From NCBI GenBank assembly GCA_964291315.2, contig OZ219750.1:128001-192000 (forward strand): DNA of 64,000 bases. The letters are read 5' to 3'. This stretch comes from Candidatus Poribacteria bacterium (GTDB lineage: Bacteria > Poribacteria > WGA-4E > WGA-3G). Positions 1 to 64,000 of the stretch are shown one piece after another. The position numbers were made by a program, and so were the translations under genes. Position 1 is the first letter of the stretch. The number at the start of each line of letters is the position of its first letter. The notes under the pieces were generated by a model. The model was not told the DNA's origin. It saw only the letters and a list, made by a program, of their open reading frames with translations, and ran no database searches.

Positions 1-215
1 GTTGCGGGTGTATGTCGCAGATGCGCATTTTCCGATCGCCCAGCACTTCAAAAACCACTCCACCTTCGAGGGGTTCTCTGTCATTGTGGAAGTGACAGGA
101 GAAATCCGGGCATCTTCAACGTAGTGTGAAGATACAATCCGGAGCGTCATAGCAGCTAGACTTCTGCTAGCGGTGTCTGAAAGCTTTTTCTATTGGTATG
201 AAATCAAAAAAAAGT

Positions 216-385
216 TTGCAATATAGTTCAGTATGTGATATAATTAATATAAAATTTGACAATTGCGTATGGACACACTATAATTTTTACTAGAACGTAA
301 AAAGCTTGCAAATTAGGTTACTTTTGTGGTGTTTTATACGTCAGTGTAAATAATCTTGACGTTCACGTTTTAGATAGTGTATAAT
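216..385 (+). promoter_or_regulatory. Three tandem sigma70-like promoters upstream of the cohesin/dockerin gene
   Basis: TTGCAA(216)-N17-TATAAT(239); TTGACA(256)-N17-TATAAT(279); TTGACG(356)-N18-TATAAT(380). Confidence 0.6.
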
Positions 386-576
386 ATGTGCTAAAATGCT
401 TTGATCGTTAATTCAGATCAAGCCGATAGCCAACATCCTCGGGTTTTTGCCCTGTGGGTTTTAGGTTCTAACAAGGTACTGCATGCTGATAGAGCGATAG
501 CGTTCTGTCCGTTTATGGCAGTACATCAAGATAAATTGATATTTTCAAGATTAGATTTATATCGAAGGAGAAATCA

Positions 577-2172
577 GTGAATACGATTACTCGATTAAGT
601 TCGCTTATGCTAATATGTGGGTGTGCCTTGCTGCTTTTCGGGCCTCCCGCTGACTTACACGCCCAACAAGAAGAGGAGGGGACTCCTAGTCTAGAGGTTC
701 GGGGTGACAGAGGAAAAGGGAAAACTTACCATCTGGGGCAGGATGTAAGAACAATATTTTACCCTGCATTGGATGGTGTGCCTCAACTAGATGTAGATCT
801 AGAAATTACAACTATCGGGATAGATAACCTCAATATTGCGCGTGACCCAGCTACTGCTGAAGTGACAGTCACCGGGGCTATATCATTAGAAAGAGGCTCC
901 TATATTCAGGCTGTGTGGGTAGAGAAACAGCTCACAGCAAGGGAAGAATTTATCGCTGTGGAGGCTGGCGTAAACCCGGCCCTCATCGTTGTTAAATCCC
1001 CTGATCCTAAAGCAATGTTAAAAGTTGGTGATACCTTCACACAGATGATTAACATCGAAAATAGAGGGGCAAAATTTGACACTTTGCCTTTATCGGCGTG
1101 GCAGATGGATGTCGTCTACAATCCAGAAATACTCAAAGTGCTTAACGTCATGCACGGCGATTTCCTAACAGAGGGCGGTGACGTGAATACCCACTATGTT
1201 GAGATGTTATCGCCGGGCAAAGTCAGTGTCAGTGAATCTCGTCCTGGTTTGACTTCACCGCCAGTTCCGATGCCACCTACATCCATGGCCCCCTCCCCTG
1301 AAGGTGTACCTCTGGCTCCTGGCGGCAAGGAAACCCTGCTAACGATTGAGTTTGAAGTGCTCGCGTTTGCAGAGGAGGCGTTGGGGATCCACAACGTCCA
1401 ACTCCAAAGTTGTTACATGGACAACGACGGCATGCAGCAGAACGATCGCATCTCCTATTCCATTCTGGTTAGCGATGTGTTTGTGGCTACCGAGCATCAG
1501 TCTATGCATTATGCGACAGAAGATGTCAACATGGACGAGATGGTAAACGTTCTTGACTTAATGGAAGTGGCGAACATGATCGGATCTGCCGCTCATGGCT
1601 CGCGCGCCGATGTCAACGGCGACGGTTTTGTGAATGTATTGGATCTCGTCACAGTTTATAAGAGTGACCTTTGGGCGAAAGCTGCGCCTGCAACGATGGA
1701 AGACTCATGGGAAAGAGATGCCAATGAGGCAGCCCTCACTGCTCCTTCCGTGAGTCGCAGTGTGGACCCGACTACCATTCGGAGCTGGATTGATCTCGCG
1801 CGGGTTGAGGACGACGGTTCCGCTATCTTCGATGCCGGCATCGCAAAATTGGAAGCACTGCTCGCCTCCAAAATTCCGAGTGAGACGAAGCTGCTGCTGA
1901 ACTATCCGAATCCGTTCAACCCCGAGACCTGGATCCCGTATCAGTTGGCGAAGGCCACAGAGGTCACGCTGACGATTCATGCCATGAACGGCTCCCTAAT
2001 CAGAACGCTTGCATTAGGGCATCAGGCAGCTGGTGTCTACAAGAGCAAGAGTCAAGCCGCCTATTGGGACGGTCGTAATGAATTGGGCGAACAGGTAGCA
2101 AGTGGACTCTACTTCTACACGTTAACCGCCGGTGACTTCAGTGCCACTGGCAAGATGCTCGTTCGGAAGTAG
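577..2172 (+). CDS. Secreted cohesin + dockerin protein with C-terminal FlgD-Ig/T9SS-like sorting domain
   Basis: RBS AAGGAG and GTG start; signal peptide; cohesin-like 'VGDTFT..INIEN..LSAWQMDVVYNP..GDFL..LLTIEFEV'; dockerin EF-hand pair 'DVNMDEMVNVLDL/DVNGDGFVNVLDL'; tail 'NYPNPFNPETWIPYQL..YWDGRN..ASGLYFYTL'. Confidence 0.8.
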   Translation: MNTITRLSSLMLICGCALLLFGPPADLHAQQEEEGTPSLEVRGDRGKGKTYHLGQDVRTIFYPALDGVPQLDVDLEITTIGIDNLNIARDPATAEVTVTGAISLERGSYIQAVWVEKQLTAREEFIAVEAGVNPALIVVKSPDPKAMLKVGDTFTQMINIENRGAKFDTLPLSAWQMDVVYNPEILKVLNVMHGDFLTEGGDVNTHYVEMLSPGKVSVSESRPGLTSPPVPMPPTSMAPSPEGVPLAPGGKETLLTIEFEVLAFAEEALGIHNVQLQSCYMDNDGMQQNDRISYSILVSDVFVATEHQSMHYATEDVNMDEMVNVLDLMEVANMIGSAAHGSRADVNGDGFVNVLDLVTVYKSDLWAKAAPATMEDSWERDANEAALTAPSVSRSVDPTTIRSWIDLARVEDDGSAIFDAGIAKLEALLASKIPSETKLLLNYPNPFNPETWIPYQLAKATEVTLTIHAMNGSLIRTLALGHQAAGVYKSKSQAAYWDGRNELGEQVASGLYFYTLTAGDFSATGKMLVRK

Positions 2173-2206
2173 GCTGGATTTACTCAAGACCTATTTCTAT
2201 TAATCC

Positions 2207-2263
2207 AAAATCAGGCAATCGGTGTATTTCCTAAGGAGATGCATCGGTTGTCTGATTTTTTTT
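2207..2263 (+). terminator. Intrinsic terminator
   Basis: Long hairpin AAAATCAGGCAATCGGTGTATTTCC-TAA-GGAGATGCATCGGTTGTCTGATTTT followed by a T run. Confidence 0.75.
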
Positions 2264-2368
2264 AAGCCGTAGCATAGGCTGTCGGTTTCCTGTGCTAGAT
2301 AGTCCAATAGGTTTGTATCCTATGCTGTCAGTTTGCTGTGGGATATAACAGAGACATTTGGTTTCCAT

Positions 2369-2398
2369 TTGACTTCCGCAGTTCAGGTGTGATAAACT
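2369..2398 (+). promoter_or_regulatory. Sigma70 promoter of Rpn copy 1 (repeated at 3431-3460)
   Basis: TTGACT-N18-TAAACT with extended -10 TG. Confidence 0.6.
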
Positions 2399-2471
2399 AT
2401 ACCATTACCGCAGCAACGATACGGGAAAGGAGCACACCAGCATTGCTGGCATTTCAGTCAATGCAGCTACT

Positions 2472-3434
2472 ATGCAAGATCAACAAGACTCTAAGCGGCA
2501 CAGCCGATACGACACCGTCTCAAAGGCGATTATTCACCAAAACCCACAGGACTGGACAGAGTTCGCCCTCGGCACGGCAGACGTGGAGGCGATCCGCGTC
2601 TTAGAGACCGAGCAGCCGACCGTCCAGTCAAACAGAGCCGATAGTTTCATAGAGGTGAAGATCGGTGGAGAACCTGCGATTGTGCATCTTGAGATCCAGA
2701 CGCGCGACAGCGGAGCGGTGCCGATGCCGTATCGGATGGTGGGCTACATCGGCAGGGGTATCGAGCAGTTTCAACTGCCGATTTACTCACACGTCATCTA
2801 CCTGCACCCGCGGGCGGGACAGCGGGATCCAGGCGTATATGTGCAATCGTTCCCTGGGTATGAGGTGCGCGTCAGCTACAAGGTGATCCGTCTGTATGAT
2901 ATAGAGGGGTCGCAGGTCTTGGCTGCGGGTGTGAAGGGATTAATTCCGTTTGCGCCCTTGATGTGTCCCTCGGCGGATGCGTCGGGCGAGGCGTGGCTTC
3001 GGCGGTGTGTATCGGTTGCGGAGTCGGTGTATGAGGATGATGTATCAAAAGGCGAGTATTTGACAGATTTAGCGATATTGAGCGGATTGACATTTGAGTA
3101 TCCAGTGATCCGTAAAACGTTAGGGGAGGCAATCATGCAAGAGTCATCGGTTTTTCAACATTTCTATCAACAAGGCATAGAGCAAGGCATGGAACGCGGC
3201 ATGGAACGCGGCATGGAACGCGGACGAGAGGAAGGCACCCGAGAGAGCCTCATCGAGGGCATCCTCGAGACCTTGGAGCTGCGGTTCAACACAAGCGACA
3301 TATCACAGGTGGCATCTGTGCTTCAGCAGATTCACGCACTACCCCGTCTCAAGGGGCTCCGCAGAGAGGCCCTGCAAGCAGCGAGCCTGGCCGTGTTCCA
3401 AACGGTGTTACACAACAGCCGAGACACAAATTGA
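2472..3434 (+). CDS. Rpn/YhgA-like recombination-promoting nuclease (PD-(D/E)XK), copy 1
   Basis: 'YDTVSK', 'RADSFI', 'VHLEIQT', 'MPYRM..Y' and C-terminal GxExG repeats. Confidence 0.85.
   Translation: MQDQQDSKRHSRYDTVSKAIIHQNPQDWTEFALGTADVEAIRVLETEQPTVQSNRADSFIEVKIGGEPAIVHLEIQTRDSGAVPMPYRMVGYIGRGIEQFQLPIYSHVIYLHPRAGQRDPGVYVQSFPGYEVRVSYKVIRLYDIEGSQVLAAGVKGLIPFAPLMCPSADASGEAWLRRCVSVAESVYEDDVSKGEYLTDLAILSGLTFEYPVIRKTLGEAIMQESSVFQHFYQQGIEQGMERGMERGMERGREEGTRESLIEGILETLELRFNTSDISQVASVLQQIHALPRLKGLRREALQAASLAVFQTVLHNSRDTN
3135..3434 (+). CDS. Putative intragenic small Rpn (RpnS-like antitoxin), copy 1, 99 aa
   Basis: In-frame ATG (MQESSVFQ) preceded by a strong SD GGGGAGG 5 nt upstream. Confidence 0.55.
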   Translation: MQESSVFQHFYQQGIEQGMERGMERGMERGREEGTRESLIEGILETLELRFNTSDISQVASVLQQIHALPRLKGLRREALQAASLAVFQTVLHNSRDTN

Positions 3435-3533
3435 CTTCCGCAGTTCAGGTGTGATAAACTATACCATTACCGCAGCAACGATACGGGAAAGGAGCACACC
3501 AGCATTGCTGGCATTTCAGTCAATGCAACCACT

Positions 3534-4559
3534 ATGCAAGATCAACAAGGCTCTAAGCGGCACAGCCGATACGACACCGTCTCAAAGGCGATTATTCACC
3601 AAAACCCACAGGACTGGACAGAGTTCGCCCTCGGCACGGCAGACGTGGAGGCAATCCGCGTCTTAGAGACCGAGCAGCCGACCGTCCAGTCAAACAGAGC
3701 CGATAGTTTCATAGAGGTGAAGATCGGTGGAGACCCCGCAATTGTGCATCTTGAGATCCAGACGCGCGACAGCGGACAGGTGCCGATGCCGTATCGGATG
3801 GTGGGCTACATCGGCAGGGGCATCGAGCAGTTCCAACTGCCGATTTACTCACACGTCATCTACCTGCACCCGCGTGCGGGACAGCGGGATCCAGGCGTGT
3901 ATGTGCAATCGTTCCCTGGGTATGAGGTGCGCGTCAGCTACAAGGTGATCCGTCTGTATGATATAGAGGGGTCGCAGGTCTTAGCTGCGGGTGTGAAGGG
4001 ATTAATTCCGTTTGCGCCCTTGATGTGTCCCTCGGCGGATGCGTCGGGCGAGGCGTGGCTTCGGCGGTGTGTATCGGTTGCGGAGTCGGTGTATGAGGAT
4101 GATGTATCAAAAGGCGAGTATTTGACAGATTTAGCGATATTGAGCGGATTGACATTTGAGTATCCAGTGATCCGTAAAACGTTAGGGGAGGCAATCATGC
4201 AAGAGTCATCGGTTTTTCAACATTTCTATCAACAAGGCATAGAGCAAGGCATAGAGCAAGGCATGGAACGCGGCATGGAACGCGGCATGGAACGCGGCAT
4301 GGAACGCGGCATGGAACGCGGCATGGAACGCGGACGAGAGGAAGGCACCCGAGAGAGCCTCATCGAGGGCATCCTCGAGACCTTAGAGCTGCGGTTCAAC
4401 ACAAGCGACATATCACAGGTGGCATCTGTGCTCCAGCAGATTCACGCACTACCCCGTCTCAAGGGGCTCCGCAGAGAGGCCCTGCAAGCAGCGAGTCTCG
4501 CTGTGTTCCAAACGGTGTTACACAACAGCCGAGACACAAACGGAAACCAATCGGCGTAG
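3534..4559 (+). CDS. Rpn/YhgA-like nuclease, copy 2
   Basis: Near-identical to copy 1, with a longer GMER repeat and 5 extra C-terminal residues. Confidence 0.85.
   Translation: MQDQQGSKRHSRYDTVSKAIIHQNPQDWTEFALGTADVEAIRVLETEQPTVQSNRADSFIEVKIGGDPAIVHLEIQTRDSGQVPMPYRMVGYIGRGIEQFQLPIYSHVIYLHPRAGQRDPGVYVQSFPGYEVRVSYKVIRLYDIEGSQVLAAGVKGLIPFAPLMCPSADASGEAWLRRCVSVAESVYEDDVSKGEYLTDLAILSGLTFEYPVIRKTLGEAIMQESSVFQHFYQQGIEQGIEQGMERGMERGMERGMERGMERGMERGREEGTRESLIEGILETLELRFNTSDISQVASVLQQIHALPRLKGLRREALQAASLAVFQTVLHNSRDTNGNQSA
4197..4559 (+). CDS. Putative intragenic small Rpn, copy 2, 120 aa
   Basis: Same GGGGAGG-caatc-ATG as in copy 1. Confidence 0.55.
   Translation: MQESSVFQHFYQQGIEQGIEQGMERGMERGMERGMERGMERGMERGREEGTRESLIEGILETLELRFNTSDISQVASVLQQIHALPRLKGLRREALQAASLAVFQTVLHNSRDTNGNQSA
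4236..4331 (+). repeat. 12-bp coding VNTR (GGCATAGAGCAA x2, GGCATGGAACGC x6); copy 1 has x1 and x3 at 3174-3221
   Basis: Counted directly. Confidence 0.95.
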
Positions 4560-4570
4560 CCGTTCAGAGG

Positions 4571-5365
4571 CTAGGGGGTGTTTCTTCGCAATCGTCTGAG
4601 TTCTGCTTGGAGCTCTGCGAGCTCTGCCTCTGCCCGTTCGGCGCGTGCCTCGGCCTGTCGGCGTGTGAAAGCCTCCTGCTCGGCACGCGCCTCTGCTTGT
4701 TGGCGTGTGAGGTTCTCCCGTTCGGCGCGTGCCTCTGCCCGTTCGGCGCGCGCCTCTGCGATCTCCTCTGGCAGCAGAAGCCACTCATCCAGAGCCGGAA
4801 TATAAAATCGTAAATCCCCAGACGAGAACAGGTAGAACTTCAAACCCAGCACTGACGACAACAACCCGCCATCCGACGCCCGAGACAACGCACGATAAAC
4901 GTCTCCGTCTAACGTCCAGCCCATCAGAGGCTCCGGCAGGTATAGCCCCTCTATATCACATAAAAAATAATCCCTGACACCTAAAGACGCATAAAGCCGC
5001 TTCTTCGCACCCAGATCTCGCTCATACGTCGTCTCACTCGCTAACTCCATCACGAAGTCCGGCGGCTTGCCCTCTTCCCAGACACGATACGTCCGACGCG
5101 TCTTCTGACCTATGCCCAAGGAAACCAGCACATCCGGGGACACCACTTTCCGCGGGTCACCCTCCACATAATACATCAGGATATCCCCAGAGACATACAC
5201 CTCTGGTCTATCAGAAAAAAAAGTTGCCAACGCTCGGAGGATACGCATCAGGGTGTGCCTATGCTCATCGCTCGCTGCCATGGGCTTACCGTCCGTTTCT
5301 GGGTAGAGTTGGGGTTCGTGTGTAGGGGCAGAAGAGACCGGCCCCGGAGGTTCATACATCGCCAT
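4571..5365 (-). CDS. Uma2 family (DUF820) endonuclease with coiled-coil tail
   Basis: 'YPETDGKPMA', 'VSPDVLV', 'GKPPDFVMELAS', 'KKRLYASLGVRDYF'; AEARAE repeats. Confidence 0.9.
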   Translation of the reverse strand: MAMYEPPGPVSSAPTHEPQLYPETDGKPMAASDEHRHTLMRILRALATFFSDRPEVYVSGDILMYYVEGDPRKVVSPDVLVSLGIGQKTRRTYRVWEEGKPPDFVMELASETTYERDLGAKKRLYASLGVRDYFLCDIEGLYLPEPLMGWTLDGDVYRALSRASDGGLLSSVLGLKFYLFSSGDLRFYIPALDEWLLLPEEIAEARAERAEARAERENLTRQQAEARAEQEAFTRRQAEARAERAEAELAELQAELRRLRRNTP

Positions 5366-5493
5366 TCCGAGTAATCCTTCTCTGTGAGAGCATTAGAAAA
5401 TCCGTATACCTCATTTTCAGAACATTACAGACAACCATTATACCACATTTTACCTCGAAAGTGCCAACCTATTTTTCGCTGTTTTGTGAGCCT

Positions 5494-5517
5494 GCACAAC
5501 CTAACAGGTTATGCTAC
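5494..5517 (-). repeat. GTAG-type REP-like palindrome
   Basis: GCACAACCTAACAGGTTATGCTAC; related copies at 2269, 7763, 7814, 7851, 12676, 36803, 36837. Confidence 0.7.
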
Positions 5518-5613
5518 AAGACGGATGCTATAAGTACCTACCTATTGGGGTTGGGAAAGAATTATGAAACCTGCTTCGTCTCTATTACGTATAAAATAGC
5601 GAGCTGAATTCGT

Positions 5614-5696
5614 GTAGAGATCGCCTTGCGGAGATAGCAAATTATTGCGCTCATGCCACTATCTATAGAAAGGCTATTTTCAACGGTGATCTCTAC
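5614..5696. repeat. Long GTAG...CTAC inverted-repeat element
   Basis: GTAGAGATCGCC pairs with GGTGATCTCTAC; inner GAGATAGC/GCTATTTT arms. Confidence 0.55.
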
Positions 5697-5823
5697 TGTA
5701 TCTATCGACATTCAGTCTCACGCCATTTGGAAAGTTTGCTGAAAATAAAAATCGATAAACTGAATGAGCCATCTAAAAATTTCAAAAAAAATCTGCACCC
5801 TCGTGCAGCTTTAAGGAGACGGA

Positions 5824-7662
5824 ATGAAAAAGCGAATGTTTGTAGGTCTGTTTATGTGTGTGGCGTGTCTGTTGCATCTGTCAGTTCCGAGCGTTGTTTT
5901 TGGGCAAAGCCTTGCTGAACAAGTATTTAACAATAATAAAGAACTTCTGCAACGCGAAGAGATTAGATCTTCGCTGCCAGATGTCCTGCGCATTCTCGGA
6001 GAGAAAAAGATATCCTCAAAGGGGACTCTTGATTCAATTTTGGCAAACCCTCGTTTTTTATTTGTTTATCCAGAGTTTAAGGACAATAAAAAGAATCTAG
6101 AAATTATGGGACTTTTGGTAACAGACGTACCTCTCCGAGCCCTGTTTCGAGACGAACAATTTTTTCGTGTACTTACGAACGAAACTGAGAATGCTGCATT
6201 GGTGAGACTAATTGAGGCAACTCCGATACCAGCAAAAATAATTAAAATAATTTCTGGGAATGGGCAAGAAGGGAAGATCAATACGCGTTTGCCGGATCCT
6301 TTTGTGGTAGAAGTGCAGGATCAAAATGGTAAGTCGCTTTCTCGTAGAGACGTCACTTTCAAAATCACTAAGGGGAAAGGGCACCTGTCGTCTACAAGAG
6401 CAAAGACCGACACGAACGGTCGAGCCGAGGTTACCTTAAGGCTCGGCTCCGAGCTGGGGATATATCAGGTGCAGGCAAGCGTTGCTGGGTTGACGCAAAC
6501 GTTTATTGCGGCTGCTATTGGCACCACAGGATCAGAAAGCGGTCCAGCACCCTCATTGTACTGGGTAGACGAAGCTAAGAAAGCGATCTACCATCGCCCT
6601 ACCGGTGGCGTAGGAGACGAGTGGCTGAAGCTAAAAAATGGAAATCTGACAGGAGGCATCGCAGTAGATGTGGTAGGCGGAAGGGTCTACTGGACAGAAA
6701 AATTGGGTAGGAAATGGAGAATCCGAAGTGCTGCACTGGATGGAACGGCTGTCAAACCAGTTAGGAACAAAATGGATGTTGAACCTCTTGGTATTGTTGT
6801 TGGAACTGGCGGAGACGGTAAACGGTGGGTGTATTGGACGACCTCTGGTGGCAACATCCAAGGTATAGCTATAAAACCTGATGGTTCAGTTGCTTCAAAG
6901 TCTTTTAAGCGAAACCTCGTCCCCCGTTCGAAGTCTCCGATGCACATCGCCTTTTATGATGGCGAACTTTATTGGACAGAGTCCAATCGTATCATGCGTG
7001 CGAATAGTAATGAAGCTATAGTAGAGTCCCCGGATGAGTTGGGCGGCATTGCGGTTGCTGGTAGCATCGTGTATTGGACAGAGCAAACGAGCGACGGAAA
7101 AGGCAACGTCAAATCTGTGAACGTCAATGGATCTGGTGAGAAGATGCTTGCCTCATTAGAGAGCGTTCCGCAAGGGCTTGCAGTAGACCCCGCAGGTGGC
7201 AGGTTATATTGGACGACCGCTGGCGGCGGAATCCAAAGCACGCTGATTTCCCCCATCCACATTGATGTTAAGAATAAGGATGCACAGGCGACAGGGCTTG
7301 CCTTAGGGGTGCCGTCAACAGATTCCTCACCGAGTGCGGCTGCACCCTCCATGCATGTAGCAGACGCTGCGCAGAACAACTTGCTTGCGAATTATCCGAA
7401 CCCGTTCAACCCCGAGACCTGGATCCCGTATCAGTTGTCGGAACCGGCAGAGGTCACCGTGTCAATATACGGTGTGAACGGCAGCCTGATTCGAACGTTG
7501 GCGTTGGGGCATCAGGCACCCGGTGCTTACCGGAGCAAAAGTCGTGCAGCATACTGGGACGGACGTAACGAGCTCGGTGAGCCTGTTGCAAGCGGGCTCT
7601 ATTTCTATACATTAACCGCAGGCGACTTTACAGCAACTCGGAAGATGTTGATACGGAAGTAG
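5824..7662 (+). CDS. Secreted Big_1 Ig-like + LDL-receptor YWTD beta-propeller protein with FlgD-Ig tail
   Basis: Signal peptide; 'ISGNGQEG..LPDPFVVEVQDQNG..TDTNGRA' (Big_1); repeated LYWVD/VYWTE/LYWTT motifs; NYPNPFNPETWIPYQL tail. Confidence 0.85.
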   Translation: MKKRMFVGLFMCVACLLHLSVPSVVFGQSLAEQVFNNNKELLQREEIRSSLPDVLRILGEKKISSKGTLDSILANPRFLFVYPEFKDNKKNLEIMGLLVTDVPLRALFRDEQFFRVLTNETENAALVRLIEATPIPAKIIKIISGNGQEGKINTRLPDPFVVEVQDQNGKSLSRRDVTFKITKGKGHLSSTRAKTDTNGRAEVTLRLGSELGIYQVQASVAGLTQTFIAAAIGTTGSESGPAPSLYWVDEAKKAIYHRPTGGVGDEWLKLKNGNLTGGIAVDVVGGRVYWTEKLGRKWRIRSAALDGTAVKPVRNKMDVEPLGIVVGTGGDGKRWVYWTTSGGNIQGIAIKPDGSVASKSFKRNLVPRSKSPMHIAFYDGELYWTESNRIMRANSNEAIVESPDELGGIAVAGSIVYWTEQTSDGKGNVKSVNVNGSGEKMLASLESVPQGLAVDPAGGRLYWTTAGGGIQSTLISPIHIDVKNKDAQATGLALGVPSTDSSPSAAAPSMHVADAAQNNLLANYPNPFNPETWIPYQLSEPAEVTVSIYGVNGSLIRTLALGHQAPGAYRSKSRAAYWDGRNELGEPVASGLYFYTLTAGDFTATRKMLIRK

Positions 7663-7700
7663 GCTGGGTTTGCTCAGGACCTGTTTGTATTACTCCAAAA

Positions 7701-7751
7701 TCGGACAATCGGTGTATTTCCTAAGGAGATGTATGGGTTGTCTGTTTTTTT
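7701..7751 (+). terminator. Intrinsic terminator, paralog of the one at 2207
   Basis: CGGACAATCGGTGTATTTCC-TAA-GGAGATGTATGGGTTGTCTG followed by T7. Confidence 0.65.
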
Positions 7752-7762
7752 GTTGCAGGTAG

Positions 7763-7874
7763 GCACAACCTAACAGGTTAGGCTACAAGAGCCGAACTAC
7801 AAGCGCTGAGGAGGCACAGACTAACAGTCTATGCTACAAGAACTGAAAAGGCACAACCTAACAGGTTAAGCTAC
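7763..7874 (-). repeat. Cluster of three GTAG REP-like palindromes between convergent genes
   Basis: GCACAACCTAACAGGTTAGGCTAC, GCACAGACTAACAGTCTATGCTAC, GCACAACCTAACAGGTTAAGCTAC. Confidence 0.8.
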
Positions 7875-7878
7875 AGCT

Positions 7879-9111
7879 TCAATATTCTCCCTTGAGGGTG
7901 AGGGTCGCGCGCGTGTGGGTGTAGTTGAGGAAATCGAGCAAGGGATCCAGGTCGTTGGTTCGGTTTTGGGTGACCTGATAGTCGGCGTTGAGCGTTAGAT
8001 GCGGATTGAGCTGCCAATTCAACTGCAGCTGAGCACCGATCTGTGTATCTCTGCGATTGGGGGCATCCTCTGGGATCAGCCCGGTCTCGTCTGGGATTTG
8101 TTTGCCTTCAAAGTGTACCCAGAGTCTGGAGAGGCGGAGCCGTCCCCAGCGACCCGCATCAAGCCGATAGAAGCCGCTTGCTGCCACCTCAGTACTGACG
8201 AAGTTGAAAAAAGCAACGTTAGAGCGGTTGAGAAACAGGTTGACCTCTTCCTGAAACACAACCTCTTCGCTTGCGATCTGTAGCAGTTTTGCGGAGCCGA
8301 TGTGTCGCCAATCGTCTCGGCGCTCGTTGTCTTCAAGCCCTGTGACCCCTAGGATGAGATTATTTAAATTGGTTTCGTAGCTGCTGTTTTCTAATCCGTA
8401 TTCTATTTTGCCCAGCACCTGTTCGAGAAGTCCGAATTGCAGCCGGCCTGTCATGTTGTGGGTGTTGGAACCGACGAGCAGGAAATCCTCTCTCAAGGAT
8501 AGATCGTCGTCAAATCGGTGTAACCTGAAACTGTATTCTAGAACGCGCCCGAGGCGTAGGGCGAGTTGTCGCTCGACACTGTTATAGACTTTGGAGGTCC
8601 GCGCGAGACGTTGCAGCTGATGTGAAGCCACGAGTGGCGGTAGATTTGCGGCGGGTTTGAAGCTCAGTTCGGTTAAGATAACGTCGCTAAATGCGTCGAA
8701 TTCGTCGAGTTTGCCGTCAGCGCCGGTATAATTTTCAACTTGCGGTATATATTGCAGTTTGAGTCTGAGTCTATGGGCGACTGGCAGATCGGCCTGCAGA
8801 TCAAGCCCGAGGCGGTTGATCATACCTACGAGCTGCGAGTCGTCTTCTCCGGCCAAGCTGCTGGTGTACGGGTCTACGCTTAAACCGAGTTCAATGTGAT
8901 TGTTGAAGGTGTTAGAGAAGAGAGAGCTGACTGTTAGTTCAGCGGGGGCGGCTGCAGGTGTAGCGGGTTCTTTTTCTAATAGACTCCGTCCGATTTCAGT
9001 CTGAAGTTGTGCGAAGGTGCTTTGCGGCTGGGATGAGAGTAGGACAGCTATGAGTTGCGTGAAAATGAGCAGGCATGCTGACCGGCTGTTTGTCGTTTTT
9101 AGCATGTTCAT
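7879..9111 (-). CDS. Putative outer-membrane beta-barrel protein
   Basis: Signal peptide, alternating amphipathic strands, C-terminal aromatic residue (TLTLKGEY). Confidence 0.6.
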   Translation of the reverse strand: MNMLKTTNSRSACLLIFTQLIAVLLSSQPQSTFAQLQTEIGRSLLEKEPATPAAAPAELTVSSLFSNTFNNHIELGLSVDPYTSSLAGEDDSQLVGMINRLGLDLQADLPVAHRLRLKLQYIPQVENYTGADGKLDEFDAFSDVILTELSFKPAANLPPLVASHQLQRLARTSKVYNSVERQLALRLGRVLEYSFRLHRFDDDLSLREDFLLVGSNTHNMTGRLQFGLLEQVLGKIEYGLENSSYETNLNNLILGVTGLEDNERRDDWRHIGSAKLLQIASEEVVFQEEVNLFLNRSNVAFFNFVSTEVAASGFYRLDAGRWGRLRLSRLWVHFEGKQIPDETGLIPEDAPNRRDTQIGAQLQLNWQLNPHLTLNADYQVTQNRTNDLDPLLDFLNYTHTRATLTLKGEY

Positions 9112-9163
9112 TTGAGATGGTTCATCGGGTAGTGCGTATTTGGGTTCTCATTCAATGTTTTCG

Positions 9164-9934
9164 TCATTCAATCATTCCGTCTTGTGGGCTTGAGGCGGTT
9201 GCGTAGAGTTTTCGAGGGATGCGTCCGGCGAGGAACGCGGCTCTGCCTGCTTCGATCGCCTTTTTCATTGCTTCTGCCATGAGAGCGGGGCGGTGTGCTT
9301 TTGCCACTGCGGTGTTGAGTAGGACTCCATCGCAGCCTAATTCCATTGCTATTGCTGCGTCTGATGCGGTTCCGACTCCGGCGTCCACGATGAGCGGTAC
9401 CTGTACAAGGTCGCGGATGATCTGTATATTATACGGATTGCGGATTCCCATTCCAGAGCCGATGGGTGCCCCTAACGGCATTACGGCGGCGCAGCCGAGG
9501 TCTTCCAATTTCTTACAGGTAATCGGGTCGTCATTACAGTAGGGTAGCACGGTAAAATTGTCTTTGACAAGCGTTTCGGCTGCGTTGAGGAGTTGCTCCA
9601 CGTCTGGAAAGAGTGTTTGCTCGTCCCCGATAACTTCGAGTTTGATGAGGGATGTGTTGAGTGCTTCTCTGGCGAGGTTTGCTGTCAGAATTGCGTCTTT
9701 TGCGGTGAAACAGCCGGCGGTATTTGGCAGGAGTGTGATACCGCGTTCGCGTAGGAGTGTGAACAGATTTTCGCCGGGTGTATTGGTAAATTTCACACGC
9801 CGCATCGACACGGTGGCAATTTCGGCACCGCTTGCGGCAATAGCCTCGGTCATGATATGCAAATTGGGGTAGCCCGCTGTTCCGATGATCAGTCTAGATG
9901 TGTATGTCTGAGCTGCAATTTTAAATTCTTGCAT
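9164..9934 (-). CDS. thiG: Thiazole synthase
   Basis: 'LLPNTAGC', 'IKLEVIGD', '[13 protein letters not shown]', '[12 protein letters not shown]'; ATG at 9934 preferred. Confidence 0.97.
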
Positions 9935-10051
9935 GTTTTCTCTTGTTAGAGGCAATCCGAATTACCCCGAACTGCTGAATTTGGGCGATCCGATGGGGGT
10001 TGATGTTTTTGAAAATAGCAGGCGCGCGGCAACCGATCGCCTTCCACAGTT

Positions 10052-10081
10052 AGTATAGCAGCCTCAAGCCGTCTTTGTCAA
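10052..10081 (-). promoter_or_regulatory. Internal sigma70 promoter for thiG
   Basis: TTGACA-N18-TATACT with extended -10 TG on the minus strand. Confidence 0.65.
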
Positions 10082-10125
10082 ATATTTTCGAGCCGGTTTT
10101 TCTACGCTTCTATTTTGCGCCCGTC

Positions 10126-10332
10126 TCATCCGCCCTGTACGGCGCGGATAATTTCAACCTCGTTGCCTTCGCGCAGTTCTGTCTCTTGCCACGCTGTTTT
10201 TGGGACGACCTCTCGGTTCACTGCGACGGCGATGCCTGCCTGCCTCGGATCGCATTCTAAAACGATAAGGAGCTCATAAATATTTAGGTTGGGATTAACC
10301 GTTTTTTCTTTTCCGTTAACGCGTATCTTCAT
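10126..10332 (-). CDS. thiS: Sulfur carrier protein
   Basis: 68 aa, 'IAVAVNREVVPK', C-terminal GG. Confidence 0.95.
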   Translation of the reverse strand: MKIRVNGKEKTVNPNLNIYELLIVLECDPRQAGIAVAVNREVVPKTAWQETELREGNEVEIIRAVQGG

Positions 10333-10346
10333 TTTAGCACTTCCGG

Positions 10347-11483
10347 TTAGGTCAAGAACCGGTTTAATTGAAACGGGGCGATTATTTCTGACGTTTCGCC
10401 GGTGAGAATCAGTTTAGCGATCTCATAAGCGGTAATAGGTGTGAGTAAGATGCCGTTGCGATAGTGTCCTGTTGCATATATCAGGTTTCGGATGGGCGTT
10501 TTGCCGAGTATGGGTGCGTTGTCTCTGCTGCCGGGGCGTAGCCCGGTCCATGTTTCGAGGATGGGTAGTTCATAGACTCCTGGTATTGCTTCCCATGCCC
10601 CTCGTAGGAGTTCGAACATTCCGCCGGCGGTCAGGCGCGTGTCAAACCCCATTTCCTCACTGGTGGCGCCGACGATAAGTCTGCCGTTGGTTCTGGGCAC
10701 CAGATATACCGACATCGGATACCGTGCCCTAACGGTGCGGATGACGTTTTTGATTGCGATGCCTTCCTCCATTTGCAGTGCCAACATTTGCCCTTTCACG
10801 GGCCGGACGGGCGGGATGATAGTATCTGATAACCCGCCGATGTGTCCAGACCAGCATCCTGCTGCGAGCACACATACATCTGCTTCGTGGAATTTGTCTT
10901 GTGTTTGGATACCGATTGCGGTTCCGTTTTTTATCAGAACTTGCTCAATCGTGCTCTGTTCGTGCAACACGCCGCCGTGTGCGTGATAGGCGCGCAGGAG
11001 TGCCTGGATCATTCGTCGGTTATCGACTTGATGGTCGGTTTTACAACGGATGGCAGCAGTGATGCGTGGTGAGAGTGCGGCTTCAATGTTGCGTGCTTCT
11101 CGTCCGTTTAACCACTTGACGTCCAGTCCTAACTCTTGTTGTGAGGCATAAAGGTGTCGGAGTTGGTGCGTATCGTCGGGTTCGAGTCCGATGATGAGGG
11201 TTCCTTCGCCTCGGTAGCCGATTGACATTTCTGCGTCTGTCTCTAATGCGTTGACCCATTGCGGGTAGCGTGCTAAGCTTTGGGCGCCGAGTTTGAGGAG
11301 CTTCGGTTCTTCGCTATGTGCTTCTGCGAGTGGGGCGAGCATACCGGCGGCTGCCCAAGAGGCGGCGCGGCCGGCTTGTGCTCGTTCATAAATGGTGACG
11401 GTGGTGCCTGCTTTTGCAAGCTGCCATCCGATCCCGAGGCCGATTACGCCGCCGCCGATAATAATAATTTTCTGATGTGGCAT
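10347..11483 (-). CDS. thiO: Glycine oxidase
   Basis: GGGVIG, 'ASWAAAGML', 'PVKGQM', 'GHYRNGILL'; next to thiS. Confidence 0.93.
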   Translation of the reverse strand: MPHQKIIIIGGGVIGLGIGWQLAKAGTTVTIYERAQAGRAASWAAAGMLAPLAEAHSEEPKLLKLGAQSLARYPQWVNALETDAEMSIGYRGEGTLIIGLEPDDTHQLRHLYASQQELGLDVKWLNGREARNIEAALSPRITAAIRCKTDHQVDNRRMIQALLRAYHAHGGVLHEQSTIEQVLIKNGTAIGIQTQDKFHEADVCVLAAGCWSGHIGGLSDTIIPPVRPVKGQMLALQMEEGIAIKNVIRTVRARYPMSVYLVPRTNGRLIVGATSEEMGFDTRLTAGGMFELLRGAWEAIPGVYELPILETWTGLRPGSRDNAPILGKTPIRNLIYATGHYRNGILLTPITAYEIAKLILTGETSEIIAPFQLNRFLT

Positions 11484-11499
11484 TAATTAATTCATTAAT

Positions 11500-12558
11500 T
11501 CAATCTATTGGCATCGCGTGTGCTGGAATTTCTACGCCTTGTTGGCTCCAGAATTTGTATGCGCCGCGGTGGAGCGGTATGACAAACGCCTTGGGACCGT
11601 TTTCTATGGTCATGTCGGCTGCGGCTTGATTGGTTTGGAGCATTGCTTGATGGCCTTCGGGTGAATAGACGTGCTTTAAAAGGGCGTATACTGTTTCTTC
11701 GCTGACTGCCTTGTTTGAGATGAGGACTGTGGGCATCAGAATCGTGTTCACGGGTTCAACCTTACCTTCATATGCGCCTTCTGGTAGAGATCCGGAGAGA
11801 TAGAACGGATACTTTTCATAGAAACCGTATTTCTTTGCAGGCGTGTCGAGGTCTAACATGCGGATAGATTTGAGGGTTGTTAGTTGGATAACGGCGCTGT
11901 TTGGGACGCTGACGAGCCACTGAAAAGCGTCGACTTGTCCATCTTGGAGTGCTTGGGCGGCGGCGGTGCCGCCTTTGTAGATCGGTGTGAACTGTCCCCA
12001 GATGCCGGCGAGTTTAGCCAAGCGCTCCAATGTTTGGGCGGTGCCTGACCCGCTCGCTCCGGAGGCGATTTTTCTCCCGACGATGTCCTCGAATTGGTGA
12101 ACCTTGCTGTTTGCGAGTGTGGAAAGTTGGTCATAGGCGATAAAGAGCAGTGTGACCATACGGATATTGCTTTTTGGTCCTTCTTCTGCGAAGATTTCCT
12201 GTCCGTGGTAGCCGAGATAGCTTTCAGCTGCGAAAACGACACCGAGTGCTTCGGGATCGTCGTTGACACGCCGTGTATTTTCGATGGAACCGGCTGAGGC
12301 CTCAACAGATACTTTTATATGGGGTTCTTGACGGATTAAAATATGGCTAACGCCCCCGGCGAATTGCGAAAAACTACCGCCTATGACACCGCCCATAATG
12401 GAGAGCCATTCTTTTTTCTGAGCGGGGGTGTCACTTTGTGCCGATTTTTCATTTGATTTCCTATCGCTGCACCCGTAAAAGAGAGCTAACACAACCAATA
12501 GGAGGGATATGGATAGATGTAGTCCGTTATGATACGCAGATCTGGCTTTTGTAAACAT
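11500..12558 (-). CDS. TAXI family TRAP solute-binding lipoprotein
   Basis: Lipobox FYGC; 'SAGSIEN', 'GASGSGT', 'IPLHRGA'; ATG at 12558 preferred. Confidence 0.85.
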   Translation of the reverse strand: MFTKARSAYHNGLHLSISLLLVVLALFYGCSDRKSNEKSAQSDTPAQKKEWLSIMGGVIGGSFSQFAGGVSHILIRQEPHIKVSVEASAGSIENTRRVNDDPEALGVVFAAESYLGYHGQEIFAEEGPKSNIRMVTLLFIAYDQLSTLANSKVHQFEDIVGRKIASGASGSGTAQTLERLAKLAGIWGQFTPIYKGGTAAAQALQDGQVDAFQWLVSVPNSAVIQLTTLKSIRMLDLDTPAKKYGFYEKYPFYLSGSLPEGAYEGKVEPVNTILMPTVLISNKAVSEETVYALLKHVYSPEGHQAMLQTNQAAADMTIENGPKAFVIPLHRGAYKFWSQQGVEIPAHAMPID

Positions 12559-12875
12559 AAAGACTCCTTTTGCGTTTACATTTTGTGGGCAAGCGGTGAT
12601 GCTCCGGATGCCCAAGGAACGAACAACCTACGCTACAAGTTGTACACCGCAGCAGATGGTGCTACAGAGTTCATTGTACAGTCTAACAGCCTCTGCTACA
12701 TACAAGCGCTATTGTAAGGCCTGATAGGTGATGTTATAAATGATACCAAATATTTTGTGGTGTTTCAAGCGTTTTCTGATGTGGGAATCCGTTGAAGCAT
12801 AAATTTGCTTGATAAATGTCTATGGAACTGCTACACTTTAACAGGTGTGGAAGGAAAAAGGAGGTTCAAAAGACA

Positions 12876-14144
12876 GTGAAACGTTTCTGTGCATATCTAT
12901 TATTGGTTGGATTCAGCCTCTGTTTTATTATTGGGTCTGTTGCGGTTGGTGATGCGGCTACAACGAAGCGTATTGCCGTTCTCTATTTTGATGACCGCAG
13001 CAAATTTGATTCATCTACTGGCTGTGGTTGTGTGCCGGGCTTCATTGGGAAGATATTTAGCACGAAGAAACGGTGGGATTTGGGGGCTGGTTTCCCCAAA
13101 ATACTTAACCGGAAATTGGTCGAGACGACGGTATACCAACCGGTAAGTGCAGACGAAGTCTTAGATGCTATGGGATTTATGGAACTTTCACGTTCGGCTT
13201 TAAAGAAGATGGATCAGGCACAGCGCGCCGAGCTCGCTAAGCGTTTAAACGCAGATGTGCTTGTGTTGGGAGATATCCGGAAGTTTAATCAGGAACGTTT
13301 AAGGACGAACGCTTCTCGGACACTGCGGGAGGGCGGGCGGCAAGCGCAATTGGGGACGACGAGTTATAGGGCGCCGGTGATTCTACGTGGTTCTCTTCAC
13401 CGTGTTACGATTAGACTGGATATGAAGTTTTACAATGCTGCTGGTCATATTGTCGCTGAACCACGTATTGCAGCGACGCGCGATCATTCGTATGCTGGCA
13501 CGAAGATTGCTTCCCTTGAAGCGAGTGTAACGGAAGAGGGGACGAACTTGGCCTTTGGTCAGACGCCAGAGACTCGCCGGGCGAATCCTCGCCCGATCGT
13601 CAAACCCACGGCATTGAATAAAATAGCGTTTGCGAGTGCTGAATACGACAGGACACTTTTCGGCAGGGTAACGAACGAGGCGCTCATCAAGGTTGTTTTA
13701 GCACTTCGTGATAGTGTCGGGCCAAATTTCATTACGCCTTGGGAGTCGGAGACTGAAACGGTTAAAAAGGGGCAGGCAGCCGCCGAAAAAGTAGCAGAGG
13801 GCCCTATCAAAGGGAAGATTCAATATGTGGATAACGAGAACCTCGACAAGGTTTATATCAATATTGGCTCTAACAGAGGCATCGCTATCAACCAAACGTT
13901 TGCTGTCTATACTAGAGGCAAACCGGTGCGGGATCTGGATACGGGTGAAGTGCTCACCTACCTTGAAAAACAGGTGGCAGTCGTAGCGGTTGCCGAGATT
14001 CTAAACGATAAAATTTCTATATTCCGCGTCGTTGAAATGGCAGAACCGCTCAAAATGGGAGATATTGTTCGCGAGATTACGCCTGATTCCAAAGCGTCCG
14101 TGCAATCTGATTCTGAAGCAGGGGCGGTGGAAGAAGAGAAATAG
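12876..14144 (+). CDS. CsgG/FlgT-like periplasmic protein with FlgT C-terminal domain
   Basis: 'KRIAVLYFDD', 'AKRLNADVLVLGDI', 'VYINIGSNRGI..DLDTGEVL'; GTG start after AGGAGG. Confidence 0.65.
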   Translation: MKRFCAYLLLVGFSLCFIIGSVAVGDAATTKRIAVLYFDDRSKFDSSTGCGCVPGFIGKIFSTKKRWDLGAGFPKILNRKLVETTVYQPVSADEVLDAMGFMELSRSALKKMDQAQRAELAKRLNADVLVLGDIRKFNQERLRTNASRTLREGGRQAQLGTTSYRAPVILRGSLHRVTIRLDMKFYNAAGHIVAEPRIAATRDHSYAGTKIASLEASVTEEGTNLAFGQTPETRRANPRPIVKPTALNKIAFASAEYDRTLFGRVTNEALIKVVLALRDSVGPNFITPWESETETVKKGQAAAEKVAEGPIKGKIQYVDNENLDKVYINIGSNRGIAINQTFAVYTRGKPVRDLDTGEVLTYLEKQVAVVAVAEILNDKISIFRVVEMAEPLKMGDIVREITPDSKASVQSDSEAGAVEEEK

Positions 14145-14164
14145 GTTCTCGAAAGGAGCGTTAT

Positions 14165-15310
14165 ATGATACGCCACTCGGATTTTTGCGAGAGTTTTGTA
14201 TTTTCAAGTCGTGCGAAAAGCGAGGTTTGTGTGCCGGTCATATCGCTTTTGCATTTTTTCTTAATCGGGCTTGTAATGTTATTCGGATGCGCTGATCCGA
14301 AGGTGCAGCAGAAAAGCGACACTGCGGATTCCACGTCTAGCCCGCCTTCTTCGGATGCGGTGGACAGCAAGATTAAAATTGGTCTGTCGATGGACTCGTT
14401 ACGCGTAGAGCGGTGGCAGAAAGACAGAGATATCTTCATAGCTGAAGCAGAAAAACTCGGTGCTGAAGTTATTGTTCAATCTGCTGACGGCGATGAGCGG
14501 CGGCAAAATGAGCAGGCAGAGAACATGATTACACAAGGGGTGGATGTTCTAGTTGTGATTCCGAAGGATAGTGTGGCTGCTTCACAGATTGTGCAAGTCG
14601 CACATGCGGAGGGGATCAAGGTGATTGCGTACGATCGGCTGATTCGTGAGAGTTCGCCTGATCTCTATATCTCTTTCGACAACGAGAAGGTTGGGTATTT
14701 ACAAGCGGAGTATCTGCTTCGTCAGAAACCGAAGGGAGCCTATTTTCTACTCGGTGGTGCTCCAACGGACAACAACGCGCAGCTTCTTCGGAAAGGACAG
14801 ATGCGTGCTTTGCAAGCCGCCCTTGATAGCGGGGCCATCCGGCTGGTAGCGGGTGGTAAACATTGGGCAGTCAATTGGGATCCGCGCGATGCCCTTAAAA
14901 AGGCGGAGCAGGTCTTGACACAGACAAAGAATCGGGTGGATGCAGTAGTCGCCTCCAACGATGGGACTGCTGGGGGTGTCATCCAGGCTCTTGAAGGACA
15001 GAATTTGGCGGGGCGGGTTCTTATTTCTGGACAGGATGCGGAACTCGCTGCGTGTCGACGGATTGTGAAAGGTACCCAGACAATGACGGTTTACAAACCG
15101 ATTCACCTCATTGCCACCCAAGCGGCTAAGGCGGCAGTCGCGCTTGCGCGAGGCGAGACAATCTTCGAGGCCAGGCAGACTGTTAACAACGGCAGGGTTG
15201 ATGTGCCTTCGATTCTGCTTACGCCTATCCAAGTTGATAAATTGAACCTCGATGAGATTGTGATCAAAGATGGGTTTCACACACGCGAAGACGTTTATCA
15301 AGCGGAATAG
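14165..15310 (+). CDS. xylF: D-xylose-type ABC sugar-binding lipoprotein
   Basis: 'DSLRVERWQKDRDIF', 'VIAYDRLI', 'GGAPTDNNA', 'ASNDGTAGG', 'TMTVYKPI'; start uncertain. Confidence 0.8.
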   Translation: MIRHSDFCESFVFSSRAKSEVCVPVISLLHFFLIGLVMLFGCADPKVQQKSDTADSTSSPPSSDAVDSKIKIGLSMDSLRVERWQKDRDIFIAEAEKLGAEVIVQSADGDERRQNEQAENMITQGVDVLVVIPKDSVAASQIVQVAHAEGIKVIAYDRLIRESSPDLYISFDNEKVGYLQAEYLLRQKPKGAYFLLGGAPTDNNAQLLRKGQMRALQAALDSGAIRLVAGGKHWAVNWDPRDALKKAEQVLTQTKNRVDAVVASNDGTAGGVIQALEGQNLAGRVLISGQDAELAACRRIVKGTQTMTVYKPIHLIATQAAKAAVALARGETIFEARQTVNNGRVDVPSILLTPIQVDKLNLDEIVIKDGFHTREDVYQAE

Positions 15311-15338
15311 TTTTAGGGAGTTGCGGTCTACTATTAAA

Positions 15339-16511
15339 ATGCCTATTTTTTTATTTGGGATAGATACTAGAGACATCGGCATCGCCGACCGGATCGGTTG
15401 GGTGTGGCACTCTGGTGCTTATCAGAGCATTTTTATTGTTGCTTGCGGGTTCGTCGTGTGGTGGCTTCTTCGATATGCTTCTCAACAGGAGTATTGGCGA
15501 AATGCTGCGAGGCAGATTCGCAAGAATCGGGTTGGTGTTGTTTGCCTTTTTATTATATTAGGCTACCTCCTGATCGGTGTTTTGGATAGTATTCGCTGGC
15601 GGGATCCGTTGTTTAATCAAGCCGGCACACTCTCCCGCAACGAAGATGATCGGATTGTTTACAGGCCGAGGGCGCTCAGTCTGCTTGATCGGCTTTGTAC
15701 GCCGTTGCGGGAGCGGACAGAGAAGACTTATTCTGCCCCCTTAGCGAGGCATCTATATGCTAAGAGTACCGTCCAGACAGCAGAGGGACGCACAGTTCGA
15801 GAGTACCCGCTGCTAGCCTATCCGCGTGCTCATCTTTTAGGCACAGACAAAGTCGGTAGCGATGTCTTCTATCTCGCTTTAAAAGGCATTCGGACGGGGC
15901 TCATCATCGGTGGCTTTACAACTTTGATTGCTGTGCCCTTTGCCATATTTTTCGGTGTTGTTGCGGGTTACTTCGGTGGCTGGATAGATGATATGGTTCA
16001 GTATATTTACGCTACGCTTGATTCTATCCCGTTTATTCTTCTAGTGGTTGCTTTCATGCTTCTTTTTGGGCAGGGGCTATTCAATCTCTGTCTCATTATG
16101 GGGATCAGCAGTTGGACGAGTTTGTGTCGTATCTTGCGGGGTGAGACCTTAAAACTTCGGGAATTAGAGTATGTGCAAGGTGCTGAGGCCTTCGGTGTGC
16201 ATCGTGGTTTCATCATTCTCAGGCATCTGGTTCCGAACCTGATGCATATTGTGCTAATTACCTCTATCTTACGGTTTAGCAATTTCGTGCTGGCGGAGGC
16301 GGTGTTGAGCTATCTGCAGATAGGTGTTGATCCGACGATGGGGAGTTGGGGTAACATGATTAACACGGCGCGTTTGGAATTGGCGCGTGATCCGATTGTC
16401 TGGTGGAATCTTGCGGCGGCGTTTATCTTCATGTTTGGGCTGGTGCTGCCGGTGAATTTGTTTGGGGATGCTGTCCGTGATGCCTTGGATCCGCGATTGA
16501 GGACAGAGTAA
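15339..16511 (+). CDS. Peptide/nickel ABC permease (OppC/DppC-like)
   Basis: 'HLLGTDKVGSD', EAA loop 'EYVQGAEAFG', 'GDAVRDALDPR'. Confidence 0.88.
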   Translation: MPIFLFGIDTRDIGIADRIGWVWHSGAYQSIFIVACGFVVWWLLRYASQQEYWRNAARQIRKNRVGVVCLFIILGYLLIGVLDSIRWRDPLFNQAGTLSRNEDDRIVYRPRALSLLDRLCTPLRERTEKTYSAPLARHLYAKSTVQTAEGRTVREYPLLAYPRAHLLGTDKVGSDVFYLALKGIRTGLIIGGFTTLIAVPFAIFFGVVAGYFGGWIDDMVQYIYATLDSIPFILLVVAFMLLFGQGLFNLCLIMGISSWTSLCRILRGETLKLRELEYVQGAEAFGVHRGFIILRHLVPNLMHIVLITSILRFSNFVLAEAVLSYLQIGVDPTMGSWGNMINTARLELARDPIVWWNLAAAFIFMFGLVLPVNLFGDAVRDALDPRLRTE

Positions 16512-16589
16512 ACGGTATTTTGCTGGGTCAAGACGGAACAACGGGCATTGCTACCCGTTGTTGGTGATTCTGGTCGTGTTTCGGTGAGG

Positions 16590-17051
16590 CTATTCTTTCT
16601 CGTATTCTTTGAGAAACCCTCTGAACTCTCTACGGTGTTTTTCCTCATCGGCGAGGAGTTTGATGCAGAGGTCTTGCGTGACGTAATCTATGCTATCACA
16701 GAGACGGATGATTTTATTGTATTGTTCAATTGCAGCGTCTTCGGCTTCGATGACTCCGTGAATTGCGCTTACAACATCCGTTGAGTCTTCTGGGGGTTGC
16801 AGGGATGCTTGTTCGGGTTTAAAGGCGAATGACCCGGGGACCCGTCCGTCGATTTCCTTGATACGTGCAGCGAGTTCTTGTGCGTGTGTGATTTCTGTCT
16901 GTATATCTGCCGCCAAGGATTTTTTAATTTCTTCGGCGCGGATGCCGTCTAAGTCAACGGAAATCGCCAAGTAATTAAGGGTTGCTTCCAATTCTAACCA
17001 ATAAGCGCGCGTCAGTTCTTTGATGATCGCGCCTCTTTTTTCTTCTGTCAT
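16590..17051 (-). CDS. Ferritin-like di-iron protein
   Basis: ExxH motifs 'TEITHA' and 'DEEKHR'; ATG at 17051 after RBS. Confidence 0.85.
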   Translation of the reverse strand: MTEEKRGAIIKELTRAYWLELEATLNYLAISVDLDGIRAEEIKKSLAADIQTEITHAQELAARIKEIDGRVPGSFAFKPEQASLQPPEDSTDVVSAIHGVIEAEDAAIEQYNKIIRLCDSIDYVTQDLCIKLLADEEKHRREFRGFLKEYEKE

Positions 17052-17112
17052 TTTTTCTCTCCTATCACGAGTGATGACGTTTTGATTAATGAAACTATTA
17101 ATTGCCACTGTT

Positions 17113-17141
17113 AGTTTAACATAAGTTAAGACAGATTTCAA
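17113..17141 (-). promoter_or_regulatory. Separate promoter for the ferritin-like gene
   Basis: TTGAAA-N17-TAAACT with extended TG. Confidence 0.45.
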
Positions 17142-17170
17142 TCTTTTTTTCAGCAACACGGATAAAATTT

Positions 17171-17938
17171 CTAAGCATTCAGGCTCGGCATCACCCATGG
17201 ATAGCCTTTTGGATGTGGGAACACCTCGAATGGGATCCCGTAGGTTTCTGATAGGAGGTCAAGGGTCAGCACAACCTCAGGCGGACCACAAGCTACCGTT
17301 TTGCCGTTTTTCAATAATAGCAATTGGTTAGCGTACATAGATGCTAGGTTCAGGTCGTGGATTGCTGTGATAACTGTTTCTCCACGCTCACACAAGGTCT
17401 TGCACAAGTTGAGTATCTGGATCTGGTGCTTTGGGTCTAGATGATTGGTAGGTTCGTCTAGTAAAAATAGTCGTGGGGCTTGTGTGAGGATTCGGGCAAA
17501 GTCAACGCGACTCGCTTCTCCGCCGGAGAGTGTTGGATAGAGTCGTTTCTCAAATATATCAGATTCTACTTGTTGTAGTGCGTTTCTGGCCATTGAGACA
17601 TCGCTCGCGGTCTCTTTTGTGCTGTTGATGTAGGGGTGTCGTCCAAATAGGGCGACCTCTAGACCGGTAAAAGGGAAGTTTATGTCTCGTTTTTGCTGGA
17701 GGTAGGCTCGAAGACGCGCCAATTCCTTTGGTTCGTAAGTCGCGAGGGGCTTATTGAAAAGACGTATGTCGCCGATCGTTGGTGAAAGTTCCCCAGAGAT
17801 CAGTCGTAGGAGCGTCGATTTTCCTGCCCCATTGGGGCCCACAAACCCCCATAAAGCACCTTTTTCAATTGTAAGACTGATGTCCCGGATTAACCACTGT
17901 CCCCCGATACGGTAACTAACCTGTTCCAATTCAATCAT
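17171..17938 (-). CDS. hmuV: Heme ABC transporter ATPase
   Basis: GPNGAGKST, LSGGE, LLDEPT; operon context. Confidence 0.85.
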   Translation of the reverse strand: MIELEQVSYRIGGQWLIRDISLTIEKGALWGFVGPNGAGKSTLLRLISGELSPTIGDIRLFNKPLATYEPKELARLRAYLQQKRDINFPFTGLEVALFGRHPYINSTKETASDVSMARNALQQVESDIFEKRLYPTLSGGEASRVDFARILTQAPRLFLLDEPTNHLDPKHQIQILNLCKTLCERGETVITAIHDLNLASMYANQLLLLKNGKTVACGPPEVVLTLDLLSETYGIPFEVFPHPKGYPWVMPSLNA

Positions 17939-17950
17939 TGTTTGTGTTTC

Positions 17951-18946
17951 CTATAGAAAGACCTCGCGTTTGAATTTGAGTAGGAGCCAGAGGAAAAAGG
18001 GGCCGCCAATCAGGGCAGTGACGATACCGACGGGCAACTCGGCGGGTGTCACGATGGTTCGTGAAAACAGATCTGCCGAGACAAGCAATATAGCGCCGCC
18101 TATTGCTGAGCCGGGGAGGACGTATCGATGGTCTGCTCCTCCTAAGAGTCTCAGGAGATGTGGTACAACTAGCCCGACGAAACCTATGCCGCCTGCGGCT
18201 GAAACTGCTGTGCCTACCGTGAGCGCCACGCCAAAAACTGACCATCGCTTCAAAGTTTCCGTTGAGATACCGAGATGATATGCTTCGGATTCCCCGAGGC
18301 TCATTGCATTGAGTGCTGCTGCTTGCCGTGACAACACCAATAACCCTATTACTGCAATTGGCAGCGCGATAAAAACTACTGGCCACGTTGCGCTGCCGAA
18401 GCCGCCGAGTAACCAAAAGGTTAGGCTCCGCAGCTGCTCATCATCAGCAAGGAAGGTCATCAAACCGATGCCTGCTCCGGCGAAGCTGTTGAGGGCAATG
18501 CCTGCAAGTAATAACGTTAGCGTTCGGACTTTACCATCTTCCTCGGCAATTTTCCATACGCAGATGGTCACGATCATTCCGGAGAGGAAAGCTGCGATAG
18601 GAAGTCCCCAGACTCCTAATGCCCCGCCACCGATCAGGACAATCCAGAGCGTTGCTCCTAATCCTGCGCCGGCAGTTACACCGATTAATCCCGGATCTGC
18701 CAGCGGGTTGCGAAAAATTCCTTGCAGCGTTGCCCCGGATATTGCTAACATCGCGCCAACGACAGCGGATAAAACGACACGCGGGAACCTTACATGCACT
18801 AAGACTGCGAAACCGGCCTCCCTGAAAAATAGAATCTCCGGGATACGCCACGGTAGAATTGGATAGGCCCCTATTCCCGCGGCCCCGCACATGCATATCG
18901 GGAGCAAGAAGATGAGGATGAACAGAATTTTTGTTCGTTTCTGCAT
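17951..18946 (-). CDS. hmuU: Heme/iron ABC permease (FecCD family)
   Basis: 'QGIFRNPLADPGLIG', 'GFVGLVVPH', 'ELPVGIVTALIGGPFF'. Confidence 0.88.
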   Translation of the reverse strand: MQKRTKILFILIFLLPICMCGAAGIGAYPILPWRIPEILFFREAGFAVLVHVRFPRVVLSAVVGAMLAISGATLQGIFRNPLADPGLIGVTAGAGLGATLWIVLIGGGALGVWGLPIAAFLSGMIVTICVWKIAEEDGKVRTLTLLLAGIALNSFAGAGIGLMTFLADDEQLRSLTFWLLGGFGSATWPVVFIALPIAVIGLLVLSRQAAALNAMSLGESEAYHLGISTETLKRWSVFGVALTVGTAVSAAGGIGFVGLVVPHLLRLLGGADHRYVLPGSAIGGAILLVSADLFSRTIVTPAELPVGIVTALIGGPFFLWLLLKFKREVFL

Positions 18947-18974
18947 GTTTTCTAAAAGATAAGATAGCGGCTCC

Positions 18975-19928
18975 CTAATCGCTTTCTACTGCAAAATGTC
19001 CTTCCGTTTCGTAAATACCTTTGAACAAATCGAGCGCAGCGCGCCCACAACGCGGTCCAAATCCAGACAAATATTGCCCATCTAACGTCACAATGCGCCT
19101 GTTTTGTCCTGCGGGTGTATGCGCTAGGCCTGGAAGTTTGAGTAATCCGTCAACGCCCCCGATGGATGTTAGCCCTGAAGTAAACAGGACATACACATCA
19201 GGTTGTGCAGCAATCACGGCTTCTGCTGTCATCGGTTTATTACCCTTGATATTTCCTGCTGCATTTTCAACCCCGACAATATCAAACATTGCCCCTGGTG
19301 CGGTATCTATGCCTAATACAAGTGTGGTTTGTGTGCCTCGCAGATAGAGGCAAAGCGCTCTTTGTTTGGGCTGTCCTTTTCGAGCTGCCAGTTTAGTTTC
19401 CAATTTTTTTATATCCGCGTCTAAGGTCTCTGTTAGCTCTTCAGCTTTTTTCTTTCGTCCGACTGCCTTGCCGATAGTTCTCAGCCGTTGCTTGGCTCCC
19501 TCGAAGCTACGCGGCTCGGTAAGCAGTAAAACGGTTACGCCTGCCATACGGAGTTGTTGAACGACTTGCGGGGGCCTCACATCGTTACGTCCAATCACGA
19601 GTGTAGGGTTCAAAGAGAGGATCCCTTCGGCGTTGAGTCCGTATTGATACCCGATGCTTGGGAGTTTCTCCTTCACGCCTTTCGGGTATGTCGATGAGGC
19701 ATCACAGCCAACTACGTTGTCACCAGCCCCTAACGCAAACAAAATTTCAGTTGTACTGCCGTTGAGACTTACAATCCGTTCTGAGGATGTGATGACGACG
19801 ACATTGTCTTCTGCGTCTGTTACTTCAATTAGATCTGCTGCAGCAAAGTGAGATATAATGCCGAACAGTGTGAAAATAGAGACGTTTAATACAAATGCCT
19901 TGAGCAGGTCCGATCGGAAAATTCGCAT
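18975..19928 (-). CDS. hmuT: Hemin ABC substrate-binding protein
   Basis: 'RIVSLNGSTTEILFALG', heme-ligand-like 'IGYQ', 'EGILSLNP', 'GFGPR'. Confidence 0.85.
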   Translation of the reverse strand: MRIFRSDLLKAFVLNVSIFTLFGIISHFAAADLIEVTDAEDNVVVITSSERIVSLNGSTTEILFALGAGDNVVGCDASSTYPKGVKEKLPSIGYQYGLNAEGILSLNPTLVIGRNDVRPPQVVQQLRMAGVTVLLLTEPRSFEGAKQRLRTIGKAVGRKKKAEELTETLDADIKKLETKLAARKGQPKQRALCLYLRGTQTTLVLGIDTAPGAMFDIVGVENAAGNIKGNKPMTAEAVIAAQPDVYVLFTSGLTSIGGVDGLLKLPGLAHTPAGQNRRIVTLDGQYLSGFGPRCGRAALDLFKGIYETEGHFAVESD

Positions 19929-20056
19929 TATTTCCTCCATATAAAAATTGGTTGCGGACATGGAACCCGTTTAAGTTTTGGGAGTTTATGATGCACGGTA
20001 TTCCATGTCCAATATTTCATGAAAACGGAGTCAGTTGTTCAGCACCAATGAGGACG

Positions 20057-20746
20057 TTAGAAATTGTGACTTCCATCTGGTTGATAGACGTATTCAAACG
20101 TTACAAAACCGCTATCCTCTTTATTTTTATTGTCTTTGTAATATCCAATAAATCGGAGTTTGGCGAATGTTCCAGCTGCAGTTTTCACGACAAACACTCG
20201 GTCTTCCAACGGGAGGACCCAGTGGGTCGGAGGACCCGTGTAAATGTACCATCCTTTTTCGCTTTGTTGGACGATCGCGAGCGTGTCCTCTGTATCGGCG
20301 CGGTATCCCTCTGCTGGTGCCACGGTTACCGCCTCGAAAGTTGTTTCAGTAAGCATAACGACACTGCCCATTCCGGGTCCACTGATACCGCCATTAAGCT
20401 TGACTTGCGTCCGTTGGAATCCGATGTCCCACGCTTCTGAATTTGCGGCATCTTCGATGTCCACGATGTCACCGGACGCAAAAGAGAAGTAGGCGTAGGT
20501 ATCTCCGTTAGTTGCGTCGATTGTAAACGTTTTTGCTTCTAATTCGATAGATTCATCTGCCGGAAGTTGTTCACCTGTTTCAATAATTGTGGATATTGTT
20601 GGCTCGGGGGGCTCTTCTGCCTGAAGTAACGGGGTAGCATTTTCATCACCCCCGGGATCACAGCTGCTTAAAAGGATGCCAGTGCTCAATATTAGCATCA
20701 GAAAGGCAATGACATATGGATTGATAAGCTCTCTAATTCTTTTCAT
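20057..20746 (-). CDS. hmuY: HmuY-family heme-binding lipoprotein
   Basis: Lipobox LSSC; 'WDIGFQR', 'NGGISGPG', 'GWYIY..H', 'FAKLRFIGYY'. Confidence 0.85.
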   Translation of the reverse strand: MKRIRELINPYVIAFLMLILSTGILLSSCDPGGDENATPLLQAEEPPEPTISTIIETGEQLPADESIELEAKTFTIDATNGDTYAYFSFASGDIVDIEDAANSEAWDIGFQRTQVKLNGGISGPGMGSVVMLTETTFEAVTVAPAEGYRADTEDTLAIVQQSEKGWYIYTGPPTHWVLPLEDRVFVVKTAAGTFAKLRFIGYYKDNKNKEDSGFVTFEYVYQPDGSHNF

Positions 20747-20807
20747 GAGAATCCTCCTATGAGTGGGTGCGAGTATCTACATTTGCTTTGGACTGCATTA
20801 AAACAGT

Positions 20808-20859
20808 GTAGGGAAGTTGGGCTATCAAAACCCAATTGAGATCTAGGTGGCTCCCCTAC
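20808..20859. repeat. GTAG...CTAC palindromic element
   Basis: GTAGGGAAG...CTCCCCTAC with an inner TTGGG/CCCAA hairpin. Confidence 0.5.
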
Positions 20860-21133
20860 ATGCCTTGTTAAACTTTTACAAGCGAATTCATCTTCTTTAA
20901 GTCAAGCTCTTCGGTTACGGGCTCTTCAGTCTTCTGCAAGACCTATAACGCTTCAACAAAGACTCCTGCAACTTGATGAAAATCGAAAACATCCATAGTA
21001 ATATCCAAGGTGCGATATTTCAAATGGATATGGCCGTCGAGACACTGGTAGATGGCACATACTTCGTTTTTTGATAAAAATTCTGCTTTGTAACTCATTT
21101 CTAAACTCCTTAGAGCGTTGTAGAACGTGCCTA

Positions 21134-21811
21134 TTATTTTGACTTAATCGCCGCCCACGTTGTTGATAGTTTCCGTTGAGCATCAACATTTGTGGGGACA
21201 GGTTCAATAAAAGAACGGGTACCATCGTCTTGTAGAACGTATTCTATAGTGATGTTTCCCGAACCTTCTTTGGTTTCGTTGTTTTCGTAATAACCGATGA
21301 AACGGATCTTCACGTAGTAATACGGTTTTTCAGTCTGTGCGTTTGTGTCAGATGCAATTCGCAACACATAAACTTTCGGGTTTGGCAAAATCCAGTGATT
21401 CGGAGGCCCGGTATAGGTATACCAACTGTCGTCGCGCGCGAAGGTGGCGATCTGATCGGTGTCTGAAACGTACTCCCCCTCGGGGGCCTCGGTGACATCT
21501 TCAAAAGCGATCTCCTTCAAAGCCAATGCCCTGGTTTCTCCGGGCCCGCTGACTCCGCCGTTGACGATGACCTCGGTGCGTTTGAAACCGAGGTCCCACG
21601 CCGTTGAGGTTGCCCGATCGGCTATATCAACAGTTTCTGCTTTAGCGAGGTTGATGTAAGTCCAGTTCTCACTATCGGTCGCATCAATCGTGAGTCTGTT
21701 TTCATGAATCTCAGCCGACGCTTTAAGAACAGCGATACTGACGGTGAAAACCAAAAGTAAAGTTGTGTAAAGTTGCATATTGCAAGCCTTGCCAAAAATG
21801 AAGCGTGTCAT
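21134..21811 (-). CDS. hmuY: HmuY-family protein, non-lipidated, with C-terminal KLxTTWxxIK motif
   Basis: 'WDLGFKR', 'NGGVSGPG', 'WYTYTGPPNH'; ends VDAQRKLSTTWAAIKSK. Confidence 0.82.
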   Translation of the reverse strand: MTRFIFGKACNMQLYTTLLLVFTVSIAVLKASAEIHENRLTIDATDSENWTYINLAKAETVDIADRATSTAWDLGFKRTEVIVNGGVSGPGETRALALKEIAFEDVTEAPEGEYVSDTDQIATFARDDSWYTYTGPPNHWILPNPKVYVLRIASDTNAQTEKPYYYVKIRFIGYYENNETKEGSGNITIEYVLQDDGTRSFIEPVPTNVDAQRKLSTTWAAIKSK

Positions 21812-21832
21812 GTTTCTGTATCCTTTCTTGTA

Positions 21833-23839
21833 TTAGTAGCTTAAAGAGAGGCCACCATAAAATGATCGGCCTGTGAACGTATAAAATGTGGGAATTTTGA
21901 AGTCGAAAATATTATTGCACCCCATCGAGGCGTTAAACATTTTGAAGAGCGTCTTTGAAACGCGGATGTTCCATATCCAATAGCTGGGAGCGAATTCTTC
22001 GGGTTCGAGTATTTTGTCCCCATCATCAAAGAACCCCCAGCGGCTGGCGTATCTACCGCGCAGGTCGGCCTGAAAACCGCTCTTGGAATGGAGATATGCC
22101 AGTTTGAAAGTGGCACCGTGCGTGGAACGGTTCAGTAGTGGTAGACCGGTTTCCTTGTCTGCACCGCGGAGGTAAGCGTACCCGACGGTTGAGGTAAATC
22201 TATCCGTTGAACTAACATCTATGTTGACTTGGGTTTCAACGTCGAATCCTTGTGTGTAAGCGCTGCTGATGTTTTGATATTCAAATTTGCTGCCCCCTGC
22301 TGCGCTTTCTCCGATACGCTCCGCTTCAATCAGATTGTGGAGGTCATTACGGTAAATGTGAATGCGTCCGAGCACTGCGCTCGACACCTGATATTCTGCC
22401 CCTAGGTTCCAATTGTGTGAGGATTCGGGTTGGAGCGTTGGGTTCCCGAAGACTTGATAGCCCGAGGTCACGTTTGTGAAATAGAGATAAAGGTTTTTGA
22501 AGTCTGGTGCTCGAAATCCTTGTCCGTACGAGCCCCGGACCCGCAGGTTGTTTGTCACCCGATACAGCGAACTCAACTTTGGGCTAAAATGTGTGCCGAA
22601 TTCGGTGTGATTGTCTAAACGCCCGCCGATGACGAATGCAAGTGCAGAGACGGGTCGGAATTCGTTTTGGATAAAAAGCGAGTTAGTGAGAACATCTCGT
22701 TCGCGGCCTCTAATCCGTTGGGATTGTAGGTTTTCAAAGATAATCTCGCCCCCCAGGGTCAATTGATGTTTTTCCCAGAGCGGCATATCGAATTGAATTG
22801 TGCCCTTGGCCATGTCTTGGATGTTGAGATTACTGGAACTGATTTCCGCTGTTTCTTTGTTAGTAACAGTTGATACGTCATCATATCGGGTTGCATAGAG
22901 TTTAGCTGTCAATAAAGTTGCGGGCAGCTCCCGTGTGGATGTGCTGAATTCATGCGTTATTCCTAAGCTTCCGCTGAAGTTTTCGATATCCCCTAGGCGT
23001 TCAAAGACAACGGTGTCTCCTTCGCTGATGCCTTCCTGATCCTGTGTGAAATATTGTCCGGAAAACACAAGGTTTGTTCTTGGCGTGAGTTGATATTCAG
23101 TGCGGGCGGCCCCCGACAGGTTCGTATAGCCGTCGATCGTGGTTGTGAGATTAGAAGCATCCAGATCAATTGGGTTTCGGCGGTTGTGGCTGAATGTTAA
23201 GAGTGTATTGAATTTATCTCTCTGTAATCCAATCGTGCCCCGGCTGTCGAATGTACTATTTTGCTCAAAGCTTTGGGAGACTTGTAGCGAAAAAGGGTCG
23301 GTTGCTCTCCGGGTGATAATATTAATAACGCCGCCGAGTGCGGCATTTCCGAAGAGGGAGGCAGTGGTGCCTTTAACGATTTCTATGCGTTCGACGTTTT
23401 CAATAGGGAGTCGTGCCATATCAAGTTTGCCCGCGATGCGCCCGATCTGTGGTTCGCCATCCACAAGAATTAGCACGTATTCGGAGTCGAGGCCTTGGAG
23501 CTGCACGCCGTCGCCGTGTCCATCACGATGGATAATAATGCCTGCTGTATGTTCTAAGACCTCCCCGATGTTCTCTGCCCCTGTTGCTTCAATCTCCGAG
23601 CGCGTAATCAGGCTTGTGATAACGGGGGTATCTTTCAAGCGTTGAGGAGTTTTTGTGGCGGTTACCACGACTGGTTCTAATGCCACCGCCCCTTCAGTCT
23701 TAGTTATATCGCCATTACTCTCTGCTAGGTTCAGCAATCCAAAGGCAAGCAACAGTGACAGAAGATTTGGCAGTATCTGTAAAATCTGCTTGAAAGTGAG
23801 GTTTGCCTTGTGAGAATTGCTCGTTCTGTTTAATGACAT
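21833..23839 (-). CDS. TonB-dependent receptor, probably for heme (HmuR-like)
   Basis: TonB box 'VVVTAT'; plug 'ERIEIVKG..SLFG.AALGGVINIIT'; FRAP and NPTL motifs; next to hmuY. Confidence 0.88.
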   Translation of the reverse strand: MSLNRTSNSHKANLTFKQILQILPNLLSLLLAFGLLNLAESNGDITKTEGAVALEPVVVTATKTPQRLKDTPVITSLITRSEIEATGAENIGEVLEHTAGIIIHRDGHGDGVQLQGLDSEYVLILVDGEPQIGRIAGKLDMARLPIENVERIEIVKGTTASLFGNAALGGVINIITRRATDPFSLQVSQSFEQNSTFDSRGTIGLQRDKFNTLLTFSHNRRNPIDLDASNLTTTIDGYTNLSGAARTEYQLTPRTNLVFSGQYFTQDQEGISEGDTVVFERLGDIENFSGSLGITHEFSTSTRELPATLLTAKLYATRYDDVSTVTNKETAEISSSNLNIQDMAKGTIQFDMPLWEKHQLTLGGEIIFENLQSQRIRGRERDVLTNSLFIQNEFRPVSALAFVIGGRLDNHTEFGTHFSPKLSSLYRVTNNLRVRGSYGQGFRAPDFKNLYLYFTNVTSGYQVFGNPTLQPESSHNWNLGAEYQVSSAVLGRIHIYRNDLHNLIEAERIGESAAGGSKFEYQNISSAYTQGFDVETQVNIDVSSTDRFTSTVGYAYLRGADKETGLPLLNRSTHGATFKLAYLHSKSGFQADLRGRYASRWGFFDDGDKILEPEEFAPSYWIWNIRVSKTLFKMFNASMGCNNIFDFKIPTFYTFTGRSFYGGLSLSY

Positions 23840-23897
23840 AATTTTTTCCTCTTAAATGCGTTTGCTGGATTTGTGGCATGTTTGCTTGCAAATTCTC

Positions 23898-23927
23898 TTG
23901 ACAGAAACAGCACTGATAACGTATTCT
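23898..23927 (+). promoter_or_regulatory. Sigma70 promoter driving the ncRNA
   Basis: TTGACA-N18-TATTCT; predicted +1 (23934) is the first base of the RNA closing stem. Confidence 0.7.
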
Positions 23928-23933
23928 AATTAG

Positions 23934-24101
23934 AGCAGAAAAGGCGTGGGCACGAAATGCGCAGACGCGCGCGGAAGCCTACAGGCCGCTAAACACCGTC
24001 GGTTTGTAATCGACATGCGTGGATTTTCCTTGGAAACAAGGACATCGGCTAACAATTGGGAGTTGGGAGCGTGTCCTGTTTCTCGTGGTGCCTTTTCTGC
24101 T
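23934..24101 (+). ncRNA. Structured ~168-nt RNA, possibly 6S RNA-like
   Basis: Perfect 12-bp terminal stem AGCAGAAAAGGC/GCCTTTTCTGCT; further stems CACGA/TCGTG and GACGCGC/GCGTGTC; central bubble; apical hairpins including TCCTTG-GAAA-CAAGGA; own promoter; T-rich 3' flank. Confidence 0.65.
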
Positions 24102-24112
24102 GCTGTTTTGTT

Positions 24113-24469
24113 TTAGTGTACGTTAAAGGGACCTCCGCGCGGTTCCGATTTCAAATCTGGTCTGGCGGAATCGAGAAATACTTCGTGAAGTTCAAGTTTG
24201 TTAGATTGCGTAAATGCCTCTTTGGGCAGTGTACCGGCTTGAGCGTGTCCTTTACGGAATTCCTCAGATTCTACCCAGTTTTCAAAATCTTGCCGCGATT
24301 CCCAAAGTGTGAAAACAATGTATGGATCACCGGCATTGACTGGTCGGAGCACCTGGTTTGAGATAAACCCTGGCATTCCATCGATGAGGCGTGCCCGATT
24401 TTGGAACCGTTCCTCAAATGCATCTTGGTATTCGGGCGAGACGTAGATGCGATTTGCAACAGTTATCAT
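24113..24469 (-). CDS. IsdG/HmoA-like heme-degrading monooxygenase (ABM domain)
   Basis: 'VANRI..FEERF', 'MPGF', 'TLWES..FENW..SEEFRKGH' contain the Asn/Trp/His triad. Confidence 0.85.
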   Translation of the reverse strand: MITVANRIYVSPEYQDAFEERFQNRARLIDGMPGFISNQVLRPVNAGDPYIVFTLWESRQDFENWVESEEFRKGHAQAGTLPKEAFTQSNKLELHEVFLDSARPDLKSEPRGGPFNVH

Positions 24470-24484
24470 AGTATACTCCTAATT

Positions 24485-24503
24485 GAAAATGAATTTCATT
24501 ATC
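24485..24503. promoter_or_regulatory. Fur box
   Basis: GAAAATGAATTTCATTATC, 15/19 match to GATAATGATAATCATTATC; next to the RBS. Confidence 0.7.
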
Positions 24504-24661
24504 AAAACATATGGTAAGGCGAGGTATCCTGTTCCCCGCCTAACCGTGTTGAACAGGCTATATCTTGGTAGATGTAGTGTCTGTTTTCCTCTGATAAGGT
24601 GGCTCCTTTTTAGAGCGTTATCTTTAGGAAAAGTTAGTAAATCTGAATACTTTCACAAATT

Positions 24662-24680
24662 GATAATGAGTCTCACTATC
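24662..24680. promoter_or_regulatory. Fur box
   Basis: GATAATGAGTCTCACTATC, 15/19 match. Confidence 0.7.
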
Positions 24681-24734
24681 AATTTGTGTGGATGGTAATT
24701 CTGGATGCATTCACTAACACACTAACATTTATAT

Positions 24735-24764
24735 ATTATACTATACACTATGATTCTTTGTCAA
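24735..24764 (-). promoter_or_regulatory. Consensus promoter of the heme operon
   Basis: TTGACA-N18-TATAAT on the minus strand. Confidence 0.75.
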
Positions 24765-24871
24765 ATTTTTTTACGGATGACCGAACTTAATTAATTTTAT
24801 CCGCCTTTTGGTCATAAATTCTCACAATATAAGGCATATTGTACAGAATTTCAGTTTTGAAGTCAAGAAAA

Positions 24872-26308
24872 TCAGTCAACAGATGGATGTGGCACATCTG
24901 AACAGTCTTGATCGTTTGTAATCTGTTCTATTACTTCTTTTCCAGCTTTAAGCAGATCGTGTAAGTGTAAATAGCGGAACAGCGAGCTTCTACCTGTCAA
25001 GTACAAGTTCTCAAATGTCTGGAAATAAGTAACAAGGCTCGCTATTTTTTCTTCGAACCCTACTTCAAGCACAGGGTAGGCGAATGGCAATTTGTAGCTC
25101 TGATAGTGGATAATTTCTTCTGGAAATAGTGGTTTGACCTGTTTTAATGCTTCCCATACCTCAGTTTGCAATGCGGTTTCTGACATACGCCATACGGCAT
25201 CATCACCATAACAGGGCAATTCTAACACAATCACTGTTTGTCCTTTGGGCGCCATGTGTGGGCTTCGGTTCTTGGGCTCATACAAACGTGTAAATGGAAA
25301 TTCTTCACTTGGGAAATAAAGCGAGGCGTTTGGGGAAAAGGTGTCACGGTTCAAGCAGAAAACGGAAAGTACGAGATGTCGGTATTTGATTGTATCGGTA
25401 ACCTCCAAGAGCTCTGGGGGCGGTGCAGGCTCCAACATTTGCATTGAAAGTGTCAACGGTAGCGTGTTAATCACTATGGAGGCAGGTATTTCAATATCGT
25501 TTTGCGCTGTGGTAGAGTTAGGATTGCCTCTCCCTTTGTTCACGAGGATACGTTCAATTTTACGATTCTTGTGGATTAATCGTTTAACGCGATGTTCCAA
25601 ATTAATATGTTTTTCTCCGATGGATTCGCAAAGTTTATCGCTAATCATGCCGATGCCATGTTTCGGGTAAAGGAACGATCCGTCTAAGTGGGACGGTTTT
25701 TTGAGTGTACCCCACACAACAGAATGAAGAAAGCTCCGTAGGTCTAGTCCTTTGAGGCGATTTCCTGAAACGGTAGGGGAGAGTTTAGATGCGGGTTGCC
25801 CCCACAATTTTTCGGAGTAGTTTAGGAGAAAGCGTTCTGCTAACGTTTTTCCGTACTCGCTGATTGCGAATTCAGCGAAATTTCTTGCCCGTTTTTCTTT
25901 TCTATTATGCAGTTTCTCCCAGACAATTTTTAGTAGCGTTTTCGCTTCCAGCTTTTCGACGAGATCGCTCAGCAGAAGGGGGAATCGATAAAATTGCCCT
26001 TGAAAAAAAATCTCACTCGGTGCCGTTACGGCCAACAGATCGTCATGCAGGAGTTTTTTCACCTCTCTGGTAACTGTAGGATCCTTGTCGTGGAATCGGT
26101 GTGCACCGGTGTCGAATCGAAAATCACCGCTCTGCCAAGTGTGAGCTTTACAGTTTGCACCTTTGATGTTTAGGGTCCGACAGTTTCCTCCGACGTGTTC
26201 ACTCGCTTCAAAGACAGTGAAATTGGAGATACCATATTTTTGGGCGTAGTATCCGGTTGCCAATCCAGCAGGCCCACCGCCGAGGATATGGATGTCAGGT
26301 GTTTCCAT
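24872..26308 (-). CDS. FAD-dependent oxidoreductase (protoporphyrinogen oxidase / UDP-galactopyranose mutase-like)
   Basis: GGGPAGL, 'FDTGAHRF', 'FLYPKHGIG', 'AYPV', 'GRSSLFRY'. Confidence 0.75.
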   Translation of the reverse strand: METPDIHILGGGPAGLATGYYAQKYGISNFTVFEASEHVGGNCRTLNIKGANCKAHTWQSGDFRFDTGAHRFHDKDPTVTREVKKLLHDDLLAVTAPSEIFFQGQFYRFPLLLSDLVEKLEAKTLLKIVWEKLHNRKEKRARNFAEFAISEYGKTLAERFLLNYSEKLWGQPASKLSPTVSGNRLKGLDLRSFLHSVVWGTLKKPSHLDGSFLYPKHGIGMISDKLCESIGEKHINLEHRVKRLIHKNRKIERILVNKGRGNPNSTTAQNDIEIPASIVINTLPLTLSMQMLEPAPPPELLEVTDTIKYRHLVLSVFCLNRDTFSPNASLYFPSEEFPFTRLYEPKNRSPHMAPKGQTVIVLELPCYGDDAVWRMSETALQTEVWEALKQVKPLFPEEIIHYQSYKLPFAYPVLEVGFEEKIASLVTYFQTFENLYLTGRSSLFRYLHLHDLLKAGKEVIEQITNDQDCSDVPHPSVD

Positions 26309-26345
26309 TATATTCTGTGCCTCAATGATCTGTTTCTACAGAATC

Positions 26346-27812
26346 TTAGTACTCCAATAGAGGTAATTCTGACCACATTCGATTGACATACGGGTTGTGA
26401 TAGAACACTTTTTTGACTTTCGGCACTCGATCCGGCAGAGGGCTTCCGATGACAACGAATCCGGTCTCCAATTTATCAAGTTGAGCGAGGTCTGCTTCAC
26501 CTTTGATAGGGATATAGATTGCGTCTACTGCTTGGGACACCAGGTAGTACTGAATCAAGGGCACAGATACGATATGCAATTTCTCACTTTGTTCGGTCTG
26601 TTTGGCATATAGGTACTCGTGTATCTGGGCAATTGCAGTCGGTTTTGTATGCTGGACGACAGTATATAATGTAACGTAACTGTAACAGAGAAAAAAGAGG
26701 GTAACGGTCGTCCAAGTGAGCGCGTATTGAAATCCTCTCTGTTTGTGATTACGCAGAATTTCTATGACTCGGTTGCTCGTGAAGGCGATACCTAATGCCA
26801 GAAAAGGTAGCAACGGTAAAACGTGCCGGCTCTTATGAATAACGTTCTGTGCTAAGAATATCCATATCAGATAGATAGTACACCCGACAAAAAAAGGATT
26901 CAACAGTAAGGTTTTGTCTCTGAAGCGTCTTTCCGTAGCCCATTTCTTTAAGATTCTCCAATTGCCAATTATAGTGATTTTGATTAAGGCAACGGCTGTG
27001 CAAGCCGTTACAAAGTGCCGGCCTTGCCAATAGAGGCCAAATCCATCCGCCCAGATGCTCTCAAAGATTTTTGTCAGTCGAAACCATAATTGAGGGTGAG
27101 TGGAAAGGGTCCCCCCGAAGTCTGAAAAATGTCCGTGGCTTTGGGTTTGTGCGGCAGCTATTAGTGTGCTCCATCCGGTGATTGAGAGCAGCGGAATGAG
27201 CCAGACCAAAATACCGACAATTCCGGCTATGATGTATTTCAACTTTCCAGGGGCCTTTAACCCGACGAACAGAGCTGGCATCAACAGTGGAAAATAAGAG
27301 AGTCGAATCCCTAGCAAAATCCCAGCGAGAAAAAAGCCGATGGCATTATAGAGGCTTGAGGATGTGCTCCTCCCACTAGCATCTTGTGTTGTTGTAAAGT
27401 AGAGACTTGCTAGCAAACATGCAACTCCCATTGCATCGGGCATGTAACGGTTGCTCATCAGCCAGAGTAGCGGGTTCATGAAGATGACAAAGATGGCAAT
27501 TTTTCCGAACAGTGTAGTGCTGTTGATCTTCGCAATTTTTAGTGTAAAAAAGATTGTGAAAAAAGTAGATAAGCCACCAATTAGTGAGAATGCTAATGCA
27601 TAGCGGTGGATAAGGCCATAAATAAGTTTAGCGATCCAACAGAAAACGGGGTACGCTGGAAAATGTGGCTGGAGCTTGGCGACATCGTAGTCTACTATGC
27701 TCAACGCAAAGCGGAGGCTGTCCAAGTCTTCAATATAGTAGATAGTGCCGAGCAGCCGAGAGGCTATGCAGCTGATAAGGACGATACTCCAGACTCTGAA
27801 TTCTGCTGTCAT
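26346..27812 (-). CDS. Multi-pass membrane protein, GT-C glycosyltransferase-like
   Basis: About 10 TM segments; acidic first loop 'EDLDSLRFA..QPHFPAYP'; 'RYMPDA'; 'RHVLPLLP'. Confidence 0.55.
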   Translation of the reverse strand: MTAEFRVWSIVLISCIASRLLGTIYYIEDLDSLRFALSIVDYDVAKLQPHFPAYPVFCWIAKLIYGLIHRYALAFSLIGGLSTFFTIFFTLKIAKINSTTLFGKIAIFVIFMNPLLWLMSNRYMPDAMGVACLLASLYFTTTQDASGRSTSSSLYNAIGFFLAGILLGIRLSYFPLLMPALFVGLKAPGKLKYIIAGIVGILVWLIPLLSITGWSTLIAAAQTQSHGHFSDFGGTLSTHPQLWFRLTKIFESIWADGFGLYWQGRHFVTACTAVALIKITIIGNWRILKKWATERRFRDKTLLLNPFFVGCTIYLIWIFLAQNVIHKSRHVLPLLPFLALGIAFTSNRVIEILRNHKQRGFQYALTWTTVTLFFLCYSYVTLYTVVQHTKPTAIAQIHEYLYAKQTEQSEKLHIVSVPLIQYYLVSQAVDAIYIPIKGEADLAQLDKLETGFVVIGSPLPDRVPKVKKVFYHNPYVNRMWSELPLLEY

Positions 27813-27939
27813 TCATTTATTGATTTAAAGTTAGGTTGGCGCGCTCTGCAAGCGCGCCTTTTTTCTTTGTAGCAGATGTCTCAAGTGTGCTACCGGTGGG
27901 AAGACATATTTGCAGTTCAAACGCCATCTGCAGAGAGGC

Positions 27940-29265
27940 TTACCAATTTTCCATGTTCGTGTCAGAAAATCCATATGCGGCCTGTAAGACATCCTTCGCT
28001 CGTTTGTAATTGGCTACTTGTGTATTGTAATGATTACTATCTGGTTTATGATACATAGGTGCTTCACCCATGATACCATGTAATTCCGCCAGTTGCCCAT
28101 CCGTAATCAAGCGAAAAGGATTATATTGTAGTGCGACGGTGTAACCCTTCATCTCTGCCCAATGTTTATTTAAATTAGGAATGTTTTCCTCTGCTGTATC
28201 CAACTTAGACATATCATTGAGCGTATCATTGATGTAGTGTACCACAGTTGCTGCGATAACTTTCTCCATGCCGTTTGCTGCGGTTTGGCGATATGTACTG
28301 ATTTCCGCGACTGTGCCTTGGTTTGTGATTGCTGTGCGCCCAGCAAGGAAGGCTCTGAAAATCTCTTGTGTGAAATCAACGCCTGATCCGCCTTTATCCC
28401 GTTTACCCGCGTTTCTGGCGAGTCCAAAGTTGTATTCTGACTTAAAGTCGATATTGCCATCACCGTTTGAATCGAATGTGAAGTCATCAACCGTTCCTGC
28501 AAGTTGTGCGTCTGTGTATCGGAAATAGTCGCGTGCTGCGCCAAAGTAGCCAAACGCTTCGTCCCAGGCGTGTTCCATCGCAGTATAGGGCTCGGTTCCA
28601 TCTTTTGCTTCACTATTGTCTCGTTCGAGCAAGCTGTTAAGATAAACCGCTGTCGCTTGGTAATATGGGACTGCCCCGATAAGCACTTTGTTAATCATCT
28701 GTGACATATCGACACCGTCATCGGTTGTATAAGCCATGGAAGTGCCGAGTTTGCTTGAATCTTGTGAGTTTTTTGCGATGGCCTCGAACCATTCTCGGAC
28801 CAAATCATTCGCGGGGCGGTTGTAACCAATGACCGGTTCGTCTGAAATTTTACCGACAAGATTCTTCCCTGTCGAAAGTGAAGAGTATTGGCTTTCGAGT
28901 GTGGAAACGGATCCTGTGTTTGTTCGTGTTTTCAGTTTGAGTGCATCATCGTATTCATAGAGTTTAAGCATGTCTTGTACGGTAATAGGCTGCCCCCCAT
29001 CTTTTCCTACGCTATCTGTGAGGGATTTCAGATCTTGCAACAGAAGATTCCGCACAACTTGCCCTGAATAAGAGACGCTGCTGTCGCCATCTATAAAGCG
29101 GCTGTCAAAGACATACGCTTGTGGAACAGAAATTGTACCACTTCCGTCGTCTTCTAATACTTCAGTGTTGTCGTCTTCGTCGTCGCTGCCACAAGCGGAC
29201 AAAAATAGGCTCACAATAGCTAGCAACACAGCTAGCCATTGTATTTTTCCCGTCCAGTAATTCAT
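27940..29265 (-). CDS. DUF4856 (imelysin-like) lipoprotein
   Basis: Lipobox LSAC; 'SVSYSGQ..R', 'MEHAWDEAFGYFG'; ATG at 29265 after AAGGAG. Confidence 0.8.
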   Translation of the reverse strand: MNYWTGKIQWLAVLLAIVSLFLSACGSDDEDDNTEVLEDDGSGTISVPQAYVFDSRFIDGDSSVSYSGQVVRNLLLQDLKSLTDSVGKDGGQPITVQDMLKLYEYDDALKLKTRTNTGSVSTLESQYSSLSTGKNLVGKISDEPVIGYNRPANDLVREWFEAIAKNSQDSSKLGTSMAYTTDDGVDMSQMINKVLIGAVPYYQATAVYLNSLLERDNSEAKDGTEPYTAMEHAWDEAFGYFGAARDYFRYTDAQLAGTVDDFTFDSNGDGNIDFKSEYNFGLARNAGKRDKGGSGVDFTQEIFRAFLAGRTAITNQGTVAEISTYRQTAANGMEKVIAATVVHYINDTLNDMSKLDTAEENIPNLNKHWAEMKGYTVALQYNPFRLITDGQLAELHGIMGEAPMYHKPDSNHYNTQVANYKRAKDVLQAAYGFSDTNMENW

Positions 29266-29286
29266 GTTTGCTCCTTTATTGTTATA

Positions 29287-29305
29287 GATAATGAGACACA
29301 TTATC
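29287..29305. promoter_or_regulatory. Fur box
   Basis: GATAATGAGACACATTATC, 16/19 match. Confidence 0.75.
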
Positions 29306-29413
29306 TGTAAAAGTTATTAGTTGCTAAAAGCACACTGTAGTGAAGGCGGAACATCTGTGAAAAGAATAGCAGATATTTCCTATTGATTTATCTTTCTTCA
29401 GTGTGCAGTTAAG

Positions 29414-31930
29414 TTAGAAACCTTGTTTAATACCCATAAATATCTGTCGCCTGGGTCCAATGAGGATGCCTGAGCTCAGATTCGCTTCGGGTTGCCCTGC
29501 GTTTGAATGTAGCCGTGACCCGATGTATACGTGATCCAAAATGTTTTTGGCGGTGAAAAACAGTTGCCATTGTTTGGCGAGTTTATAATTTATGCTTGCA
29601 TTGACGATTGTGTAACTCGGGATGGGCCCTGTATCTCCACGGTTGAAAGTCTGCTGCAGATTTTCAAAATCGGTAAAGACTTCATCAACAAAGCGCATAT
29701 CTGCTCGCATTTCGACAACATGCCCAAAGTCTTTTGTTAATCCGACTGTGAACGTGTGCCGCGGCGCGTAGGGCAATTCGTTACCCTCTAGTTCCACGTC
29801 AACGTTCCCGGCAATAGTAGCGGATTTCACAGTCCCGTCGACAATGTTTGTCTGGAGATATGTATATGAGAGGTTAAAGTCAGGGAGTATTGACACGAGT
29901 TCTGATATGCCTAATGTCATCGCAGTCTCTAGTCCCGAAAGATCCACTTTCCCTAAGTTTTTGAAAGCTGTACCGCGTCCGGCTGCGACTAAATCTTCGA
30001 CCTTGGTTAAGAATCCTGCGGTCTCTATACTGATTCCGGGGAACCATGAACGGAGTCCGAGTTCTATGTTCCAACTTTTTTCAGGTTTGAGGTCAAGTCC
30101 TCCGGTATTAACGTTCTGTCCGAAGTTAGTGATTTTCAAAGCTCCACTAGAGGGGGCTGTGTATCCGCGATGAACACCTCCGAATAGGTTGAATCGCCCG
30201 ACTTCGTAGTTTGCACCGATACCTGGCAAGATCACTGATGATACCTTGTCTGCAAGCACCGAACCACGTAATCTGTCCACTCGGTCTTGTTTAAATACCT
30301 CGAATCGTAGCCCTGGCGTAAGGGTCAGTCTTCTAAAATTTATCTGTTCTTTGGCATAGAGTGCCAATGCGATCGTTTCGTAGTGATGGCTTTGTCCAAC
30401 GAGTTGCACTGGATTTTCTGTGGAACCGGGGGTACCTGTGTAGTAAACGCCGTTTCGGGCGTCTGGTGCTTGTCCTGTTTTCTTGTCATCTATGAAGCGT
30501 TCCCAATGTATTCTCCCACCCATTTCGGCGCGCCCTAAATTTCCTGCGATTCTGTGGTCGAAGGTATAGCTCTGCTCAATTCCACCTACATAGAAGGTCC
30601 GGAGAATGCCGAAGTTGCTTTTTCCATTGCCCACTCTTGCAAGGTCCCCTGTTTGGAAATAAGGAACCGGCTCTAAATTTCCGGTTTTGAGTGCGGTAGG
30701 GCGTACGAAGATATCGTCTTCACGCCACCAGCGTCGGTCGAATACGCTTGTGTACATCGTCGTATTGCTTACAAGGTTTGCTGAGACTTTGTTGGTATAG
30801 ATCAGATCAAGTGATGTCCGGAGTACCTTAAAGTTGTCATGTTCTTTCGGATTGAAATTCGGATCGGTTTTGAAAGAGTACTCTGTTAGACCCGTATATG
30901 TTGCGTTCGAGTTTTCAAAATTACCGTTTAGCTTGAGATAAAGGCTCTTTTCCTCGCTCAGTTGAAAAAGCGTTTTGACGGTCCCATTCCATTGATTAAA
31001 TGTATTATTTTCTCTGAAGCCGTCTCCGTGTTTATAAAGGAGTTGGATGTCGGTTACGATCTTTTCTGGGTTTCCGATACCTTTCCACTCTGAAAAGGCA
31101 CTGTAGTAACCGTTGTTCCCTACTGTTAGTTGATTGTTTAGCCCTTTTGTCCCGCCCGGTTTTCGTGTTGTGTAGTTGACAACCCCACCCATCGTTTGTG
31201 GGCCGTATCGCAGTGCAGCACTACCTTTAATAACTTCAACAGCAGCAATGCGGTCTGCGGGTGGATTGTAGTACGCATTTGGATAGATATAGAGTGCGGG
31301 TTGTATGGGAACACCGTCTTCGAGTAGGAGAACACGGGCACTGCGGCGGGGATTCAATCCTCGGATGCCGATGCTCAAACGTGAGTTGCCGAAGCCGTCG
31401 TCTGCGTAACCGTTGATACCCGGAATTAATTCAAGTAACTCTTGTGTGCCGACAGGTTTTATAAGATCAACAGTTTCCTGTTTCAACATGCTCATTGTTC
31501 CAGTGAGTTTTCTGTACTTACGAGACGATTCACCGATGATTTCTATCGGGGCAAGCTCGAAAGTTGGAGCAGACAGCAAAACCTCCAAAATGTGTGTTGA
31601 ATCAGGGCGAAGCTCAAGCGTCTCTCTATATCGAGCATACCCGTTTGAAATTACTTGGAGCCGCGTTTCGCCTTCGGCAGCCTGAGTAAGTCGAAAACTG
31701 CCAGCTTTGTCTGTTGTTGTCTCCGCTAAAACTTGCCCGCTTGATTCAATCTGAACAGATGCTCCCCAAATTGGTTGTCCAGTCTCTCTATCAATCACTT
31801 TGCCGTTAATTTCAGTTGAACTTTGACAGAAATGTGGGGCACTTAATAGAAGCACTGATATAGTTATAGCAGTGAGTGTTCTAAATCTGATTTTTAGGAA
31901 TCTGCGAACTCTCTCGAAAAATTGATGCAT
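29414..31930 (-). CDS. FecA-like TonB-dependent receptor with N-terminal carboxypeptidase-regulatory-like domain
   Basis: 'IGIRGLNPRRSARVLLLEDGVP', 'RYGPQTMGGVVNY', terminal F. Confidence 0.88.
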   Translation of the reverse strand: MHQFFERVRRFLKIRFRTLTAITISVLLLSAPHFCQSSTEINGKVIDRETGQPIWGASVQIESSGQVLAETTTDKAGSFRLTQAAEGETRLQVISNGYARYRETLELRPDSTHILEVLLSAPTFELAPIEIIGESSRKYRKLTGTMSMLKQETVDLIKPVGTQELLELIPGINGYADDGFGNSRLSIGIRGLNPRRSARVLLLEDGVPIQPALYIYPNAYYNPPADRIAAVEVIKGSAALRYGPQTMGGVVNYTTRKPGGTKGLNNQLTVGNNGYYSAFSEWKGIGNPEKIVTDIQLLYKHGDGFRENNTFNQWNGTVKTLFQLSEEKSLYLKLNGNFENSNATYTGLTEYSFKTDPNFNPKEHDNFKVLRTSLDLIYTNKVSANLVSNTTMYTSVFDRRWWREDDIFVRPTALKTGNLEPVPYFQTGDLARVGNGKSNFGILRTFYVGGIEQSYTFDHRIAGNLGRAEMGGRIHWERFIDDKKTGQAPDARNGVYYTGTPGSTENPVQLVGQSHHYETIALALYAKEQINFRRLTLTPGLRFEVFKQDRVDRLRGSVLADKVSSVILPGIGANYEVGRFNLFGGVHRGYTAPSSGALKITNFGQNVNTGGLDLKPEKSWNIELGLRSWFPGISIETAGFLTKVEDLVAAGRGTAFKNLGKVDLSGLETAMTLGISELVSILPDFNLSYTYLQTNIVDGTVKSATIAGNVDVELEGNELPYAPRHTFTVGLTKDFGHVVEMRADMRFVDEVFTDFENLQQTFNRGDTGPIPSYTIVNASINYKLAKQWQLFFTAKNILDHVYIGSRLHSNAGQPEANLSSGILIGPRRQIFMGIKQGF

Positions 31931-31951
31931 AGATTCTATATTCCTGCGTTT

Positions 31952-32203
31952 TCAAAAGCATTTTGGATTAGCGGTACGAACGAAATTGTTATTATTCTTA
32001 CTATTTTGCTCACCTTTAGCCGGACTTCCCGCGTTCCCTGTTCCACTCACAGGTAGGTTTGTGTTACCGTAGCTACCGCCTTCTTCAGTGGTTTCAGATT
32101 GCGGGGCGAGTATCGGATCGCTTTCACAGCCAAACAAGATCAGCAAGCTTGCTATCATGCAGAGGAGCATAAAGGGTGTCGGTACGGTGGAGACTAGGTT
32201 CAT
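31952..32203 (-). CDS. Small lipoprotein of unknown function
   Basis: Lipobox LFGC; RBS GAGG; sits in the operon. Confidence 0.6.
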   Translation of the reverse strand: MNLVSTVPTPFMLLCMIASLLILFGCESDPILAPQSETTEEGGSYGNTNLPVSGTGNAGSPAKGEQNSKNNNNFVRTANPKCF

Positions 32204-32298
32204 TTTTAGATCCTCGATCTAGTACGCTTATACTTTGAAGTTGAGACTACTTTTCTATAGTGGTTTACACCGGCAGCTATCGGTGTAGATGTCGTCTG

Positions 32299-33714
32299 TT
32301 ACAGAGATTCTAGGAACGCGATAAGGGCATCCCGTTCTGTTTTTGACATCTGTTCAACGGCTTGCCTAGATGCTTCTGCTTCTCCGCCGTGCCAGAGAAT
32401 CGCTTCCATTAAGTTTCGGGCTCTGCCGTCATGGAGGAAGTTGTTATGGCCATTGACTCTTTTTACGAGTCCGATTCCCCAGAGCGGCGGTGTGCGCCAT
32501 TCGTTACCGTCGGCATGAAAATCGGGACGGTTGTCGGCTAATTCAGGTCCCATGTCATGCAACAACATATCTGTATACGGGTGGATTGTCTGATTGCTGA
32601 CCGAGGGGACCCCCGCTAAGACTCCAGTTCTGAATGTGGGTACATGACAGCTGGCGCATTGTGCTTTGGCAAAAAGCTGTTCGCCGTGCTGTACCTGTGG
32701 GTCATCCATGTTGCGTCTTGCAGGCACTGCCAACGTTTGAACGTAGAACGTTACGACTTCTAATATCTCGTCGCTGACCTCTGGTGTTGCACTGTGTGTC
32801 GTGAGTTGCGGTTGTCCCGCGGAATTCTCGATTGAGAAAAGAGAGGTAGTTATCCCCATATCGTCGTGATATGCGGCTGCGACTTGCTGGAGAAGTGTGG
32901 GTTGGTTGGCTTTCCATCCGAAGCGTCCGAGAGCGTAACTTTGCTTAACGACATCCCAGACATAATTGGGTTTGCCTGAAATGCCGTCGGCATTAATATC
33001 GGCTTCGTCTGCGTATGCAAGGATCGCTTCCTCAGGGATTGCTTCGAGTAAGCCGAGTCCGAAGACGGCTGGTGCGACGCGCGGTGAGATTTCCACGTTT
33101 TCTGGAAGCGGCTGATACGTTTCCGTGATGGTATAGTTGGGGTAGCGTAGATACACACGCGTTCCGTCGGTCGTTGTTAGTGCTTGCTCGGTATAGTTAA
33201 TCTCGACTTTCCCCTCCGGGTTTACGTTAACAATGGCGCGGTTGTTGAGTTGTGTCCCGAAACCGGGCACCGGTGTTGGTGGTGTTCCGTCTGCTGAATT
33301 CTGGGCGTTTAGAAGACTGATCCTGAAAAGCAATGATACCAGACCTTCGTCGGAACCGGGGGGTCGCCCGCGGCCATCCCGGGAGTGGCAATTAATACAG
33401 GAAACGTTATTGTAGATGGGGCCGAGTCCAGGGTTTACCACGGCAGGTGCTGTGACGAAAACGGCTTCAAATTCAACATCACCTTCTAGATGTTTTTCAA
33501 GGGCTGCTGTGGAAAGATTCGGAGCGGGGATCGAGAAGGCGTGACTTGAGGCATCAAAAATGGTTGTCTCTCCGCCGGAAAATTCGTTTGTCCGAGATAC
33601 CGGTCTTGATTCTACTGCTATAGGAGACTCAGAGTCGCAAGCGCTTAGCAGTATTAATAGTAAAAGAGGGAAGGGCAGTGATCTCTGAAAAAGTTTCATT
33701 TTTTTCCCATTCAT
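32299..33714 (-). CDS. Di-heme oxidoreductase family (DHOR/DUF1111) lipoprotein
   Basis: Two CxxCH motifs (CINCH, CASCH); 'GLGPIYN', 'GRFGWKA', 'WRTPPLWGIG', 'LHDGRAR'. Confidence 0.9.
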   Translation of the reverse strand: MNGKKMKLFQRSLPFPLLLLILLSACDSESPIAVESRPVSRTNEFSGGETTIFDASSHAFSIPAPNLSTAALEKHLEGDVEFEAVFVTAPAVVNPGLGPIYNNVSCINCHSRDGRGRPPGSDEGLVSLLFRISLLNAQNSADGTPPTPVPGFGTQLNNRAIVNVNPEGKVEINYTEQALTTTDGTRVYLRYPNYTITETYQPLPENVEISPRVAPAVFGLGLLEAIPEEAILAYADEADINADGISGKPNYVWDVVKQSYALGRFGWKANQPTLLQQVAAAYHDDMGITTSLFSIENSAGQPQLTTHSATPEVSDEILEVVTFYVQTLAVPARRNMDDPQVQHGEQLFAKAQCASCHVPTFRTGVLAGVPSVSNQTIHPYTDMLLHDMGPELADNRPDFHADGNEWRTPPLWGIGLVKRVNGHNNFLHDGRARNLMEAILWHGGEAEASRQAVEQMSKTERDALIAFLESL

Positions 33715-33838
33715 ATCATATGAAGATGTGGCTATAGAGATGTGGTAAGGGAACAGCGCAAGCGGCTGTTCCCTGTAAAGACGAAATAGCCCTTTCGAAT
33801 TTACGTCGTTTGAAATTGGCTCTCTTTTTTAACATATA

Positions 33839-34930
33839 TTAGTTAAACTCACTCGCCTGAATGAGAGGGAGTATGTCTTGTTCAAGTGTCTGTTGAACCT
33901 TACTGACTGCATCTATAGCGGCTTGGACAGCGGCGCGGTTAGCGGTAATTGAGTCTCGGAACGGGTCTGGAATTTCGCCGATAGCGTCAATTGCTGCCTG
34001 TATTTCTGATTGGAATCGGGAATCTAACTGGGGATCCGTGCTGCTCACAAAATCGTTAAGCCCTTGTCCTTCAGTCATGTATTTTCCCATGTAGACGTTC
34101 TGGATTCCTCGGATATTGTCTTGGAAATCCGAGATGGAGTTGAAGCTAAACTGGGATTCAACGAGAGTTGTATCTGATTCGTTGTAAGGGTCAGATATTT
34201 TACCGTTGGCGACCTCGTCTGCGATGGTTATCATGCCGTTAATCATCTCTTGTACCGCTGCGCTTTGCGAGGGATAGATGGCACTTCCTTTTCCGGCTTG
34301 TGCAACTGCGCTGCTAAAATTTTCACCTTCGGGGGCCCAGGCCAAACGTAGCTGTGAGGTGCTTGCCTTAAGGTTTTCTGTGGTTGCAACGAGGTATTCC
34401 AATTCGCGTGGGGTTATATCGGATGCCTTACGTTGGTTGCCATCACGGAAGAGCAAAAATTCGATAGTGTGAAACCCTTTCTGTGTATCTTCTAAGCCGC
34501 TGACAAATTCGACTGTCAATGCGTCATTACTATCCAAAACAGATTGCAGGTTGACGTGATCAACGGGCCAGCTATCTAAAGCTGGGTCGAGCCCTTGTGT
34601 ATCAACAGGTCCGAACAGGAAAGCTTCGCTCTGTTCCCAAGGTGTTCGTGTGGCTTTCCACGCCTGTTGTGCGTTTTCAAGGTTCGTTTGCGTTGTATCT
34701 TTTTCTAGTGCTTTAACGGCAGCTAGCAGTTCGCCTGCTTTGTTATCGAGTTCGGTGTATGTAGTTAACACGACTGTATTCGCGAAGTTGTTGAGCATCG
34801 TGCTTGCATCAAAAGCTGCAGCTTGCGAATCGTCGGGGGAGTCTGTTTCATCGTCACTGCCACACCCGATAACAAAGGCAGATGTGAGGAGTAGAAAACA
34901 GAAGAGTGTCCAAACTTTATAGCGTGTCAT
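33839..34930 (-). CDS. Imelysin-family iron-regulated lipoprotein (IrpA/LruB-like)
   Basis: Lipobox; 'WEQSEAFLFGP', 'LDSWP', GFHTIE (GxHxxE), 'ESQFSFNS'. Confidence 0.9.
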   Translation of the reverse strand: MTRYKVWTLFCFLLLTSAFVIGCGSDDETDSPDDSQAAAFDASTMLNNFANTVVLTTYTELDNKAGELLAAVKALEKDTTQTNLENAQQAWKATRTPWEQSEAFLFGPVDTQGLDPALDSWPVDHVNLQSVLDSNDALTVEFVSGLEDTQKGFHTIEFLLFRDGNQRKASDITPRELEYLVATTENLKASTSQLRLAWAPEGENFSSAVAQAGKGSAIYPSQSAAVQEMINGMITIADEVANGKISDPYNESDTTLVESQFSFNSISDFQDNIRGIQNVYMGKYMTEGQGLNDFVSSTDPQLDSRFQSEIQAAIDAIGEIPDPFRDSITANRAAVQAAIDAVSKVQQTLEQDILPLIQASEFN

Positions 34931-35047
34931 AAAAATCTCCGTGTTATATAAGTTGTAGGTTATCAGTATTCAGTTAGGAGGTGCCTTTGGTTACGGGCAA
35001 CTCTCTTTTTATTTTTAGATTATCGAAGACTGATGCTTAACTTTCCT

Positions 35048-36295
35048 TTAATATTGGAAGCCGAAACCGAGTGAAAAGGTATTTTCCCTATTTTTATCCT
35101 TTGTTGCTAACCTTCGGAGGGAGTAATGGCTCTTAAACACCAGCTGTGGGTGAGCGTGGTAGTTAATTCCGAAGGTCCATGTACTTCTCTCCCACCGCGG
35201 ATTGTCAAAGATAATTCCTTCAACGCTCGCCATTGTATCGTAAAAATCGTAGCGTGCGAAAATATCTAAGACGGTATCTGTAGGCGTATCCTTTAGCGCG
35301 CGTTGTTCCGCGCTGTTTTTGGATCGCTTGAAAAACGACAGGATATCGTAACCTGCCTCAACGTACCAACCTAATGCTGAACTTCCTATGGGTGTACGCT
35401 TCACGTTGAGATTGTTGGAGAGGGTCCGGTTGACCTTAGACAAGCGGTCTGCGTTCTCGAGCGTTCCCCAGAGGAACAATCCGCGTACCTTCACAGCGTT
35501 GATCTCATAAAAGCCGTGAAGGCTCAGAATCCCGACGTGTGCATTGAAGTCTACGTCAGGTTTGGGTCGGTGCGGTGCGGTGTCTCCATAGTAACCTGAG
35601 ATACCGAGGGTTGCGTTTTGATGAAGTGCGTAGTCCAGTCGTCCGACAAATGCGGGTGCCTCGGCGTTAGCCGTTTCAAACCGCAGTTGGTGTCCAGGGA
35701 CGATCCAGTGTCGCGAGCTGAAACCAGTTGAATCTAATCCGTTAACGATTTGGCATTGATAATTCAGTGCCCCGAGTGAGCCGAAAAGTTCGATGCCTGT
35801 TTCGTGCCAGATTGTTGGGATGAGATGTACCTCTGCTTCGGGGCGTGTGGTGGTAAAGTAGTGTTGCGGTCGATGCCGTTTCGCAACGAGCCCGACAGGA
35901 ACAATGATGTGTCCAACGCGGAGGTTAAAGAGGGATTGGAAGGAGAAGACAGCTGCGAGTTTTTCGACGATCACCTCGCCACCTTTTTCGATTTCTGTCT
36001 CAAATTCTCCAAACTCTTCAAACTTGTCGAATTCCATTGTGCTGCCGGTACCGCCATGCTCAAATTCAAGTTCCGCTTCGAGGGAAATAGTATCGTTGAT
36101 ACGGTACTTGGGTGCGATGACAAAACGTTCCACGTCAACAGCTGCGCGTCTGCTTGGGTCAAGTTCCCAATCGAAATGTGAATAGTTAATCACGCCGTAG
36201 CCTGAGACCGAGAATGGATTCGGTTCAGCAATAGCATTGATATTTAGTAAAATGAACATTCCCCAAACGGTGGGGAAAACTAGGTGTTTCTTCAT
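35048..36295 (-). CDS. Outer-membrane porin associated with imelysin/DHOR
   Basis: Signal peptide; 'SGYGVINY', 'ELEFEHGG', 'IPTIWHETG'; terminal aromatic residue. Confidence 0.78.
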   Translation of the reverse strand: MKKHLVFPTVWGMFILLNINAIAEPNPFSVSGYGVINYSHFDWELDPSRRAAVDVERFVIAPKYRINDTISLEAELEFEHGGTGSTMEFDKFEEFGEFETEIEKGGEVIVEKLAAVFSFQSLFNLRVGHIIVPVGLVAKRHRPQHYFTTTRPEAEVHLIPTIWHETGIELFGSLGALNYQCQIVNGLDSTGFSSRHWIVPGHQLRFETANAEAPAFVGRLDYALHQNATLGISGYYGDTAPHRPKPDVDFNAHVGILSLHGFYEINAVKVRGLFLWGTLENADRLSKVNRTLSNNLNVKRTPIGSSALGWYVEAGYDILSFFKRSKNSAEQRALKDTPTDTVLDIFARYDFYDTMASVEGIIFDNPRWERSTWTFGINYHAHPQLVFKSHYSLRRLATKDKNRENTFSLGFGFQY

Positions 36296-36315
36296 AGATA
36301 TAGATTTTCTGTTAT

Positions 36316-36334
36316 GATATTGATACTCATTATC
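36316..36334. promoter_or_regulatory. Fur box
   Basis: GATATTGATACTCATTATC, 17/19 match. Confidence 0.8.
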
Positions 36335-36398
36335 ATATTACAATTCTTGAGTGTAGAGCAAAATTGTGAACGTTTAGCAGCGGATGCCTCAAAATATT

Positions 36399-36417
36399 GA
36401 TAATAGGTCTCATTATC
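36399..36417. promoter_or_regulatory. Fur box
   Basis: GATAATAGGTCTCATTATC, 14/19 match with palindromic ends. Confidence 0.65.
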
Positions 36418-36487
36418 TAATTATATTCACAGGTTTCTACGAATGCAAACTCGCAATCAATTGCAGATAGCTATGCAAATCACGTTA

Positions 36488-36516
36488 AGTATACCCACAA
36501 TTTTTGTAAATGTCAA
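36488..36516 (-). promoter_or_regulatory. Promoter of the porin-imelysin operon
   Basis: TTGACA-N17-TATACT. Confidence 0.65.
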
Positions 36517-36802
36517 ATAAATTTTAAAAAACATCAAATTTTTTGTCAAATCTAAAATAAAGGGCATTGTAGGTTCAATAAAACTTGCCATTGGGAATGA
36601 CCTATTTATCTGGTATTCTACGCGTTAGCTTTGAAATAAGTTGACACAGTGTTAAGGGGTACGTAACAGTCAATTGATGTTCTGTAGCTGATATATTAAT
36701 TTATAAAAGCGTGAGCTTCATAAATACCTCACTGTTTTCTTTCTTTAAAGAACCTTGTTTGGTATAATAACGTGAGTTTGAAAAAGATTAGGAAGCTCTT
36801 TT

Positions 36803-36858
36803 GTAGCATAACCTGCTAGGTTATGCCTCAGTGCTTGTAGCAGAGGCTGTGAGTCTGT
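36803..36858 (+). repeat. Two GTAG REP-like units upstream of the R-M gene
   Basis: GTAGCATAACCTGCTAGGTTATGC and GTAGCAGAGGCTGTGAGTCTGT. Confidence 0.65.
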
Positions 36859-36892
36859 CCTCTGTAGATGAACCTAATATTTGAGGAATGCA

Positions 36893-39800
36893 ATGTTAAA
36901 CCTAACGCCAGAATTGATTGATAATATAGAAAATATGGAGACGCTCTTAGCGTTTTTTCGTGACACTCTCGACTGGCCTATCCCCGAAGACGTGACGCTC
37001 GGCGAGATAGCTTTCCCGTGGTCGTCATCAGAGCTGGATCTTGATGAAACGGCTGAGGCACGAGTCGCTGACTGTCTGCAGCTGCCGCCGTTCGCGCGCG
37101 AGGCGTTGGGATTTTCTCCCGAGGTCGGCTCGCAGCCGTGGGGCATCTTCTTTGTTGAATTCAGCAGTGAGCGGGTGTATCGCACGGAGTTGCGGCGGGT
37201 TCTGCGAGGTCTGGTTGAAAGGCGCACCCGAGATGCGCATCTGCCTGCGTGGGAGCTGGATCATCTGCTGTTCATCTGCACGACTGCTGATTTTCAGCAG
37301 TTTGCGTTCGCCCACTTTTCAGGTGCGGGTGCGTCTTGGCAGGATGCGGTGCTGTCTATATTCTCGTGGGATCGCGGGGATACGCACCTTCGGACGCTGT
37401 GTGAATACAATCTGCCGGCTCTGGTGTTTCCAAGAGGCGGTTTTTCGTCGCCGCAAGCGTGGGTTGCTAAATGGCAGCGTGCGTTTGATGTAGAGGCTGT
37501 GACGGATCAGTTTTTCCGTGAGTATAAGAGCGTCTTTGCGTTGGTGGAGGCCTCGCTGTCAGGGATCCCAAAGGATGCGTCGGATGAGCGTCGTCTGTAT
37601 ACGCAGCGTCTGTTGAATCGTTTGATGTTTCTGCGTTTTCTTGAGAGAAAAGGTTGTTTGCGGTATGCGGGTCGCCGGGACTACTTGCGTGCGTTGTATG
37701 AGGCGTCGGTGGGGATAGAATCGTTGTCTGGCAGTGCGGCATCGCTAAGAAGCGGGGGGGGTAATCTCTGATAAGCATAAGCCACCTCACATAGAGAGCT
37801 TGCTCAACGACCGGCTCTATTACGTCTTCTTCCACGGTCTCAGCAATCCCGCCGGCCAGTCCGAAGCCGAAGCTGCCGCTGCTCGCAGTCGGCGCGGCGA
37901 TGTGCCGTTCCTCAACGGTGGACTCTTCGAGATGCAGCCGTATGATGAACAACACGCAGTGGATCTGCCGAACGACACCTTCGCTGACATCCTCAACCTC
38001 TTTGAACGTTATAACTTCACGATCACCGAATCGACGCCGCTAGACATAGAGGTTGCAGTAGACCCGGAGATGCTGGGTAAGGTGTTTGAGGAACTGGTGA
38101 CGGGCCGGCACGCCAGTGGGAGCTACTACACGCCGCGTGCGGTTGTCTCTTTCATGTGCAGGGAGAGCCTGAAGCTCTGCTTGCAGAAGCAGACAACGGA
38201 GAGCGCGGCGTGCCTGACACAGTTCGTAGACGGTGGCGATGCCACGGGCATTCGCGATTCAGAGGGCGTGTTAGCGGTGCTGCAGAACTTACGGGTGTGT
38301 GATCCTGCGTGTGGGAGCGGTGCGTATCTACTCGGGATGATGGGCGAACTGCTCCGCCTGCGCGATGCTCTGTTCCAAAGCGATCAGACCGATTCTGGCA
38401 CGGTGTATGAACGCAAGCTGGAGATTATCCGGAAGAACCTTTACGGCGTGGACAGAGACGACTTCGCTGTCAACATTGCGATGTTGCGCCTCTGGCTGAG
38501 CCTCACAGTAGACTATGAAGGCGATGTGCCGCAGCCGCTGCCGAACTTGGATTACAAAGTGGCGGTGGGAGACAGCCTGACCGGTGCAGCCCCGGAACAG
38601 ATGACGCTCGACAGGCCGTGGATCCAAAAGATACAAGAGAAACAAGCGGACTATCTCGTTACGCATGTCGATGCGAAAAAACAGGCACTCCGAGCGGAGA
38701 TCGCCGCACTCCGAGCGGATCTTCAAGGCTGGCGAGCGAGTGCTGATGAGTTTGTCTGGCAGGTTGAGTTTCCGGAGGTTTTTCAAGCGGGCGGCTTTGA
38801 CATTGTGATTGGCAACCCGCCTTATGTGCGACAAGAACTTATCAAAGCGATGAAGCCGACTTACAAGCGGCTATTCCCAGAGGTGTATGTCGGCACCGCA
38901 GACCTCTACGTCTATTTTTACAAGCGCGGCACGGAGCTGCTGCGGAGGCACGGCATCTTGGCGTATATCTCCTCAAACAAGTTTTTGCGGGCAGCGTATG
39001 GTAGAAAACTGCGCGCATTTTTCTCCGATGCCCAACGCATTCAGCGGCTGCTTGACTTCGGGAGTGTCGCTGTCTTCAAAGCGAGTGTGGATACCTGTAT
39101 CCTGATCCTTGAAAATGCCACATCAGACGGAGCGCCTTTTTCGGTGGCGACGTTTCGGGATGCCTCCGATGTGCTGCGGTTGTCTGCGGCGTTTCAGGAG
39201 CGGGCGTTTCGGCTGCACCCGCGTGATTTATCAGCGGAGGGCTGGACGTTGGCATCCCCCGAGACACTGCAGCTCCTGCGGAAACTCGAAACAACTGGCA
39301 CACCCCTCGGCGAATATGTGGATGGACTTTGGCGCGGGGTCGTAACAGGATATAACAAGGCATTTATCATCGATGCGGCTGTGCGGCAGCGGCTGATCTC
39401 CGAGGATCCGAAGAGCGATGAGCTCATAAAGCCTTTGCTCAGAGGGCGAGACCTTAGAAAGTGGCGGACGGATAGCACAGGGCAATATCTCATCTTCACA
39501 CGGCAGGGGGTTGAGATTGACCGATACCCAGCTGTCAAGAAACATCTGAGCCAATATAGAGAGGCACTTGAAAATAGGGCAGCAGGACCCTATCAGTGGT
39601 ATGAAATACAAGCGAATACCGCTTATTATGACAAGTTCGAAAAACCGAAGATTGTCTATCGAGACATAGAAAAAGTCTTTTCTGCTTGCTATGACACAAC
39701 GAAAGCATTCGGTTTAAACACAACCCACTTTATACCGACGCATGATCTCTCTTTGATCGCTACCTTAAACAGCACACTGTTTGATTGGTATGCACGCCAT

Positions 39801-40070
39801 AAATTCCAGAGCCTTAATGATCCTTGGATAGGTGGTGGTTTGCGTTTCTTTTCGCAATATATGGAGCAGGTTCCTATAGCAGATCGGACATCAACACAGA
39901 GAGCAGAAGTATCATGCCTTGTCGAGCAGATATTGGCAGATCCAGAGAGCGAGGGCGTGCGCGACATAGAGCGGGAGATAGACGTGTGGGTGTATCGGGT
40001 GTATGAGTTAACAGATGCGGAGATCGCGTTGATTGAGCAGACGTATCGTGAGGCGGGGATGGCGCGGTGA
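36893..40070 (+). pseudogene. Type IIG (Eco57I/TaqI-C-like) restriction-modification enzyme, frameshifted at a G8 tract
   Basis: ORF1 has 'FDVEAVTDQFF', 'QRLLNRLMFLRFLE'; ORF2 has 'PFLNGGLF', 'GSYYTP', 'DPACGSGAY', 'IGNPPYVRQE' and a TRD; G7 in place of G8 at 37754-37761 fuses the two. Confidence 0.85.
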
Positions 40071-40377
40071 AAAAGAGGGCGGCATTCGGAGGTACCTCCT
40101 ACAGCGGAAAAACAGACATTCCACAAGGTATGTAGTATTCTAATTAACATAAGTTTGAAAAAAGAGTTAAGAGAGCTCTTTTTCCCATAACTTCTCAGGG
40201 TGTTCAAGCAACTTGAGGCAGAAACTGTCAGGCTGTGCATCTTCAATGCTTGTCTGCATCACTTGTTCGGTTCCGCCAGGGATCTCTTAATTCAAAGATG
40301 ACTTAAACATTTATCAAGCTCGCGTTATAAAAAAAGAAGTGCACGTCTGTGTGTCTTGATAGAAAAAGGAGATAAAA

Positions 40378-41467
40378 TTGCGAACAACATTTTTCATCCT
40401 ATTCACTCTTGGGGTGCTCCTGTCTTCGGGTGTTTCGTTTGCAGGCGCAGCAGAGTGGCAGGAGAGCGTCATAACAAGCCAGACAGATGAGAATGTGTAT
40501 GTTGTCATCTCGACGTGGAAGGTTGAAAATACAAAGAAAGGCATTCCGGGCGGTTTCCGGACGCGCGGAACTTACCGTATCCTTAAACGACGGTGCTCAA
40601 AATGACAACACTGAAAACACTGAAAATGAAGATGCCCTTCCTGCCCCTCAGCAAGAGGCGGTTCCTGCGGGCATGGTGTTGATCCCCGCGGGTACATTTC
40701 AGATGGGCAGCAACAGCAGATGGATGCCAAATAATCAGCATAACATCGACTGGCATGCAAGTAGAGATGAGAGCCCTATTCACACTGTCACTTTAGATGC
40801 GTTTTATATGGACACCCACGAAGTGACAAACGCAGAATATACTGAATTTTTAAACGCAAAAGGAGAAAATATCAACACTGACCACGTATGGCACTGGCCA
40901 GGCATAGACATCGTTCTCGATCACAGAAGCGGTAAATATACCGTATTAAAGGGATATGAGAACCACCTTGTCTTTAGTGTCAGTTGGTATGGCGCGATGG
41001 CTTATGCAAATTGGGCAGGCAAACGGCTACCGACCGAGGCGGAGTGGGAATACGCTGCACGCGGCGGGTTAGCTGGCAAGGAATATCCTTGGGGCGACAC
41101 GTTTGACAGCACGCGGGCGAACTGCTCCGATAATAATATCGATGATACGACAGCGGTAGGGAGTTATGCGCCGAACGGTTACGGTCTGTATGATATGGCG
41201 GGGAACGTCTATGAATGGTGCTTAGATGTGTATAATTATAACTTCTATGCTATTTTGCCTGCCCGGAATCCGTTGTCGGGTGCGCCTAGTATTCAGTGGT
41301 TATTGGATAACTACGAAAAGACTGACAGTCACCTCCACCTCGTCTTGCGCGGCGGCTCATGGAGCAGCGATGCGCTGCGTATGCGAGTTGCGTATCGTTA
41401 TCACTATTCGCCTACGTTGACGTACTCCGGTGGTGGGTTCCGTTGTGTGAAATCTCTAACCCCTTGA
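40378..41467 (+). pseudogene. Secreted FGE-sulfatase (SUMF1) domain protein, frameshifted near 40550
   Basis: Signal-peptide ORF at 40378 with RBS AAGGAG; +1 frame has 'IPAGTFQMG', 'RLPTEAEWEYAARGG', 'NGYGLYDMAGNVYEW', 'GFRC'. Confidence 0.75.
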
Positions 41468-41620
41468 AGCTTTGCTGTCTAATACTTTTTAGGCTCAGGT
41501 GAATCGCTGAAAGGCACTGAAGATAGAATCCAAGGCGTGATGGCGAGTAAGCGTTTGCTTACTTACAGCTATCACGTCCTTTTATTTATTCTTAACTCCA
41601 CGGAGGACGATTTAGCACTA

Positions 41621-42091
41621 TCAGATGGAGGTTGATAGTCTAAGCATTGCAGCGAGATATAACGTTCTATTCTGATTCCTGAACGGTCCCGGGGTCTCAG
41701 GAGTTTCTGGAAACCTAGAGAACAGTTGTGCTTCACTAACCTCGTTAAGGTCGATTGGTTTTCCGAGCGTTTCAATTTCTCCGAAGTAAGCAATTCCCCA
41801 GTATTCAAGAGTGAACATAAAGTAGTGAATGTAGCATAGAACTTCGAGATCCTTCAGCTTTGCGCCTGTCTCTTCTAGGAGTTCCCGGTGTGCGGCCTCT
41901 TCAGCGGTTTCTCCCGGTTCGACGCGTCCGCCAGGTAATACCCAAAAATCGCTATCTTGCCATTTGCAGAAGAGGATTCGATGTTGTTGATGCGCGATGC
42001 AATTGACGACATCGATGTGTCCTACGTCTGTTGGAGGTTTTCCAAAATGGAGCAGCATGTGTCCATCTTGTTCTTCGACTCTTTGAACCAA
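41621..42091 (-). CDS. NUDIX hydrolase
   Basis: Nudix box GGRVEPGETAEEAAHRELLEETG. Confidence 0.92.
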   Translation of the reverse strand: MVQRVEEQDGHMLLHFGKPPTDVGHIDVVNCIAHQQHRILFCKWQDSDFWVLPGGRVEPGETAEEAAHRELLEETGAKLKDLEVLCYIHYFMFTLEYWGIAYFGEIETLGKPIDLNEVSEAQLFSRFPETPETPGPFRNQNRTLYLAAMLRLSTSI

Positions 42092-42127
42092 TTCTCCCCT
42101 CCGTATTATACCTTCTTGTCTGCTCTG

Positions 42128-42856
42128 TTAATTTGTAGTATCTGTAAGTAATTCGCGCCCATTCAGCGGTTGCACGGGTCGATTGTTACCGTTGAAGATT
42201 GCTTTAAACGCTGCGATTTGTGCTTCAGACATCTCTATAGGGGTTGTCAATACGAACCACTTGACCCCTTCCGTACAAGGCGGCGTTGTCAACGAACCGT
42301 TATAGCGGTAGGTGTGCTTTTTGCTCGGCAACAGATCGGAGGCGTTTAGGGTAATGTTTTCGATCTGTTTAGGTTCGCCTGAGACGGGCGGCAGATAGGC
42401 CCAAAACAGGTTAAATGCTGTGTTGATGTCTCCACTCTTGATGAGTAGGCCGATAACAGCCAAGGTGCCGTCTTCACTTTTGTGAACAAGATGCATTTCC
42501 ATGTCGGATTTTTCTCCTGCTACCGTATGTTCGCTGGGGGCGTGAAAGTGGAATTCTATAAGGTGATATTTCGTTCCATCTACCTCAATCCAACTACCCT
42601 TAGGGTACGCCACTTGGATTGTCTGGCCAGTATTTTGGACATTCAAGGACGTAGATTGGTAATTGAAGGTAATGGGCGAGAGCTTGGCTGATATGGGATT
42701 CACGAGGTCAATTGGTGATTGGTGTATTCCTACGCTACACAGTTCATATTCCGGACTGAGTTGTCCCCAGATGTCGGGTCCGTCGTCTACTTCGTAGCCC
42801 CAGCATGGCTTCTCAGTAGAAGGAGCAGTGTGCTTTTCTTTTTTTTTGTAATTCAT
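42128..42856 (-). CDS. Alpha-class carbonic anhydrase
   Basis: QSPID, FHFHAPSEH, EMHLVH, GSLTTPPCTEGV, NNRPVQPLNGR. Confidence 0.95.
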   Translation of the reverse strand: MNYKKKEKHTAPSTEKPCWGYEVDDGPDIWGQLSPEYELCSVGIHQSPIDLVNPISAKLSPITFNYQSTSLNVQNTGQTIQVAYPKGSWIEVDGTKYHLIEFHFHAPSEHTVAGEKSDMEMHLVHKSEDGTLAVIGLLIKSGDINTAFNLFWAYLPPVSGEPKQIENITLNASDLLPSKKHTYRYNGSLTTPPCTEGVKWFVLTTPIEMSEAQIAAFKAIFNGNNRPVQPLNGRELLTDTTN

Positions 42857-43054
42857 TACAAGTGTGCGTCGGGGTGGCGGGTGAACGATTTCTGCATATG
42901 GCTCTCCGCCAAGTGTGTAAGGTTGAGATCTAAAACATTTATGTGCGTCTCAAGCCGAGTGTTTTTGGGATAACGTGTAAGTAAATCAGCAAAGGAGGTG
43001 CCGCCGTCACACATTGGCCGTGCTGGCGGCTTTGAACAATTCTTGTTGGCTTGT

Positions 43055-44338
43055 TTATAAGGCAAATGTTTTCTCGTCATCAAGAGCCATTAGGGCAAAC
43101 CATGTGTTAATGTCGGTTCGCTCTGGTGCGATCTTATTGATCATTTTCGCCATGATTGCCTTATAGCGTTCATCTGTGGGTCCCATCTGGGTCATTCGTT
43201 GATTGTATGCCTCGATGTCTGATTCACTTTTCGGGTGGTTTGTCTTCAACCAGGTTTCAACATCTGCGTCGGTTGACAATGTTTTCAGTGCTTCAGCGAG
43301 TTCTGTGGCGGAGATTCCTAGGAAAGCGAGTGTTGCACGATCGATTCCAGAGTCCTCACCGTAAAAGTAAGCTCCTAGCGTGTTGCTATTTGCTGCGCGC
43401 CCCTTATCAATCAGCCGGGCGAGTTGAACCATTCCATATACGTCCGTGTTGTAGGGGCTCCGTGGTGCTTGGCGATTGAGGTCGAGAATGCCGAAGCTCT
43501 GCTGATCGTCCAGGTCTTGAAGTGCAACCCATGTGTTGATGTCTGTGCGATTTGGGGCTATTTCTCGGCATCGCGCTTCGAAGCGTTCCTGTGTTTCCGC
43601 GTTGGGTGCATAGTTCACCAATGTTTCGTTGAATTCGTCGATGGCGGCTTGTGATTTACCGGATTTCTCTCGTACCCATGCCCCAATTTCAAGGTTATTT
43701 GGGTTCTTGACTGCTGCCTCCTGAAAATCTGCAGCTGAGATACCGAGGAATGCTAAGATGCGGCGGTCTTGTCCAGAGTTGTCTCCGTATAGGTATTCCC
43801 CGATTTTTCCGGCGCGTTCGGCTCTTGCTTTGTCAGCCATCCGAGCGACGCCACCAATGCCTGCCACCTCTTTAGCGCGTGCGCTGCGCGGGGGCCCGGC
43901 AGTGAGATCTTTCTCCCAGAAACTGCCCCAATCGTCCAATTCCATAGATTGGAGTACTGTGGTAATGTCGGTTCTGCCTGGTGCAAAGCGGGCGATTCGG
44001 TCCTTCAGGCGTTGTTTGTGGCCTTCAGTATCGGGGTTTAGGTTGATGGCTTCATCGTTAAACTCGGTGATTTCGGATTCTGTTTTTCCGCTTGTTTTGA
44101 GTACCCATTTTTCGAGGTCGGCATCGTCGAGTTCAGCAGCTGCTTCTGCGTAAGCGTCGGCGGTGATTCCTAAAAACGTTAGGACGCGCTGATCTAATCC
44201 GGAGGTATCGCCGTAAATATATTCTCCGAGTGTTTCCGCGTTATATGCGCGTGCCTTATCTGTTAGCCGCGCTGCCCCTACAATTCCGGCGATGCCGAGG
44301 TTTGTGGGACGGCGTGGCGGTTGGCGTGTCAAATCCAT
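43055..44338 (-). CDS. Protein with three tandem DUF5069 domains
   Basis: Three copies of 'DL...PR......G...AR..DK.RA.....G.Y.YG..SG.D...L.FLGI'. Confidence 0.8.
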   Translation of the reverse strand: MDLTRQPPRRPTNLGIAGIVGAARLTDKARAYNAETLGEYIYGDTSGLDQRVLTFLGITADAYAEAAAELDDADLEKWVLKTSGKTESEITEFNDEAINLNPDTEGHKQRLKDRIARFAPGRTDITTVLQSMELDDWGSFWEKDLTAGPPRSARAKEVAGIGGVARMADKARAERAGKIGEYLYGDNSGQDRRILAFLGISAADFQEAAVKNPNNLEIGAWVREKSGKSQAAIDEFNETLVNYAPNAETQERFEARCREIAPNRTDINTWVALQDLDDQQSFGILDLNRQAPRSPYNTDVYGMVQLARLIDKGRAANSNTLGAYFYGEDSGIDRATLAFLGISATELAEALKTLSTDADVETWLKTNHPKSESDIEAYNQRMTQMGPTDERYKAIMAKMINKIAPERTDINTWFALMALDDEKTFAL

Positions 44339-44503
44339 AATGTATGTCCTTCCAATTTCAGATTTAAAAATAAAATATTATATTTCTTTATATTTTATCA
44401 CATTTATAGGTGGTGTCAAGCGAAAATTTGTGTGAATTGTTCAATTTGCCTTGATATTTTTCGGTGGAAATGCTACGTTTGTATCAAAGATGCTGGGAGG
44501 GGT

Positions 44504-45154
44504 ATGATGGGATTTCCTGTTTACGACTATCGGACAGATGTAAGGAACGTGTTGGTAACGCCGCAAATTCGGTCTCGGTTTTTAAGAATGGAACCTGGGC
44601 AGTGTGCGCAGCGTCACAGTCATGATTTGGGTCATGAAATTTTTCTGATTTTGGAGGGGCGCGTCGAATTTGAAATTGATGGTGAAAGGGAAGAGTTGGG
44701 CCCGGGACAGATGTGCGTCGCTTTAGCGGATCAACCGCACACGGTGTGCGTTCTCGGTGATGAGCCAGTGACGATGTATCTTTCTGTCACCCCACATATA
44801 CAGCCGACGCACACGCCGCGTTCAGAAAATGGTGAACGGCTGTCACAGAATTTTATGCCGGATCGTGCTTACGATGTCGAGCCGGAGGTGGAGGTGTCTG
44901 TATCGGAGCTGGTTGCGCGGCAAATCTGTGTGTCTAAGTTGCTTGAAGAGTTAACGCAAGCGTGTACAGCGGTTCAACAAGCGGCGGGCGGTGAGCTCAA
45001 GACAGCACTAGCTGAAGGCGACGCGGCTGCAGCGGTTGCCGCGCGTAAAGCGATGTGGGAAGCAATCTTTCCTGTCTACAAGGCTGTTGCGGAGTTGGGA
45101 GCTGTTTGGAATGCCCTTGCTCCGCGCATAACTGATGAGTCGCTTCGCGGATGA
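44504..45154 (+). CDS. Cupin domain protein
   Basis: 'HSHDLGHEIF' and 'PH' metal motif; ATG at 44504 after GGAGG. Confidence 0.8.
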   Translation: MMGFPVYDYRTDVRNVLVTPQIRSRFLRMEPGQCAQRHSHDLGHEIFLILEGRVEFEIDGEREELGPGQMCVALADQPHTVCVLGDEPVTMYLSVTPHIQPTHTPRSENGERLSQNFMPDRAYDVEPEVEVSVSELVARQICVSKLLEELTQACTAVQQAAGGELKTALAEGDAAAAVAARKAMWEAIFPVYKAVAELGAVWNALAPRITDESLRG

Positions 45155-45498
45155 GAAAACAAATTGACACATTCTGCTTTTTCTTGCTAGTTTTAACTTG
45201 TTTTATCTGCAAGTCTGTGATATACTTAAAAAAATAAAGGGACGTTCGCCTAATTTAGTTTGCGGAATTCCTGATTTGAACCGAATTTGATTTAACAACG
45301 TTTAAAATTGTTTAATGTTAGAATAGATTTCCCGTTTGGAAAGTCTCGTTTAAGCGAGTCATTTTTGTGTATCTACTAAAAGTACACTAGCTGGGGGAAT
45401 ATCCTAAATCCAAGTGTTTTTCCTTCAGACGAGGAATAGATCTTTGCCTAAAGGGCAGAGAGAAAACGTAAATACAAATGAATTGTAAGGAGTACCTT

Positions 45499-48400
45499 AT
45501 GATGAGAAATCAGCTTTTTAATAGGAAATTCATTTTTTCCTTGTTAGCTGTTGCAATCTGTTTAGGGTTCACAACGATGAGCTACGGTGAAGCGACCGTC
45601 TCTGTAGAACCTGCCGAAGTAGGATCCCCGGCGGCCGGGGAAGAACTCATGGTGAGTATTAATATAATGGGTGGTGCTGGTGTCGCCGGATATCAAGTGA
45701 CTGTTAACTTTGATCCGACTGCGCTCAGCTATGTTTCTGGCGGAAACGCAGACTATCTACCCGCGGGTGCGTTTGCGGTACCAGTTGAGGCAACTGACAG
45801 TAGTGTCATAATTGCTGCGACTTCTCTAACAGGTGCTGCACCTGATGCTGACGGCACACTCGCTACAGTAACGTTTGAAGTTGTTGAAGCAAAAGCTTCT
45901 ACTATTAGCCTCAGCGATGTTACTTTGTCTGATGCTGCAGCGGCGGCTTTAGATGTGGCTACCATGGACGGTATGATTACTGTTCTTGGTGAGGAGCCCG
46001 CTGAAGAAGATCCGATGATGAATACTGAGGAAACCGGTGAGGAGCCCGCTGAAGAAGATCCGATGATGAATACTGAGGAAACCGGTGAGGAGCCCGCTGA
46101 AGAAGATCCGATGATGAATACTGAGGAAACCGGTGAGGAGCCCGCTAAACCGGAGCCTACTGAGAAATCCACCCAGATGTTTGAGATTACGCTCACAAAC
46201 CTCACTATGGGTGAGGCTGGCATGGGTGGGCAAATGTTTTCACCTCCGATCTTTGTGACGCACGCTGCGGGTGTAGACCTTGCCCCCGTTGGTGAGGCTG
46301 CGAGTCCCGCACTTGTCGCACTTGCTGAAAATGGAGACGTCTCAGGTCTGGTTGAGCTCACAACCGCTGCTGGTGCACACAGCAAACTCGCTGATGGGTA
46401 TGTTGCGCCGGGTGAGTCTGTTACGGTCACTGTGACGGCTGATATGATGAACTCTTCGCTCTCTGTAGGGACGATGCTGGTCTCAACAAACGACGGTTTC
46501 ATCGCTGCGACAGATGTGCATCTTTTTGATGAGCACGGCATGCCTATGCCAATGGAGCTAGAGTTGATGGCTTACGATGCTGGTAGTGAAGATAATACAG
46601 AGATGGCTTCTGATATTCCGGGGCCGCTGGGCTTAGATGCCGCGGTTGATCCGGAGGGCAGCAATGCACGTGTTCCGACAGAGGGAGGCGTTATTGCTCC
46701 GCACGAGGGCATCCAAGGTGGTGCTGACGTTGGAGAAGCGTTTGCTTGGGAAGAGCCGACAGCGATGCTCACAATCACCCCTGTTGAAGCACATCCAGAA
46801 CCGCCAGTGCATCCCTCCTTGGAGTTTGACATTACGCTTACAAACCTCACTATGGGTGAGGCTGGCATGGGTGGTCAAATCTTCTCGCCTCCGATCTTCG
46901 TGACACACGCTGCGGGTGTAGACCTTGCCCCCGTTGGTGAGGCTGCGAGTCCCGCACTTGTCGCACTTGCTGAAAATGGAGACGTCTCAGGTCTGGTTGA
47001 GCTCACAACCGCTGCTGGTGCACACAGCATGGTTGCTGACAGTTATGTTCATCCGGGTGAGTCTGTTACGGTCACTGTGACGGCTGATATGATGAACTCT
47101 TCGCTCTCTGTAGGGACGATGCTGGTCTCAACAAACGACGGTTTCATCGCTGCGACAGATGTGCATCTTTTTGATGAGCACGGCATGCCTATGCCAATGG
47201 AGCTAGAGTTGATGGCTTACGATGCTGGTAGTGAAGACAATACAGAGATGGCTTCTGATATTCCGGGGCCGCTGGGCTTAGATGCCGCGGTTGATCCGGA
47301 GGGCAGCAATGCACGTGTTCCGACAGAGGGAGGCGTTATTGCTCCGCACGAGGGCATCCAAGGTGGTGCTGACGTTGGAGAAGCGTTTGCTTGGGAAGAG
47401 CCGACAGCGATGCTCACAATCACGCCGAGGACGATTCCAATAGATCCTCCACCTGAACCGGTTCCTGCTTTTGACGTTACCCTTGAACCCGGGCTGAACA
47501 TGATTTCTGTTCCACTGATGCCGGAAGAACCCTACACTGCGAAATCGCTGGCAGAAATGATCGGGGCGACAGTCGTTATTCAACTGAATTCTGCAACGCA
47601 GAGTTTCGTTGGTTATACCGTCGCTGATGGTGGCAATGGTTTTGACATTGAGGGCGGTAAAGGTTATATCGTCAACACACCGGCTGGCGGTATGGTAAAA
47701 TTCATGGGTGGTCCGTGGGACAACCAGATGCACGCCGATGCCTCGGAACCTGGGCCCGCTATGCATGTCGGTGATGAGGAACATAATCAGGATATGCATG
47801 CTGAGGCGACGGAGCCTGGTCCTGATATGCATGCCGATGATGAGGAACATGATGCCGCTATGCATGATGCTGCTGAGGATCATGATCACGATCATGCCGA
47901 GGATCATGATCACGCAGAGGTGATGGAAGAAGGTGCCGGAGCTGCTCCTGCCCTCTCCACATTCAAGAGTGCATGGGCGTTCATCGTCACAAGCGATATT
48001 CAGGGCATGGAGACCGGCACGGCTTACACGCTCATCGCCGAAAACCTACGCACTGGCAGTATCGCAACACAGAACGTCAAAAACGCTATGAGACGATCCA
48101 CTGCCATCTGGGCAGACCTTAACCGCAATAGCGTCATCGAAGCCGGCGATAGACTTCAAGTCGCCCTCTACGATGACCGCGGTCAACTCGTCTCAGGTCC
48201 CTTCCAACGCACAATAACCACGACTGATCTTCGCAGCGCATTCCTGAGCTTGGACATGACGGTTGGAGATGTGCGTCCACAGGAGACTGTTTTGGCACAG
48301 AACTTCCCGAACCCGTTCAACCCAGAAACGTGGATACCGTATCAGTTGAGTGCCTCGACAGAGGTATTGATAGAGATCTATGATGTCTCGGGGCGTTTGG

Positions 48401-48573
48401 TTCGGCGTTTAGACTTAGGATGGCAGGCGGTAGGTTCGTATACGAGTCCGTCGCGTGCTGCGTATTGGGATGGTCGGAATGCGGTAGGTGAGCGTGTAGC
48501 GAGTGGTATCTACTTCTATACGTTGCAGACATCAGATTTTGCTGCAACCCGACGGATGGTTATCCTCAAGTAA
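45499..48573 (+). CDS. Secreted cohesin + 2x Spondin_N + His/Met/Asp-rich linker + FlgD-Ig tail protein
   Basis: Cohesin 'VAGYQVTVNFDPTALSYV..DGTLATVTFEVV'; spondin 'FSPPIFVTH..ALAENGD..MLVSTNDGF..YDAGSE' twice; NFPNPFNPETWIPYQL tail. Confidence 0.85.
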   Translation: MMRNQLFNRKFIFSLLAVAICLGFTTMSYGEATVSVEPAEVGSPAAGEELMVSINIMGGAGVAGYQVTVNFDPTALSYVSGGNADYLPAGAFAVPVEATDSSVIIAATSLTGAAPDADGTLATVTFEVVEAKASTISLSDVTLSDAAAAALDVATMDGMITVLGEEPAEEDPMMNTEETGEEPAEEDPMMNTEETGEEPAEEDPMMNTEETGEEPAKPEPTEKSTQMFEITLTNLTMGEAGMGGQMFSPPIFVTHAAGVDLAPVGEAASPALVALAENGDVSGLVELTTAAGAHSKLADGYVAPGESVTVTVTADMMNSSLSVGTMLVSTNDGFIAATDVHLFDEHGMPMPMELELMAYDAGSEDNTEMASDIPGPLGLDAAVDPEGSNARVPTEGGVIAPHEGIQGGADVGEAFAWEEPTAMLTITPVEAHPEPPVHPSLEFDITLTNLTMGEAGMGGQIFSPPIFVTHAAGVDLAPVGEAASPALVALAENGDVSGLVELTTAAGAHSMVADSYVHPGESVTVTVTADMMNSSLSVGTMLVSTNDGFIAATDVHLFDEHGMPMPMELELMAYDAGSEDNTEMASDIPGPLGLDAAVDPEGSNARVPTEGGVIAPHEGIQGGADVGEAFAWEEPTAMLTITPRTIPIDPPPEPVPAFDVTLEPGLNMISVPLMPEEPYTAKSLAEMIGATVVIQLNSATQSFVGYTVADGGNGFDIEGGKGYIVNTPAGGMVKFMGGPWDNQMHADASEPGPAMHVGDEEHNQDMHAEATEPGPDMHADDEEHDAAMHDAAEDHDHDHAEDHDHAEVMEEGAGAAPALSTFKSAWAFIVTSDIQGMETGTAYTLIAENLRTGSIATQNVKNAMRRSTAIWADLNRNSVIEAGDRLQVALYDDRGQLVSGPFQRTITTTDLRSAFLSLDMTVGDVRPQETVLAQNFPNPFNPETWIPYQLSASTEVLIEIYDVSGRLVRRLDLGWQAVGSYTSPSRAAYWDGRNAVGERVASGIYFYTLQTSDFAATRRMVILK
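45988..46146 (+). repeat. 48-bp perfect coding tandem repeat x3.3 (GEEPAEEDPMMNTEET)
   Basis: Read directly. Confidence 0.95.
46180..47423 (+). repeat. Intragenic ~600-bp duplication of the spondin domain (645-bp offset)
   Basis: 46180-46778 and 46825-47423 are nearly identical at DNA level. Confidence 0.95.
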
Positions 48574-48644
48574 TATAGCAGCGAATGCACTTTTTGGCGA
48601 AGCTTGCGAGCCAAAACTTGCGATTGAAAAATAAATTGAGAAAT

Positions 48645-48717
48645 AAAACGCCCCAACCTGCCGGTTTAGCTAGCAGCGAATCAACGCCGATTAGCAGTCG
48701 GCGTTGGGGCGTTTTTT
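48645..48717 (+). terminator. Terminator-like inverted repeat with an alternative fold
   Basis: AAAACGCCCCAAC...GTTGGGGCGTTTTTT, competing with CAACGCCGA/TCGGCGTTG. Confidence 0.55.
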
Positions 48718-48742
48718 ACATATACACAGAAGGAGACGTTTT

Positions 48743-49843
48743 GTGAGTTATCTGAAAGATATTTTACCTGTTTGGGCGATATTTGGGCTACTTTTCGGGG
48801 TAGGTACCAGCAGCGTATTTGCTTTTTCTGTTCAGCCGCCACCGGTTGAGAAAACTGGAGCACCCAATGAAGGCACTTGTATGGACTGCCATGGCGGTAA
48901 TGAAATTAATGCTTCCGGTGGTTCGTTAATGTTGACAGTTCCTGAAGTCTATGAGCCGAATGAGGTATATACAATTATCGTTGATTTATCGCGTGCCGGG
49001 CAAAGCAAGTGGGGTTTTGAAATGACAGCGTTGGATACCACTGGGGTAAGGGCTGGTTCCTTCACAGCCGATGCTGCGAATACTCAGCTAACAGAATCAA
49101 ACGGTAAGCAGTATATCCAGCATACGACCGCTGGGACTTCTGTAGGCACAAACGACATGCATAGTTGGGAGTTTGAGTGGACTGCTCCTGATACCGATAT
49201 AGGACCTATCACCTTCTACGCGGCTGGAAATGCCTCCAACAATGATGGTGGTATCACCGGCGACTATATTTACACAGCGCAAGCGGAATCGACACCGCCG
49301 GTTCCTGTGGTTGCAGGGGTAACTTTGGAGATTATCGGAGATACGGCACTTTCGACAGTAGATGCCGTTGCAGGTGTGAATTATACGCTCAAAGTCACGA
49401 ATACCGGGAATATGATGGACACAGTAAGAATTGAACTTGAAGCTTCAGCAGAGACGGGCATTGAAGGTAATGTTCTTGGTAACTTGAGTGACACTTCAGT
49501 TACGCTTGAGGCAGATGCGTCTATGGAGGTTACGTTGAAAGTTGCGGGAGATGGATTAACAGAGCCCGGGGATTATGCTATTTATGTAACGGCAATCTCT
49601 GAATCGGACAGCACGATGACTGCTAGGATCACAACAACGACTACGATAGAAATGTCCGCGCCACCGACTCCGTGGGATGTTAACGACGACGGGACTGTCA
49701 ATATTCAAGACTTAGTGCTTGTCGCAAGTCAATTCGGTCAGTCTGGTGAGGCACTGAAAGGGGATATCAACCGTGATGGGACCGTAAATATCCTAGATTT
49801 AGTCGCTGTTTCCTCACATTTCGGTGAAGCTACAAATAATTAG
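48743..49843 (+). CDS. Secreted Reeler-like (choice-of-anchor V) domain + Ig-like + dockerin protein
   Basis: 'TGAPNEGTCMDCH', 'GFEMTA', 'WEFEWTAP..GPITFYAAGNASN'; dockerin 'DVNDDGTVNIQDL/DINRDGTVNILDL'; GTG start after AAGGAG. Confidence 0.82.
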   Translation: MSYLKDILPVWAIFGLLFGVGTSSVFAFSVQPPPVEKTGAPNEGTCMDCHGGNEINASGGSLMLTVPEVYEPNEVYTIIVDLSRAGQSKWGFEMTALDTTGVRAGSFTADAANTQLTESNGKQYIQHTTAGTSVGTNDMHSWEFEWTAPDTDIGPITFYAAGNASNNDGGITGDYIYTAQAESTPPVPVVAGVTLEIIGDTALSTVDAVAGVNYTLKVTNTGNMMDTVRIELEASAETGIEGNVLGNLSDTSVTLEADASMEVTLKVAGDGLTEPGDYAIYVTAISESDSTMTARITTTTTIEMSAPPTPWDVNDDGTVNIQDLVLVASQFGQSGEALKGDINRDGTVNILDLVAVSSHFGEATNN

Positions 49844-49862
49844 CGCTTAAGGGAATCTAAAA

Positions 49863-50933
49863 ATGGCATCTAAATATAGAGTTGGAATTATCGGATGTGG
49901 CGGTATAGCTAATGCGCATGCTCGGGGTTATGTGGGTGTTAAAGACACAAAAATTGTTGCTCTCGCTGACCCGGTTCAGGTGGCGCTTGACAAGTTTTCT
50001 GCCACGTATGGCGTATCGGCTGAAAATTGCTATTTGGATGCGCGCGAGATGTTGGACGCAGAACATCTGGATATTGTTAGTGTTGCTACGTGGCATCAAC
50101 TTCATGCCCCTATGACAATTGCGGCGTGTGCGCGGAGTCCGAAGGCGATACTCTGTGAGAAACCGATGGGCGTGAGTCTGGGTGAATGTGATGAAATGCT
50201 GGTCGCTGCGAGGCGGAACGATGTAAAGCTTGTGATTGGGCATCAACGCCGTTTCAATTCTGCTTGGACGGATGCTCGGAACCTGATTGCTGAGGGCGCG
50301 ATTGGTGCCCCGCGCCAGATTGTCTGTCACGGTGGACAAGGTTTATTGAACGACTGCTCACATCTTTTTGATATGATGCGATATGTCGTCAGCGATCCAG
50401 ACCCGGCATGGGTTATCGGTAACGTTGAACGAAAAACCGATCGTTACGAGCGTGGTATTCAGATTGAGGATCGGAGTGCGGGGATCGTCGGTTTTTCGAA
50501 CGGCTGTATCGGTATGCTCTTGCAGGAGATAGGCAGGCAGAACTATCAAGGCGGTATTGTTTACGGGACAGACGGCATTGCCGATGTAACAGAAGGACGG
50601 GTTCGTCTTCTGAATAATAAGACTACGGACTGGGAAGAACGTCCCTCTGATGGGAGGAACCAACATGTTGCGCAAGCGGCTGAGTTGGTTGAATGGATTG
50701 AAGGCGGCCCAGAGCATCGCGGTGAAGCGAAACATGGACGTGCTGCGGTTGAGATCATCATGGCTATCTATGAGTCTGCGCGGATGCACGAAGTTGTCCA
50801 GTTGCCGCTCCGGACGCATGCGAATCCGCTAGATTGGATGATTGATCAAGGGGATTTGCCAGTTGAGCGTCCGGGGCGTTATGACATTCGTGCGTTTCTG
50901 TTACGCGGTGAGTCTATGGAGCCTGAAGCGTGA
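49863..50933 (+). CDS. Gfo/Idh/MocA oxidoreductase
   Basis: IIGCGGIA, CEKPM, GHQRRF. Confidence 0.92.
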   Translation: MASKYRVGIIGCGGIANAHARGYVGVKDTKIVALADPVQVALDKFSATYGVSAENCYLDAREMLDAEHLDIVSVATWHQLHAPMTIAACARSPKAILCEKPMGVSLGECDEMLVAARRNDVKLVIGHQRRFNSAWTDARNLIAEGAIGAPRQIVCHGGQGLLNDCSHLFDMMRYVVSDPDPAWVIGNVERKTDRYERGIQIEDRSAGIVGFSNGCIGMLLQEIGRQNYQGGIVYGTDGIADVTEGRVRLLNNKTTDWEERPSDGRNQHVAQAAELVEWIEGGPEHRGEAKHGRAAVEIIMAIYESARMHEVVQLPLRTHANPLDWMIDQGDLPVERPGRYDIRAFLLRGESMEPEA

Positions 50934-50960
50934 GAAGCGCTTACAAACGTTTAGAGAGCT

Positions 50961-52196
50961 ATGCAGATTACACAAGGTTTTACGGTTGGCTTAGCAGCGA
51001 TACGGCGTAACAAATTGCGTTCTGTGCTAACGACGCTCGGCATTATCATCGGTATAGCGGCGGTTGTGTCTGTTATTTCTGTTGGTGGTGGTGCAAAGCA
51101 TCTGATACTCGCTGAATTAGAACGGATCGGCGGTGCGGGCCTGATCATCTGTTTCAGGAAGGGGGAGTTTCGCAGAGAAGACGGCTCGTATGTGGAAAAT
51201 AAGCATCCAGAGTATATTGAGTATGAAGATCTCGATTTTCTCCTTGATAACTGTCCTTCTCTTAAAGGGGCTACAGCCTTGTCGGAAATTAATCTCAACG
51301 TATCGCACAAGCGCGTCAATCAGTCCCTTCAGATTCAAGGGGTTACGCCCTACTACGAAGATGTTAATAATTGGTATGTCGAAACAGGTAGGTTTATTAC
51401 ACAGATCGATATGGAACGGAGAGAACCTGTCTGTGTCATCGGTTCTGAAGTCAAGAAAGACCTATTTGAAAGTGCGGATCCGCTTGGCCGTCAGCTCAGA
51501 TTAGGAGAGGAGCGCTTTACTGTTATCGGGGTCATGGAGGAAAAAGGGAATAGTATAGCGAGCGAAGGGTGGGATAGCCGTGTGATTATTCCACTGACCA
51601 CAATGGAGATTCGCTTTATTGGACAACAGAAGGATTGGCTTATTTTATGGGCGCAAGCCGAGAGTTATGAAAAGGTCGATCAAGCTGTGGCTGAAATCAA
51701 AATAGCGATGCGGCAACAACATGGAGATGAAAAATATTTTGAATTTTTCACTGCAAAAGAGATTATAAAACAGGTGGGCGAGGTGAGTCGGATTATTCAG
51801 ATGCTCCTCGGGGGCGTTGCTAGTGTTGCCTTGTTTGTGGGTGGTATCGGTATCATGAACATCATGTTAGTTTCGGTAACCGAGCGGACTCGTGAGATTG
51901 GTTTGCGCAAAGCTATTGGAGCGAGGCGGCGCGATATTCTGATTCAGTTTTTAATTGAAGCGATTGTTTTAAGCGTTTGCGGCGGCCTCATCGGTATTTT
52001 CATTGGAAGTAGCCTTACTTCTGTTTCGAGTCTGGTTATTTCAAATTTCGTGAAGACGGCTTGGCCTGCGGCTGTCTCTACCCAAGCGGCTTTAATCGCT
52101 TTTAGCGTCTCGGTGTTCATCGGTGTGTTTTTCGGACTCTATCCGGCGAACAAAGCTTCGGGTCTAACTCCTACGGAAGCGCTGCGTCATGAATAG
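50961..52196 (+). CDS. MacB/FtsX-family ABC permease
   Basis: 'RSVLTTLGIIIG', 'GGIGIMNIMLVSVTERTREIGLRKAIGA'. Confidence 0.92.
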   Translation: MQITQGFTVGLAAIRRNKLRSVLTTLGIIIGIAAVVSVISVGGGAKHLILAELERIGGAGLIICFRKGEFRREDGSYVENKHPEYIEYEDLDFLLDNCPSLKGATALSEINLNVSHKRVNQSLQIQGVTPYYEDVNNWYVETGRFITQIDMERREPVCVIGSEVKKDLFESADPLGRQLRLGEERFTVIGVMEEKGNSIASEGWDSRVIIPLTTMEIRFIGQQKDWLILWAQAESYEKVDQAVAEIKIAMRQQHGDEKYFEFFTAKEIIKQVGEVSRIIQMLLGGVASVALFVGGIGIMNIMLVSVTERTREIGLRKAIGARRRDILIQFLIEAIVLSVCGGLIGIFIGSSLTSVSSLVISNFVKTAWPAAVSTQAALIAFSVSVFIGVFFGLYPANKASGLTPTEALRHE

Positions 52197-52295
52197 GGTT
52201 TCTTGATCCAAACTTTCCAAACCGAGGGTGTTGTAATAGACTTAGATAGTAGGTTTTGGTTGTGATCTACCTGCAAAAACGAAGGAGCATGTGCT

Positions 52296-53342
52296 GTGTC
52301 GAATCAGAAAACGAAAGTCCGCGCCGCTGTTGTTGGTCTCGGTTGGCCCGGAATTCAACATCTCAAAGGCTATATTTCTGATCCACGTTCGGAGGTCATT
52401 GCTGTTTGTGACTTGGATAAGGGGCGCGCCCGGGAGGTTGCCAAGGAATATGAAGTCCGGCGTGTGTATACGGATCATCTGAAACTGTTGGAAAACAGCA
52501 ATGTTGATGCTGTTAGTATCTGTCTGCCCAATTTTCTACACGCTCCTATTTCAGTTGATGCGTTAAACGCTGGCAAACATGTGCTTTGTGAGAAACCGCC
52601 TGCTCGGAATGCGCAAGAAGCATTGGTTATGGCTGATGCAGCGCGCGAAAATGATAAGACGTTAATGTATGCTCTTGTGCAACGTTTTGATGGCAGCACG
52701 CAACGGGTTAAACAGTTGGTAAGAGCGGGGAAACTCGGGGAAATTTACTTTGGCAAAGCAGGTTATGTTCGGCGGCGCGGTGTACCTGTCGGTAGAGAAG
52801 GCTGGTTTGTTGATAAAGAACGCGCGGGGGGTGGTGCCCTGATAGATATAGGTGTTCATGCTTTGGATTGTGTTTGGTGGCTCATGAACGCCCCGAGGCC
52901 CGTGGAAGTGATGGGGACATCATATTCTCACTTTAAGCATCTCGTACCTGATGGCATTAAATATAATGTTGACGATGCGACATTCGCCCAGATTCGCTTT
53001 GAAAACGGTGCGACTATTCTCCTTGAGACCACATGGGCGCTGAATCTACCGGGCGACAATTACATTAAAGTGGCGGGCACGAAAGCGGGAGTGACACTCA
53101 GTCCTTTCACACTTTACACAGAAGAAGATGGCAAGGAGTTGGACAAACCGCTTGAGGCTCCTGCGATTAACAGTTTTCATGAAGAAGTGAGCCATTTCAT
53201 AGAGTGTATAGTTGACAGGAAAGAACCTATCTCCTCGGCAGAACAGGGCATTATGCTGATGCAGATGCTTGATGGTATTTACGAATCTGCACAGCAGGGT
53301 CGGTCTGTCCCTATTGAGGATTTAAGTGTCGCGCCCGAATGA
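52296..53342 (+). CDS. Gfo/Idh/MocA oxidoreductase
   Basis: VGLGWPG, HVLCEKP, 'GGGALIDIGVH'. Confidence 0.92.
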   Translation: MSNQKTKVRAAVVGLGWPGIQHLKGYISDPRSEVIAVCDLDKGRAREVAKEYEVRRVYTDHLKLLENSNVDAVSICLPNFLHAPISVDALNAGKHVLCEKPPARNAQEALVMADAARENDKTLMYALVQRFDGSTQRVKQLVRAGKLGEIYFGKAGYVRRRGVPVGREGWFVDKERAGGGALIDIGVHALDCVWWLMNAPRPVEVMGTSYSHFKHLVPDGIKYNVDDATFAQIRFENGATILLETTWALNLPGDNYIKVAGTKAGVTLSPFTLYTEEDGKELDKPLEAPAINSFHEEVSHFIECIVDRKEPISSAEQGIMLMQMLDGIYESAQQGRSVPIEDLSVAPE

Positions 53343-54154
53343 AGTCTCTCTGTTTGAGCTTGTATGTCTATCTGGCATTCGCAGAGAAATCTTTCCAAAA
53401 GCGGATGCAATATCGGGTTGCTAATCTTGCGGGTTTAACTACCAATTTCTTTTTTTTGCTGGTACAAATTTTTGTCTATACTGCCTTCTACGCCGCCCGT
53501 ACCGGTCCCCAACCTCTCAATCTTGACGAAATTATCACCTATTTCGTTCTTTGTCAGGTTTCGTTTATGCTTATGCCGTTTTGGGGTGCTCGTTCTGAGA
53601 TTACGAGTGCTATTAAAAGCGGCGATGTCGTGCTCCAATTAACCAAACCGGTTGATTTCCAGGCATATTGGTTCGCTCATGAATGTGGTAGAGCCTACTA
53701 CTACTTATTCATGCGGGGATTCCCGACTTTTCTTATCAGTATTTTCTTTTTTAAGGTCTCGATTCCACAGCAGCCTGCTGTCTTAATAACATTTGCAATT
53801 TCAATGATGCTCTCCATTTTCATGAGTATTGCAATTACTATCATGATTTTTAGCAGCGCGTTCTGGACGCTTGATACAACGGGGGTTTCTGGAACGTCTT
53901 ATTCCATAATTACCTTCTTTTCTGGAATGTTGGTTCCGATTCCACTGTGGCCGGAAGGGTTAGCACAGATCGCAAGATGGCTACCGTTCGAGGGTTTGAT
54001 TGATGTCCCGTTTAGTATCTATTTAGTTAAGATTAGAGGTGTTGAGGTATGGTTTGCTATAGGTAGACAAGTAGTGTGGACTCTCTTTTTTCTTGGATTG
54101 GGACGTATCCTTTTAAGTCGAGGGTTTTCGCGCTTGGTTATACAGGGCGGTTAG
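53339..54154 (+). CDS. ABC-2 family permease (DUF990-type)
   Basis: 'YRVAN', 'IKSGDV..LTKPVD', terminal QGG. Confidence 0.85.
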   Translation: MKSLCLSLYVYLAFAEKSFQKRMQYRVANLAGLTTNFFFLLVQIFVYTAFYAARTGPQPLNLDEIITYFVLCQVSFMLMPFWGARSEITSAIKSGDVVLQLTKPVDFQAYWFAHECGRAYYYLFMRGFPTFLISIFFFKVSIPQQPAVLITFAISMMLSIFMSIAITIMIFSSAFWTLDTTGVSGTSYSIITFFSGMLVPIPLWPEGLAQIARWLPFEGLIDVPFSIYLVKIRGVEVWFAIGRQVVWTLFFLGLGRILLSRGFSRLVIQGG

Positions 54155-54170
54155 TAGATATTCCGAGAAA

Positions 54171-54971
54171 ATGCGTCATCTTTCGCTCTACTTCCAGTTC
54201 GTCAAACTCCGTATTCGGTCGCAGATGGAATATCGGTTTTCATTCGCCCTTGATTTGTTCTCTCAAGCGAGTGTCTCTGTCATAGATTTTTTCATGATTG
54301 CCCTTCTGTTTAACCGTTTCAAACAGCTAGCAGGCTGGAGTCTATGGGAGGTTGGGTTTCTGTATGGTATGATAGGTATCTGTTTTGCCCTTGCTGAAAT
54401 GATGGGGAGAGGCTTTGATGCTTTTCAGAGAAGTATTGTACTCGGTGATTTTGATACGGTTCTTATCCGTCCGCTTGGCACCTTCTATCAAGTTTTTGCG
54501 CATGAATTTTTGCTGCGTCGGTTAGGGAGAGTCGCACAAGCACTGGTTGTGTTGCTGATTGCCAATTCACAATTAAGCGTCCAGTGGACGTTTATCAAGA
54601 CAGGATATCTGTTGATTTCCCTAATGAGCGGGACCTGCTTTTTCATAGGGCTCTTCGTGATCGCTGCAACGTCCTGTTTTTGGACTGTCCAATCGATTGA
54701 GATCATCAATGTTTTCACACATGGCGGCGTTTTCATGGGTAGTTATCCGTTTTCTATCTATAGATGGTGGTTCCGGCACTTCTTTACCTTTATTGTTCCT
54801 CTGGCGTGTGTTAACTATTTTCCGTCCCTTTTTCTTCTGGAAAAAGTTGGAATGTCAGGTGTTTCACAGGTGGGTTTGCAATTAGCGCCTTTTGCAGGTT
54901 TCCTCTTTCTCGGTATCACTGTACTATTCTGGAGATGGGGTGTGTTGCACTATCAGAGTACAGGGCATTAG
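54171..54971 (+). CDS. ABC-2 family permease (DUF990-type)
   Basis: 'MEYR', 'GDFDTVLIRP', 'YPFSIY', 'YQSTGH'. Confidence 0.85.
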   Translation: MRHLSLYFQFVKLRIRSQMEYRFSFALDLFSQASVSVIDFFMIALLFNRFKQLAGWSLWEVGFLYGMIGICFALAEMMGRGFDAFQRSIVLGDFDTVLIRPLGTFYQVFAHEFLLRRLGRVAQALVVLLIANSQLSVQWTFIKTGYLLISLMSGTCFFIGLFVIAATSCFWTVQSIEIINVFTHGGVFMGSYPFSIYRWWFRHFFTFIVPLACVNYFPSLFLLEKVGMSGVSQVGLQLAPFAGFLFLGITVLFWRWGVLHYQSTGH

Positions 54972-55079
54972 AATAGTTATACATGTCAATTTTAAGTGCA
55001 AGTCGATGGATAGTAACGCTTAAAGTATTTTTTTTAGCTTGATAATTTGCTATAGGATGGAAGGGCAGAGAGGACGGCG

Positions 55080-56096
55080 ATGATCGAAGTTGATAACCTG
55101 AGCAAAACCTTTAAAGTGTATCATCACCGCAAAGGATTTTTCGGAAGTTTTGTGAATATCTTTTCTCGCAGGCATCGCATAGTGCAAGCGGTGGACAAAA
55201 TTTCTTTTAGCGTAGCGCGTGGTGAAATCGTTGGATATTTGGGACCTAACGGTGCTGGGAAGTCAACGACTATCAAGATGTTGACCGGTATTTTGGTGCC
55301 TTCGTCGGGAAGTGTGATTGTGAACGGTTACATTCCACATCGGCAGCGGAAGCAAAATGCTAAGCAGATTGGGGTTGTGTTTGGCCAACGCTCACATCTA
55401 TGGTTCGATTTACCAGTTCAGGAATCGTTTGAGTTGCTACAGCGTATCTATCGCATTAGAGAAACCCAATACCGCGCCAATGTGGAAATGTTCGAGGAAT
55501 TGCTAAATCTTGGGGATTTTTTCCAGACCCCTGTCCGCCAGTTGAGTCTCGGTCAGCGGATGCGTGCAGACATTGCCGCTGCGCTGCTCCACAATCCAGA
55601 CGTGCTGTTTCTTGACGAACCGACTATTGGGTTGGATGTAGTTGCAAAGGCGCGTATCCGACAGTTTATCCAAAAGATTAACGAAGAGCGAAAAGTCACG
55701 GTTGTATTGACAACACATGATTTAGACGATGTTGAGAAGTTGTGCAAGCGCGTTATCCTCATCGATAATGCCCGTCTCTGTTTTGATGGGGAACTTGCTA
55801 CGTTGCGCCGGTTGCTTTCAACGGAACGTTTTTTGAACGTCGATTATGCGGATGTCTATGCGGACGTTAGCGTCCGGAACGCGGATGTTGTGTATCAGGA
55901 GGGTGCTCGCGTGCAGTATCGATTTTCGCCAGAGGAGGTTAGTGCAGCGGATCTCATCGGGGCGATCCTCAAAAAATTCAAGATTGTGGATATATCGATC
56001 CAGGATCCTGATATTGAGGACTTGATCAAAACTGTATATGAGGATAATCTTGCGCTTGAGCGTAAATTGGTAGAACAGGTCTCTCCAGACCTATAA
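55080..56096 (+). CDS. ABC transporter ATP-binding protein
   Basis: GPNGAGKST, LSLGQRMR, LDEPTIGLD. Confidence 0.93.
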   Translation: MIEVDNLSKTFKVYHHRKGFFGSFVNIFSRRHRIVQAVDKISFSVARGEIVGYLGPNGAGKSTTIKMLTGILVPSSGSVIVNGYIPHRQRKQNAKQIGVVFGQRSHLWFDLPVQESFELLQRIYRIRETQYRANVEMFEELLNLGDFFQTPVRQLSLGQRMRADIAAALLHNPDVLFLDEPTIGLDVVAKARIRQFIQKINEERKVTVVLTTHDLDDVEKLCKRVILIDNARLCFDGELATLRRLLSTERFLNVDYADVYADVSVRNADVVYQEGARVQYRFSPEEVSAADLIGAILKKFKIVDISIQDPDIEDLIKTVYEDNLALERKLVEQVSPDL

Positions 56097-56108
56097 AATG
56101 AGATTGCC

Positions 56109-56138
56109 TTGACAAATAGAAAAGCGGCAGAGTATACT
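56109..56138 (+). promoter_or_regulatory. Sigma70 promoter
   Basis: TTGACA-N18-TATACT. Confidence 0.7.
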
Positions 56139-56187
56139 ATATAAAGGTTTACACAAGATATATCTGAAAGTAAAAGGAGCAATAAAA

Positions 56188-56952
56188 ATGGATTTAAGAG
56201 TTGTGATCGCGATGTGCATCCTCGGTGTTCTTCTTACAACTCTCTATGTTGTAAGCCCCGCCGATGCGCAAGATTTTGTAACAGACGGGCTTGTTGCTAT
56301 GTATACCCTCAACGAGGCAGATATTGATGGTGAAGTTGTCAAGGATGTCTTTGCAGGCAACGATGCAAAACTCGTAGGTAGGCTCACATCTGTTAAGGGG
56401 GGGGTACTTGGAGAGGCCTTGGAGTTTGAAGGGAAACCGGATAACTATGTCGAAATTCCGGCCCTCGGCGAGTTTGAGTACGTTACCATTGAATGTTATG
56501 CCTTAGAAGGACAGTTCGGAGGCATTCAAGGAATCGTGTCGACATGGCAGTGGGAAGCTGGTAAGGTTCACTTCAAATTTGAGGGAAACCAAATCCAGGT
56601 CCATAAGAACGATGGCGTCAAGATCGCCTTCAACGCTGAGAGCGAAGAGTGGTATCACATCGTTTACACCAGTAATACCAAAGATGATGAGCTTAAGCTC
56701 TATGTTGATGGTGAGCTAGTTGATGAAGGGACTGCTGGTGCTGCTCCTGAAAAGATGGATGAACGCAGGATCGGCAGTGAACACGATGGTAGATACCTGA
56801 TCGGTATGATGGATAATGTCCGTATTTACGATCGGATTCTGGATGAAGATGAAGTTAAGCAGAATTTTGACTCGCAAAGCGATCAGTTGCCTGTTGAACC
56901 TGCTGGGAAACTTTCTGCTACTTGGGGGTACCTCAAGGGTTTAAGAGATTAA
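56188..56952 (+). CDS. Secreted LamG-like jellyroll protein with KLxxTWxxLK tail
   Basis: 'GEALEFEG', 'WYHIVYT', 'LYVDGEL', 'GMMDNVRIYDRIL'; ends VEPAGKLSATWGYLK. Confidence 0.85.
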   Translation: MDLRVVIAMCILGVLLTTLYVVSPADAQDFVTDGLVAMYTLNEADIDGEVVKDVFAGNDAKLVGRLTSVKGGVLGEALEFEGKPDNYVEIPALGEFEYVTIECYALEGQFGGIQGIVSTWQWEAGKVHFKFEGNQIQVHKNDGVKIAFNAESEEWYHIVYTSNTKDDELKLYVDGELVDEGTAGAAPEKMDERRIGSEHDGRYLIGMMDNVRIYDRILDEDEVKQNFDSQSDQLPVEPAGKLSATWGYLKGLRD

Positions 56953-56959
56953 GAACTGC

Positions 56960-57877
56960 ATGCGACGGCAACGGGTTCGGAAGGCCATCATTCCTATTGC
57001 TGGGTATGGGACACGCCTTTTTCCGGCGACGAAAGCTGTGCCGAAAGCGCTTTTCCCGATTATCGCTCAAGACGGTTTCGCAAAGCCGGTTATTCAGCTG
57101 ATTATTGAGGAGGTGCTGACAGCCGGTGTGGAAGAGGTGTGTCTCGTTGCTCAGCCCCAACAGGTTGGATCGATCTCCGATTATTTTTCTGAAGTCGTTG
57201 CAGATACAATTCGCGAAAACGCGGAATTGGGAGTGCAGGCGGATCGTCTGAAGGAAATAGGCGAGCGGTTGCACTTCGCAATACAAGAGGTCCCCCAAGG
57301 ATTTGGGCATGCTGTCTATTGTGCTAGAGATTTCGCCGCTGGTGAACCGGTTATAATCCTGCTCGGAGACCATCTCTATATTTCAGAATCTCAAGTCTCT
57401 TGTGCTAAACAAGTAACAGATATCTACGAGCAGGTTGGTCTGTCTATCACGAGTCTTGATCTCTGCCTTGAGAGCGATCTTTCACGCAACGGTGTTGTTC
57501 ACGGAAACCCTTCCATTGAATCTCCAAGACACTATACATTGTCACAAATTTCCGAAAAACCCACGGTCGATTTTGCGCAAAAACATTTGCGGGTAGAAGG
57601 CATCCCTGAACGGCAGTATCTCTGCAACTTCGGTATCGACCTCCTTACGCCCCTCCTCTTTGATATTCTGGATTATAACCACAAGCACCAGATCCTGACG
57701 CACGGAGAGATTCAACTTCGGGATGCAATGAATGAAATGATAAGACAAGAAGGCATGTACGGCTATCGAGTTGCCGGGCAGCGTTACGATACTGGCAACC
57801 CGCAGGAGCTCCTCAGGAGCGTCAATGCGTTTGGACTGCAAAGTCCGTATCGGGAAGTGTTTGAGAATCAAAATTAG
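56960..57877 (+). CDS. galU: UTP-glucose-1-phosphate uridylyltransferase-like
   Basis: 'KAIIPIAGYGTRLFPATKAVPK', 'GFGHAV', 'EKP', 'GEIQLRDA', 'RYDTG'. Confidence 0.8.
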   Translation: MRRQRVRKAIIPIAGYGTRLFPATKAVPKALFPIIAQDGFAKPVIQLIIEEVLTAGVEEVCLVAQPQQVGSISDYFSEVVADTIRENAELGVQADRLKEIGERLHFAIQEVPQGFGHAVYCARDFAAGEPVIILLGDHLYISESQVSCAKQVTDIYEQVGLSITSLDLCLESDLSRNGVVHGNPSIESPRHYTLSQISEKPTVDFAQKHLRVEGIPERQYLCNFGIDLLTPLLFDILDYNHKHQILTHGEIQLRDAMNEMIRQEGMYGYRVAGQRYDTGNPQELLRSVNAFGLQSPYREVFENQN

Positions 57878-57920
57878 TAAAATCAGATAGAACGTCCCGG
57901 ATTGGAAACGAGAAAACAGG

Positions 57921-60794
57921 GTGCTGAACAAAGAAGACCTCATAACATCTGCGTTCGTAAATATACTCCGTCCTATGCGGGCTGCATGGATACTGAAACA
58001 ACGTCCGTCGAAACCCTTTATTGAGAATAATAGGGAGCCCGATGTCATCATCTCCGAGGCAAAGCGGGATCCTGTTGCTATTGAGGACAAGGTTGACAAC
58101 GAGCGTGGGCCAGATCTCAGTGGTGAAGGACAACTCAAAGATTACTATCTGGGTAAGACACTTAAGACAAGTGGGCAGAAGATTCAGATGGGTATCGCTG
58201 TTCGATTTCCGTATAAGTTCAGGGAGATAGAGGAGGCAAATCTTGATGCGGAAATGGAAAGGGAAGATAACATCGCTTATTGTCTTCTCAGTACGGATGA
58301 GCCGTATAGATTTCCTGCGAAGGGATGGCTAACGGGTAGTGTGGCGGACCTTGCGACTGCTATCCGCGTCAGAACAATACCGATCGCCAAAATTAATGAA
58401 GCAGCGGTAATTTTGGAGCAAGGTGCGGATAATGCAGGCGAGCTGGTTGATGCAGCTATAGCTGAACGGCCTGAGATCGGTAATCAAATAGAAAAACTCC
58501 TCTACCAGGAGTCCTGTCCACAGACAACGCGAATGGCAATGCTTATCATCGGAAATGCTTTTATCTTTCAGAGTTCTCTTGCGGGTAAACCTGAACTAGA
58601 GGCGGTACCTTCGCTGAGTGGACTTCGAGGTCATGATGGTTTGCTTGATTCTGATCTTGTTTTTGACGCATGGGATACTATTCGGGCGGTAAACTATCGC
58701 TCTATTTATGATGTAGCGATTGGTTTGGTCAATGCCATCGCGCTTGATGACCAACTCGTCGGAAAGGTGCTTTATACGCTCCGCAACACAGCGCTGAACT
58801 TAGAGCGTATGGGACTAGCGAGAGAGCATGAACTTGCGGGGATCGTCTTTCAGAAGCTGATTACGGACCGGCGGTTTATTAAGGCGCACTATACGCGTCC
58901 TGAAGCGTCAGCTCTGCTGTCTGCCCTCATATTACCTGAGTTAAAAGGCAATGCTCAGCAAATTAAGGTGGCAGATTTCGCTTGTGGCACTGGCACACTT
59001 CTCAACGATATTTATCAGCGTATTCTCGGTTTTCATGAGAAGTCGGGTGGAAAAGGGGAAGATATTCATCGGTATATGCTAAAAAACAGTATCGTCGGTT
59101 GCGATATCCTGCCTAATGCTGTTCATCTTACGGCATCTATTATCGCTAGTACCTATCCGGAGATCAAAATTGGTGACACGCGAATCCATGCGATGGAATA
59201 TGGCATACAACGTCCCGACGGACAACGCGCGATTGGTGCTCTAAATTTGTTGTGCAACCCAGAGGAAACTCTACCGATACCGATGACAATCAGCCGCAGG
59301 GTTGGGGGGCGAGGAGATGAGGCAACAGATGCTGGGCAAGAATTTAGGCACAAAGAATTCGATGTTGTGATACAGAATCCGCCTTATACTAAGGGGAATA
59401 CAGACAAAAATTCTGGAGTTCCGAAAACAACTTTTGGAGATAAGGGCCCCGTAGTCGAAAAAGCGATGAAAAAGTCTCTTAAGGCACAGAAGGAGAAAAG
59501 CAGCGTCGCCGATGGGAACGCTGGTATCGCTTCATACTTTGTTGAGCTTGCAGATAAAATGCTGAAGCCCAACGGCAGAATGGGTATAGTTCTACCTATA
59601 AATGCCATTGCAGGCACAAGTTGGCGAAAGGTTCGAAGACTTTGGGCGAAGGAATACAGTGATGTTGTTGTCGTCACGATTGCAGATGCTCAAATTGAAA
59701 ACAGTACTTTTTCTGCAAGCACAGGCATAGCGGAATGTCTTGTTATTGCAACCAAGGGGAAATCTGAAACCACGGGCCGAGGCACTTTTGTCTGTCTACA
59801 TCGCTGCCCTGCCAGTGTACTGGAGGCGCTCGAAATAGCCAATCAGATCTATAGGACATCGGACGGTCTTCGTCAACTTGAAAGCGGCATCACAGGTGGT
59901 GATCCTATCAAGATCGGGGCAGAGTCCGTGGGCTATGTAATGGATGCCCCGCTTCCTAACTTTGATGAAGGCTGGGCGGTGTGCCGTGTCAAAGATATGG
60001 GGTTGCTTCAATCAGCATATCAACTCGCTAACGGACAGCTGAGACTCCCTCGACAGATAGAACCGCTTCGAATACCAATCTGTCGGTTATCCGATATTGC
60101 TAAGACGAGCCCCGGTCCTCTAGACATATACGGGGATCGTGGACGTGGCGGTTTTGATATTGAAGAGGGGTGTCCGGACACTGCCGATTATCCGTGTTTG
60201 TGGCATGTTGATTCTCGGGCACAGCGGACGATGCTTGTTTCCCCCGATTCACACGCGTTGCCTAGGCCAAACAAAGACTCCAAAATTAGGGACATATTGG
60301 CGGTTAATAGCCGGTTACACTACAGCGAGAGCATGCAGTTTAACGCAGGTTCTGTGGCGGTGATGTTTACTGAACAGAAGTCTATCGGTGTAAATACGCT
60401 GCCAAACGTTGCTTTTGCTGACGAAATCTATGAGTATGCTTGGGTGTTGTGGGGCAATTCGGTGCTTGGTTTCCTCTGCCATTGGATGCAAAGTGGTAAA
60501 CAGCAGCAAGGGAGAGGCATACTCCGAAAAACGACCTTACATTCACTACCGACATTGGATGTCACTCAATTAGCTCCTTCTCAGCTGAAGGCTGCTGAAC
60601 AGATTTTCCACGTGTTAAAACACCAACAGATGCGTCCGTTCAGCGAAATGGTAGATGATCCAGTGCGGAAACAGCTTGATCGATTACTGTTATCAAAGGT
60701 GCTGGGGTTGAAAGAAGACACACATCAGGAAGTTCATGAAGGGCTTGACCTGCTCCGCAAGAAGCTCTGTGCTGAGCCAAGCATCCAGGGCTGA
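57921..60794 (+). CDS. Type IIG-like fused nuclease / N6-adenine methyltransferase
   Basis: N-terminal 'PDVII..VAIEDK' (PD-(D/E)XK); 'HYTRP', 'DFACGTG', 'QNPPY'. Confidence 0.8.
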   Translation: MLNKEDLITSAFVNILRPMRAAWILKQRPSKPFIENNREPDVIISEAKRDPVAIEDKVDNERGPDLSGEGQLKDYYLGKTLKTSGQKIQMGIAVRFPYKFREIEEANLDAEMEREDNIAYCLLSTDEPYRFPAKGWLTGSVADLATAIRVRTIPIAKINEAAVILEQGADNAGELVDAAIAERPEIGNQIEKLLYQESCPQTTRMAMLIIGNAFIFQSSLAGKPELEAVPSLSGLRGHDGLLDSDLVFDAWDTIRAVNYRSIYDVAIGLVNAIALDDQLVGKVLYTLRNTALNLERMGLAREHELAGIVFQKLITDRRFIKAHYTRPEASALLSALILPELKGNAQQIKVADFACGTGTLLNDIYQRILGFHEKSGGKGEDIHRYMLKNSIVGCDILPNAVHLTASIIASTYPEIKIGDTRIHAMEYGIQRPDGQRAIGALNLLCNPEETLPIPMTISRRVGGRGDEATDAGQEFRHKEFDVVIQNPPYTKGNTDKNSGVPKTTFGDKGPVVEKAMKKSLKAQKEKSSVADGNAGIASYFVELADKMLKPNGRMGIVLPINAIAGTSWRKVRRLWAKEYSDVVVVTIADAQIENSTFSASTGIAECLVIATKGKSETTGRGTFVCLHRCPASVLEALEIANQIYRTSDGLRQLESGITGGDPIKIGAESVGYVMDAPLPNFDEGWAVCRVKDMGLLQSAYQLANGQLRLPRQIEPLRIPICRLSDIAKTSPGPLDIYGDRGRGGFDIEEGCPDTADYPCLWHVDSRAQRTMLVSPDSHALPRPNKDSKIRDILAVNSRLHYSESMQFNAGSVAVMFTEQKSIGVNTLPNVAFADEIYEYAWVLWGNSVLGFLCHWMQSGKQQQGRGILRKTTLHSLPTLDVTQLAPSQLKAAEQIFHVLKHQQMRPFSEMVDDPVRKQLDRLLLSKVLGLKEDTHQEVHEGLDLLRKKLCAEPSIQG

Positions 60795-60878
60795 AAAGTG
60801 GAGCAGTGTGATTTGGTGGTGGGAATGCGGGGACTTATCTATAAGAATTCAAAAGAAAGACAGGTTTAGGAAACGAGA

Positions 60879-61436
60879 GTGAAAGAATTATTATTGGACG
60901 ATGCAAATCGGTTGTGCGCGTCTTTATCTGAATATGAAGCGACCCAGTGTAAGATAAACCTTGCGGAGTATAAGACCTTCGCTCTTAGTGAATCAGAATT
61001 TAACGACCTTGTTTTCATGGAAACAAATGACAAGGTTTGGGTCGGCAATCAGAAGTTAGTAGATATTTTAACGCCTAAAGGGCGGTCACGTACTCTTAAA
61101 GAGGTGGTGGGCAGGATTATGAAATCGTATCCGTATGAGAGCCCTATCAAAATCTTTAAGCATCTGTTTGACGATGAGCCGTGGTTTGATGGATGTTTTA
61201 TAATGAGGGCAAGATTTGATCTACGCCTATTCGGTGAATTGTTGGTTAGACCGCTGGCTGACTATGAGAAAGTAGTGCATCCTCCAGAAATCAAATTTTA
61301 TCTTGAAGATGGAAATCATAGGGCCCTGGTCTATGCCGTTTTTCTGAGATTGGGAGCAAAAGCGTATGAGCCTGTCCGAGTGATTTTCAGCCAAGACTGG
61401 AGCCACATCTATCCGTGGGCACAGTTGACTTCATGA
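60879..61436 (+). CDS. Hypothetical protein with ParB/Srx-like DGxHR motif
   Basis: 'FYLEDGNHRALVY'. Confidence 0.55.
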   Translation: MKELLLDDANRLCASLSEYEATQCKINLAEYKTFALSESEFNDLVFMETNDKVWVGNQKLVDILTPKGRSRTLKEVVGRIMKSYPYESPIKIFKHLFDDEPWFDGCFIMRARFDLRLFGELLVRPLADYEKVVHPPEIKFYLEDGNHRALVYAVFLRLGAKAYEPVRVIFSQDWSHIYPWAQLTS

Positions 61437-61442
61437 TGCTGC

Positions 61443-62153
61443 TTAGTCTAGTGTCTCCCCTACTTTTAATGTGACAATTTCCACATCCTGAGAGCCGGTT
61501 AATTTACGGAGTTCTTCAGGGGTACCCGTTAGCATGGGGAATGTTCCGTAATGGATAGGTAAAATCGCTGGCACGTCAAGCAGTTGCGCTGCGTAAGCGG
61601 CTTCACGCGGGCCCATGGTGAAATGGTCGCCAATAGGAAGCAGGGCCAGATCGGGTTGGTAGATCTCACCGATAAGCCGCATATCCGCGAACACGTTGGT
61701 GTCCCCGGCGTGGTAAATTTTGTAACCGTTTCCGAATTCAATAACGTAGCCTGCGGGTTCCCCGAGATAGACCGTTGTCCCGTCTTCTTCCGTGAAGCTG
61801 CTGCTGTGGTTCGCTGATACCATGGTTGCCTTTATGTTGCCGACTGTGACGGTGCCGCCCTTGTTCATTCCAATAGTGTTTTCGACTCCTTGTTTGCCAA
61901 GCCATTCTGCGATTTCGACGATAGAGACGACTTTGGGCGTATATATTTTGGCAAGTGGTACAGCGTCGCTAATATGATCGGCGTGTCCGTGCGTAATAAG
62001 GATAACGTCGAGGCTGTTGAAGGTTTTGAGTTCATCAGGGCAGACAGGGTTTTGAGTTACCCACGGGTCTATGAGGAGCGTTTGTCTGTCTGCTTCGATT
62101 TTAAAGGTGGAATGTCCAAGCCATGTTAGGCGAATGCCGTTGTTGAGTTTCAT
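61443..62153 (-). CDS. UPF0173 metallo-beta-lactamase-fold hydrolase
   Basis: 'WLGHS', 'THGHADH', 'YHAGDT', 'PIHYGTF'. Confidence 0.92.
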   Translation of the reverse strand: MKLNNGIRLTWLGHSTFKIEADRQTLLIDPWVTQNPVCPDELKTFNSLDVILITHGHADHISDAVPLAKIYTPKVVSIVEIAEWLGKQGVENTIGMNKGGTVTVGNIKATMVSANHSSSFTEEDGTTVYLGEPAGYVIEFGNGYKIYHAGDTNVFADMRLIGEIYQPDLALLPIGDHFTMGPREAAYAAQLLDVPAILPIHYGTFPMLTGTPEELRKLTGSQDVEIVTLKVGETLD

Positions 62154-63271
62154 CGTTTGTTTTCCAAGATTTCCTTTAATCTATAGGCGATAATTTCTAC
62201 TTCTGCGGGCATTAGGGTTTGAGCGTTGATAAATATGCTGTTTGTGCCTGTGCTTGCAATGTCGATAGCAGGTTCGCCAGTTCGCAGCTGCTGGAGTATT
62301 TCGTTTCGTGTGATACCGAGTTGTTGTGGATCGAAGCGGATTTGAGTGCGGGGCATTGGTTGTCCGGCTTCAGATGGGAAGTTGCGCTGTACTGTGACAC
62401 CGTGGAGGTCCTTGAATACCTCGGTATAGTAAGTAACGTGATCTTCGTAAGCTTGTTGCAATTGTTCGTGATCTTGATTTAAGTACCATTCCACTGCGGA
62501 GAATAGTCCTACCAATTCTTCTTTGCCGACCTTCATCCCCCTGCCAATGAACGGGTGTGGTGGTCCATTGAAGGCGATAGCCTCAATCAGTGATTTTCTT
62601 CCGAGGATTAACCCGCTGCTTTGCGGACCTCGTAATCCTTTTCCGCCGCTAAAGAGTGCCAAGTCTGCGCCCATTTGTGTGAAACGCCATAAATTTTCTG
62701 GTGGTGGCAGCTGTGCGGCGGCATCAACGATAAGCCGGACATCGTGTTTTTTGGCAATAGCGATGGCTTGCTCATAAGGTATCCAGAGGTGTTCTCTACT
62801 TGGATTAGCGAAGTAGAAGATTGCGGCTGTTTTCTCGGTGATAGCGTTTTCGAGTTCGTCGGGTGTTGTCCCGTTTTCATCACCAATCTCTACGAATCTG
62901 ACACCGACCTGTCGCACTGCAAAATCGTATCCGACGCGCCCATGGCGATGTACGATGACCTCACTTTTCATTGAGTCGTCGAGGTGTGGTAATTTTTCGC
63001 GCTTCGTAGCATCGAGTCCAGTGATGCAAGCAGCGGTAGTGAGTGTCAAGGCGGCAGCGGCTCCACAAGAAACATATGCTGCCTCGTTGTGGGTAAGTTT
63101 GGCGATTTCTTCACCGACCCGTTTTTGGAGTTCGAGGATGTCTACGAAGTGTTTGGAGGCATCAGCCATCGCTGCGACGACCTCGGGGGGCATAATAGAG
63201 CCACCGAGCCGAGTGAGCGTTGCGTTTCCGTTAATAACTGTGCGGACGCCGAGGCGTTTGTAGATGTTCAT
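62150..63271 (-). CDS. SelA-like / DgaE-family PLP-dependent enzyme
   Basis: 'VINGNATLTRLGGS', 'VDAAA', 'FSGGKGLRGPQSSG', 'RGMKVGKEE'. Confidence 0.85.
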   Translation of the reverse strand: MNIYKRLGVRTVINGNATLTRLGGSIMPPEVVAAMADASKHFVDILELQKRVGEEIAKLTHNEAAYVSCGAAAALTLTTAACITGLDATKREKLPHLDDSMKSEVIVHRHGRVGYDFAVRQVGVRFVEIGDENGTTPDELENAITEKTAAIFYFANPSREHLWIPYEQAIAIAKKHDVRLIVDAAAQLPPPENLWRFTQMGADLALFSGGKGLRGPQSSGLILGRKSLIEAIAFNGPPHPFIGRGMKVGKEELVGLFSAVEWYLNQDHEQLQQAYEDHVTYYTEVFKDLHGVTVQRNFPSEAGQPMPRTQIRFDPQQLGITRNEILQQLRTGEPAIDIASTGTNSIFINAQTLMPAEVEIIAYRLKEILENKR

Positions 63272-63381
63272 GATTATGGCAGTCAACTTTCGGTCGATTG
63301 CGTGGTTTTAACAAACGTTTTGTCTAGCGCGAGGGTTGATGACTGCGGGCGGAGTCCGCCCTCTTGATGTCCAATTGCTAT

Positions 63382-63999
63382 TTATCCGACCTCTTGGCCG
63401 TCTAATTTACCGACAGAGAGATCAATTTCGTCGCGATTTTCGATTTTGTCTACCTTACCGTCCGCCATGTGGAAGATGCGATCGGAAACATCCAACATTT
63501 TGTGGTCGTGTGTTGCTGTAATGATGGTTACCCCGTTTTCAGCGTTGAGTCGGCGGAGCAGTGCTATGATTTCTAAGCCCGTTTTGGTATCGAGGTTCCC
63601 TGTTGGTTCATCGGCGAGGACGATGGCTGGGTCGTTCGCTAGGGAACGAGCGATCGCGACGCGCTGTTGTTGTCCGCCGGAGAGTTCTAAGGGTTTGTGT
63701 TGCACACGATCACCGAGGCCAACGAGTGAAAGTAGGTCAACCCCTTTTTCTCTGCTGTCGTCGGCACTGGTACCGGCAAAGATCATCGGCAGTGAAACAT
63801 TTTCGAGTGCTGTCATGACGGGAATAAGGTTGAACGCCTGAAAGATATAACCGATTTTTCGGCAGCGGAGCCAGGCGAGTTCGTATGCATCGAGTTGTGC
63901 GATGTCTACTTCATCAATGTAGACTCTACCTTCGGTGGGTTTATCGAGTCCCCCGATCATATTAAAGAGGGTTGATTTCCCGGAACCAGATGGTCCCAT
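63382..63999 (-). CDS. LolD/MacB-type ABC ATPase (5' end lies outside the window)
   Basis: GPSGSGKST, LSGGQQQR, LADEPTGNLD. Confidence 0.92.
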   Translation of the reverse strand: MGPSGSGKSTLFNMIGGLDKPTEGRVYIDEVDIAQLDAYELAWLRCRKIGYIFQAFNLIPVMTALENVSLPMIFAGTSADDSREKGVDLLSLVGLGDRVQHKPLELSGGQQQRVAIARSLANDPAIVLADEPTGNLDTKTGLEIIALLRRLNAENGVTIITATHDHKMLDVSDRIFHMADGKVDKIENRDEIDLSVGKLDGQEVG

Positions 64000-64000
64000 G

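Follow-up and report, generated by a model that had tools for sequence, protein, structure and literature searches.

What occupies the 273-nt gap (23840-24112) between two minus-strand genes of a probable heme-uptake operon in Poribacteria? We addressed this question starting from a stretch of DNA of 64,000 nt, here called the window, to which all coordinates refer unless another locus is named. An initial annotation had proposed that the gap hides a structured RNA of about 168 nt with its own promoter, transcribed antisense to the operon and possibly representing a new small RNA or antisense regulator. Comparison with other members of the phylum leads us to the same view: promoter geometry, covariation and strand asymmetry all support it, and a structured non-coding small RNA (sRNA) of about 170 nt is very probably encoded in the gap by a gene of its own, on the + strand.

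The locus and its conservation

The first gene of the operon (24113-24469, minus strand) encodes a putative heme-degrading monooxygenase with an ABM domain. It is HmuQ/IsdG-like by its NCBIfam matches, the best of which were to the heme-degrading HmuQ / IsdG group, at scores below the curated cut-offs. On the other side of the gap lies the gene of a TonB-dependent receptor resembling heme/hemoglobin receptors (21833-23839, minus strand), so that the two flanking genes are as initially described. Downstream of the receptor, on the same strand, follow two HmuY genes and genes for a periplasmic binding protein, a FecCD permease, an ABC ATPase and a Dps/ferritin-like protein. Because of these flanking and downstream genes the label of a heme-uptake operon is fair, and we infer from their arrangement that ABM and receptor are cotranscribed. 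All genes of the operon are on the strand opposite to the RNA gene.

On the + strand, the promoter scan and the alignment described below place a −35 hexamer TTGACA at 23898-23903 and a −10 hexamer TATTCT at 23922-23927, separated by an 18-nt spacer and with 10/12 matches to the consensus. The stem P1, which would close the RNA, begins 7 nt downstream of the −10 hexamer, at the position expected for a transcription start. Its 5' arm (23934-23945) pairs with 24090-24101 as a perfect 12-nt inverted repeat, which confirms the closing stem of the initial annotation. Taken from a single window, promoter and repeat are suggestive but not beyond chance. By our estimate, chance alone would give about one 12-bp repeat within 200 nt in every 64 kb, and the scan returned nine promoter-like sites in 2.2 kb, compared to 3.9 ± 2.0 in shuffled sequences. 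The G+C content is 54% in the element and 28-39% in nearby intergenic DNA.

Many proteins related to the receptor were found, with identities of 75-81%. A scan of genome contigs gave 45 orthologous loci, all from Poribacteria MAGs and from 45 different species. ABM is located upstream of the receptor in 45/45 loci, and in 44 of these the element comes directly after the ABM stop codon: in 43 it is complete with its promoter, and in one (L040) it is truncated at the promoter end. It is absent from the remaining locus (L016). The structure alignment, from which L016 and L040 were left out, comprises 44 sequences, those of the window and of 43 loci. An nhmmer search over 975,171 bases found one copy of the element per locus, and its sole additional match (L007 16300-16360, E = 0.031) we read as part of an ABC ATPase gene; self-BLAST of the 64-kb window yielded no second copy. 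Mean pairwise identity is 0.75 for the RNA, 0.64 for the promoter spacer and 0.46 for fourfold-degenerate sites of ABM (820 pairs).

The geometry that the initial annotation had noted in one genome, TTGACA-N18-TATTCT opposite to the monooxygenase and receptor genes, is conserved across the alignment. The heptamer CTTGACA is invariant (44/44), the spacer measures 18 nt in 43 sequences and 17 nt in the other one, and the −10 hexamer reads TATCCT (18), TATTCT (17), TAATCT (7), TATTTT (1) or TAACCT (1). All 44 hexamers have the form TAnnnT, the three fixed positions of which matter most for sigma-70 recognition. From the end of the −10 hexamer to the CAG of P1 there are 8 nt in 42/44 sequences, and the distance between P1 and the −35 hexamer is identical in 40/43 loci. 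On the basis of this conservation, the sRNA appears to have its own sigma-70-type promoter, which would place its 5' end at about 23933-23935.

The promoter of the operon itself, TTGACA-N18-TATAAT (24735-24764, minus strand), matches the consensus at 12/12 positions. In 31/45 sequences the pattern TTGACA-N17/18-TATAAT is found in the 420 nt upstream of ABM, and 14/45 lack it there in this exact form; since the operon promoter has the same form, these bacteria do use this type of promoter. Between it and ABM, also on the minus strand, are two palindromes resembling Fur boxes (24662-24680 and 24485-24503), each with 16/19 matches to the classical consensus, and Fur boxes upstream of ABM reach at least 15/19 in 44/45 sequences. 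No Fur box was found at the sRNA promoter, where the best sites in the 27 of 44 promoters that were scored had 8-11/19 matches to the local Fur-box consensus. The scan of the gap also gave no promoter-like site on the minus strand, that is, in the sense direction of the operon.

At its other end the element runs into a T-rich tail (24102-24115, + strand), which extends into the bases opposite the ABM stop codon (24113-24115) and forms a putative termination zone. It is present in 44/44 sequences, where the 12 nt that begin with the last base of P1 contain 8.1 T on average, and we predict the 3' end of the sRNA in this stretch, just before the complement of the stop codon. A scan of the + strand over 23000-25200 found no canonical terminator hairpin. 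Because of this, and because P1 followed by a T-tract would be an unusual terminator, the RNA might continue antisense into ABM.

In most loci an additional gene for a PepSY_TM-like protein (237 aa, assigned from Pfam on L001 9266-9979) is found between the element and the receptor. This gene is gone from the window and from several other species; comparison with relatives reveals a remnant of its start (ATGCCA, 23874-23879, minus strand) in the window. The deletions have at least five different junctions (window, L004, L018, L041, L042, L043), and every one of them spares the −35 box TTGACA of the sRNA. In 12 loci with a short form of the RNA, the receptor start codon lies within about 15-50 nt of this box and the gap is only 187-230 nt long, nearly filled by the sRNA gene.

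We also considered that the element might be translated. In the sense direction a frame is open in some species, but the frames break between species, and a 101-aa ORF on the + strand (24056-24361) was rejected as unconserved. The lengths of the RNA are distributed 17/14/13 over the three remainders modulo 3, and reading frames break on both strands.

Consensus fold and strand

The predicted sRNA core (23934-24101, + strand) is 168 nt long in the window and 133-191 nt in homologues. It folds at −69.9 kcal/mol (z = −3.9), a value that 0/200 shuffled sequences equalled; its complement folds at −62.7 kcal/mol (z = −4.9). Since RNAalifold on the mixed alignment gave only 21 pairs, we folded the 32 long forms and the 12 short forms (RNA of 133-148 nt) separately and mapped the long-form consensus, which has 56 pairs in 10 helices, onto the alignment, here called A2.

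The modeled consensus fold is branched, with P1 closing a junction that carries a P2/P3 arm and a P4 domain, which in turn holds P5 and P6. The 3' arm of P1 (24090-24101) is near-invariant, reading GCTTTTTCTGC in 42/44 sequences. The P2/P3 arm (23946-23982; P2 23948-51 / 23977-80, P3 23958-60 / 23969-71) is variable: it is absent in the 12 short forms, and L009 and L028 lack its P3 hairpin as well. P4, formed by 23986-23989 and 24085-24088, encloses the hairpin P5 (23993-24020, with arms 23993-24004 / 24008-20) and the long 3' hairpin P6 (24032-24083, with arms 24032-44 / 24072-83). The apex of P6 (24048-24070) is a near-invariant stretch of 23 nt with the consensus GCTAACAATTGGCAGTTGGGAGC; the exact 13-mer CAATTGGCAGTTG occurs once in 33/45 loci, always within the element. 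Conserved GGA sites number only two, and both lie in stems.

This architecture departs in shape from the initial annotation, which had described a rod with a central bubble. An apical hairpin with a GAAA tetraloop (CCUUG-GAAA-CAAGG, 24028-24041) had also been proposed; it can be drawn as an alternative in the window, but the homologues do not keep it, and both the minimum-energy fold and the consensus assign its bases to P6 instead.

The structure is conserved and covaries across the 44 sequences. Standard pairs fill 91.8% of the cells, compared to 38-48% in controls in which the structure was slid along the alignment, and 20 pairs are changed on both sides, compared to 10-13; shuffles reached the observed values in 0/500 and 16/500 cases, respectively. 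The separation is wider for cells changed on both sides (84, slid controls 18-27) and for the covariation score (0.172, slid controls 0.04-0.06), which 0/500 shuffles reached in either case. The tested structure was derived from the + strand of the same sequences and is thus favored by the test, but its margin over the slid controls is still large. Among the individual helices, P5 has changes on both sides in 7/12 pairs and P2 in two pairs, whereas P4 is the weakest, with 79% of its cells paired. Two pairs of P6 illustrate the exchange: at pair 129/185, 29 sequences have AU and 15 have GC, and at pair 130/181, 31 have CG and 11 have UA.

A stem in DNA can be read from either strand, but G·U pairs on one strand become A·C mismatches on the other. 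In the P1 core (10 pairs, A2 columns 3-12), all 44 sequences are paired without mismatch on the + strand; 38 of them contain a G·U, corresponding to an A·C on the other strand, and all one-sided changes yield a G·U or restore a Watson-Crick pair. Read on the operon strand, the core has an A·C mismatch in 42/44 sequences. Over all helices there are 267 G·U cells against 78 A·C cells, and only 83.4% of cells are paired on the sense strand, compared to the 91.8% on the + strand. When the count was limited to pairs that emerged independently in the predictions for the two strands, the long forms still favored the + strand (73 G·U against 23 A·C); the 12 short forms showed no preference (11 against 14). 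Alignment fold energies for the + and the sense strand were −90.2 and −75.0 for the long and −53.4 and −45.7 for the short forms. Of the single sequences, 39/44 fold more stably on the + strand, with an average margin of 9.7 kcal/mol; the five exceptions, with a sense-strand fold of equal or greater stability, are all short forms. We favor the placement of the RNA on the + strand of the window, antisense to the operon, because the pairing asymmetry, the fold energies and the T-rich tail, together with the promoter, point in this direction.

Searches for known families gave no match. With Rfam 15, nothing was found at E ≤ 10 in the window region 23500-24500 or in the homologous regions L004 9640-9930 and L011 9680-9920, and no relevant match was obtained at the gathering score over the whole window. 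Plasmid and phage collections contained no similar record, and our literature search found no paper describing a regulatory RNA of Poribacteria. A motif named Poribacteria-1 was reportedly part of a 2017 survey of candidate structured RNAs; the literature search did not find this name, and if the motif is in Rfam 15, it gave no match to the element. The element is very probably a conserved gene for a structured small RNA, so far undescribed.

Proposed role and alternative explanations

The best overall explanation, to which we give about an even chance, is a cis-antisense sRNA gene acting on the Fur-controlled transcript of the operon. We favor such a role because, on the simplest reading, the operon transcript would run into an opposing promoter and encounter an RNA with full complementarity to it. 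Since the gap contains no sense promoter or Fur box of its own, this transcript must read through the sRNA gene; starting upstream of ABM under the control of Fur, it would traverse it before reaching the genes for the receptor, HmuY and the ABC importer. The order of the genes is evident in the DNA, as is the complementarity, which is perfect between the sRNA and an intercistronic stretch of the operon transcript. The sRNA promoter would fire head-on against the operon polymerase, and the sRNA gene could act in cis in two ways: through collision or occupancy of polymerases, and through formation of a duplex that is then cleaved by a double-strand-specific activity. The outcome would be a threshold on, or a cut-off of, the uptake genes beyond the heme-degrading enzyme, or, as the initial annotation proposed, an uncoupling of heme uptake from heme degradation. 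For this mechanism we would put the chances a little short of even. The sRNA probably damps or splits the expression of the operon; from the features described above we infer that it is transcribed and terminated, that it pairs with its target in vivo, and which way its effect would go.

The cis-antisense model leaves the invariant apex and the elaborate fold unexplained. Since both exceed what a plain cis-antisense RNA would need, they hint at a further partner, which could be a target in trans, a protein or a ligand. One could go further and view the RNA as a sensing riboregulator, a ligand- or protein-gated antisense RNA inside the heme-uptake operon. The multi-branch fold and the 23-nt apex would then be a pocket or platform for a molecule or protein that reports heme or iron status, and the same gene would read the signal and set operon expression past the heme-degrading enzyme, by pairing or by head-on transcription. 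We regard this as a long shot.

If the partner were a distant mRNA, the RNA could be a trans-acting base-pairing sRNA, which we consider unlikely. Its apex, or its 3' arm and tail, would pair with messages such as those of iron- or heme-using proteins, and its position in the heme operon would reflect mere co-inheritance. Seeds are usually the best-kept part of trans-acting sRNAs, and here the 23-nt apex and the 3' arm of P1 are near-invariant while the neighboring proteins are 71-81% identical; the fold, too, goes beyond the needs of a cis-antisense RNA. However, the apex is G-rich and resembles a Shine-Dalgarno sequence, not an anti-Shine-Dalgarno sequence, and it is largely paired in the model. 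The missing Fur box at the sRNA promoters scored (27/44) also speaks against this reading. Full-length duplex scans against the start regions of 49 ORFs of the window gave a best value of −53.9, compared to a shuffled mean of −51.9, and windowed scans of 13 neighboring gene families across the loci remained within 2.6 kcal/mol of the shuffled controls. These scans are weak evidence, since they covered only neighboring genes.

The promoter on the + strand could also drive a long antisense transcript across ABM, of which the 170-nt structure would only be the stable 5' domain. The lack of a canonical terminator-like site on the + strand in 23000-25200 would allow this, as would the approximately 8 kb downstream that are free of + strand protein genes. 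Yet all 44 sequences retain the T-rich tract that immediately follows P1, and the bases preceding it are paired in P1 with the predicted 5' end, which suggests a defined 3' end. In addition, the + strand ORF that enters ABM is the unconserved one rejected above. We therefore consider a long transcript distinctly unlikely.

A functional structure in the intercistronic mRNA, on the sense strand, is very unlikely. It could be a processing or stability element, an attenuator or a riboswitch for the receptor genes, with the apparent promoter being a conserved operator or part of an expression platform. Such a reading could draw on the z-score of the sense fold in the window, on the five sequences that do not fold better on the + strand, and on a CUCCC in the sense apex that could mask a GGAGG ribosome-binding site. 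Against it stand the A·C mismatches in the P1 core, the lower fraction of paired cells and the weaker alignment fold energies described for this strand. It further leaves the invariant TTGACA and TAnnnT at fixed spacings of 18 nt and 8 nt unexplained, and there was no match to an Rfam riboswitch.

The initial annotation had pointed to 6S RNA, and an RNA about 170 nt long whose 5' and 3' ends pair with each other could indeed sequester a protein, either RNA polymerase in the manner of 6S RNA or a regulator in the manner of CsrB; its invariant loop and bulge nucleotides could serve as the protein site. This resemblance did not hold up, however, and we find a sequestering role extremely doubtful: neither the window region nor the homologues L004 and L011 matched 6S or any other Rfam family even at E ≤ 10, the architecture is branched where a rod with a bubble would be expected, the element is lost in L016 and truncated in L040, and the two conserved GGA sites are both in stems.

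Finally, the probability of a miniature inverted-repeat mobile element, another repeat or a chance palindrome is practically negligible: the 12-bp terminal inverted repeat and the divergent G+C content would fit, but the element occurs once per locus and nowhere else in the 975,171 bases, has the same position in 44/45 species, shows no visible flanking duplication at the window locus, and is without a match in the plasmid and phage collections.

Comparison with known regulatory RNAs

By its sequence context, the Poribacteria RNA most likely groups with the cis-encoded antisense sRNAs that reside inside operons. IsrR is a cis-antisense RNA of isiA in Synechocystis that controls this iron-stress locus jointly with Fur; it is made when isiA should be off and removes leaky mRNA, which creates a threshold (PMC8635728). 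The Poribacteria locus has a comparable division, with Fur boxes at the operon and none at the sRNA promoter (27/44 scored). It differs in that IsrR lies inside the isiA coding region, whereas the Poribacteria RNA is in an intercistronic gap, and there is no sequence or Rfam relation between the two.

Closer in placement is GadY of E. coli, described as a short cis-encoded RNA opposite the gadX-gadW spacer, where pairing induces cleavage of the polycistronic mRNA (PMC5415839). The genes of both RNAs lie opposite the spacer between two genes of an operon. GadY is, however, reported to stabilize the upstream message (PMC5415839), it has no sequence similarity to the Poribacteria RNA, and the conserved fold of the latter is far more elaborate. 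A third case is scr4677 of Streptomyces coelicolor, a conserved antisense sRNA in an operon spacer, near the downstream start codon, which affects the levels of the downstream and read-through transcripts, with effects reported to be independent of RNase III (PMC3896431). Both RNAs are conserved, antisense and located between two genes of an operon, but they belong to different phyla and to operons of different function, and their sequences are unrelated.

Two further comparisons are more distant. With 6S RNA (RF00013) the Poribacteria RNA has in common a similar length and the pairing of 5' and 3' ends in a closing stem; it gave no covariance-model match, is multi-branched, not a rod with a central bubble, and is tied to one operon, at which it is missing or truncated in 2/45 species. 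The Fur-repressed iron-sparing sRNAs RyhB and PrrF/PrrH offer a parallel in that an sRNA gene is located beside iron or heme uptake genes, PrrF/PrrH adjoining the phu heme locus. In contrast to these, the promoter of the Poribacteria sRNA is without a Fur box (27/44 scored), the RNA has no Rfam match, and its target signal in neighboring genes is not above that of shuffled sequences.

Its clear promoter, the covariation of its fold and its constant position in a heme-uptake operon make the element a well-supported new RNA family, and alignment A2 can seed an Rfam entry for it. It is also a natural case of a gene embedded head-on in an operon, useful for studies of transcriptional interference and of uncoupling within operons. 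Poribacteria are uncultivated symbionts of sponges, and for them the RNA offers a concrete handle on how the acquisition of heme and iron is tuned in the host.

Gene content next to the sRNA promoter

In most relatives, the sRNA promoter is separated from the TonB-dependent receptor gene by a gene for a PepSY_TM-like membrane protein of 237 aa (9266-9979 in the orthologous locus L001), which corresponds to the stretch 23840-23897 in the window. This gene has undergone independent deletions in several species, among them the one represented by the window, and every one of these deletions has left the −35 box of the sRNA promoter intact.

The sRNA gene itself is lost or incomplete at two loci. 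In L016 (9891-9977), it is entirely gone, along with most of the PepSY_TM-like gene, and the right junction of this loss looks the same as that of the PepSY_TM-like gene deletion in L004. In L040 (5457-6182), the body of the RNA is retained, without the promoter and the 5' arm of the closing stem P1.

At the other end of the operon, the last gene, Dps/ferritin-like and on the minus strand, has a called start that produces a 28-nt overlap with the 3' end of the ABC ATPase gene (window 16590-17198 and 17171-17938, respectively).

Repeats within and around the sRNA

Three species (L005, L023, L041) carry an 18-nt insertion in columns 147-164 of A2, the 44-sequence sRNA alignment; it is a second copy of the conserved apex motif of the 3' hairpin P6 (CAATTGG / CAGTTGG repeats). 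Outside P1, there is a 13-nt inverted repeat (window 23917-23929 / 24113-24125, 85% complementary). One of its arms covers the sRNA promoter's −10 region, and the other covers the 3' end, stop codon included, of ABM, the putative heme-degrading monooxygenase gene. In a read-through or sense transcript, this repeat could lengthen P1; it could also be due to chance.

A conserved leader upstream of ABM

The roughly 290 nt upstream of the ABM gene (24470-24770, minus strand) form a conserved leader, in which the promoter AAAAAATTTGACA...GTATAATATAT and a GC hairpin, GGCGGGGAACAGGATACC(T/C)CGCC (24518-24540), are invariant. A Fur-box palindrome is enclosed by a longer inverted repeat, and a second Fur box covers the ribosome-binding region. 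Comparison of the leader with Rfam gave no meaningful match. Its predicted fold has a z-score of −6.67. Two possible readings of the leader are a second small RNA and a 5' UTR that is long and structured.
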